In this document: one piece after another, positions 1 to 64,000 of the stretch | How the letters are laid out: every line of letters starts with the position of its first letter | Position numbering within the stretch: position 1 is the first letter of the stretch | Source of the DNA: Chrysemys picta bellii | Lineage: Eukaryota | Direction: 5' to 3' | Length of the DNA stretch: 64,000 nucleotides | Assembly: GCF_011386835.1 (NCBI RefSeq) | Contig: NC_088810.1 | Location: forward strand, 3,038,001-3,102,000 | Notes under the pieces: generated by a model | Told to the model about the DNA's origin: nothing | What the model saw: only the letters and a program-made list of their open reading frames with translations | Databases searched by the model: none | Made by a program: the position numbers and the translations under genes

Positions 1-11300: not shown

Positions 11301-14241
11301 AGGTGTGGGGCAGGTTGTACTCGGGGGGCAGCTTGCGGTCGTTGTTGATGAGATGGTCCAGGATGGAAGGGCTGAGAATCGGCTGGAGGGAGACACGGTG
11401 CAGGGAGCGTTACAGCGTCCGACTGTCCAGAGCCGTGCGAGGTGCTCACAGGGACACACACGGAGCAGGGCTCATCCCCGCCAGCAGGGGGCGATACACA
11501 CACACTGAATCACCCCACCGTAACCCTGCCTTGGCCAATGGGGGAATCCACCCACAGCCCGTAGAGATCCCCCATTTCTAGAGAGCCAGGGAGCCAGCCA
11601 TCCCCACCCTACCACCAATCAGCCCCCATTGACCCATGTGCCACATAGACCCCCTATTGCTCCCGGCCCAGGGGAGCCTCGTCCTGAGAACTGAGCTCGT
11701 CAGGGTGGCAGGCCCAGCGGTCACAAATGGTGGAGTCATGTGGTGATGCCCCCTGGTGGCCAAAGGCAGTATTGCGCCAGGATCTCCATGCCCATTGCCA
11801 CGTGACGGGGGTGTCCCCTGGAGAAGGGGGCGGGCAGGGACCTGGGTGTCGAGGAAGATGATGCGCTCCTGGGTGATGAAGAAGTCGATGCCGCTGGTCT
11901 GGTTCCCCCCGCGCTCCTTGATCTCCTGGCTTTGGGTGCGGAACACGTAGGCCCTGGGATGGGGGGGATGGGGGGGACAGAGAAGGGTCAGTAGGGATGG
12001 AGGAAGGAGAATATGTGCCCCCTTGACCTGCTTCTTGATGCCCATCCCCCATCCGACACTCCTCAACAGCCCACCTCCCCACTGTCCCCCAATATCCCAC
12101 CTTCCCCCCAAACACTTGCCGGTGCCCCCCCCCCCAGCACCCACATCCACCCACCTACCCCCCCTCCATCCCACCCCAACTTCCCCCTTTCCCCCCATGC
12201 CCTGGTCACTCAGCATTCATGCCCATCCCCCCCATGAACGTGCCAGACCCTGTGCATGCCCCCTCCCCAGTTGCTACCCCCCCGAAACACCCACAAAGCC
12301 CCCCACCACCACCACCCCACGTACCTTTGATCTTCTTCAGGCTGGTTAGCCGACAGCAGAGACATCAGCATGGATTTGCCGGTGCCCTGTAATCCCAGCA
12401 CCCCGACCACCAGCACGTCGGTCTGGTCCAGCAGGTACTGCCAAGGAGAGAGAGCCCAGTGACTGCCGGCTCCCTGAGAACCCAGGAGTCCTGCGGAGCA
12501 GCAGTACAAGAGCAGGGACCGGCTGGCTCAGGGGGGCAGGGAATGGGGCACGGGGCCTTTCCCCTCTAGGGGGCGCCGGCTCCCATCTGGCCCCAGGGCA
12601 GGGTCTAGTTGGTTCAGCGGGGCAGGGAATGGGGCACGGGGCCTCTCTCCTCTAGGGGGCACCGGCTCTGATCTGGCCTCACTAGCAGGGCCCGGGGGGG
12701 CAGGGGGTGACTGGGAGGATCTCTGTGGGGTGGGGGGCGTCCCGGGGCCAGGTACCTCGATGGCGCTGTCACACCAGTTCATCTGATCATCCACCAGTTT
12801 GATGCTGTGCTTCATCTTCTCCGGGGCCAGCAGCTTTGCCTGGCCCACCACGGCTGGGGGAGGGACAAAGAGACGGGGCTCAGAGAGTCTGACAGCCCGG
12901 GCCAGGGGCTTCGCTATGTGATGTCCCACCCAGTGCTGCTCTAACCCACTGGCGAGAGAACCCAGGTGTCCTGGCTCCCAGCTCTTCCCACCCCAGCCTC
13001 CAAATCCATCCCCCTCCCCACCTCCAAACCCACTAGCTGCTTGGAGGCTGGCCGCCATCTGGTGGCAGGCACTGGTAACTACATGCATATTAAAGGGGAC
13101 CTGGTTCTCTTCCCACATCCCATCCCCCTGGGGCTACAACCCCCTACCCCTTCCTCCTACTCCCCCCTTCCTCCTAGCCCCGCCCCCGAAGCGGGTACTC
13201 ACGGTCCATGGTGCTGCTGGAGGCAGCGGATCCCATGCCCCGGTTCTGGATCTGGTAGACGGGTTGCGTGGGGCGCTGTCCCTCCTTCTCCCCCTTGGCG
13301 GCAGCTGTGGGGAGCTGGGCAGCCCCCTCCGCGGGGCCTTTGCCTTCCTCCCGCGACTTCATCAGCACGATGGGCTTCTCCATGGGGGACGGGGCAGTGG
13401 CGGGTGGGGCCGGAGCTGGAGCAGGGGCCAGCTTGGACTGTGGGGAGAATGAGGCTGGTAGAGACCCCACGTCCCATCCTCAAGCTGAGGACAGAACCCA
13501 GGAGTCCTGACTCCCGCCCCGCCCTGCTCTAACCACTAGACCCCACTCCCCTCCTCAAGCTGATACAGAACCCAGGAGTCCTGACCAAGGTCTGCCCAGC
13601 TCATTTACTCTTACTGGACTCACGTATCCGGCAAATGGTTAAGAAGCGGTTGTGAGACACCCTTGCTTGGCGCCTGCTCTATATAGTAGCTAATAGCCTA
13701 CTGCTGCTGCATGCTGACAGAGTAACTCCTTTAGCTTCCTGTGGAGGATACCAGCTCTACTACAGCTGCCTGCTGATGAAGCCCCTCCTTTAGCTGAAGC
13801 AGCAGAGTCCTGTGGGCTGGCACTGCGGGTGGTGGGTTCAAGACCCACTATTGGTGGGAGTCTCACACACAAGGGTGGGTGTGACAGGCCCTGGGGGGCA
13901 GCGCCCTTCCCATGTGGGTCTTACCCTCTCAGCAGGCGGCTTGGCCAGGATGATGGGCGTCTTCTGCATCACGGACCCGACCGGCTCCTCCACGGGCTCC
14001 TGGGGGAGAGATCAGAGAGGGGTGAGGGGGGTCCCCGCAAGGCCCCTCCCGCACCCCACGGCCCCTCCCCTGCCCCGTCACTCACCCGGCGCTCGCGGTC
14101 CCAGGGGCCGTAGTCACGGTCCCGGCCTGGCCCCGACAGGCTCTGGGGGCCGCCCGGGGGGCCCAGCTCCTTGTCACGGTTCCAGCGGCGCCGGCGGTCG
14201 GGGCCGTACAGGCCGGGCTGGCTGTGCCCGGAGTCCGACAT
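8400..14241 (-). CDS. SMG9: SMG9 nonsense-mediated decay factor, 13 coding exons, 511 aa
   Basis: GT-AG exons 14241-14086, 13999-13925, 13437-13203, 12853-12756, 12437-12325, 11953-11842, 11382-11287, 11016-10931, 10404-10298, 9926-9819, 9532-9407, 9151-9007 and 8478-8400 sum to 1536 nt in frame. Protein starts MSDSGHSQPGLYG, has the P-loop GLQGTGKS and ends HYAARIWDGVKKSSALSEYSRLLA*. Confidence 0.97.
8520..8900. repeat. ~70-bp minisatellite carrying a CTCF-like motif (SMG9 last intron)
   Basis: About five copies of ACAGCGCCCCCTAG (reverse complement CTAGGGGGCGCTGT). Confidence 0.85.
10010..10285. repeat. ~80-bp minisatellite carrying a CTCF-like motif
   Basis: Four copies of GCACTAGGGGGCGCTGTG at ~10016, 10095, 10176 and 10256. 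Confidence 0.9.
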
Positions 14242-14339
14242 GGCCGCCGCCTGCGGGGGGGCGAGAGTCACGTCAACCCCAGCGGTGCGGCGGAGGGACA
14301 CGGCGCAGGGGGGAGAGATGCCACATAGATGAGGCTCAA

Positions 14340-15890
14340 CACGCGGGGGCTATTTCCCCAGCAGGGGGAGGAATACCGTATGGGAGAATGTGACAACACC
14401 TGGGGATTATTTCTCCAGTGAGGTGGAGGGATACCATACCAAAGAGGCCGTTAGGGACTATTTCTCTGAACAGGTGAAGAAGGAATATATTGCAGAGGCT
14501 GCTAGGGACTATTTCCCTGGTATGGCAGATGGATACATATACGCGTGAGAACACGCTTGGGAACTATTTCCCCACACTGCGGAGGGATATCACAGAAGAG
14601 ACATGATCACTGGGGTCTATTTACTCGACAGGGTGGAAGGGCACCAGGGTTATTTAACCAGCAAGACACAGAGACACCGTGGGGAAGACAGGGACTATTT
14701 TCTCTGCACTATTTACCCTGCCTGGCAGAAGGACACGAGCACAGAAGAACGGAGGGATACTGGAGAAGTGGTGAAGCCACCAGGGACTATTTACCCAGCC
14801 CAGTGGAGGAGCAAACCACCACAGGGAACTACTTAACCTGCGTAGCAGCGGGCTGTGGGACTACTTTGCCAGCATGGTGGAGGGATACCATAGAGAAAAG
14901 CGCACAAGGGGCATGGGGGACGGGGGGCTGAGAGCCCTTGAACCAAACTACAAACCGTGGATACGATGGAAACCACGTCAAGCCGCACCTAGTCCCAGCA
15001 CCTATGGGGGACTATTTAGCCCATGTGGTGGAGGAATATGTAACCTGCTTCTTAAGGCGCTGGGGTGTTAGACCCGTGGGCGCATCAGCCCTGCGGATGG
15101 ATACGGGGCAGGAGGCTGCTGGGATACGTCCTGCTCAGTGGAGGGATTCTGGGCACCAGGGTTATGACCCCAACCACCGGGGGGGGGGCGCCACTGGGAT
15201 TATATACCCTGCGGAGGGATACAGAGAAGTGATAAAGTGTTATGGGGTTACATGGCCTGCAGAGGAGCCCCCCCCCCCCGGGTATACTGCGCACAGTCAG
15301 AGACTATATGGCCCATGGAGGAATACAGTAGAGATGTGAGGTGTCATGCTGGGAGCTATATGGACCACGGAGGGATACAGGGGTGAGACATCACCCCCAG
15401 AGGCTATACGGCCCGCGGAGGGATACGGGGCAGAGTGACACATCACCCCCAGAGGCTATATGGCCCGCGGAGGGATACGGGGCAGAGTGACACATCACCC
15501 CCAGAGGCTATACGGCCCGCGGAGGGATACGGGGCGCTATATACACTGGAAGATGGTGGAGCAGTGCGCACCCGCGGAGGGATACCGCCCTAGGTTAGGG
15601 AGCTGTAGGATCTACATGCCCTGCGCGGGTCACCGGGCTGCGGAAAGAGCCCGCAGAACGACATACCCGGCGGAGGATTAATCCCTAGGTAAAAGGAGGA
15701 CCGAACTAGCTCCCCGCGTAGGGATACCGGACTGGGTATCTCGTCCCAACCGCCCGCCCCTCGGAGGGATACCGGGAGTGTGACGCGTCACCCGGCGCTA
15801 TTTACCCCGCCCCGCGGAGCGATACCTGAGCGCTGGTGCTGAGAGCAGAAGCCGGGGCTGTCGCCCCGGTAACGGCGGAGGGATACCGGG
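14340..15890. repeat. Degenerate array of GGGNCTAT(T/A)T ... GGAGGGATAC boxes in SMG9 intron 1
   Basis: More than 20 degenerate units at ~50-60 bp spacing with divergent spacers. Three near-perfect 52-bp units start at 15389, 15441 and 15493. Confidence 0.8.
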
Positions 15891-16330
15891 CGGCTCACTG
15901 GGGCTGAGGTACCGTGCAGCGGCCGGGACGGGCTGCTGGGGAAGCCCGGCGGCGCGAACAGCGCATCTGGGCGCCGGCTTGGAACGAACCTGCTCGGCCA
16001 CCGTTGTTTCCGAACGCGCCTGCGCGCGAGGGGGGCGTGTCCAAAATGGCGGCTTCGCGCCCGCGCGGGCCGCTGGCGGCACATGCGCACTGCTCTGGCA
16101 TGGACAGAATAGACCCCTCTTAAGGGGCGTGGCCTCCTGTCAGAACGAGGCTAGAAAGGTAGAGGGGAAATACATGAGCGCGCATGCGCACGGAGCTGGG
16201 GTCTCTGCATGGCTCTGGGGGCGGGGCGGGACCGAGGGGTTGGAGCAGGGGCGGAGCCAGGACGCCTGGGTTCGATCCTGGGTCATGGTGCGGCTCGGGT
16301 CAGACCCGGCTCCCGGTGCCTCAGTTTCCC
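15760..16330. promoter_or_regulatory. CpG island / bidirectional promoter for SMG9 and the ZNF gene
   Basis: High CpG density, YY1 consensus CAAAATGGCGGC at 16042-16053, NRF1 motif GCGCATGCGCA at 16180-16190 and GC boxes. Lies between two divergent genes. Confidence 0.75.
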
Positions 16331-17334
16331 TCGCCGCTCAGCGCTGCGGGGGGGGGGGCTGGGGCTAATTAGCCCGAGACAAATCAACCCGGAACAGGGA
16401 CCCCGCCCCCGGGACCCCCCCATCTATCCCTATACACCCTCCTCGCCCCCCCCCCGCCCCATGGACCCCCCATCTATCCCTATACACCCCCCCTGCCCCC
16501 CCATGGACCCCCCCACCCACTGATCTGTCCCTGCCCCGCCCCCGTCCGTCTGCACCCACGTGTCTCTTCTCGGGCCCCTCCCCACAACCCCCCGCCCCTC
16601 CTTCCCTCTCCCCACCCCCATCCATCTCCAGCCCCCTCCCCGCACACCACCACCCCGCCCCCCAACAGAGGCACCTTCCCTGTGCCAGACAAACAGGCCA
16701 CATTGTCCCTCCTCCATGTAAAGCCCGCAGCCGGATGGGGGCGGGGAGGACTACACTTCCCAGCATCCCCCTGTGTCCCCCCCCCCCGCTGCCAGCTTCC
16801 GGGCCAGCAGGCTGGCGGGGGCGGGGCCGTAGGGAGCTGCTCCCCCTTCCACGGGGTGTTTGGGATCCAGCGAGGACCATGCACGAGCGGGTCCTGGGCT
16901 GGGTAGCTGCAGCCCAGGCAAGTACCCGCAGGTAGGCAGCCTCCCCCCGTCCCCTGCTCTACCCACTAGACCCCACTTCTCTCCCAGGTGGCCTGAAATT
17001 TACTCCCCTCCCACTCCCCGAAACTGAGGTCTCATTTCCCTGGCCTTTGCAGGACTCCTGGGTTCTCTCCCTGGCTCTGGGAGAGGGGTCGGGTCTAGGG
17101 GTTAGGGCAGGGGGGGCTGAGAGCCAGGACTCCTGGGTTCTATCCTGCACTCCACCATAAATACTTTGTGCGACCATGTGCACATCCCCGCTTGTGTGCC
17201 TCAGTTTCTCCTCTCTCCCCCCACCGGAGGCAGCAGGCCGCTCTGCGCTTGTGAAGTCCTGTCAGGGCGGTGGGGGACGCGGCGTGCTGCCACCGATCCA
17301 CTCAGTGTGTTCCCCGCTTCGCTTCCAGGCAGCC

Positions 17335-20009
17335 ATGGACCCGGCGCCGGCAATGGAGGTTGGGGGCCGAAATTGAAGTGACCGAAGATGGCGCACTGGA
17401 GGAACTGCCGCTGCGGCTGGTACGTCCCGGCGCTCGTGTCTGAGCAGCGAGTGCGCCGGCTTGGGCGGGAGATGCAGCCATCTCTGGGGTGGGGCAGAGG
17501 CTGTTTATACAGGATCCCTCACCCGGCCCTGAGATGCGGCTGCCTCTGGAGGGGAGCGTGGGGGGCTGCTTTACACTTTGAGACAGGAAGTGTATGAACC
17601 ACACATTTTAGGAGGGGTAGTTTTGGTCTGGACTCAGAACTTTACTTCACTTCCTGTTCATTTTGGAGGGACTCCATAGAGAACTTGTGGTGAGATGGGG
17701 GGATCTCCCCTGGCAGTCAGGGCTGGCCCCCGGCAGCAATAGGGGTGCTGTGCTGCAGGAGGTGGGGAACCCCCAGTCAGGGCTGGCCCCGATTCCCCAG
17801 TGTGGCAGTAGGGGACGCTGTATCACAGGGAGGGGTGTGGGGGTGCTCTCCCCTCCCACCCACTTACCCCCTTTTTATCCCCCAGGAGAACGCTAAGAAC
17901 TGCCTCTCATGGGAAGGCCTGGAAGCCTCCAGCAGCGATGACGATGGGGAGACCACCACCCCTACCTCCCTGCCCCCCTTGCGCCCACCCCGGCCCCTGG
18001 CGCCGAACCTGCTGGCTCCCCACTTCGCCACCAAATCGCTGCCTCTGGAGAACATCATTGTCCCCTTCCGCCCGGGGCCTGCCACCGCCCCAGGGACCCA
18101 AGCGTTCGGGGCCTACCAGTGTCAGGAGTGCTGCCAGGTCTTTGTGGAGGAGTGGCACTATCTCCAGCACGCCCAGGAGCACGCCCAGGAGCTGGCCCGG
18201 CGGCCCCGGCCGGCCCTGCCCCACTCCCTGCCCCGGAGGAAGCAGCGCTGCCCGGACTGCGGAAAGAGATTCTCCCACCAGTCCCACTTCACCAGGCACG
18301 TCAAGTGGCACCTCAAGCTGGAGCAGGCGGGCATCCGGGTGCAGCGGAGACGGGGGGCCCGGCCTTGCTCCCTCACCTCCTACGTCTACCAGCCGATGGG
18401 CGCCGGGAAGAACCAGGCGGGTTCTGGGGACGTCCCCTGCCCGCCGGCCAGCTGGGAGGGTTCGCCTGGCCTCAGGAAACAGCAGGGTGGGGCCCACCCC
18501 GGGAGGCGTGTGGGGCACACGAAGGGGCGTCAGATGCCCGAGGCCCGGACAGCGAGCAAGGAGCAGGGCACAGAAGGGCCCAAAGGGACCCGGCCGCGTA
18601 GACCGACTCTGGGCCGGGAGTTCAGCCTGCCTAGGCCAGTTGGCATGAGTCTTACCCAGCCAATGAACGTGGAGGACGAGGGGCGGGCGGCCATCTTCGA
18701 CAGCAAGGTTGTCATGAGTCCGCCACAGCCAATGAATGGCCAGGTTGGCGGGAGCGCACTTCAGGCGGCCATCTTGGACAGCCAAATGGGTGGGAGCACA
18801 TTTCAGGCAGCCATCTTGGATGGCCAGGTTGGTGGGAGCACTCTCAGGACACTGGTCATCAATACTGAGGAGCAGGCGGCCATCTTGGATGGCCAGATTG
18901 ATGGGAGCCCTCTCAGGACGCTGGTCATCAATTCTGAGGAGCAAGCGGCCATCTTGGAGAGCCTGGTTGCTGGGAGTCCCCCACCAGCAGCGCACCTCAA
19001 GGAGGAGGCGGCCATCTTGGCTAGCCTGGTAGGCGCCAGCCCTCTCCACTCTTTCCGGACCGTGGTGGTGGGAGCTGAGGAGCCAGCGGCCATCTTAGAA
19101 GGCCAAGTTGGCGTGAGTCCCCTCCACCCCATGCCCCTGCGGGCTGAGGAGCTCCCGCCTTCGTTGTTCCTGGAAGCCGAGCCCGGCCTCAGCACGGCGG
19201 TGGATGCGGTGACCCTCCGCCTGGTCCCGTTGCTCCCTGACCCCCAGGGGCTCGTCCCGTGGGGCAGCCAGATGGTGGGGGAACTTCCTGACGAGGCCGG
19301 AGACTCTCAGCCCACGGCTTTCCAGCTCACGGGCTACCTCCCGCCGCTCAACCAACAGTGCCGACCCCCAGGCCTGGTCAAACTTCCCCCCTCCCCGCGG
19401 GCCCCCTTGCTCCTCCACCTGGTGCCCACCCACCCTGACGAGCTGCCCCAGGTGCTGGAGCTGGAGTACGCACCAGGCGGTGGGCTGGCAGCGGAGCCCT
19501 GGCCGGGGGGCGTGGCACCAGACGCCGGGGACGACTTTATCGTGGTGGAGCTGGAGGCGGACGCCGGTGGGCGGGAGGAGGTGGTGGCCGGCCCAGCCTG
19601 GCACTGCGGGGCCTGAGAGCTCCTTGGACGCCAGCAGGCGCCGGCATTTCTGGTGCCCGGACTGCGGGGTGCGCTACGGCCGGGCGGCCCAGCTCCGCTC
19701 CCCACCGCCGGGGGGCTAGGGCGCCAGCTGTGCGGCTGCGGCCGGCCCTTCCGGGGCCTCCTCCACCTCCTGCGGCACCAGCTCTGGCAGCTGGAGGGCG
19801 CCGCCTTCCTCTGCGCCGCCTGTGGGGAGGCGCTGAAGGGTCGCTGGGCACTGGGCCGCCATGGGGGGCGGCACCCTGGCGCCCCCTGCTTCCGCTGCCC
19901 CTGTGGGGCGGGCTTCCAGCGCCTGCCTCGCTACCTCTGGCACCGGATCCGGAACCAGCCGCCTGGCCTGGGCGTCTACAGCCTGGACAGCTTCCTCACC
20001 CCGGCCTGA
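17335..20009 (+). CDS. Uncharacterised C2H2 zinc-finger protein (~735 aa after correcting homopolymer frameshifts)
   Basis: Exon 17335-17419 has Kozak GCCATGG and a GT donor at 17420; exon 17886-20009 follows a pyrimidine-rich acceptor. Canonical fingers: CQECCQVFVEEWHYLQHAQEH, CPDCGKRFSHQSHFTRHVKWH, CAACGEALKGRWALGRHGGRH. Degenerate fingers: CPDCGVRY, CGCGRPF, CPCGAGF. Frame breaks at 17362-17366, 19592-19594 and 19700-19715. Confidence 0.8.
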
Positions 20010-20029
20010 GCGGGGCCGCACGGGGCCTG

Positions 20030-20620
20030 TGCCCTCCAGGGGGCGCCAGCTGCTACCCAGCCTCCTGGCAGGGACTGGCTGGCTCAGGGGGGGCAGGGAA
20101 TGGGGCCTTTCCCCTCCAGGGGGCGCCAGCTCCTACCCATCCTCCTGGCAGGGACTGGCTGGCTCAGGGGGGGCAGGGAATGCGACATGGGGCCTGTTCC
20201 CTCTAGGGGGCGCCGGCTCCCATCCGGCCCCATGGCAGGGACTGGCTGGCTCAGGGGGGGCAGGGAATGGGGCCTTTCCCCTCCAGGGGGCGCCAGCTCC
20301 TACCCATCCTCCTGGCAGGGACTGGCTGGCTCAGGGGGGCAGGGAATGCGACATGGGGCCTGTTCCCTCTAGGGGGCGCCGGCTCCCATCCGGCCCCATG
20401 GCAGTGACTGGCTGGCTCAGGGGGGCGGGGAATGGGGCACTGGGCCTTTCCCCTCTAGGGGGCGCCGGCTCCCATCCGGCCCCATGGCAGGGACTGGCTG
20501 GCTCAGGGGGGCGGGGAATGGGGCACTGGGCCTTTCCCCTCTAGGGGGCGCCGGCTCCCATCTGGCCCCATGGCAGTGACTGGCTGGCTCAGGGGGGTGG
20601 GGAATGGGGCCTTTCCCCTC
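20030..20620. repeat. GC-rich minisatellite with a CTCF-like motif in the ZNF 3'UTR
   Basis: About seven copies of CCCTC(T/C)AGGGGGCGCC within GGGACTGGCTGGCTCAGGGGG units. Confidence 0.9.
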
Positions 20621-20696
20621 TCGGGGGTGCTGGCGCCCATCCTGGGTCTGGCTGGTGCTGAGTGACCGGATTCTTGTTCTAATTAGATTTTTCCTA

Positions 20697-20702
20697 ATTA
20701 AA
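20697..20702 (+). terminator. Candidate ZNF polyA signal (ATTAAA)
   Basis: First polyA hexamer downstream of the ZNF stop. Confidence 0.5.
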
Positions 20703-21188
20703 GAGCTAAAGCGCAGCAGTTGTCACGACCTTTTCTCCCCCACCCCTGGGGGGCACTGGCAATTTCTCAGGGTGCCCCCCCCACCCAACACCATTCTGAA
20801 ATTGTGGAAGCAGAGGGGTTGAGGGGCTTCTCAGACTCCCTGGAGCTGGTCCCCCAGCCAGCCCCCCATCTTTTCCAGCACCCTGCTGGCCTCCCTTCTC
20901 TTTAAGGGAGCCAGGCCGAGCTCCGCCAAGCAAGGAGCGGACCCAGAAGTCCGGGAGAGCCCCTAGGGTTGGGGAAGGAAACAGGGCATTGGCAGTAGAA
21001 AAGGGGGTGTCCCTGGGATTGGGGGGCCTTGGCGAGATGTAGGTGAAAGGGGCTGTGCATGGGAAGGGGAGCTGACATCGTGGGGAGCAGGCTGCAGGGA
21101 GAGGGGGAGCTGAAATTGAAGGGTCCTGGGGGTGGACTGCAGGAGTAGGGGGGTGACCAATGGGGAAGGGGCTGCAGGGGCCCTTTAT

Positions 21189-23551
21189 GGGGTGATGGGG
21201 GCTGGTGTGGGGAAGGGGTCTGCTGAAGGGGAGGGGAGCTCAGAAGTAAGGAAGGGAGGCCGAGGCGGGCACGTGGGCAAACGGCTCTTTTATTTCCAAT
21301 GCGGAAGCTCTGTCTGTAACCAGCAGACAGTGTGCCAGGCGCTGTCCAGCAGCACGGCGGGGCATCCAGCACCCCACGCGCCAGGCACTGTATGGCAGAA
21401 CTGCTGGGCACCTGCACCCCGGGATGTCAGGCAATGGACAGCAGCCCGGCTGGGCATTCGGGGGACTGTAGGGGTGCCCCAGCCCTTCCCCCTCCCGCAC
21501 ACCAGGCACTGGACAAACCCCAATCCCCAAAGCTGGTCCCTGCACCGAAGGGCTGACAGTCAGCTGCGAAACACCCCCCGCCACCCCAGTGGGTAATTCA
21601 CACCCTTGATCTAACCCTGCTGGGGCTATCAGAGAATCTCGGGGTTCGAAGGGACCTCAGGAGGTGTCTAGTCCAACCCCCTGCTCAAAGCAGGACCAAT
21701 TCCCAACTAAATCATCCCAGCCAGGGCTTTGTCAAGCCGGGCCTTAAAAACTTCCAAGGAAGGAGATTCCACCACCTCCCTAGGTAACGCATTCCAGTGC
21801 TTCACCCTCCTAGTGAAATAGTGTTTCCTAATATCCAACCTGGACCTCCCCTACTGCAACTTGAGACCATTACTCCTTGTCATGTCATCGGGACCCTGTT
21901 ATTTTAGGGGATTCCAGTCCCCCCCACACACACACACACACTTCTGGTTCCCATTTTTGCCTGAGATGTTCCCGACTCTAAGCCCAAATGGCTAGACAGG
22001 CCCCTTTGCCCGGCGCTGAGATGCAGCCACCTCTGGGGTGGGTCACAGGGGCTGTTTATGCAGGGACCCCTTGGTACTGAGATGCAGCCATCTCCAGGGG
22101 GTTAGGACAGCACGTGAGGGAGAACTGAAGCTGCAGCGGGGAGTTTAGGGAAGCAGAAGGGAATCACGGGAGCGGGGCTTTGTCCAGGATGCCTGGGTCC
22201 ACGCCCTGAATCTGGGGCGGGAGGGGGAACCAGGAGGGCCCTAGTGCCCACAAGGGGCTGAGGCCTCGGGTTTGCCTCTTGGCTGAAACGTGCAAGGCAC
22301 CGACATCCCCTGCATTAAACCCCACACTCAAGGGGCCGTTCCTGCCCTGGCTATTTCGTGGTGCTCCAGGCTGGGCAGTGACAAGAACCGGCCTTGGGCG
22401 CGCCTGGTGCTGTACGCACGGCCATTTGCCCCGGGTGAGGGTCGTGCCCTCCATGGTCTGCCTCCTGGGCACTTGGTGCGAGCATGCACAACCTTATCTA
22501 AAGAGGGGAACCGCTCTCTTTCACACTTAGCCCCCTTGCACACTGAGCCACCACCTGTCATGACAACCATGTGCTCTGTATTTCATGTTTCTACGGGCTT
22601 GCACGTCTGCTCACGATCCCAAAGCCCCTTGTGCAAAGCAGGTGCTTTCCAAGTCTCGCACACTGGGTCCTTCGCATGCCAGAGCCCCTGGTGCAAAGCA
22701 TGCATCTGCTGTGTTTCACAGATGGCATCCCTCACATACCTGTTCACAGTCACGGTGCCCCTGGTGCAAAGCACAGGCTGGTCGTGTTTCACAGCCTGGC
22801 TCTTTGGCACAACGGCTCACATTCACCGCTTACCCTTGTGCACAGCGTGGGCCTGCCGTGTCTCACACCCTGGAGACTTCACAATCCCAGAGCCCCTTGT
22901 GCAAAGCGTGTGTCTTCCCTCACTCACAACCTGGATCCCTCACACGCCTGCTCCCAGTCACAGCACCTCTTGTGCAGAGCACACTCTGTCTGTCTCTCAG
23001 ATCCTCAGTCCCACGCAGGGCTGCTCGCACTCAGAGCTCCCCTCGTGCAAAGCGTGTGCCTTCCCTGTCTCACATCCTGGATCCCTCGCACACCTGTTCA
23101 CAACCACAAATCTACTGGTGTGAAGCACGTGCCTTCCATCTTCTGCAGCTTGGGTCTTCGCACGCCTGCTCACAGCTGGGGGCGCCCCGCCGCAAAGTGT
23201 GGCCCGCGGCGTGGATCGTTCCCCAGTGGGGATCCCCTCGAGGAAGACGCGTGCCTCCGTGTTTCACCCGACAGCGGCCTTGACTCTAACCAGCCCCCAT
23301 CGGGTGTGTGACCCTCTTGCACTTCGGAGCTGGGGGGAGCACAGGCAACCTGCGGTACCACCCTGCGGCCACCGGGTGGCGATGTTGTCCACCCATTCCC
23401 AGCCCCCAAGTGGTGTCTCCTTCAGTCAGGGGACAGGGGGCTGAGTCCCTGTAGGCCCCCTATGGGGCAGGCACCCCCTGGACCAGGGTCTGGGCTCCAA
23501 CGCCGGGTCAACCCCTCCTCACCGGCCTGCGGAGCAGAGAGAAACGGAGCC
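21189..23551 (-). repeat. Duplicate A of the KCNN4 terminal exon/3'UTR
   Basis: Colinear with 27293-29409. Keeps the acceptor, GCCGGTGA (23519-23526) and AATAAA (21289-21294). Carries a private CR1 insertion. Confidence 0.9.
21629..21889 (-). mobile_element. CR1 LINE 3' fragment
   Basis: GAAGGGACCTCAGGAGGTGTCTAGTCCAACCCCCTGCTCAAAGCAGG is the reverse complement of a CR1 3' end. Absent from duplicates B and C. Confidence 0.85.
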
Positions 23552-23557
23552 CTTCGT

Positions 23558-25427
23558 GGGGTGATGGGGGGCGGATGTGGGGAAGGGGGCAGCTGAAAGG
23601 GGGGGGAGATTTGGGGACCGAGGGCAGCCGAACTCAGAAGTAAAGAAGAGAGGCAGAGGCGGGCACGTGGGCAAACGGCTCTTTTATTTCCAATGCAGCA
23701 GCTGTGTCTGTAACCATCAGACCGACGGGAGCCAGCGCGCCAGGCGCTGTACGGCAGCACGGCTGGGCATCTAGCACCCCAGGGCCCTGCCCGCCAGGTG
23801 CTGTACGGCATCACAGCTGGGCATTCGGGGGTCTATGGGGGTGCCTCAGTCACCCCTACCCCAGATGCCAGCCACTGGACAAACCCCAACCCCAAAGCTG
23901 GTCCCTGCCCCAAAGAGCTGACGGCCACGAAACGCCCCCCCCAACACCTCTGCGGGTTAATTCACACTCTCCATCTAACCCCGCTGGGGCTGTCATGTCA
24001 TGTTAATTGAGAGGATTCCAGTTCCACACACACACACACACACACTCTCGTCTCTTTCGATTCCCATTTTTGCCTGAGAAGTTCCTGACTAAGCCCAAAT
24101 GGCTAGACAGGCCCCCTTTGCCCGGCGCTGAGATGCAGCCACCTCCGGGGGGTTAGGACAGCACGTGAGGGAGAACTGAAACTGCAGTGGGGAGTTTAGG
24201 GAAGCAGAAGGGAATCACGGGAGCTGAGCTTTGGCCAGGACGCCTGGGTTCCTGCCCTGAGTCTGGTGTGGGTGGGGGAACCAGGAGGGCTGAGGCCTTG
24301 GGTTTGCCTCTTGGCTGAAACGTGCAAGGCACCGGCGCCCCCTGCATTAAACATCACGCTCAAGGGGCCATTATTTCGTGTTGCTCCAGGCTGGGCAGCA
24401 ACACGAACCAGCGTTGGGTGCGCCTGTGCTGTACGCACGGCCATTTGCCCCAGGTGAGGGTCGTGCCCCTCCATGGTCTGCCTCCTGGGCACTTCGTGCG
24501 AGCGTGCACAACCTTGTCTGAAGAGGGGAACCGCTCTCTTTCACACTTAGCCCCCTTGCACACTGAGCCACCACCTGTCATGACACCCATGTGCTCTGTA
24601 TTTCACGTTTCTACGGGCTTGCACGGCTGCTCATGATCCCAAAGCCCCTTGTGCAAAGCAGGTGCTTTCCAAGTCTCGCACACTGGGTCCCTTGCATGCC
24701 AGTACCCCTGGTGCAAAGCATGCATCTGCCGTGTTTCACAGCCGGCATCCCTCACATGCCTGTTCACAGTCACGGTGCCCCTGGTGCAAAGGGCAGGGTG
24801 GTCGTGTTTCACAGCCTGGCTCTTTTGCACAATAGCTCACATTCACCGCTCGCTCTTGTGCACAGCATGGGCCTGCCGTGTCTCACACCCTGGAGCCTTC
24901 ACAATCCCAGCTCCCCTTGTGCAAAGCGTGTGTCTTCCCTCACTCACATCCTGGATCCCTCACACACCTGCTCCCAGTCACAGCACCTCTTGTGCAGAGC
25001 TCACTCTGTCTGTCTCCCAGACCCTCAGTCCCACGCAGGGCTGCTCGCACTCAGAGCTCCCCTCGTGCAAAGTGTGTGCCTTCCCTGTCTCACATCCTGG
25101 ATCCCTTGCATGCATGCATGTTCACAATCACAAATCCTTCCATCTTCTGCAGCTTGGGTCTTTGCACGCCCGCTCACAGCTGGGGGTGCCCTGCCGCAAA
25201 GTGTGGGCCTGCGGCGTGGATTGTTCCCCAGTGGGGATCTCCTCAAGGCAGTCGCGCGCCGTGTGTGACCCTTCGGGTGTGTGACCCCCTTGCACTTCGG
25301 AGTTGGGGGGGCCCCCACAGGCAACCTGCGGTACCGCCCTGCGGCCACCAGGTGGCGCTGTTGTCCACCCATTCCCAGCCCCCCAAGTGGTGTCTCCTTC
25401 AGTCAGGGGACAGGGGGTTGAGTCCCT
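23558..25427 (-). repeat. Duplicate B of the KCNN4 3'UTR (lacks acceptor and stop)
   Basis: Colinear with A and C, with AATAAA at 23683-23688. Truncated at 25427 by unrelated sequence. Confidence 0.9.
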
Positions 25428-26413
25428 CCAGGCAGGGCCGGATTAACTTTTTGTGGGCCCGGCACCAAACATATTTGTGGGCCCCCATTGGGGAAACAGG
25501 GCATGTGATGGGGGCGGTCCGCAGAGCGAGGGGCCGGTTGGGGGCAATGAGACGCAGCGCAGCAGGAGTGGCCCCACTCAGCCCAGCACAAGGGCACTGT
25601 TTACAACCCCCAAAGTGCTGGGGGCACACTGTCCCGCCCAGCCCTGTGCTGCCAGCGTGCCCCTTCCACACCCGCCCCCCTGCCCAGTGCCCTGCCCTTA
25701 TGCCAGCGCCCCCTCACCCAGAAACTTCCCCCACAGATCCCTATGCCCAGCACCCCCTGCTTAGAGACCCCTCCCGCTGATATCCCACCACAACTACACA
25801 GCACCCTGCCCAACTCCCCCCCACAGATCCCCTGCTGTCCAGCACCCCCTTCACAGTCCCACCATCACAGCTGTACAGCGCCCCATATTCCGGAGGGAAT
25901 TCTGCAGCAAATTCTGGGCATCATATTTTAAAATTCTGATTTTTTTAAATAATAAATAAATGTGGAGGCTCCACCATGGCAGTGGGGAGCACAGGCCACT
26001 GGCTGCCTGGAGGTGGGAGATCACCCTGCAGCCTTCCCTCTCCCCTGGGACAGGGACTTGGCAGTGAGACTGAACCTGACCCTGACACAGCACAAGGGCC
26101 AGGCCTGCCCCAGAAACACCCTGGGGCCCTGCCCCTTTTGCGCCAGGCTCACCAGATGTGGGCAGGGAGTCTCAGCCCGGCAGCAGGATCCGAGTGCAGA
26201 GGGACTTAGTGTGGGGGATCCAGATGGGGGTAAGAGGGTTCTGGGGGGGGGGTAAGAGGGTTCTGGGGGGCAGTCTGGGTGCAGGCACCTCAGTGGGGGA
26301 TCTGGATGCACAGGGAGGTGCCAGGTGCAGGGGCTATGGGAGTCTGCAGGGGGGATCAAGTGAAGGTGGTTGGCGCTTGGGTGGGGGGAGTCTGGGTGCA
26401 GGGGAGGTGGGGT

Positions 26414-27282
26414 TGTTGTACTTAAAGTACTGCACAGGGTCTTTTCAGGGGGAATAAGGCAAACACCACATTTATTGGTAATACATGCATCAATCAACCC
26501 TGTATCATATGCATATGATATATATTACACTCATGCACTCACACACACACACACACACAAACACCCTCCGTCTTGTTGATGTTACCAACGAGTTGCTCCC
26601 TTAACTTCTCTGGCCAGGTGAGTGAGTTAGGGGAGGGGTGGAGCCGGGCTTCTGCCAGTCTGGATCAATGCTCCCATGTTGACAAGACCCAGGGTCCTCT
26701 GCAAGACACCTCACATTTATAGCAGCTTCCCTCTCATGCCAATCTGTACCGGATGCAAAATCTGCGTCCATTGGTCCTTTGTGCTGCTTCCTTCTGGGTG
26801 CTGTCCCAATGCTGTTCAAAGAGGGTGTTTCCAAAAGAAGGTGCTTGCTTCTAAACACCCCCCAGGCCGTCAATATGTCTGCTCTCCTTTAGTGAGCCCA
26901 CTTGACAAGTTTGATTTTCCTTGGGTCTGGCTTCCATCCCCTCTCCAACTAGCTGTCTGGAGGTGCTGCCTTCCACGCCTTGATCATTCACACATCATTC
27001 ATTCAACACGGCAATTGATTAAGGGAGTGTGGGGAGGGGGAATCTTATTCTACTCCTAGCAAAAAGACATTTTTCTTCCTTAGGGGCTATAACATTATAC
27101 CAAAGCTTAACACAAAGTTTTCTAGAAGTTTTTCTACGTAGGGATCTGATACAAAGTTCCTATATCAAAGGACTCGATACAAAGTTGTATGAAAATAACT
27201 TAATACAGGGTTATATGAAGAGGCATAATACAAAGTCATATGAAAGTCATGTGAAGATGCTTAATACAGAGATTTATCTACA
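26414..27282 (-). mobile_element. Solo LTR with 4-bp TSD
   Basis: TG...CA termini and TSD GGGT (26410-26413 and 27283-27286). On the minus strand a TATAAA precedes an AATAAA near the 3' end. Confidence 0.7.
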
Positions 27283-27292
27283 GGGTTCATTT

Positions 27293-29376
27293 GGGTGATG
27301 GGGGGCTGGTGTGCGGAAGGGGGCAGCTGAATGGGAGGGAGATTTTTGGACCCAGGGCAGCCGAACTCAGAAGTAAAGAAGAGAGGCAGAGGCGGGCACA
27401 TGGGCAAACGGTTCTTTTATTTCCAATGCAGCAGCTGTGTCTGTAACCATCAGACCGACGGGAGCCAGCGCGCCAGGCGCTGTACGGCAGCACGTCTGGG
27501 CATCCAGCACCCCAGGGCCCCCGCGCCAGGCGCTGTACGGCAGCACGTCTGGGTATCCAGCACCCCAGGGCCCCCGTGCCAGGCGCTGTACAACAGCACG
27601 GCTAGGCATTCGGGGGACTATGGGGGTCCCTCAGTCCCCCCCAACCCGGATGCCAGCCACTGGACAAACCCAAACCCCAAAGCTGGTCCCTGCCCCGAAG
27701 AGCTGATGGACACAAAACGCCCCCCAACATCTCTGCAGGGTAATTCACACCCTCCATCTAACCCCACTGGGGCTGTCATGTCATGTTAATTGAGGGGATT
27801 CCAGTTCCCCCCCCCCCCCCACACACACACTTCCGATTCCCATTTTTGCCTGAGATGTTCCCGACTCTAAGCCCAAATGGCTAGACAGGCCCCTTTGCCC
27901 GGCGCTGAGATGCAGCCACCTCTGGGGTGGGGCACAGGGGCTGTTTATGCAGGGACCCCACAGTGCTGAGATGCAGCCATCTCCAGGGGGTTAGGACAGC
28001 ACGTGAGGGAGAACTGAAGCTGCAGCGGGGAGTTTAGGGAAGCAGAAGGGAATCACGGGAGCGGGGCTTTGTCCAGGATGCCTGGGTCCACGCCCTGAGT
28101 CTGGGGCGGGAGGGGGAACGAGGAGGGCCCTAGTGCCCACAAGGGGCTGAGGCCTCGGGTTTGCCTCTTGGCTGAAACGTGCAAGGCACCGACATCCCCT
28201 GCATTAAACCCCAAGCTCAAGGGGCCGTTCCTGCCCTGGCTATTTCGTGGTGCTCCAGGCTGGGCAGCGACAAGAACCGGCCTTGGACGCGCCTGGTGCT
28301 GTACGCACGGCCATTTGCCCCAGGTGAGGGTCGTGCCCTCCATGGTCTGCTTCCTGGGCACTTGGTGCGAGCATGCACAACCTTATCTGAAGAGGGGAAC
28401 CGCTCTCTTTCACACTTAGCCCCCTTGCACACTGAGCCGCCACCTGTCATGACACCCATGTGCTCTGTATTTCACATTTCTAGGGGCTTGCACGGCTGCT
28501 CATGATCCCAAAGCCCCTTGTGCAAAGCAGGTGCTTTCCAAGTCTCGTACACTGGGTCCCTCACATGCCAGAGCCCCTGGTGCAAAGCATGCATCTGCCG
28601 TGTTTCACAGCCAGCATCCCTCACATGCCTGTTCACAGTCACGGTGCCCCTGGTGCAAACCAGGGGCTGGTCGTGTTTCACAGCCTGGTTCTTTTCACAA
28701 CGGCTCACATTCACCGCTCGCTCTTGTGCACAGCGCGGGCCTGCCGTGTCTCACACCCTGGAGCCTTCACAATCCCAGAGCCCCTTGTGCAAAGCGTGTG
28801 TCTTCCCTCACTCACATCCTGGATCCCTCACACGCCTGCTCCCAGTCACAGCACCTCTTGTGCAGAGCACACTCTGTCTGTCTCTCAGACCCTCAGTCCC
28901 ACGCAGGGCTGCTCGCACTCAGAGCTCCCCTCGTGCAAAGCGTGTGCCTTCCCTGTCTCACATCCTGGATCCCTCGCACACCTGTTCACAACCACAAATC
29001 TACTGGTGTGAAGCACGTGCCTTCCATCTTCTGCAGCCTGGGTCTTCGCACGCCCGCTCACAGCTGGGGGTGTCCTGCCACAAAGCGTGGGCCCGCGGCG
29101 TGGATCGTTCCCCAGTGGGGATTCCCTCAAGGCAGGCGCGCGCCGTGTGTGACCCTTCGTGTGTGTGACCCCCTTGCACTTCGGAGCTGGGGGGAGCACA
29201 GGCAACCTGCGGTTCAGGCCTGTGGCCAACAGATGGCGCTGTTGTCCACCCATTCCCATCCCCCCCAAGTGGTGTCTCCTTCAGTCAGGGGACAGGGGGC
29301 TGAGTCCCTGTAGGCCCCTATGGGGCAGGCACCCCCTGGACCAGGGTCTGGGCTCCAACGCCGGGTCAACCCCTCC
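27293..29376 (-). other. KCNN4 3'UTR (unit C) and downstream flank
   Basis: Follows the stop at 29377-29379. AATAAA at 27416-27421 with a U-rich downstream element. Confidence 0.75.
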
Positions 29377-32300
29377 TCACCGGCCTGCGGAGCAGAGAGA
29401 AACGGAGCCAGAGGTTAATCTTGCCCCAGGGGGAACCAAAACGAGGGTCCCGGCCCTTTAAATTTCACACCCCAGCCCCACCCTCCCCCCCACACACTAA
29501 GGGGTGGAGAGGAAAAGGGGGGCTTGTGGAGTCGCAGGCACAGCTGGTGTGGGGGGAGCCCAGGGCTGGGCTGGCAGGGGCTGCGGGTCGGGAGTGGGGG
29601 GCTCCGGCAGGGCTGGGGGGGAGCCCCGGGCTGGGCTGGCAGGGGCTGCGGGTCGGGAGTGAGGGGCACCGGCAGGACTGGGCTGGCAGGGGGCTGCGGG
29701 TCGGGAGTGAGGGGCACCGGCAGAGCTGGGGGGCGGGGGCTGGGCTGGCAGGGGCTGCGGGTGGGGAGTGAGGGGCACCGGCGGAGCTGGGGGGGCCCAG
29801 GGCTGGGCTGGCAGGGGCTGCGGGTGGGGAGTGAGGGGCGCCGGCAGAGCTGGGGGGTGGGGGCTGGGCTGGGCTGGCAGGGGCTGCGGGTGGGGAGTGA
29901 GGGGCACCAGCAGTGTTGGGCTGGCAGGGGGCTGTGGGTCGGGAGTGAGGGGCACCGGCAGGGCTGGGGGGGAGCCCAGGGCTGGGCTGGCAGGGGCTGC
30001 GGGTCAGGAGTGAGGGGCACCGGCAGAGCTGGGGGGGAGCCCAGGGCTGGCCTGGCAGGGGGCTGCGGGTCAGGAGTGAGGGGCACCGGCAGAGCTGGGG
30101 GGGGCAGGGCTGGGCTGGCAGGGGGCTGTGGGTCAGGAGTGAGGGGCACCGGCAGGGTTGGGCTAGCAGGGGGCTGCGGGTCGGGAGTGAGGGGCACCGG
30201 CAGAGCTGGGGGGGCCCAGGGCTGGGCTGGCAGGGGCTGCGGGTCAGGAGTGAGGGGGCACCGGCAGAGCTGGGGGGGAGCCCAGGGCTGGCCTGGCAGG
30301 GGGCTGCGGGTCAGGAGTGAGGGGCACCGGCAGAGCTGGGGGGGGCAGGGCTGGGCTGGCAGGGGGCTGTGGGTCAGGAGTGAGGGGCACCGGCAGAGCT
30401 GGGGGGGGCAGGGCTGGGCTGGCAGGGGCTGCGGGTCAGGAGTGAGGGGCACCGGCAGAGCTGGGGGGGAGCCCAGGGCTGGCCTGGCAGGGGGCTGCGG
30501 GTCAGGAGTGAGGGGCACCGGCAGAGCTGGGGGGGGCAGGGCTGGGCTGGCAGGGGGCTGCGGGTCGGGAGTGAGGGGCACCGGCAGGACTGGGCTGGCA
30601 GGGGCTGCGGGTCGGGAGTGAGGGGCACCGGCAGGACTGGGCTGGCAGGGGCAGCGGGTCGGGAGTGAGGGGCACCAGCAGGACTGGGCTGGCAGGGGCT
30701 GCGGGTCGGGAGTGAGGGGCACCGGCAGGACTGGGTTGGCAGGGGCTGCGGGTCGGGAGTGAGGGGCACCGGCAGGGCTGGGCTGGCAGGGGCTGCGGGT
30801 CGGGAGTGAGGGGCACCGGCAGGACTGGGTTGGCAGGGGCTGCGGGTCGGGAGTGAGGGGCACCATGCCCACCTGTCTGGCTGTCCTGGGGCTGTAGCAG
30901 CCACGGCTCCTGTGGTTGTTTGGCCTCCAGGGCGGCCGTCACCAGGCGCGTCAGCGCCTCCAGCTTCTGGTCCAGGGCGTCGATTCGCTTCTCCAGGCCC
31001 CGCTGGGAGGTGCTAAGCCCAGTGCTGAGGTCGCAGAGAATCGTCTGCACCTGGGGGGGGGGAGCGGACAAAACCCCGGGGCATCGTGGGAAAGCGGCCA
31101 AGGGTCAGACGCCCCCCTCCCCCCGCTGAGGCTGAGCCTCGGGGTGGGGGAGGGAGATGACGTGAAGCCCCTGGAGGGCAGCAGCGCCCCACAGCCTGCC
31201 CAGCTGGTGCCCCTCACTCCCAACCCACAGTGCCCTGGACCACTGGACCCCAATCCCCCCCAGAGCTCAGGAGAGAACCCAGGAGTCCTGCCCCCCTGCT
31301 CTAACCCACTGGACCCCACTCTCCTTCCAGAGCCGGGGAGAGAACCCAGGAGTCCTGGCCCCCAGCCCCCCATCCTGGCTCAGTCCCTGCAGTTTCTACC
31401 TTCCTGTCCCCGAGCAGGGGGCTGTGTGGGGCTGGGTTACTTAGGGGCCCTGGGAGGGGGAAGCCAGGCTGGGACGTGCAGGCAGAACTCACCTTCGACA
31501 TGTCCACCAGGGCGTTAACCTGATCTCGGAGCTTCCGGTGCCGAATCCGGACCTCCCGGAACCTGCAGCACCGGAGAAAGAGCTCAGCCGGTGCCCCTCA
31601 CTCCCGACCCGCAGCCCCCTGCTGGTCCAGCCGGTGCCCCTCACTCCCGACCCGCAGCCCCCTGCTGGTCCAGCCGGTGCCCCTCACTCCCGACCCGCAG
31701 CCCCCTGCTGGTCCAGCCGGTGCCCCTCACTCCCGACCCGCAGCCCCCTGCTGGTCCAGCCGGTGCCCCTCACTCCCGACCCGCAGCCCCCTGCTGGTCC
31801 AGCCGGTGCCCCTCACTCCCGACCCGCAGCCCCCTGCTAGTCCAGCCGGTGCCCCTCACTCCCGACCCGCAGCCCCCTGCTAGTCCAGCCGGTGCCCCTC
31901 ACTCCCGACCCGCAGCCCCCTGCTAGACCAGCCGGTGCCCCTCACTCCCGACCCGCAGCCCCCTGCTAGTCCAGCCGGTGCCCCTCACTCCCGACCCGCA
32001 GCCCCCTGCTAGTCCAGCCGGTGCCCCTCACTCCCGACCCGCAGCCCCCTGCTAGACCAGCCGGTGCCCCTCACTCCCGACCCGCAGCCCCCTGCTAGAC
32101 CAGCCGGTGCCCCTCACTCCCGACCCGCAGCCCCCTGCTAGTCCAGCCATGGGCTCCCCAGTCCCCTCCCAGAGCTAGGGAGAGAACCCAGGAGTCCTGG
32201 CTCCCAGCCCCCCTGTTCTAACCCACTAGACCCCTCCGCCCTCACCCCCAGAAGCCGGGAGCGGACCCAGGCGTCCGGGCGCTGTCATTCACCTGTGGAT

Positions 32301-35300
32301 GGCCGCCAGCAAGCGCCTGTGATGCGTCCGGACTCGGCGCCCGGCCCTGGCCTTGGCCTTGCTGTGTCTGTGGAAGAGCCAAGCCGTCTGTAGGACGTTC
32401 GCTGCCGAGTTCCTCATCTGGGAGGGACACGGAGTCATGTCAGGATCCTTCCCACAATGCACCGGGCCAGCAGTTCCCTGCCCTACCCCCCCGCCCCACC
32501 TGGGGCCCATGGGCTGGGCTTTTAGGGTGGGACCTGAACTCTGAGGTTGCTCCCTATACTTCCCACAATGCACCTGGGCCACAGGGTTGGGCACTTTCCC
32601 ACCATGCACCGGGTCTTACTATTCCCCTGTCCCACAATGCACCTGGATTTCCAGGGCTTGGCCACTTTCTCACAATACCCCTGTGTCAGTCTGTGCAGGC
32701 CAAGCAGCCCACGGGGGCCCAGCCAAGCCCCACCATGTCGGGGGGGGGGGAGCGGGGGGGCGTCAGGGCCTGGCTGGGGGCGGGGGGGGTGGCATGGGGG
32801 GCCCTGCCTCCTCCCCCCCCCAGCAGGCACCGGGAGCGTTTCCCATCCCCATCCACAGAAGGACATTTGGAAAACAGCCACGTCCCCGGCGCTGGGAGGG
32901 GAGTGAGGTCAGAGCAGGGGAGTCTGGGGGCCCGGACGCCTGGGTTCTGCCCCACCTCTTTGGTGCACTGTATGTCCATCATGAAGTTGTGAACATGTTT
33001 CTCCGCCCGGTTGAACTCCAGTTTGTCGGCTGCCACTGCCACCAGCAGCGCCGTGCAGCCAACGCCCTGCGGCAGAGACAGGGGATGCGATTAGCCAGGC
33101 AGGGTTCCAGGGCAGCACTAGGGGGCGCTGTGCTGCAGGGGGGGCACAGCCCTTACCATGATGCCGGTCCACAGACAGACCAGCCGGCCGCACACCGTCA
33201 CTGGCACCACGTCCCCGTAGCCGATGGTGAGGAAGGTGATGGGGATTAGCCAGAACGTCCCCTCCAGGTGCCCTGCTCCGTTCTCCCTGCAGCATGGGGG
33301 GCAGAGAGACAGCGTCAGAGACCCCCCCACTGAGCCTGCCTTGCCCCCGCCCCCACAATGGCCAACCTCATTATTTTGAGAGAGCCATAAAATATCAGGG
33401 TTGGAAGGGACCTCAGGAGATCATCTAGTCCAACCCCCTGCTCAAAGCAGGACCAATCCCCAGACAGTTTTTTCCCCCCGTTCCCTAAGTGGCCCCCTCA
33501 AGGATTGAACTCACAACCCTTGGCCTTGGTTTAGCAGGCCAATGCTCAAACCACTGAGCTATCCCTCCACTCCAATGCCCCTGGGCCTTCTGCCTGGCTG
33601 CTTTCCCAGCATGCCCTTGGGCCTACAGCGGGAGCTCCTCAACCCACAATGCACCTGGCCGCTTGGCCCCTTTTCCATTCACCTTCAATTGCCGGCTTTC
33701 CCACCATGCCGCTGGGCCTTTGGCCGCTTTCCCATGATGCACCTGGCCTTCAGTAGCCTGCTTCCCTTCGATTCACTTGGGCCTTTGGCCACTTTCCCAT
33801 GATGCACCTGGGCCTAAATTAACCTGCTTTCCCATGGTGCACTTGGGCCGTAAGTTGGCCCCTTTCCCACAATGCACTTCGGCCCTGGACCACTTTCCCA
33901 CAGTGCACCTCAGCCGAAAGTTGCCTGCTTTCCCACGATGCCCCAGGGCCCTCAGCTGCCTCCATCCCTGGGGCCAAGCCTGCTCTCCCACAATCCGCTC
34001 GGGGCCTACGTTGGCCGCTTTCCCAGCCTGCCCTGGGGCCCTTGGCCGCCCCGCGCCCGGCCACACCTCTCGCAGACGGACAGCACCCAGGAGGCGGTGA
34101 GCCAGAGCCCCAGGGTGAGCACCAGCAGCACGCGGCCGGGCTGGCCGTTGACCAGCAGACGCAGGACGAAGGGGTACCGGAAGCGGATCTGGTTGAGGGA
34201 GCCGATGGTGCGGTACGAGGCGTCCCCCAGCACGTGGCTCTGCAGCAGCGCGGCCCGCGGGACCAGGTACAGCCGCAGGAACATCATCAGCGACAGCAGC
34301 ATCTCGGCCCCTGGCAGGAAGGACGTCGGGGGGCCCAGCTCGGGGGCCAGGCAGGGGGAGCCCCCCGTGGGGAAGGGGTGCAGGGCGCAGACCAGCAGCT
34401 CCAGCAGGATCAGGCCCAGTTTGGGGCCGCTCACCGCGATGCGCCAGTCCTGGAGCGAGTTGTCCAGCATGAAGAGCTGTGGGGGGAGAGAGAGGGAGAG
34501 CATGGAACCCAGGAGTCCGGGCTCCCCCCCGGCCCCCCCCCCCGGCTCTAACCCACCAGGCCCCACTCCTCTCCCGGAGCCGGGGAGAGAACCCAGGCGT
34601 CCGGGCTCCCCACCGGCTCTAATCCACCAGACCCCACTCCTCTCCCGGAGCCGAGGAGAGAACCCAGGAGTCCGGGCTCCCCACCGGCTCTAATCCACCA
34701 GACCCCACTCCTCTCCCGGAGCCGGGGAGAGAACCCAGGAGTCCGGGCTCCCCCCCCCCCCCCGGCTCTAACCCACCAGACCCCACTCCTCTCCCGGAGC
34801 CGAGGAGAGAACCCAGGAGTCCTGACTTCACCCCTCTCTCTCTGTCACGGTTTCTCTCTTCCATTTTCACTTTCTCCATCTTTCTTGCCCTCTCTGGGAT
34901 TTGCCCCTGCCTGGGGGAGGACCCTCCGTTCAATGGAGCAACCACCGTCCTCCCGGCCCCAGCTCCGGCTCCTGGGGGTCTGTGGGGAGCTCAGCCCCAC
35001 AGCCAGCTGCTGCGGGTGGGGGCCAGTAACAGCCCCCCACTGCCCTGCCCCCCAGGGACCATCAGGGCAGGGGCAGGGAGACCCAGAGCTACTCTCCCAT
35101 TAGTGGGGCCCAGGAGTGGCTGGACCGGGGTGCGGGGGGGGGGGGGAGAGCGGGAGTGTGTGTGTGTGTGACCCACTGCTGGGGGGGCTGAGCCCTGCTC
35201 CGTGTGTTTACGTCTGGGCCCAGAGGCGTGTGCAGGTGACTCACAGCCGGGATCTCTTCACTCCCCTGGGGCGGGAAACTTCCACCCTCGCAAGATCAAC

Positions 35301-38300
35301 CTCCCGTTTCCGCCCCACAGGCGGCTGGGACTCCAACANNNNNNNNNNNNNNNNNNNNNNNNNNNNNNNNNNNNNNNNNNNNNNNNNNNNNNNNNNNNNN
35401 NNNNNNNNNNNNNNNNNNNNNNNNNNNNNNNNNNNNNNNNNNNNNNNNNNNNNNNNNNNNNNNNNNNNNNNNNNNNNNNNNNNNNNNNNNNNNNNNNNNN
35501 NNNNNNNNNNNNNNNNNNNNNNNNNNNNNNNNNNNNNNNNNNNNNNNNNNNNNNNNNNNNNNNNNNNNNNNNNNNNNNNNNNNNNNNNNNNNNNNNNNNN
35601 NNNNNNNNNNNNNNNNNNNNNNGCAGCAGGGACATAAACACCCAGCCCACAACTCACAACCCCGTCACCCACCAGCAGCCGAAGCAGCTAGAAAAGCCCA
35701 AACTCAGCCTGATCTGGGGAGATTAGATGGAATCTGCCCCCAACCGACGGAAAAATAGTCAGTGAGCGTTTTCTGTCACTGGTGTGGGGGGTTGGAGTGG
35801 GGGCTGGGAGCCAGGACTCCTGGGTTCTTTCCCCGGCTCTGGGAGGGGAGTGGGGTCTAGTGGTTAGAGCAGGGGGGTAGGGGGATGGGGCAGGACTCCT
35901 GGGTTCTTTTCCCGGCTCTGGGAGGGGAGTGGGGTCTAGTGCTTAGAGTGCGGGGAGGGGCCTGGGAACCAGGACTCCTGGGTTCTTTCCCCGGCTCTGG
36001 GAGGGGAGTGAGTCTAATGGTTAGAGCAGGGGGGTAGGGGGATGGGGCAGAACTCCTGGGTTCTTTCCCCGGCTCTGGGAGGGGAGTGATGTCTAGTGGT
36101 TAGAGCAGGGGGATGGGGCAGGACTCCTGGGTTCTTTCCCTGGCTCTGGGAGGGTAGTGGGGTCTAGTGGTTAGAGTGCGGGGAGGGGCCTGGGAACTAG
36201 GACTCCTGGGTTCTTTCCCTGGCTCTGGGAGGGGAGTGATGTCTAATGGTTAGAGCAGGGGGGTAGGGGGATGGGGCAGGACTCCTGGGTTCTTTCCCCG
36301 GCTCTGGGAGGGGAGTGGGGTCTAGTGGTTAGAGTGCGGGGAGGGGCCTGGGAACCAGGACTCCTGGGTTCTTTCCCCGGCTCTGGGAGGGGAGTGAGTC
36401 TAATGGTTAGAGCAGGGGGGTAGGGGGATGGGGCAGGACTCCTGGGTTCTTTCCCCGGCTCTGGGAGGGGAGTGATGTCTAGTGGTTGGGGGGGGGGGGC
36501 GAGAAGAGGAGCCAGGACTCCTGGGTTCCAATTTGACTTGGGAAAAGCTGGTAAGGAGGTGGCTACTTTAGAGCCAAGAGCTCAGAGCAGCTGGGGGGAG
36601 CTTCAGTCCCAAACAGGGGAACCCCAAATGTGCCCCCACCCCACCCACTGAAGGGGAGCCTTCTTGGGGGTGGGGGGAATTAAGGGCAAGCTGGGGGGAC
36701 GTTCCTAGGACCCTGGCCTGGCCGACATTTGGGGGGAGGGGCCTTACCTGGATCTCCTTGACGTGGAAGGCGAGGATGACGCCCAGCAGGGCGGCGGTGG
36801 AGAGCGAGAGGAGGCATTTCACCAGGAACAGATACGCAAACCACTGAGAGGGGGAGAGAAAATGGGAGTGAAACCCCCTGAGCCAGCCAGGCCCTGCCCT
36901 GGGGCTGGATGGGAGCCAGCGCCCCCTAGAGGGGAGAGGCCCCGAGCCCCATTCCCGCCCCAGCCAGGGTGGGTGGGTCTGGGGTGTTTGACCCCCCGGG
37001 GCGCTGTAGATCTCAGTACAAAATCTCATTGTTCTTTGTTATTGACCCAGGAAAGCGGCCGCCAGCCAAGGCCGATACCACAGCCTGGCCCCAAGGGGGT
37101 GGGGGGTGGGGATCGTCCCCCCCCCCGTCCCAGACGGCTGCCTCCAGCCCAGCTCAGATCGCAGCCCCACCCTGAGCAAACACGGCGCTGCCGGGCAGGT
37201 GGAGGGTTTGGAGTGAGGCCAGGAAGAACTTGGGGATTCGCCACAGAGAAGAGGGCAGGGTGCGGGCAAGGCCGCTTGGAGAGAGGCGGGCGCAGGGAAC
37301 CCAGAACCCAGCCCTGAAAGAAGCCCGGAGTCCGGACTCCCAGCCCCTCCCTCTGCTCTAACCACTAGACCCCACTCCCCTCCCAAAGCCAGGGAGAGAA
37401 CCCAGGAGTCCTGGCTCCCAGCCCCTGCTCTAACCACTAGACCCTACTCCCCTCCCAGAGCCAGGGATAGAACCCAGGAGTCCTGGCTCCCAGCCCCCCC
37501 GCGCTAACCCCCAGACCACCCTCCCCCATTCCCTGTACAATGATTTATCGATCTCCTTCCGTATGAAGCTGCCACCTCCTCCGTCCCTATCAATATTTAT
37601 CCTGTCACTGGCCCAGAATCAACACCCCCGCTGAAGGGCGCGATTGTGTTGGGAACAATCGGAGCAGCCAGTCTTGGCGGCTTCTTGCAAATGGGGCTGG
37701 ATGGTGCCAAGAGTGGGAGCGGGATGGCCAAGGTCTGCATCGGGAGCTGGTGCCCAGAGAGACATCAAAATGATCACTGCTTCGTGCCTCAGTTTCCCCA
37801 CTAATTCCTCCACCCTGCTCCCTGCAGCACAGCGCCCCCTAGCGCCACGCGGGGGCATCGGGACCAGCCCTGCCTGCCAGGTGAGAGCCCCCACCCTGCT
37901 CCCTGCAGTACAGGTTGTTTTTGCACCGTCTCCGGGTTCCCGCCCAGACATGCCCACAGAAGGGAGGGTTCTGGGAGAGGGCCCAGAACGGATCCAGGGG
38001 CCCGTTCCAGACACCGAGCCAGGATGCGCCCACGGCTAACTGCTGGGAGGGTCCATTGGCTGCCGGAGAGTTCCAGCCGTTAGCCAAACCCCACCGAGAT
38101 TCCAGAGCAGGGAGTCAGGACTCCTGGGTTCTACAGCAAGGGACAAGATGAGAACCCAGGAGTCCAGGCTCCCAGGCCCTCCCCCCTGCTCTAACCCACT
38201 AGAACCCACTCCCCTCCCAGATGTAGAGATAGAACCCAGGAGTCCGGGCTCCCAGCCCCCCACTCTGACACTACCCCCCCCCCCCCCAGCATCCCTCCCC

Positions 38301-39417
38301 ACAATGGCCCGTGGCTGGTGGCTGGTTAAATAAATGATTTGAATCATTAAGTTTCTGCAGCCTGGGGCTTGTGCCACCAGGCAACAAATTCCAGCACGTG
38401 GCGGCTAGTTCCGGGATGGGGCTCTGGGTCTGGAGTGAGGGGCACCGGCAGAGCTGGGGGGTGGACCCAGGCTGGGCTGGCAGGGGCTGCGGGTCGGGAG
38501 TGAGGGGCACCGGCAGAGTTGGGGGTGGGGAAGCAGGGGCTGCGGGTCGGGGCTGAAGGGCACCGGCAGAGCTGGGGGTGGGATAGCAGGGGCTGCGGGT
38601 CGGGAGTGAGGGGCACCGGCACAGCTGGGGGTGGGGAAGCAGGGAGGGCTGCGGGTCGGGAGTGAGGGGCACCGGCAGAGTGGGGGGTGGGGAAGCAGGG
38701 GGCTGCGGGTCGGGAGTGAGGGGCACCAGCAGAGCGAGGGGTGGGGAAGCAGGGGGGGCTGCGGGTCGGGAGTGAGGGGCACCGGCAGAGCTGGGGTGGG
38801 GAAGCAGGGGCTGCGGGTCGGGAGTGAGGGGCACCAGCAGAGTGGGGGGTGGGATAGCAGGGGCTGCGGGTCGGGAGTGAGGGGCACCAGCAGAGCGGGG
38901 GGTGGAGGTAGCAGGGGCTGCGGGTCGGGAGTGAGGGGCACCGGCAGAGCAGGGGGTGGGGAAGCAGGGGCTGCGGGTCGGGAGTGAGGGGCACCGGCAG
39001 AGCGGGGGGTGGGGAAGCAGGGGCTGCGGGTCGGGAGTGAGGGGCACCAGCAGAGCTGGGGGTGGGGGTAGCAGGGGCTGCGGGTCGGGAGTGAGGGGCA
39101 CCGGCAGAGCTGGGGGTGGGGAAGCAGGGGCTGCGGGTCGGGAGTGAGGGGCACCGGCAGAGCGGGGGGTGGGGAAGCAGGGGGCTGCAGGTCGGGAGTG
39201 AGGGGCACCCTCCTACCTTGCAGCCCCCGAACCAGGCCAGCTCCGTGTGCAGCACCATCAGCAGGATCCCCCCGAGTGCCAGGGCCAGGCCCCAGCCCGC
39301 CAGCTGCCCCTCGGCCTTCAGCAGCCCCTTCCGCAGCTGCAGCCGCCGCAGGTTCTCGCCCGGCGCCCCCGGCACGGGCAGGACTGCGGCTTCGGGGGGG
39401 TTCTGCTTGACTCCCAT
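29377..39417 (-). CDS. KCNN4: Intermediate-conductance Ca2+-activated K+ channel KCa3.1, 9 coding exons, 442 aa
   Basis: GT-AG exons 39417-39217, 36843-36748, 34476-34067, 33286-33157, 33066-32956, 32417-32293, 31562-31493, 31050-30873 and 29384-29377 sum to 1329 nt. Pore [34 protein letters not shown] and calmodulin-binding region [10 protein letters not shown]. Syntenic with SMG9. Confidence 0.96.
29545..30865. repeat. GC-rich minisatellite array (KCNN4 intron 8)
   Basis: More than 20 copies of GGGCTGGCAGGGGCTGCGGGTC(G/A)GGAGTGAGGGGCACCGGCAG. Confidence 0.95.
31586..32150. repeat. Homogeneous 43-bp VNTR (KCNN4 intron 6)
   Basis: About 13 copies of CCAGCCGGTGCCCCTCACTCCCGACCCGCAGCCCCCTGCT(G/A)G(T/A). 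Same family as the introns 1 and 8 arrays, opposite orientation. Confidence 0.95.
33387..33568 (-). mobile_element. CR1 LINE 3' fragment
   Basis: AATATCAGGGTTGGAAGGGACCTCAGGAGATCATCTAGTCCAACCCC. Confidence 0.85.
34500..34825 (-). repeat. Tandem MIR-head-like units (KCNN4 intron 2)
   Basis: Repeated GAGAGAACCCAGG(A/C)GTCCGGGCTCCCC...CTCTAA(C/T)CCACCAGACCCCACTCC. Confidence 0.8.
35339..35622. other. Assembly gap (284 N) in KCNN4 intron 2
   Basis: Run of N. Confidence 1.
35790..36530 (+). repeat. Tandem array (~10 x ~78 bp) of a MIR/CORE-SINE tRNA-like head
   Basis: Units GGACTCCTGGGTTCTTTCCCCGGCTCTGGGAGGGGAGTG...TCTA(G/A)TGGTTAGAG. Confidence 0.85.
38420..39210. repeat. GC-rich minisatellite array (KCNN4 intron 1)
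   Basis: About 14 copies of GCAGGGGCTGCGGGTCGGGAGTGAGGGGCACC(G/A)GCAGAG. Confidence 0.95.
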
Positions 39418-39889
39418 CTCATGGGCGTAGGGGGGCACGGGCAGGCAGGGGGCGAGGGACCCCCCGGCTGGCCCCCATCGCTGGCGCTTCAGCAACCAGC
39501 ACGCAGCCAGTGTGACACCGGGGGGCACAACCCCTAGGCGGGCTGGCAGGGGCACGGAGCAGAAAGGGGGGGAAATCGAGGGGGTGGGGAAGGAAGGAAG
39601 GAAGGAAGGAGGGGGTGAGAGTCACTGCAAAAGGCCGGGCGGCAGAGAGAAGGGGGTGACTGGCGAGAGACGGCACGCGAGCGAGTCAGCCTGGCAGAGA
39701 GGTGCTGGGACCGCGGGAACGGGACAGCCCCAGACAGAGACGGTGGAACAAAGGGAGCGGGTGAGACCGAGAAAAGGAGGGAATTTGGAAGAGATGGGCA
39801 GAGAGAGAAGAGAATGGAGGGAGTGTAGAAGAGAGAGAGATGGAGTGATAACAAGATAGAAGGAACGTGGAAGAGAGACAGATGAAGGG

Positions 39890-40460
39890 GTGTTAGGACA
39901 GAGGGGAGGTGGCAGGGGTGAGTGGAGGGAAGGTGGCAGGGGAAGATCAAGGGAAGATGACAGCGGGCAAAGGGAAGGTGGCAGGGGCGGGTGGAGGGTA
40001 GAAGTACGGAGGGAAGGTGGCAGGGGCGGGTGGAGGGTAGAAGTAGGGAGGGAAGGTGGCAGGGGAAGGTGGAGGGTAGTAGTAGGGAGGGAAGGTGGCA
40101 GGGGAAGGTGGAGGGTAGTAGTAGGGAGGGAAGGTGGCAGGGGCGGGTGTGGGGTTGAAGTAGGGAGAGAAGGTGGCAGGGGAAGGTGGAGGGAAGGTGA
40201 CTGCGGGCAAAGGGAAGGTGGCAGGGGCAGGTGGAGGGTTGAAGTAGGGAGGGAAGGTGGCAGGGGAAGGTGGAGGGAAGGTGGCAGCGGGCAAAGGGAA
40301 GGTGGCAGGGGCGGGTGGAGGGTAGAAGTATGGAGGGAAGGTGGCAGGGGCGAGTGGAGGGAAGGTGGCAGGGGAAGATCGAGGGAAGATGACAGCGGGC
40401 AAAGGGAAGGTGGCAGGGGCGGGTGGAGGGTAGAAGTACGGAGGGAAGGTGACAGACCCA
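39890..40460. repeat. G/purine-rich tandem repeat upstream of KCNN4
   Basis: Repeated GGAGGGAAGGTGGCAGGGG units. Confidence 0.9.
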
Positions 40461-41385
40461 GACAAGCAGGTGAAGGGCAGCAGGTGGAGGGAAGAGGGAG
40501 AGGGAGAGGGTGGCAGGCGGAGGGGTGGAGCGGGGGGATCCCCAGCCGGGCAAGGGCACCTGGCAGCTGCTGGGTTCGGCTCTGGGTCGCTCCCTTCTCT
40601 GCCCCGCCGCGATCTGGCCCCTGGGTGCGGCAGGGCAGGGTGAGGGTGAGGGTTGGCGGGGAGGGGAGGGACTTAAAGGAGCAGCAAGTGTCCTGGGACG
40701 AAAAGGGGCGGGGGAAGGAGCCCAGGGCTGGGCTGGCAGGGGCTGCAGGTCGGGAGTGAGGGGCACCGGCAGAGCTGGGGGGCAGGGCTGGGCTAGCAGG
40801 GGGCTGCGGGTCGGGAGTGAGGGGCACCGGCAGAGCTGGGGGGGCGGAGCCCAGGGCTGGGTGAGGGGCTGCAGATCGGGAGTGAGGGGCACCGGCAGGG
40901 CTGGGGGTGGGGGTGGCGTGGGACCTGAATCCCAGACCCCGCCCCCCAGGAACGGGGGTGGGGAGGGGGAGGGATTCCCCTCCCACCCCCTGTCTCGGGG
41001 GTGGGTCCGAGCCGGGGAGGTGGCTGGTGAATTCCTGAGTCATGGGCAGGGTGGGGGTCTCTGAAGGGACAGACCTGGCTTGGAGCCCAGGTGGGAGGGG
41101 CTGGAATCTGCCCCCTGCCCTCCCCATCTCCCTCTCCTTCCCCAGCCTGGGGCGGGAGGGGGGGTCGGATAGTTTTCAAGGAAAGGCTCCGTCCAAGCCA
41201 CAGACTGAGCTCCTCCCCCCAACACGGCTCTGCCGGTGCCCCTCACTCCCGACTCGCAGCCCCTGCTAGCCCAGCCCTGGGCTCCCCCCCAGCCCGGCCG
41301 GTGCCCCTCACTCCTGAGCCGCAGCCCCTGCTAGCCCAGCCCTGGGCTCCCCCCCCAACCCTGCCGGTGCCCCCCAAGAAGGAGG

Positions 41386-41465
41386 TGACTCACCCCCAGC
41401 CCCTCTCAGCCCCCCCCAGCCCCGCTGGGCTCTGAGTCACCAGGGAGGCTGCCACCCCTGACTCA
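41386..41465. promoter_or_regulatory. Cluster of three AP-1 consensus sites ~2 kb upstream of the KCNN4 ATG
   Basis: TGACTCA at 41386-41392, TGAGTCA at 41433-41439 and TGACTCA at 41459-41465. Confidence 0.55.
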
Positions 41466-41629
41466 GCCCAGGCACATCCTGTGGCATCCCTGATTTCCCC
41501 GGCCGCCCCGCCCTGCGCCCCCCTCCCCCACACACACACCTGGGACGGGCTAGGGATTTGTTCCCCTGTATACACAGCCGCCCTGCCCCAGAAGCAGCCG
41601 CATCTCAGCACCGGGCGAGGTGTCCCTGT

Positions 41630-41890
41630 ATAAGAACATAAGAACGGCCAGACTGGGTGAGACCAAAGGTCCATCTAGCCTAGTATCCTGTCTTCCGACA
41701 GCGACCAGTGCCAGGTGCCCCCAAGGGAATGAACAGAACAGGAAATCATCAAGTGATCCATCCCCTGTCGCCCATTCCCAGCTTCTGGAAAACAGAGGCT
41801 AAGGATACCATCCCTGCCCATCCGGGCTAATAGCCATTGATGGACCTATCCCCCATGAACTAATCTAGTTTCTTTTCTGAACCCTGTTAT
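41630..41890 (-). mobile_element. CR1 LINE 3' fragment (AAGAACAT-tail type)
   Basis: TAAGAACATAAGAACGGCCAGACTGGGTGAGACCAAAGGTCCATCTAG is the reverse complement of the 3' end seen at ~61600-61652. Confidence 0.85.
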
Positions 41891-41894
41891 AGCC

Positions 41895-42255
41895 CCAGCG
41901 TCCCACCCCAGAGGTGGCTGCATCTCAGCGCCAGGCGAGGGGGCCCTGTATAACCAGCCCCTGTGTCCCATCTCAGAGGTGGCTGCATCTCGGCACCGAG
42001 CGAGGGGGCCCTGTATAACCAGCCCCCCCGTCCCACCCCAGAGGTGGCTGCATCTCAGTGCCGAGCGAGGGGTCCCTGTATAACCAGCCCCCCCCCCACC
42101 CCAGAGGTGGCTGCATCTCAGTGCCGAGCGAGGGGGCCCTGTATAACCAGCCCTCGTGCCCCACCCCAAAGGTGGCTGCATCTCAGTGCCGAGCGAGGGG
42201 GCCCTGTATAACCAACCCCCCTGTCCCACCCCAGAGGTGGCTGCATCTCGGCGCC
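41895..42255. repeat. ~60-bp minisatellite (6 copies)
   Basis: CCCAGAGGTGGCTGCATCTCAGTGCCGAGCGAGGGGGCCCTGTATAACCAGCC. Dispersed monomers occur at ~17470, 22020, 27905 and 63895. Confidence 0.9.
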
Positions 42256-42489
42256 GGCTGAGCACTGCTGAAGCTGTGTTACATGAGCGGCAGCCAAGGT
42301 GCCCTGTCATGGTGAATAAGGGAGCTCCGCTAACTGGGAGGAAGAGAAAATATGATTCATAAAGGGACGGGTGAGCCGCAAACGGCTATTTTCAAGAGCG
42401 ACGGGAGGGGTCGGAAATCAGCCTGGATCCTGGGCTGGAAAATATGAGCCCTTCCCCTGATAGGGAGAAATCCCTGCAGTCCTAGCAGC

Positions 42490-43193
42490 TGCACGGGGCC
42501 CAGGGGGAGCCCAGAGTTGGGCTAGCGGGGGGCTGCAGGTCGGGAATGAGGGGCACCGGTGGAGCTGGCGGGGGAGTCCAGGACTGGGACAGCAGCAACC
42601 CCAGGTGCTCCCCCCATACGTGCCCCGCTCACCTCTTCCCAGAAGCCCTTGGGGAACTGAGAGTTGTGACATGGGGTTTCTGGACTCTGTTTCTTTCCGA
42701 AGGCTCAGGTCTGGCTCATGACCCTCAGTGGCTTCCCCTTGGTTCCTGAAACCTTCCCTTCCGCCCTGGGCAAAACAGGAACCACACACAGGGGTCAGGG
42801 ACGATGGATGTCTAGCTTTCTTCCCCAGCTCAGCTTCCCATTGGCAAGTCAGGGCCACGCTCTCTGCCTCAGTTTCCCTCTCTGTACAATAGGGATAATG
42901 ATCCTGTTAGACTGTGAGCGCTCGGGGCAGGGCCTGTCTCTGGCTGTGTGTGGGCAGCGCCTGGCACGACGGGGCCCAGATCCCAGTTGTGCCTGGTGAC
43001 ACCACTGAAATGCACAGAATTATTCATTTCTCCTCGGCAGGGATGGGAACTGGCGGAGACCCCGGGGACGGTTCGGGCTTATTTAGTTACACACACAGTG
43101 AGGGAGCTCAGAGATTTCACCTCCAAACAGAAAAAGTTACACACACAGGTTTCAGAGTAGCAGCCGTGTTAGTCTGTATTGTTCTTTTTACAC

Positions 43194-43225
<32 letters not shown>

Positions 43226-45620
43226 TGGTTGAAAAAGAGCCCCCCTTCTGCTTTGCAATCCATGCATAATTAAAGGAGAATCTTTCTCCAGGGAGAGGGA
43301 GTGCGGGGCATAGGATGTCCCTTTGCCATTTTAAATCTGGCATGTGAAGAGCCCCTGAAAGACCCGAGCGGCCGAGAGTGGGAGCGAGGGAAGGGAAAGG
43401 TCCAATAGAATCGAGTCTAAAGGGACGTAAGGACATCCAGGAATTAATTTGGGCTTTAAATAAAGCGGCTTAAATCACATACGGGAACAGGACATGCGGC
43501 TTTTCCTCTCTAGGGGCTGCAGGCCCTGATCCGGTTCCAGGACAGGGGACTGTCAGGCCCAAGGGGGCGGGGAATGGGACTCGGGGCCTTTCCCCTCTAG
43601 GGGGCGCCAGCCCCCATCCGGCCCCAGGTGTCAATACATTAGTCTAAGGTCTGCATATGGCTCCCCCTGGTGTCCGCATCTGGAAGTGCAGCTGCCCTGG
43701 CTCCAATCTCCTCTATTTCATTTCCTATGTAAGATTTTTCTTTTAAGGGACATTTTCGTGGGGGGCAGATGCTGGCTCAGAAACGCTCAGAGCTCGACCC
43801 CTCTGTGTGTCCCCGGGGCCGGCACCGCGCAGCCAGCCGCCAGCCCATCCCACAGAGGAGGAAACAAACACCGAGAGTTTAGGGGCGAATTACTTGCCCA
43901 GAGTCACACAGCCGAGCTGTGGCTAGAACGCAGAAGTCCTGGCTCCCAGACCATCCTCCAACCCATTAAACCGCAATCCCCAGGCTGGGGGCGGGGTGGG
44001 TTTAGTTCTGGCACTGAGCGGGGGAACCCAGGCGTCCTGGCTCCCAGTGCCTCTTGCTTTAACCACTAGACCCCACTCCCTGACTTCCCAGGCCAGTGTT
44101 TGAATACCCAGCTCGCTCCCTTGGCAGCGAGCAGGGAGGATGCGAGACTTTGTGGCTCAGGAAAAGAGGATACAATCAAGTCTAACCCCAGGGCTTCGTC
44201 CCATAATAACCCAGCCGTCCTCGTGACAGAGTCAATTCAGCCGGTGTGCGAGTAGAAGTGAAAACTGGACGGCAAAGCGCTTGCCTTCAGTGATGAGCTG
44301 TCAAAATCTTAACAACCGGATCCCTCCTCACCCCATGAGGGGGTCGTGGCCTGCGCCCGTCCCCCGGGACTCCTGCCCCATCCACTCCCCTTCCCTGTCC
44401 CCTGACTGCCCCCCCGCCCCATCCAACCCCTCCTCTCATTCCTGATGGCCCCCCGGGACCCCTGCCCCATCCAACCACCCCTTCTTCCTGTCCCCTGTCC
44501 ACCCCCGGAACCCCTACCCCTGACTGCCCCCTGCCACCCCATCCAACACCCCCCTCCTTCCTGACTGCCCCCCGGACCCTTGCCCCCATTCAATCCCCCG
44601 TTCCTGCCCTCTGACCGCCCCGACCCCTATCCACCCCCCCACCCCGACCACCCCCCTGAACTCTATCCAACACCCCCTCCCTGCTCCCTGCCCCTGCACC
44701 GCACTGCCTGGAGGTGGCTGGTGGTGCTACAGCCGTGCCGCTCGGCTGGAGCTCCGGGTCAGGCCGAGCTCACAGCCCACCGCCCAAAGCATGCGCCGGC
44801 GGCGGGGCGAGCTGAAGCTGTGCGGGAGGGGGAACAGCCGGGGACTAGGCTCCCCGGCCAGGAGCTCAGGGGCCGGGCAGGAGGGTCTTGTGGGCCACCG
44901 TAGTGGGTGCCCACCCTGCCCCTAAGAGCCAGAGGGACCTGCCGGGGGGTGAGGTGGGGAGTCCCAGTGGTGCTTACCTGGGGCGGCTCCCAGGAAGCAT
45001 CCGGCAGGTCCCTCTGGCTCCTAGGGGCGGGGTAGCGTAGCTAGGGGGGACCAGGGGGTTACCTGCCACGGCATGGGCGGCCCTCCTCACACCCCCCCCA
45101 CCCCAGCTCACCTCCACTCCGTCTCCGCCTCCCTGGGCCTGAGCGCGAAGCCGCCCCTTGCTTCTTAGCCCTCCCAGGCTTCCCGCGTGAACAGCTGATT
45201 CGCGGGAAGCGGGAGGGGGGAGGGGAAGCGGGGCGAAGCGTTCAGGGGAGAAGGAGGAGGTGGAGGCGCAGCGGAGGTGAGCTGGGGCCGGGGGTGGGGC
45301 GGGGAGTTGCCGGAGCTCACGGAGTCAGCGCCTTAGGCGACACTTTAAATTTAAAAGCCCTTTTAGAACCGGTTGGACAACCGGCTCCAGCTAAATTTAG
45401 CAACCGGCTCCAGCTCACCACTGCTTGCGTTTTAATCACAGAGCGTCGGAATCCCACACGGGCGCCCCCACGCCCCCGAAGGTCCCTTGTTCCCCAGATC
45501 TAACTTCATCTCCTGCCAGTGATTCGCCGGCTGCTCGGCCTCATCTTCCAGGCAGGGGCCTCAAAAACCGCTCGAAGGGGCCAGAGCTCTGCTGCTCTCA
45601 CACCAGGTGAACAGACGTCT
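42490..45620 (+). repeat. Left arm of an old inverted duplication
   Basis: Colinear reverse-complement similarity to 51700-54430, interrupted by the hAT element at 44288-45423. Confidence 0.8.
44288..45423. mobile_element. Non-autonomous hAT DNA transposon
   Basis: TIRs CAGTGATGAGCTG / CAGCTCACCACTG and 8-bp TSD CTTGCCTT / CTTGCGTT. Absent from the paralogous right arm. Confidence 0.75.
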
Positions 45621-46048
45621 CCCCGCCCTGTAAATCCCTGGGATCTTTGAAACTTCCCTTCCAGTTTTCTTGGCAAGTGCTCACTGATCTGGCCCGGTGA
45701 CAATGGCTGCTCCATGGAGCAAAGGATCCCCTGTTTGGAGCAATGCTGCGCTACTGAAGCGGATCAGTGTGTGGGGAGAGGGGGCTGTGCAGGGACCCAG
45801 GATGCCCTGCGATCTCCCCCACCCCCTTCCCACAAGACCCATTGTCAAATTGGAGAGAGCTGCACTGTGGGGTAGCTGCCCTAGAGCGCTGCTCCCATGG
45901 GCGGTGGCCGTGCTGCTAGCCAGTGGAAGTAAGTGAACACAAGCCAGGGATTAATTGCACCGGTTCACTATCACTGGTGAAACTGACAGTGCAAAAACTC
46001 TGCAAGTGTAGACGTAGCCTCGGGGCATGACGTCACTGGCAGTGTTAC

Positions 46049-46996
46049 TGTCATAACTAGAAAGGGAAGGGTAACAACCTTCCTGTGTACAATACTATAA
46101 AATCCCTCCTGGCCAGAGGCACCAAAATCCTTTTACCTGGAAAGGGTTAAGAAGCTCAGGTAACCTGGCTAGCACCTGACCCAAAGGACCAATAAGGGGA
46201 CAAGATACTTTCAAACCTGTGGGGGGAGGCTTTTGTTTGTGCTCTTTGTTTTGGTGGGTTGTTCGCTCTTGGGACTAAGAGGGACCAGACATCAATCCAG
46301 GCTCTCCAAATCTTTCTGAACAAGTCTCTCATATTTCAAACTTGTAAGTAACAGCCAGGCAAGGCATGTTAGGTGTATCTTTAAAAAGCAACAGAGAGTC
46401 CTGTGGCCCCTTTAAGACTAACAGATTAGTCTTAAAGGTGCCACAGGACTCTCTGTTGCTTTTTACAGATCCAGACTAACACGGCTACCCCTCTGATAGT
46501 TTATCTTTGTTTTCTCAACTTGTGAATGTTCCCTTTGCTAGAGGAAGGTTTATTCCTGTTTTGCTGTAACTTTGAAACTAAGGCTAGAGGGAGTTCCTCT
46601 GGGCTCTTTGACTCTGATTACCCTGTAAAGTTATTTTCCATCCTGATTTTACAGAGATGATTTTTACCTTTTCTTTTTAATAAAATACTTCTTTTAAGAA
46701 CCTGACTGATTTTTCCATTGTCCAAAGACCCAGGGGGTTGGGTCTTTGACCACTTTGTAACCAATTGGTGAGGATATTATTCTCAAGCCTCCCCAGGAAA
46801 GGGGGTGTAAGGGCTTGGGGGGATATTTGGGGGGAAGAGGAACTCCAAGTGGTCCTTTCCCTGGTTCTTGTTAAATCACTTGGTGGTGGCAGCATACCAG
46901 GTTTTAACCTAAGCTGGTAGAAATAAGCTTAGGGGGCTTTCATGCGGATCCCCACATCTGCACCCCAGAGTTCAGAGTGGGGAAGGAACCCTGACA
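46049..46996 (+). mobile_element. Solo LTR (Gypsy-like) with 5-bp TSD
   Basis: TGTCATAA...CCCTGACA termini. TSD GTTAC at 46044-46048 and 46997-47001. Confidence 0.85.
46383..46497. mobile_element. Penelope-like terminal fragment forming a 39-bp hairpin, nested in the LTR
   Basis: Arms 46383-46421 and 46426-46464 differ by one mismatch. Ends ACAGATCCAGACTAACACGGCTACCCCTCTGAT. Confidence 0.7.
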
Positions 46997-47920
46997 GTTA
47001 CAGCCTTGGCACGGCAGCGCTTTAACGTGGTTGGTGTAGTTGCGGGACCAGCGCTCAGAAAACCCACCTCCCCGGGGGGCGTAGCTCCCAGTGCTGGGAG
47101 CGCGGCTGGTGCACTGTCTACACTGGCACGTTACAATGCTGAAATGTGCAGCGCTCGGGGGGGGGGTGTTTTTTTCACACCCTTGAGCGAGAAAGTTGCA
47201 GCGCTGTGAAGTGCCAGGGTAGACAAGGCCTCAGACTCTCGGCGAGGTGGGTTTTTTTTGCAACACTGCAACGGCGCGGTTTCTGCGCACTACGTGGCCG
47301 GGCAGCGTGTTCACCTTGGGCATGACAGCGCAGAAACTTGCCAGTGGAGACAAGGCCTTAGTCTATGTACATGCGACATTTTAGTGATGTCGCTCTGGGT
47401 GGGAATAAGCCACCAAACTGAGTGACATAAGTTACGCTGACCGAAGCGCCAGTGTGGACAATGCTGGGTCAGTGAAAGGGCTTCTTTTGCTGACATAAGC
47501 GACCGCTGCTCTCCGGGTTTACTCTACACAGTTTTGTGGTGCCTTTGGCCGACAAACCAGTGGAGTTGTTCACACCACAATGTGACTTTGGTCAGCAAAG
47601 CTCTCCTGTTTTGCTGACAAAATAAAACCACCTCAACAAGAAGCGAGAGTTTTTTGGGGCAAAGTTAAAGTGACAAAGTGTCGGTGTCGATGCTGCCGTT
47701 TGTTAGCTCACCATAAATGGCCTCCACCAGTATCCCACAATGCCCACCGTGACCGCTCTGCTCACTGTTTTGAACTCCACTGCCCTGGATCCAGCGATGC
47801 AGGTGTGTGACCCTCCTCTATCGAAGCTCAGGGAAGTTCTTACGGCTGAGCCGATCCGAGCCAGCAACAAACATTCATGTGGAATCCTGCTCTCCCGGCA
47901 CTAGGAACACAGTGACAGGC

Positions 47921-47961
<41 letters not shown>

Positions 47962-47969
47962 GTGCAAAG

Positions 47970-48098
47970 TAGGGTGACCAGATGTCCCGATTTTATAGGG
48001 ACAGTCCCGATATTTGGGGCTTTTTCTTATATAGGCTTCTATTACTGCCCCCCACACCCTCTGTCCCGATTTTTCACACTTGCTGTCTGGTCACCCTA
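47970..48098 (+). mobile_element. hAT (Blackjack-like) MITE
   Basis: Perfect TIRs TAGGGTGACCAGA / TCTGGTCACCCTA. TSD not preserved. Confidence 0.8.
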
Positions 48099-48249
48099 CC
48101 GGGGAGGGATGCGGGGGGTAATGTCAGGGGTGTCCCCATCCCCCTGGCTCAGCACTGGTTACTTCCAGCCGCTGTCTGAACTTAAAGAGACAGCGTGACG
48201 ACAGACTCACTGTCCCCCAACACATGCACTCTCCCAACACACGTGTCTC

Positions 48250-50355
48250 TGTCGCAGAGTGTGGGGGACTCAGGGCCCTGCACCTCCGGCTTCCTGCGAT
48301 TCACCATGACTCTCAGCCAGCCAGTAAAGCAGAAGGTTTATTTAGACGACAGGAACACAGTCCAAGACAGGTCTTGCAGGCACAGACAACAGGACCCCCC
48401 CCTCAGTTGGGTCCATCTTGGGGTCTCAGGGCCCCACAGCCCCCTTGGGAGGTCAGAGCCCCGTCTACCTCCCAGCCCTTCCACCAGCCAGCTCCTGAAA
48501 CTCTCTCTTCAGTGACCCCTCCCACAGCCCTTTGTTTAGTTTCCCGGGCAAAGGTGTCACCTGGCCTCTAACCCCTTCCTGGGTTCTCATGTTACATGCT
48601 CAGGTATTCTCCATCGGTCAGTCTCCCATCCCCCAATGCAGACCATCCTAGTCACACTCCCCTGTCAGCATTCACAGACCACAGTAAGAACAGTCCCAGT
48701 TCGTCACATCTCTCCCCACTTTGAGACCGAACTGAGCGGGGTCACTTTAGCCAGTGACCCGGGGAAGTTCGAACCTACCCCCGTTCCCGGGGATGCCCCA
48801 GCATCCCTCCCATTCCTTGGTGAGAATTACACCAGGCCCTTCCTGGTTCACGCCCCCCCTTAGGTCGGGGGTGCTCGATGACACTCGCAGTTCGCATGTG
48901 AGAAGGTTTATGTGGCCTGTGCCCTTTCCCCACCCCAATACCCCTGGGGTGCCACTGGGCTGGTATTCTCAAAGGCCGTCAGGAAGGTATCCATGTCCTC
49001 CCCCTCCTTATGTTGGGCCAGGAAGCACTGATCAAAGCTCTTTGCAGTCTTGGGTCCCCCCTCGCTCAGCGCAGCCGGGGCCCCACTGCTCCTCAGCCTG
49101 GCCAGTTCCAGCTCATGCTGACGTTGTTTCCCCTTCTCTTCCCATTCCTGCTTCAGTTCTTGCTGCCTTAACTCGAGCTCTTTCAGTCTCAGCTCCCTGT
49201 CATATTCCAGTCGCATCCGCTCCAGGGACGGGGAGCTCCGCCGGGACGATCCCCTGCTGGCCGCCGGGGTCAGGGGGCCCTCGGTATTCGCTGGGCTTCC
49301 CCCAACCCCTCCCCTAGGCATAGGTAGGCCGGGTCTCGGGATGTCCTCGGCAGCAGTCTGACTCCTCCCAGCCATGTCAGGCCCCGGGGCCCACGCTGCA
49401 TCCGCCGGGCGGCTCCCCTCAGGGACAGGGCTCGGTTCATCCAAGCGATCCCTCTCCTCCAGCTGGGCAATGAGCTGTTCTTTGGTGGACCTCCCAATGC
49501 GCAGCCCCCTCTGCCTGCACAGCTCCACCAGGTCGCTCTTAAGGCGTTTAGCATACATCCTCCTGCTGGCCACTCGCCGGCCTGTGCTCTCCGCTTTCCA
49601 CCGTTCCCGGGGGACCCCTAGTGTGTCAGCCCCTCTTCAGGTCACCCCCTCTCTGCCAGGGTCGAGCTGCAGACTCCTCCGCCCCGGGACCGCTCGTTGC
49701 AATCCCCCCGGGGGACCCTGTTACCGCAACAGTCCTTCTCACTGGTCACACACTCCCAGGGGTTAATCGCCCCCTGAACCGTCTCTCTCTGACTCTTCAG
49801 CCCGCCTGGTCCCCATCGATCCCCCTTCGTTTTACTGCTCCCCAGTCACTTACTGCAGGAAGCGCCGTCCACGGGGGTGCAGTAGATCCCACCGCTACCA
49901 CCAGTTGTTGCAGAGTGTGGGGGACTCAGGACCCTGTACCCCCGGCTTCCTGCGATTCACCATGACTCTCAGCCAGCCAGTAAAGCAGAAGGTTTATTTA
50001 GACGACAGGAACACAGTCCAAGACAGGTCTTGCAGGCACAGACAACAGGATCCCCCTCAGTTAGGTCCATCTTGGGGTCCCCGGGCACCCCAGCCCCCCT
50101 TGGGAGGTCAGAGCCCCGTCTGCCTCCCAGCCATCTCACCAGCCAGCTCCTGAAACTCAGCGACCCCTCCCACAGCCTTTGTTCAGTTTCCCGGGCAAAG
50201 GTGTCACCTGGCCTCTAACCCCTTCCTGGGTTCTCATGTTACACGCTCAGGTATTCTCCTTCAGGCCGACTCCCATCCCCCAATGCAGACTATCCTAGCC
50301 ACAGTCCCCTGTCAGCATTCAAAGACCCCAGTAAGAACAGTCCCAGTTCGTCACA
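48250..50355 (-). mobile_element. Internally deleted Gypsy (Gmr1-like) LTR retrotransposon, 2.1 kb
   Basis: LTRs at 48250-48708 and 49906-50355, TSD GTCTC on both sides. PBS TGGTGGTAGCGGTGGGAT (49886-49903, tRNA-Leu-like) and PPT GGGGAGAGA next to the 3' LTR. Confidence 0.9.
48908..49558 (-). CDS. Truncated gag ORF (216 aa) of the LTR element
   Basis: MYAKRLKSDLVELCRQRGL...TKEQLIAQLEERD (HeH/SAP-like), a coiled coil ELRLKELELRQQE, then EDMDTFLTAFE fused at ~48968 to the element's 3' end. Confidence 0.75.
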   Translation of the reverse strand: MYAKRLKSDLVELCRQRGLRIGRSTKEQLIAQLEERDRLDEPSPVPEGSRPADAAWAPGPDMAGRSQTAAEDIPRPGLPMPRGGVGGSPANTEGPLTPAASRGSSRRSSPSLERMRLEYDRELRLKELELRQQELKQEWEEKGKQRQHELELARLRSSGAPAALSEGGPKTAKSFDQCFLAQHKEGEDMDTFLTAFENTSPVAPQGYWGGERAQAT

Positions 50356-50412
50356 GTCTCTCTCCCATACACACTCCCCCCTTCACAAATTCTCTCATAC
50401 GCTTCCCCAACA

Positions 50413-50449
<37 letters not shown>

Positions 50450-50692
50450 TCCCTGTGACACACTTTCCCCCCCTCCCCCTCCTGCCCCCCTTCAGTTGAA
50501 AAGCAGCGGGCAATGTAGTAGGATGCCCAGGGAAAGATGTGATTGAGAAACCTGCATCAAGTGACGCTGTCCCTGCCCTGTGAGGTGCTGCAAACCCTTC
50601 CCAAAGCCCACCGCGGCCGGCTGCCCACCATGGGCCGCTCTCTGTGGCCGTGCGAGAGCGGCTGGCGTGGCCACGCTCCGCGGCTGCAAGGC

Positions 50693-50910
50693 ACACAGGC
50701 CGTGTCTCCACTGGCACTTGCACCGTTCAAACGTCGCTCACTCCGGGCTGTGTTTTAACGATGGAAAGCGCCGGGGTGGCCAGCACTTCGGGGGACGAAG
50801 CTCCTGCCCCTCGCTGGTGGTGGCTTTATTTTCTCACTGGGCGTTCTCTCCCAGGGATAAGGTATGTCGGCATAACTTTTATCGACAAAACTCGGTCGTG
50901 TCGACGAGGC
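50693..50910. mobile_element. Degraded PIF/Harbinger-type MITE
   Basis: Imperfect TIRs GGCCGTGTCTCCAC / GTGTCGACGAGGCC. Confidence 0.45.
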
Positions 50911-52589
50911 CTGAGAGGCATTTCCTCCCCTTGAGCTTGAGCTGCGAAACCGACTGAGGTCTCTCCGGCCTGGGCCGCACCCAACAGCCACGTCGGCATC
51001 ACTACAGCGCTCGGGGATTGGGGGGGGGGAGGATGTGTGTAAAATTCCCACCGCTCAGTGGGGCAGCTAAACCGACCCAGCCCCTGGTGCGGCCATGGCC
51101 AGGCTGATGGGAAAATGCTCCTGGCACCCCAGCTACTGCCGCTCGGGGTAAAACAGTGAGGGGAAAACCCTTCCTCTGGCACTGTGCTGCCGGAGCGCCC
51201 GGAGCCCTGGCCTGGTCTCAGCCCTTCCCCTGAGCCCTTGGGGCTCTTCTCTGCACTGTCCCCAGTTTCTCCACCCTCCCTTGTCAAACACCTGCCCCGG
51301 GACTGGCCGTGGGATGCCAGCGATGGGCGGAGCCGTGCCGCCCGCAGAGGGACAGGCCTGCAGTGATCTCCACCGGAGTGACCCCTCTTGCTATGACCCT
51401 CCAGCTGATTTGGTTGCAGTGGCTGAGGTGTGATGCCAGGGTGTCTGGGGCTGTCTCCCGGGGCTCTCGGGGTCATTCACCGGGGTCTGTCCTGGTGGGA
51501 CGTGGGAGGACAGGTCCGGCCTTTCCAGAAGCGGGACTCACCCGGCGACTGGGAATTAAAATCAGCCAGGCCACATGTCGGCATCAGCCCAGCTCGCGCA
51601 GACAGAGGCAGCCGTGGGCAGCGATGGAGGAGTGGGGAGGACAAGGGGCTGGCCTGTGTCCGCGATCCCCCAGCCAGGCCGGCCAGCTGGAGTTAAATGC
51701 ACACCCATGCCCGTGGGAGTGTTTGCCTGGGGGGACAGTGCGAGGAACTGCACCTTCGAGCAGCTTTGGGGATGCTGCCGGGAAGACGAGGCCGTGCAGA
51801 CGGCAGCTTAATGGCATCAGATGAAGTTAGAGCTGGCGCGCAAGAGAACTTCAGGGGCTTGGGTGGGATCTCGACTCTTTGACACTGTGATTAAAACTCA
51901 CGCGCTCGCTTTGCAATCCGGTTTTCACTTCTTCGCAGCCAAGGGACTGAATCGGCTCTGTTACGGGTGCAGGGTAGGCAGGTTGTTACGGGACAAAGCC
52001 GCAGGGTTAGACTGTGTTATCTCCTGTTATCCTGAGTCACAAAAATCTTGCATCCTCCCTGCATGCTGCTAAAGGGGTGAGCCGGACATTCAAACACTGG
52101 ACTGGGTTACAGCAGGGGCGGCTGCGGGCTAGGACTCCTGGGTTCTCTTCCCAGCTCTGGGAGAGGTGTGGGTTCTAGTGGATTAAAAAAGGGGGCTGGG
52201 AATCGGGACTCCTGGGTTCTACCCCTGGCTGGGGGGGAAATGGGGTCTAGTGGTTAGATCAGTGGGGGGCTCAGAGCCAGGACTCCTGGGTTCTATCTCC
52301 AGTTCCACTCTATGACTTAGAACAAGTAATTCCGCCCCGCTCAGTGTTTGTTTCCACCTCTGTACAATGGGCTGGGAGCTGGCTGCACCACAGGAACCCA
52401 CAGAGGGGTCGAGCTCTAGGCATTTCTGAGCCAGCATCTGCCTCCCCCCGCCACAAAAATGTCCCTTACAAGAAAAATCTTACATAGGAAATGGCATAGG
52501 GGAGATTGGAGCCAGGGTAGCTGCACTTCCAGCTGTGGCCACACGGGGGAGCCATTTGCAGACCTTAGAATAACGAATTGACACCAGGG

Positions 52590-52895
52590 TCCGCCTGCGC
52601 CCCCTAGAGGGGAAAGGCCCCGTGTCCCATTCCCTGCCCCTCTGAGCCAGCCAGTCCTCTGCTGTGGGGCCGGATCAGGCCTGGCGCCCCCTAGCGGGGA
52701 AAGGCCCTGTGTCCCATTCCCTGCCCCTCTGAGCCAGCCAGTCCCTGCTGTGGGGCCGGATCAGGCCTGGCGCCCCCTAGCGGGGAAAGGCCCCGTGTCC
52801 CATTCCCTGCCCCTCTGAGCCAGCCAGTCCCTGCTGTGGGGCCGGATTAGGCCTGGCGCCCCCTAGAGGGGAAAGGCCCCCGGCCCCATTCCCTG
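52590..52895. repeat. 86-bp tandem repeat with a CTCF-like motif
   Basis: GCGCCCCCTAG(A/C)GGGGAAAGGCCC occurs four times. Confidence 0.9.
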
Positions 52896-53053
52896 ATGCA
52901 ATTTAAGCCATTTTATTTAAAACTGAAATTAATTCCTGGATGTCGTCACGTCCCTTTAGACTCGGTTCTATTTTACCTTTCCCTTCCCTCATTCCCCCCT
53001 CGGCCATTCGGGTCTTTCAGGGGCTCTTCACATGTGACATTTAAAGAGACAAA

Positions 53054-53225
53054 AACAACGAGGAGTCCGGTAGCACCTTAAAGACTAACAGATTTATTTG
53101 GGCAGAAGCTTTCGTGGGTAAAAACCCACTTCTTCAGATGCATGGAGTCATATGAAAGTCTTTAAGGTGCCACCGGACTCCTCGTTTTTGTGGATACAGA
53201 CTCTACCCCTCTGATACTTGGTACC
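53054..53225. mobile_element. Penelope-like element fragment with inverted termini and 11-bp TSD
   Basis: TSD AAAGAGACAAA at 53043-53053 and 53226-53236. Inverted arms GAGGAGTCCGGTAGCACCTTAAAGACT / AGTCTTTAAGGTGCCACCGGACTCCTC. The paralogous left arm has the empty site. Confidence 0.75.
53102..53141 (-). ncRNA. Minimal type I hammerhead ribozyme motif
   Basis: Minus strand reads GCAU CUGAAGA A GUGGG UUUUUA CCCAC GAA AGCU U CUGC: catalytic core, 5-bp stem II, palindromic stem III, and stem I with one mismatch. Confidence 0.6.
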
Positions 53226-54507
53226 AAAGAGACAAAGGGGAATTTAAAATCCGTATCCTATGCTCCACACTGCCTTCCCCTGGAGGAAGATTCCCCTTTA
53301 ATGTATCGTGTGTCGGAAAGCAGAAGGGGGCCTCTTTTTAAACCCGGCTGTTGCTGGAAAGCCACAAGAACGAGCCGGGGTCTGGAAAACACCTCGTGAG
53401 AGACGTCAGGAGTTTGACGTGACTCCAGCAGCCTGAGCCGGCGGCGGGAAGCTGAAGTGAGACGAATTCGGCCTGGAGCGAAGGTGCAGCTTGTTAACAG
53501 ACGGGGGGAATCGACCCATGGAACAAGTTACCAAGGGGTGTGGAGGAGCCTTTAATCAAGCCTGGGTGTGTCTGAGCCATCGGCGCTAGCTCAGTGACCA
53601 GCTATGGGCTGTTTGCTGTAGTCACTGGCTGAGGTGACGGGTCCTGTGTTGTGCTGAAGGTCAGACATCTGTCTGCACGTTCAAGGCATGAATTTGTGTG
53701 TGTGTTTGCTGCCCCCTTGTGGAGGAGATGAGCCCTGCTCTGTGTCTATCTGTCCCCCTGGGGTGTTTCCCACTTTCTCTGCTGGAGGTGAAATCTCTGA
53801 GCTCCCTCACTGTGCGGGTAACTAAATGAGGCTGAACCGTCCCTGCGGTCTGTGCCAGTTCCCATCCCTGCCGAGGAGAAATGAATAATTCTGTGCATTA
53901 CAGTGGTGTCAACAACTCACAGCTGAGATCGGGGCCCGTCGCGCTGGGCGCTGCCCACACACAGCCAGAGACAGGCCCTGCCCCGAGCGCTCACGGTCTA
54001 ACAGGATCATCATCCCTATTTTACAGACAGGGCAACTGAGGCAGAGTGAGTGGCCCTGACTTGCCAGTGGGAGGCGGAGCTGGGGAAGGGAGCCAGGCAT
54101 CCACGGCTCCTGACCCCTGTGTGTGGTTCCTGGTCCATTCGGGACAGGGGACGGTTCCAGGAACTGGGGGGACATAGCTGGGGGTCACTGGCTGGACCTT
54201 GCCCTTGTCGATGGGCTGAGAAGGGCCCCAAAGAAGCAGATTCCAGAAAACCCATGTCACTACTCTGTTTTCCAAGGGCTTCTGGGAATGTTTAGGGACA
54301 GCTGTGGGTGGGGGAGGGCAGCTATGGCAGTGCCCCTCAATCCTGACCCACAGCCCCCTGCTAGCCCAGCCCTGGGCTGCCCCCACTCCCAGCTCTGCTG
54401 GTGCCCCTCACTCCCGACCCGCAGCCCGCTGGACACCCGGAACAGGCCGTTCTGGCCAGACCCCAGGGGCTAGGGAAGCCGACGGGAAATCCTTCTGCGA
54501 TTGGAAA

Positions 54508-56030
54508 TGTGACGCTCCGAACAGGCGTGTGACTCCCAGCGGACACAGAGTCCAGGGGAGCTGGGCAGCGGGTAGGACAGGAACATAGCAAGGGTCTGAA
54601 AGGGGCCGGACGTGTGTTGGGAATAGCCAGGGGTTGGTGGCTGAGCGAAGAGAAACTCAACCCGCCGGACTTGCGCCGTGTGGTTGCCACACGACAACGT
54701 TGTGTCTGAACCTTTCCACATCGTCGGGGACCGGGCCAGGCGTCCGGGGGCAGAACCCTGCTGGTCTGGGTGCACATTGCAACACCCGGGAGGGGGGAAA
54801 TGGGAGATACGGGGCCCCTGGGCATCTTGTCGGCAGAGCCACCAACTTCACCTGGGTCTGTGATTGTCTCCAGAGCAAAGAACTGGCACCGGGCAGCCAT
54901 GAGTCCCCCCCGGCCACCTGCATAACACGGGCCAGAGCCCACGCCCAAGGAACCTCCCCACCCAGCCCATAGCTGATGGGGGAGCTAGCCAGAGTCGCCC
55001 AGGCTGGGTTTAAAGACCCTACATGATGGAGGGTCCAATGCCCCCTTTGGAAGCCGTTTCTGATGGTGTTTGTCCCGCTCTCTGGAGTGGCTCACCCCCG
55101 TGAGTGCCACCCTCAGGGCAGACGTCAGATGCAGGGCAGCCCCCCCAAGCCGGTGCTGGGGGCTAGAATTCGATTTCACCAACCCAGTAACAAACGTGAA
55201 CTCCTGGAGCACTAGACCATGGAGTCACAGCCAGTCCCTGAGTCTCTCCAGTCTGTCTGGCCACCGAGACAAACGGAGCTTTGTCATCAGTGGTCACTTT
55301 CACCAAAAATCACCCGCAGTCCCGAGAGTCCAGTCACTCACCCCCGCTCAAGTAGGACTCTGGGTCCGACGACACCGCCGGCGGCTAATTCTACAGTAAC
55401 CCGCCTGAGGGTTTATTAGCTCGGAAAAGGAAGTGAGGGTGATGGAGAGGTTAAAGCAGGTCCAATACCTGCCCAGGTGAGTCACGGTCTGTAATTCCCA
55501 AGGGGGGCCGAGATGCAGCAACCTGCCAGGTCCCCACACGTCGCTCAGGGCGGCCCAGACTAACTCGGGGAAACTCCCTCTTCTTGTCCAGCTATTCCGC
55601 GCCGTTAGACGCCAAATGCAGGATCTTTCCCTCAACCCAACCGACAGCTCCCGCTCCCAGAGAGCAGCCGCCAGACTCCCCACCCCCGGGGGCTCTTCCT
55701 TTGAGGCTGGAGAGCGAGGAAGCATTTCAAATCTTTGACCTCGGTTATTACACACAATGACTCCAACTTGCTTTGAAATGAGCCTGTCCAAGTCCTTCCT
55801 CTGCGTCCCACATAGCGCCTTGCCCGGTGGATGGGTCTTTCGTTCCCCGGGCTGGGCACACACCTTGGCATCGCTTGGCACCGCGCTAGAACGGGGCGCG
55901 GAGACATGAGAACACGGCGAGTAACAGCCCCAGTAGATTCATGCAGTTTAAACCCCAAAGACACTCAGGCCTTTCCCAACCGCTCTGCTCTGTACTAGCC
56001 ACAAGTGACCCGGTCTGGCCAGCCTCACCC
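54508..56030. mobile_element. Possible degraded solo LTR
   Basis: Starts TGTGACG and contains LTR-like segments (GGGTTTATTAGCTCGGAAAAGGAAG). Ends and TSD not resolved. Confidence 0.3.
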
Positions 56031-58616
56031 CCTCCTCCCGGTTAAATGTTGGCATCAGTGGCACTGGGGCCTTTGTAGAAGTGTGTGTGTGGGGGAGAGG
56101 TGACGTGTGTGTGTGGGGGGGGTCCATGTGCCCCCTCAGATTTGCTGCTTAACAGTAACATCTGCTGAAGCTGCTGCCCCCCCCAAAACCTATGGGGCAC
56201 CACCGGGGGGCAAACTCATTTTTTTTTGCTTACTAAAGAGTGGGGTGGACCATGGCTCCTTCCCCCCCCCCCCCTCCGCCCCAGTTCCTGAGTCAGTGGG
56301 GGTACCCAGGAGCAGCCCCCCCTCCAGCGGCGCCGTGGAGTGAGCTGCTGGGCGGCCTGGGGAACTGGGGGGGCCAGAATCTGCTGGGACGAGGGGCATG
56401 GGGGGCCTTAAATGAGCCGGGGGTTTAAACGCCGGGAGTCGCCTGCGGAGCCCGCCCACGAGAGACAGGCAGGAGTCGGCCCAGCTGAGCAGGGTTCTTG
56501 GGTTAAAAAGCGGGTGGGCCCCAGCCCCCCTGTCCCCAGCGACCCTGATTGGCCTTGGCCCCTTCTTCCCCATCCGGATTTGGCTCGCTGCAGCTGTTGG
56601 CTCTCGCCCGGCTGCTTTAAAGAGCCTCCGCTCAGAGATCTCCTCCCCGGGGGGGCCGGAGAGACCTGGAGCAAGTCACCATTCGCCCTCCCTCCCCCAA
56701 CTCAAACAGCTTCTAGGGTCCCCGACCTGGTGTCAGAAAGGCCAGAATATCTCCCATCTCAGCCTCCATCCTGTGGAGAAACGAGAAACTCCCAGCAAAA
56801 TCCTGACACACCTGGGCATTTTCACTAATCCCTGCCCCAAATCCAAGAGTTGCAGGGGGCTAACGAGCCCCTGGGGGCCCGGCAGGCTGGTGTTTAAAAC
56901 AGCGACGTCCAGGGCCCCTGAACTAACGGGATCCTCGAAGCAGCCGCGCTGGAGCTAAGCGGAAAAGCTGCCCTCGAGCTCCTGACTGTATCAGGTGTCA
57001 AGAAACACCCCAACCCCTTGGGCCCCCGGCCACCCTGCGTTTAGCTGCTCGCTGCAGCATTTGGTAGACTGGCCTGAAAACGGGCAGTCACTTTGTTCAG
57101 CCCGTAGCCGCACCCGGGTGGGTTCTTGCTATTGGTACAGTCGTGGGGAAGGACGAAAGACCCAGCCCTTGCAGTGACACAGAAACGCTTGAAAATGTGC
57201 CATGAAGGACCCTCAACCCCCCTGCCAAACACCACAAGACAGCGAACAAACCCCCTCAAGATTGCTTTAAAATCGCGGGATTGTTTAATGCAATCTCAGG
57301 ATTTCCCCGCCCGCCCTTGGGGGCGGGATCTTTGGCTGTTTGGGGTTCAGTGAAGCTGTCGCGGTGATTAACGCTGCCAGGCTCGGGCAGCAGGGCCGTA
57401 GCACAAGGCAGAATCGGGTCCCTTTGCCACATGGGAGCAAAGGGCTGAGCGAACGGGCGACATCGCGCTCAGCCGGCCGTTCAAAAAGGTTGGTGTTGCT
57501 CCTCCCCAGAGGTGAGCTAGGAAAATCCGGTGACGAGCCATAAAGTGGGTGAACAGGGACAGGGTGCCCAGCCGTTCCGATAGGAGGCGCTTTGGCTTAT
57601 ATAGACAACTACCCTGCCGTCCCCCCCACCCAAAAAGAAATGGTCACGATTTTTCACACTAGCCAGTGCTCAGTGCCCCTGGGGGGGCCGGTCCAGCTCG
57701 GCAGAAACAGCTCCCCTCCTAGCGCCGTATTCGGGGACACAGGCGCCGTCAGCCCCGAGGAGTCACGCCGCTTTGGAAAGGAATTAGAGAAACCGACTTA
57801 GAGCCGCTTAGTCCCCACGAGCGCGGCCACGCGGGGCCTGGAGCCACCTGAGTGGATCTGGGTGTGGCGCGTGCCCGAGGGGACGTGCCGGAGAATAGCC
57901 AGGGGGTCACATTAGTCAGCGCGGGCCTTTTGAAAGTGACACCCCTAACCAGACCCCAAACTGGCATTTTGGTTGGGGGGGGGGTTTGCTTGTTATTTCT
58001 CCCTCTTCCCCCCCCCCCGCCCCACGCCTTCCCCTTCTTCATGGAGAGACAAGGGCGACAAAGCTGGAAAACTGTCAGTGAATTCTGAAGGAAACTGTTT
58101 TTGGTGGGGGGACATTTTTTGTTGTTTAAAGGCATTTTTCAGGCCCCCAAAATGACCCCACCTATTTGAGCAGCTCTAACCAAAGATGTCAGGTCTGGGG
58201 GGAGTTTGAAGCTTCCACGTCCCATTTTCTGCACTGCCCCCAGGGCTGGTGTCGTGTCTTTTCTTCTCTCCACCACTGCACCTGTGGTGAGCGACTGCCT
58301 AGGCCCCGGCTTCGCTAACCATCCCCCTACTGCTCTGAGCCTGGTGAGTGCCCCCGGTCGGCCTGCGCCTCCGGTTGTCTGGCCTGTTTGCAATGATTTG
58401 CGGAGGCAGGGGGTTCCTCTCGCTGGCCTGGGGGATCTGTACCCGGCTACGTCCAGACAAACCGTGTAAACGAATTCCTGGCTGCCAAGTCAGGGCGCTG
58501 GGTGTTAACAGCCACAGGGCCTGGGCTAGGTACTTATGGGGCAGGGGATGTGTCTGAGCCAAGGGGGAGCTTTTCACTGAAGGGACAGTCTCTGTCCATG
58601 CAGCGTCCCATGTGAC

Positions 58617-58763
58617 AGGGCCAGATCTCACTGTGTCTGGGCAGCGCCCAGTCAGGAGCGCCGCCGGCTTTTCCGCCGCAGAAATACCGCTGCGGTCGCC
58701 GCTCCCCAAATCGCAGCGCCCTAGGCGACTGCCTAGGTCGCCTAATGGGTTGCGCTGGCCCTG
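58617..58763. mobile_element. Short MITE
   Basis: TIRs CAGGGCCAG / CTGGCCCTG with an internal palindrome CCTAGGCGACTGCCTAGG. Confidence 0.5.
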
Positions 58764-59282
58764 CGCCCAGCGCAACCGGGCCCTGATCTCAGTTGTGACT
58801 TGTAGATGCTTCTGTAATGCACAAAATGATTCATTTCTCCTTGGCAGGGCAGGGCGCTGGCGCAGACCCCGAGGACGGTATCGTCTCACTTATTAACACA
58901 CTTCGTGAGAGATCTTAGAGATCACACCTGCTGTAGAGAGAGGGAATCTCTCTCTCTCTCCTTCTCTGCCAGGACAGCAAATTCCTGCTCCGCATCTCCC
59001 CTTTGCTCTGATCTGAGCACTGAAAACTCCCCCTTCCCGCCTTAAACAATTGCCAAGGGTGCTTGGTTCAGGTGCTATCAATTATTAACGTAATGAGACC
59101 CCGGCAGGTCATGGGCCCTGGGACATTCACACCCCGCTGGCTTCCTCCGTCCCCGCCTGATCCCCAAACTCCACCCCACCATCAGTGATGAATTTCCTCC
59201 TTTCCACCTGAAACCCAGAGGTGATCCCGGCAATTACAGGCCAGGAAGCCTAACTTCAGTACTGGCAAACTGGTTGAAACCA

Positions 59283-61652
59283 ACGTAAAGAACAGAATTA
59301 TCAGACATAGAGATAAACACGATTCATTAGGGAACAGTCAGCATGGTTTTTGTCAAGGGAAATCATGCCTCACCAATCTATTAGAATTCTTTGAGAGGGT
59401 CAACTAGCATGTTCTGTTCAATATCTTCATCAGTGCTTTAGATCATGGCATAGCGAGTACACTTATAAAGTTTGCAGACAATACCAAGCTGGGAGTGGTT
59501 GCAAGTGCTTTGGAGGATAGGATTAAAATTCAAAATCATCTGGACAAACTGGAGAAATGGTCTGAAGTAAATAGGATGAAATTCAATAAGAACAAATGCA
59601 AAGTGCTCCACTTAGGAAGGAACAATCAGTTGCACACACACAATGGGCAATGACGGCCTAGGAAGGAGAACTGTGGAAAGGGATCTGGGGGTCACAGTGG
59701 ATCACAAGCTAAAGATGAGTCAACAGTGTAACATTGTTGCAAAAAAAGTGAACATTATTCTGGGATGTATTAGCAGGAGTGTTGTAAGCAAGACATGAGA
59801 AGTAATTCTTCCGCTCCGCGCTGATTAGGCCTCAACTGGAGTATTATGTCCAGTTCTGGGCACCACATTTCAGGAAAGATGGGGACAAATTGGAGAAAGT
59901 CCAGAGAAGAGCAACAGAAATGATTAAAGGTCTAGAAAACATGAGTTTTGAGGGAAGATTGAAAAAATTGGGTTTGTTTAGTCTGGAGAAGAGAAGACCG
60001 AGAGGGGACATGATAACAGTTTTCAAGTACATAAAAGGTTGTTACAAGGAAGAGGGAGAAAAATTGTTCTTCTTAACCTCTGAGAACAGGACAAGAAGCA
60101 AGGGGCTTAAATTGCAGCAAGGGAGGTTTAGGTTGGACATTAGAAAAACTTCCTGTCAGGGCGGTTAAGCACTGGAATAGATTCCCTAGGGAGGTTCATC
60201 CATCACCGGGGATTTTTAAGAGCAGGTTGGACAAACACCTGTCAGGGATGGTCTAGATAATACTTTGTCCTTCCTTGAGTGCAGGGGACTGGACTAGATG
60301 ACCTCTCGAGGTCCCTTCCAGTCCTATGATTCTATGTGGACAGAGGGCATCCAGTGGATATCGTGTACTTAGATTTTCAGAAAGACTTTGACAAGGTCTC
60401 TCATCAAAGGCTCTTACGCAAATTAAGCTGTCACGGATTAAGAGGGAAGGTTCTCTCATGGATCAGTAACTAGGTAAAAGACAGGAAACAAAGGGTAGGA
60501 ATAAATGGTCAGTTTTCAGAAGGGAGAGCGGTAAATAGTGGTATCCCCCAGGGATCTGTACTGGGACCAGGTGCTATTCAACATATTCAGAAATGAACTG
60601 GAAAAAGGTGCCAAACAGAGAGATGGCGAAGTTTGCAGATGATACAAAAATCAGTCAAATTAGTTAAGTCCAAAGCTGACTGTGAAGAGTTACAAAGGGA
60701 TCTCACAAAACTGGGTGACTGGGCAACAAAATGGCAGATGAAATTCAATGTCGATAAATGCAAAGTAATGCACATTGGAAAACATAATCACAGCTATACA
60801 TATAAAATGATGGGCTCTAAATTAACTGGAACCACTCAAGACAGTTCTTGCAGTCACTGTGGATAGTTCTCTGAAAACCTCCACTCAATGTGCAGCGGCC
60901 GTCAAAAAAGTGAACAGAATGTTGGAAATTATTAGGAAAGGAATAGATAATAAGACAGAAAATACCATATTGCCTCTTTATAAATCCATGGTACGCCCAC
61001 ATCTTGAATACTGAGGCAGATGTGGTTGCCCCAGCTCAAAAAGATATGTTGGAATTGGAAAAGCTTCAGAAAAGGGCAACAAAAATGATTAGGGGGATGG
61101 AACAGCTTCCGTATGAGGAGAGATTAATAAGGTTGGGACTTTTCAGCTTGGAAAAGAGACGACTAAGGGGGGATATGATACAGGTCTATAAGATCATGAC
61201 AGGTGTGGAGAAAGTAAGGAAGTGTTATTTACTCCTTCCCATAACACAAGAACCAGGGCTCACCCAATGAAATGAATAGGCACTAGGTTTAAAACAAACA
61301 AAAGGAAGTATTTCTTCACCCAATGCACAGTCAGTCTGTGGAACTCCTTGCCAGGGGATGTTTGAAGGCCAAAAGTATAGCTGGGTTGAAAAAAGACCTA
61401 GGTGAGTTCCTGGAGGACTAGTCCATCAATGGCTATGAGCCAGGACGGCCAGGGATGCAGCCCATGCTCTGGGTGTCCCTAACCCCCCACTGCCAGAAGA
61501 TGGGAGTGGCAGACAGTGGATGGACCAGTCAATAACTCCCCCGTTCTGTTCATTCCCTCTGATGCTCCTGGCACCAGCCACTCTCAGACACACGACCCTG
61601 GGCTAGATGGGCCATTGCTTTGACCCAGTCTGGCCATTCAGATGTTCTTATG
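59283..61652 (+). mobile_element. CR1 LINE (host copy, RT remnant), split by a second CR1
   Basis: 59283-59412 and 60338-61652 rejoin as GCATGT|GGACA. Contains RT remnants (LDFQKDFDKV, FADDTK) with stops, and ends ATGTTCTTATG. Confidence 0.85.
59413..60337 (+). mobile_element. CR1 LINE 3' part nested in the host CR1
   Basis: Contains LGLFSLEKRRPRGDMITVFKY. 3' end GGACTAGATGACCTCTCGAGGTCCCTTCCAGTCCTATGATTCTATG. Confidence 0.9.
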
Positions 61653-63640
61653 GCTCACGGCTAAGTCCTGGGCAGGGCGGACCCTAGCTTGCTCCGAAGG
61701 CCCAGCCAGCCTCTGACCCCCCCAACATTCGCTGCCCTCCAGCGCCGATCCCCGTTAATTCTGGGCACCCCCGTCTGAGAGGAACTCCGAGCGCAGAGCA
61801 GAGATGAGGCCGCGGGGGGCAGCGCGGGGGCGGTTGTATGAGAGGAGACTCAGAAGGGTGTTGCAGGCTCCGGGGGGAGTGATTGCACCCCAGAAATACA
61901 TCGGGGAGACCACCAGGGAGGGGAATCGGACGCTCAGGGACAGGGCTGGCACGAGAACGAACTGGCCAAGGATCAGCTGAGCCCAGGACCGAGGACGAGG
62001 TTGGGGACCATCCAGAGAGAGAGCAGCTTGGGGGGGGGGGGGGGGGGGGGGGCAAAGAATGACGCAGGACCCTCAATGACCCCGAGGGGTCCAGTCCTGT
62101 GCTGCCGCCCCATGCTTTTGGGAGCCTGAGCTCTTCTAACTGGATCTTCTCCTCTAGATGGAGCGTCAATCCCGCTTGGAATCTCCGGCCCCCCAACACC
62201 ATCCAGCAGCAGCGAGTTCCACAGGGCCAAAGGAAGGCGCTTTCCTTGGACGAGCTGGGAATTGCATCCAGGCTCGCCACAGGCAGGTCATACGTAGCCC
62301 ACTGGCTCCCTCCAGTGGCTGTATCTAGAGGTGCCGCTGCTCTGGCCCCAATCTCACCTGTTCACATTTCCTACCATTTTTTTTTCCTTTGGGACATTTT
62401 AGAGGCAGGTGGTGGTGGTGGGTGTCCTGAGACCAGGGGGAAATTACCTGCTCAAGGTCCCAGAACAGACCCTGAAATAAAACCCAGGAATCCCAGCCCC
62501 CTTCTGCTCTAACCACTAGACCCCACTCCCTTCCCAGAACTGGGGAGAGAACCCGGAAGAGCTGGCTCCCAGCCCTCCTCCTCCAGCCATAATATACCCA
62601 ATAGCAGTAACAATGCACTGCGACTAGCGCACTCGGGGGCCATGCCATGCCCGGGGCCACTAGCTTGTGCCGTAACAGAAATAATCGCCCAGCCCCTCAG
62701 ACCCCAGCCCTGCCCGCTCAGGGTATGAAAGGACGGCTCTGCGTAGCTCTGACACACAATTTCCTGCATCACCACAGAGATCTCTTTAATAGGCACTTGC
62801 AAATTTTTATAGAAAAAGGATTTGTTTTTGATTTTTTTTGCAAAAAAACCTCTATAAATAGATTTGGCATTAACCCCCCCGCCCCCCCCCGGCCCGAGCA
62901 CCTCCCTGCTAAACAGCTCTCTCTGCTTCCATAAATTAAATACCAGCGGTTCGCTATTTACAGCATATATATTAAAATCATTAGAATAATCCTTTCCCCT
63001 GCCCGGCAAAGCAGCACGGAAAAAGCCTTTATAAAGTGCCCCTGCGTTTGTTTGCACCGCGGCACCAATCTGAGGTAGGTGAGTGTTGTGATCCCAGTTT
63101 TACAGACGGGGAAACTGAGGCACATATTTGGTGGTTTTGTCTGTGTGCGCGGGCGCTTGGTTTTTTTGCCAGAAGCTGGTCAGAAGAGCTGACAATGGAA
63201 CCCAGGAGTCCTGGCCCCCAGCCCCCTCTGCACTAACCAGTAGACCCCACTATCCTCCCAGCACTGGGGATAGAACCCAGGCGTCCTGGCTTCCCTTCCA
63301 TAGCAAGTTTGCCCGTGCGCTTTGCCTGTGTAGATGGGCCCGTAGGATACTGAGTCTCAACTGGCTCAGCCCCACGGCCATGGGGCCGCACCCACTGCTC
63401 GAGAAGAGGGGCTGTTAACCCTTAAGATGCCAGCTGGGCAGGGGGTGGAGGCAGGACATCCCCGACTTCCTGCCGTTTCCAGCCTGGCTCGCTGCGTGGC
63501 CACCAGGTGGCGCTGTTTGTACTGCTGTGGTGAGTTCCCCCCAGTCTCCACCTGGGAGTGTGGTGGAGATCATTGGGGGGGAAGGGATGGGGGGCAGGAG
63601 GGAGAGGGGCTGGGGGCTCTCCCCTCTCCCTGCCCCGCCC

Positions 63641-63829
63641 CTAAGCCTTGGCAGCCCGGTGGGTGAGGCGCCGCAGCCGGTCGGGGTTGGATCTCTTCGC
63701 CGGCAAGGGCTTTGCTCCGACACTGACGTAGTAGAAGGTGAGGGGCTGGTAGGTGGGGATGTAGCTGACCAGGCGCTGAGCGGTGCAGGGGACCCACATG
63801 GGGGCCGGGACGTAGAACAACTCGGCGGC
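63641..63829 (-). CDS. Last coding exon of an unidentified minus-strand gene continuing beyond the window
   Basis: Strong acceptor TCTCTTTTCTCTCCCCGCAG, phase 0, 62 GC3-biased codons: AAELFYVPAPMWVPCTAQRLVSYIPTYQPLTFYYVSVGAKPLPAKRSNPDRLRRLTHRAAKA*. Confidence 0.65.
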   Translation of the reverse strand, partial: AAELFYVPAPMWVPCTAQRLVSYIPTYQPLTFYYVSVGAKPLPAKRSNPDRLRRLTHRAAKA

Positions 63830-64000
63830 CTGCGGGGAGAGAAAAGAGACCTTAGCAGGAGTCTGAAATAACCAGAGACCCCTCGCCTGGCACTGAGATG
63901 CAGCCACTTCTGGGGTGGGGTGTGGGGGCGGTTTATGCAGGAACCCTTTGCCCAACACCAAGATGCAGCCACCTCTGGGGTGGGGTGCAGGGGCTGGTTT

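What the first reader, a model, noticed from the sequence alone, without database searches (positions are those of the whole stretch)
14340..15890. Conserved-box, variable-spacer array in SMG9 intron 1
Seen: over ~1.5 kb, more than 20 units keep two boxes, GGGNCTAT(T/A)T and, about 8-15 nt later, GGAGGGATAC (the latter or a one-mismatch variant more than 13 times). The intervening sequence is almost unrelated between units, except three young 52-bp units at 15389-15540. A neutrally decaying minisatellite should erode evenly, so selective box retention suggests repeated protein- or RNA-binding sites between the promoter and first coding exon of an NMD factor. Speculation: the neighbouring ZNF could be the binder.
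Basis: partly seen in the sequence, partly recalled or inferred. Interest (0 to 1): 0.7.

Follow-up and report, generated by a model that had tools for sequence, protein, structure and literature searches.

The report
Decayed minisatellite filling SMG9 intron 1
The first (untranslated) intron of the turtle SMG9 gene is almost entirely an old, single-locus tandem repeat of about 52 bases whose two short CpG-free boxes have worn away less than the rest; one box copy serves as the intron's splice donor, but nothing shows that the boxes are binding sites.

Summary
The pattern is real. GGAGGGATAC (≤1 mismatch) occurs 19 times on one strand at 14292-15886, against about 6 expected by chance in the whole window. 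All recurrent 6-8-mers in the array come from the two boxes. The array has about 30 units of roughly 52 bp, single-copy by read depth in three other organisms, so it is not a dispersed repeat.

RNA contigs place it precisely. SMG9 runs on the minus strand. Intron 1 is 14251-15825, and the array fills it and extends about 100 bp into exon 1.

Read on the transcript strand, box 2 is GTATCCCTCC. The copy at 15816 is the intron-1 donor (CAG|GTATCG). The copy at 15213 supplies the pyrimidine tract of an alternative 5'UTR exon (14956-15208).

Uniform neutral decay is rejected (0/100 simulations). Decay of a CpG-rich ancestral unit explains much of the unevenness, but not the contiguous box 2 block. 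Differences between organisms are about two-fold rarer in the boxes, which is not significant (P=0.09).

The spacers are diverged but homologous. The neighbouring ZNF has only one or two fingers.

Best reading: a locally born, mostly dead minisatellite with a conserved core, like the human F7 IVS7 repeat. A binding-site function is untested.

The parts
14292..15925 (+). Degenerate tandem array, about 30 units of roughly 52 bp. Boxes are written on the + strand; the transcript carries their reverse complement.
15355..15535 (+). Young sub-block: 3.6 copies of a 52-bp unit at 91% identity. Contig depth here differs between organisms (about 1x to 6x of the flanks).
14916..14985 (.). Fragment of a highly dispersed repeat inserted into the array. 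Depth is several hundred times the flanks in all three DNA runs.
   Evidence: tables 2, 7, 8
14251..15825 (-). SMG9 intron 1 (GT..AG on the minus strand)
   Evidence: joint 14249->15825 in RNA contigs
15826..16036 (-). SMG9 exon 1 (5'UTR). Its 3' roughly 100 bp are array units. The upstream end is only the end of an RNA contig.
   Evidence: records 31 and 32
14086..14250 (-). SMG9 exon 2, the first coding exon (ATG at 14241), encoding residues 1-52
   Evidence: PDB 6l54_C 'Protein SMG9', E 2.5e-13
14956..15208 (-). Alternative 5'UTR cassette exon made of array units plus the repeat fragment. It adds two short upstream ORFs.
   Evidence: joints 14249->14955 and 15207->15825
15816..15825 (-). 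Box 2 copy (GGAGCGATAC) whose reverse complement is the intron-1 donor CAG|GTATCG. It is the only copy with CAG|GT.
15213..15222 (-). Box 2 copy whose reverse complement gives the pyrimidine tract of the cassette exon acceptor (GTATCCCTCCGCAG|G)
15780..15791 (.). Perfect CpG-rich palindrome GTGACGCGTCAC in the spacer of a CpG-island unit. The young units carry its CpG-decayed form GTGACACATCAC at 15435 and 15487.

Best explanation
This is a locus-specific minisatellite that arose at the exon 1 / intron 1 boundary of SMG9, just downstream of its CpG-island promoter. It expanded to about 30 units, so it now makes up essentially the whole 5'UTR intron.

Most units are old and decaying. One 52-bp block is young and probably still changes copy number.

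The decay is uneven for two reasons. First, the two boxes are CpG-free, whereas the spacer began as a CpG-rich palindrome that loses CpGs and collects indels once it lies outside the unmethylated island. Second, and this part is inferred, short gene conversions between units, weak constraint, or both keep the core alike.

On the transcribed strand box 2 reads GTATCCCTCC. One copy, next to CAG, is the working splice donor of intron 1. Another, followed by GCAG, is the acceptor tract of an alternative 5'UTR exon. The remaining copies are weak pseudo-sites.

Shown here: the anatomy, single-copy status, intron and exon positions, splice-site use, uneven decay and the CpG gradient. Inferred: the origin at the boundary, the causes of core retention, and the lack of a binding function.
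For: Array anatomy and statistics.

Single-copy status: depth is flat across the array in DNA contigs of three other organisms, apart from an inserted repeat fragment. There is no other copy in the 64-kb window.

Stability: one contig per organism spans 14100 to about 15400 with 1-2% differences and no unit-scale indels, so the old part is stable. Contigs break, and depth changes, only at the young block.

Splicing: RNA contig joints define the intron and the cassette exon, and both sites sit on box 2 copies. Only the used donor copy has CAG|GT; the other copies match 1-5 of the 9 consensus positions.

CpG gradient: CpG o/e is 0.3-0.6 over 14300-15500 and 0.9-1.1 over 15500-16100.

Simulation: a CpG-decay model reaches the observed column variance in 6-27 of 100 runs.

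Constraint and alternatives: there is no significant depletion of between-organism differences in boxes. At 15139-15140 the window has a 2-nt change towards the box consensus where three other organisms differ, as conversion would give. No Rfam match, no hairpin signal and no coding signal were found.

Precedent: the human F7 IVS7 37-bp minisatellite spans the exon-intron boundary, and its authentic donor is followed by pseudo-sites (PMC1557585).
Against: The CpG model never reproduced the contiguous 10-column contrast between box 2 and the spacer (0/100).

Spacer columns that are not CpG in the island units are as eroded as the CpG columns. Mutation bias alone is therefore insufficient.

Between-organism differences are about two-fold rarer in boxes (non-CpG sites 1.15% against 2.27%). 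Weak purifying selection would give the same result.

The choice of ancestral unit for the simulation is an assumption.

No outgroup beyond organisms about 1-2% diverged could be obtained.
Confidence: 0.55

Rival explanations
1. The boxes are a homotypic cluster of about 20 binding sites under selection. They could act in DNA for a sequence-specific factor acting on the SMG9 promoter. They could instead act in the pre-mRNA, where the transcript carries UAUCCCUCC and AAAUAG and would suit a C-rich or pyrimidine-binding splicing factor.
For: Uniform decay is rejected, and the CpG model fails on the contiguous box 2 block. All recurrent k-mers come from the boxes. Box 1 to box 2 spacing is fixed within sub-families at 17-18 or 13 nt. 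There is a two-fold deficit of between-organism differences in boxes. The array is unique to this locus. A precedent for a dedicated motif cluster at one gene is ZNF410-CHD4 (bioRxiv 10.1101/2020.08.31.274324).
Against: The deficit is not significant (P=0.09), and 6 box positions do vary. Box 1 differs between sub-families (CTATTT against CTATAT/C). The ZNF410 motif is absent, and no other motif could be tested with a library. The neighbouring ZNF has one or two fingers. One non-mammalian SMG9 contig shows no box in the 187 nt upstream of exon 2.
Confidence: 0.25
2. The core is kept alike by mechanism, not function. Box 2 acts as the pairing or initiation point for unequal exchange and short-tract gene conversion, in the manner of a classical minisatellite 'core' (established knowledge, recalled). 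It is therefore repeatedly homogenised while the spacers drift.
For: A young block shows that the array is still active. The 17-nt identity GGTGGAGGGATACCATA is shared by units 450 bp apart whose spacers differ. A 2-nt change towards the consensus at 15139-15140 is specific to the window's lineage. The depth differences between organisms are confined to the young block.
Against: The old part of the array has the same unit count in all organisms laid, so exchange there is rare. Conversion tracts would be expected to carry flanking spacer with them. No recombination data are available.
Confidence: 0.15
3. The array is a dispersed transposon or satellite that happens to lie in this intron.
For: One 70-bp piece (14916-14985) is a highly repeated element.
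Against: The rest of the array has single-copy depth in three DNA runs. There are no other copies in the window, no earlier finding with similar sequence in this genome and no Rfam match.
Confidence: 0.03

Closest known systems
Human F7 intron 7 (IVS7) 37-bp VNTR minisatellite (PMC1557585)
   Same: The tandem repeat spans an exon-intron boundary. The authentic 5' splice site lies inside a repeat unit and is followed in the intron by further copies of the same sequence.
   Different: Here the downstream copies are not identical to the used donor: they have CCG/CCC|GTATCC against CAG|GTATCG. One further copy lies upstream in the exon and is not used. The array is much longer (about 30 units), mostly decayed, and fills the whole intron. 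A copy also supplies a 3' splice site.
Classical minisatellites with a conserved core (established knowledge, recalled, not tested)
   Same: The unit is tens of bases long and G-rich on one strand. A short core is kept while the rest varies. Activity is confined to part of the array.
   Different: The core here is conserved within one array rather than shared among loci. No hypervariability of the old part is seen between organisms.
ZNF410 motif clusters at CHD4 (bioRxiv 10.1101/2020.08.31.274324)
   Same: Many copies of one short motif are concentrated near the promoter of a single gene, with no counterpart nearby.
   Different: The motif is different: CATCCCATAATA is not enriched here. No binder is known, no deep conservation is shown, and the copies lie in a tandem repeat of common descent.

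Membership tests
Minisatellite / VNTR | Head-to-tail units of 10-100 bp | tested here: met
   Wrap-around alignment gives about 30 units of 45-65 bp. TRF finds period 52 for the young block.
Minisatellite / VNTR | Confined to one locus, not dispersed | tested here: met
   Single-copy contig depth in three DNA runs. No other copy in the window.
Minisatellite / VNTR | Copy number varies between individuals or close species | tested here: inconclusive
   Depth at 15358-15579 is about 1x to 6x of the flanks depending on the organism, and contigs break there. Contig depth is not a copy count. The old part has a constant unit number.
Exon-boundary minisatellite with pseudo-5' splice sites (F7 IVS7 type) | Array spans the exon-intron boundary and the authentic donor lies in a unit | tested here: met
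   The joint 14249->15825 puts the donor on the box 2 copy at 15816-15825, and units continue to 15925 in exon 1.
Exon-boundary minisatellite with pseudo-5' splice sites (F7 IVS7 type) | Downstream copies identical to the authentic donor | tested here: not met
   The used site is CAG|GTATCG (6/9 to consensus). All other copies score 1-5 of 9 and lack CAG.
Exon-boundary minisatellite with pseudo-5' splice sites (F7 IVS7 type) | Pseudo-sites stay silent | tested here: inconclusive
   Only three joints appear in one RNA run's contigs, and none comes from another box 2 donor. Contigs drop rare forms.
Homotypic transcription-factor site cluster (ZNF410-CHD4 type) | Motif copies match a known factor's motif | tested here: not met
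   CATCCCATAATA with <=3 mismatches: 21 hits in the window against 24.5 expected, with one weak hit in the array. No motif library was available for other factors.
Homotypic transcription-factor site cluster (ZNF410-CHD4 type) | Motif copies conserved between species more than their surroundings | tested here: inconclusive
   Six of 34 between-organism differences fall in boxes covering 29% of positions, P=0.09. The organisms are only 1-2% diverged.
Homotypic transcription-factor site cluster (ZNF410-CHD4 type) | Occupancy by the factor | not testable with these tools
   Needs ChIP, footprinting or pull-down.
Dispersed transposon or satellite | Many copies genome-wide | tested here: not met
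   Only 14916-14985 and 16246-16300 show very high depth.
Structured RNA family | Rfam match or conserved fold | tested here: not met
   No Rfam hit in the array at E<=1. Mean fold z is -0.4 per unit on either strand. Spacer hairpins are not significant. No preferred pairing register exists around box 1.

The most novel reading that the evidence does not exclude
The paired boxes are about 20 maintained binding sites, in DNA or in the pre-mRNA, for a dedicated factor that sets SMG9 output. In this reading the array also spawns upstream-ORF-bearing 5'UTR exons that could couple SMG9 mRNA to NMD itself. That would be a single-gene motif cluster of the ZNF410-CHD4 kind, built from a tandem repeat.
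Probability: 0.1. Interest if true: 0.6.

Novelty: new member of a known kind. Interest (0 to 1): 0.3.

Why it matters
As it stands, this is a tidy example of how a tandem repeat born at an exon-intron boundary can become an entire intron and donate splice sites. The working donor and a cassette-exon acceptor both sit on repeat copies. Each differs from sister copies by a change that looks like a CpG transition (CCG to CAG, GCGG to GCAG).

It also shows that 'conserved boxes' in a decayed repeat can largely reflect where the CpGs were. If the residual box conservation proved to be selection, the array would be a rare repeat-built regulatory cluster at an NMD factor gene. Current evidence does not require that.

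Tried and rejected
- **RNA families:** an Rfam scan of 13000-17500 found nothing in the array.
- **Hairpins:** whole-unit fold z-scores, spacer-only folds and pairing registers around box 1 gave no convincing signal. A few spacers do hold palindromes.
- **Coding origin:** ORFs across the array have no Pfam match. Exact look-ups of three array ORFs found no record.
- **Orthologous introns through proteins:**
  - The exon 2 ORF search returned only exon-fragment ORFs. Seven look mammalian; they might be human, so I did not fetch or compare them.
  - One non-mammalian contig (L001) holds only 187 nt upstream of exon 2, with no box.
  - The antisense 193-aa ORF found nothing.
  - I did not use the large representative search, because the operators reserved it for open proteins.
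- **Known motifs:** the ZNF410 motif is absent. Resemblances to CTCF, ZNF143/SBS, forkhead and GATA motifs, recalled from memory, hold in only one or a few units each and were dropped.
- **Earlier findings in this genome:** searches by sequence and by words returned nothing.

Full report
**Where it lies.** The reverse strand at 14241-14086 encodes MSDSGHSQPGLYG... This matches residues 1-50 of 'Protein SMG9' in PDB entry 6l54 chain C (E 2.5e-13). SMG9 therefore runs on the minus strand, and this is its first coding exon.

I laid contigs of one RNA run (X15, near-identical to the window) and three DNA runs of other organisms (X11, X13, X14) on 14100-16300. The RNA contigs carry three joints:
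- 14249->15825, which skips 1575 bases. The ends are CT..AC on the + strand, i.e. GT..AG on the minus strand.
- 14249->14955.
- 15207->15825.

From these, intron 1 is 14251-15825. Exon 1 runs from 15826 to at least 16036, and a cassette 5'UTR exon lies at 14956-15208. The repeat (14292-15925) therefore starts 41 nt upstream of the exon 2 acceptor, fills the intron, and continues about 100 bp into exon 1.

**Is the pattern real?** Yes.
- GGAGGGATAC with at most one mismatch occurs 27 times in the window, against 6.15 expected (0 of 100 shuffles reach 27). Nineteen copies, including all 11 exact ones, lie at 14292-15886 on the + strand.
- GGGACTATTT with at most one mismatch occurs 10 times, all in the array.
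- A gapped bipartite pattern matches 6 times against 0 expected.
- Without any alignment, the most recurrent 6-, 7- and 8-mers of the array all come from the two boxes. This holds after removing two of the three young copies and the inserted repeat fragment.
- TRF detects only the young block at 15355-15535 (period 52, 3.6 copies, 91% matches).
- A wrap-around profile alignment resolves about 30 units. Consensus frequency is 0.7-0.9 in box 2, 0.6-0.9 in box 1 and 0.3-0.7 elsewhere.

Three points are overstated. About 19 units have both boxes, not more than 20. Box 1 has two versions with two fixed spacings to box 2: CTATTT at 17-18 nt and CTATAT/C at 13 nt. The spacers are homologous, though diverged: BLAST aligns whole units from opposite ends of the array at 77%, and a GTGA..TCAC core recurs.

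**Is it a dispersed element?** No. In all three DNA runs the depth across the array equals that of the flanks. There are two exceptions: 14914-14987, at hundreds of times the flank depth with many contigs running off into unrelated sequence, and 16246-16300. The first is a roughly 70-bp fragment of a dispersed repeat inserted into the array. The window holds no other copy of the array. Earlier notes on this genome hold nothing similar.

**Is the uneven decay more than neutral?** I ran the same alignment pipeline on simulated arrays of 28 units with unit-specific ages.
- Uniform substitution and indel rates, matched to the observed mean conservation (0.63), never reached the observed heterogeneity: column variance 0.023 against a simulated maximum of 0.0185, and 10-column contrast 0.30 against 0.175 (0 of 100 for each).
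- The boxes are the CpG-free part of the unit. The best-preserved unit, inside the CpG island at 15763-15815, has eight CpGs, including the perfect palindrome GTGACGCGTCAC (15780). The young units carry GTGACACATCAC, the product of two CpG transitions.
- CpG o/e is 0.3-0.6 over 14300-15500 and 0.9-1.1 over 15500-16100.
- Simulated decay of that CpG-rich unit, with CpG sites 10-30 times faster, reaches the observed variance in 6-27 of 100 runs and the top-against-bottom column contrast in 3-25 of 100. It never reaches the contiguous 10-column contrast (0 of 100).
- Spacer columns that are not CpG in that unit are as eroded as the CpG columns.

CpG decay therefore explains much of the pattern, but not all of it.

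**Direct test of constraint.** The contigs of organisms C, D, E and A differ from the window by about 1-2%. One contig per organism spans the old part of the array with no unit-scale gain or loss. Of the 34 variable positions listed inside the array, 6 fall in box positions, which make up 29% of the array (binomial P=0.09). At non-CpG sites the rates are 1.15% in boxes and 2.27% outside.

That two-fold trend fits weak constraint and fits neutrality. Thirty-four further differences were not listed by the tool, probably mostly in the repeat fragment, so the count is incomplete. At 15139-15140 the window carries a 2-nt change towards the box consensus where three other organisms agree with each other. 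Gene conversion between units would produce such a change (inference).

**What the boxes are on the transcript.** Read on the minus strand, box 2 is GTATCCCTCC.
- The intron-1 donor is CAG|GTATCGCTCC, the copy at 15816-15825.
- The cassette-exon acceptor is GTATCCCTCCGCAG|G, the copy at 15213-15222.
- Of 26 box 2 copies, only the used donor has CAG|GT (6 of 9 consensus positions). The others score 1-5.
- Compared with sister units, both sites differ by what look like CpG transitions: CCG|GT to CAG|GT, and CCGCGG to CCGCAG. The direction is inferred, since there is no outgroup.
- The cassette exon adds two short upstream ORFs to a 5'UTR that already has one.

**Other tests.**
- Rfam finds nothing in the array.
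- Units do not fold better than shuffles: mean z is -0.4 on both strands. Spacer hairpins are not significant overall, and there is no pairing register around box 1.
- ORFs across the array have no family match.
- The neighbouring ORF at 17745-19616 has one C2H2 finger below Pfam's cutoff and a second degenerate one by eye. It is a poor candidate to read a roughly 33-bp core.
- The ZNF410 motif, taken from the paper, is not enriched.

**Comparison with known cases.** The closest described case is the 37-bp minisatellite of human F7 intron 7. Its first unit spans the exon-intron boundary, so the authentic donor is followed by pseudo-sites (PMC1557585). The SMG9 array shares that layout. It differs in that the downstream copies are not identical to the used donor, one unused copy lies upstream in the exon, and the array is far longer, mostly decayed, and also supplies an acceptor. 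I file it as a new member of the minisatellite kind, not as a binding-site cluster.

**Limits.** I could not obtain orthologous introns from distant turtles, crocodilians or birds.
- Protein-based routes returned only exon-fragment ORFs.
- Seven of these look mammalian and might be human, so I did not fetch or compare them.
- The one non-mammalian contig has only 187 nt upstream of exon 2.
- I built no joined spliced protein model and did not use the large representative search.
- Depth from contigs is not a copy count, and one RNA run cannot exclude rare use of other box copies.

**Verdict.** The array is an ordinary kind of object, a decayed minisatellite with a conserved core, with the added feature that its units provide splice sites. 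A binding-site function is neither shown nor excluded.

Noticed in passing
window 14916-14985: A roughly 70-bp fragment of a very abundant dispersed repeat sits inside the array. Depth is several hundred times the flanks in three DNA runs, with many contigs continuing into unrelated sequence. The donor of the alternative exon (ACG|GTTTGT at 14956/14955) lies in it.
   Followed up: partly
window 16246-16300: A second high-depth stretch (4-5 times the flank depth, with several indel variants), with tRNA-like letters (gacgcctgggttcgatcctgggtc). It is probably the edge of a SINE just upstream of the SMG9 promoter.
   Followed up: no
window 16043-16053 and 16180-16189: AAAATGGCGGC (YY1-like) and GCGCATGCGC (NRF1-like) lie in the CpG island just upstream of the end of the exon 1 RNA contig at 16036. 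The motif names are from memory and were not tested.
   Followed up: no
window 15826-16036 (minus strand): Exon 1 holds an upstream ATG opening a 23-codon ORF (MRCSRRRASPAARPGRCTVPQPQ). The cassette exon adds two more very short upstream ORFs.
   Followed up: partly
window 15909: One RNA contig of X15 leaves the reference at 15909 with 19 unrelated letters. This could be an alternative upstream exon or start, or a chimeric contig.
   Followed up: no
window 14390-14548 (+ strand): Three successive units stay in frame (51-54 bp) and translate to a repeated ..RDYF..(E/D)GY.. peptide on the strand opposite SMG9. There is no family match, so this is probably chance.
   Followed up: partly
window 16401-16518: A C-rich tandem repeat of 50-51 bp (2 copies, 86-88% matches) and an overlapping 21-bp repeat lie upstream of the promoter.
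   Followed up: no
window 14548, 14631, 14921: All four laid runs (organisms A, C, D, E) share the same differences from the window here: an inserted G after 14548, G>T at 14631, and an inserted G after 14921. These are changes private to the window's lineage, or assembly errors.
   Followed up: no
window 17745-19616: The neighbouring ORF has only one detectable C2H2 finger and a long run of AAIL(D/E) repeats. It is not a many-fingered ZNF.
   Followed up: partly
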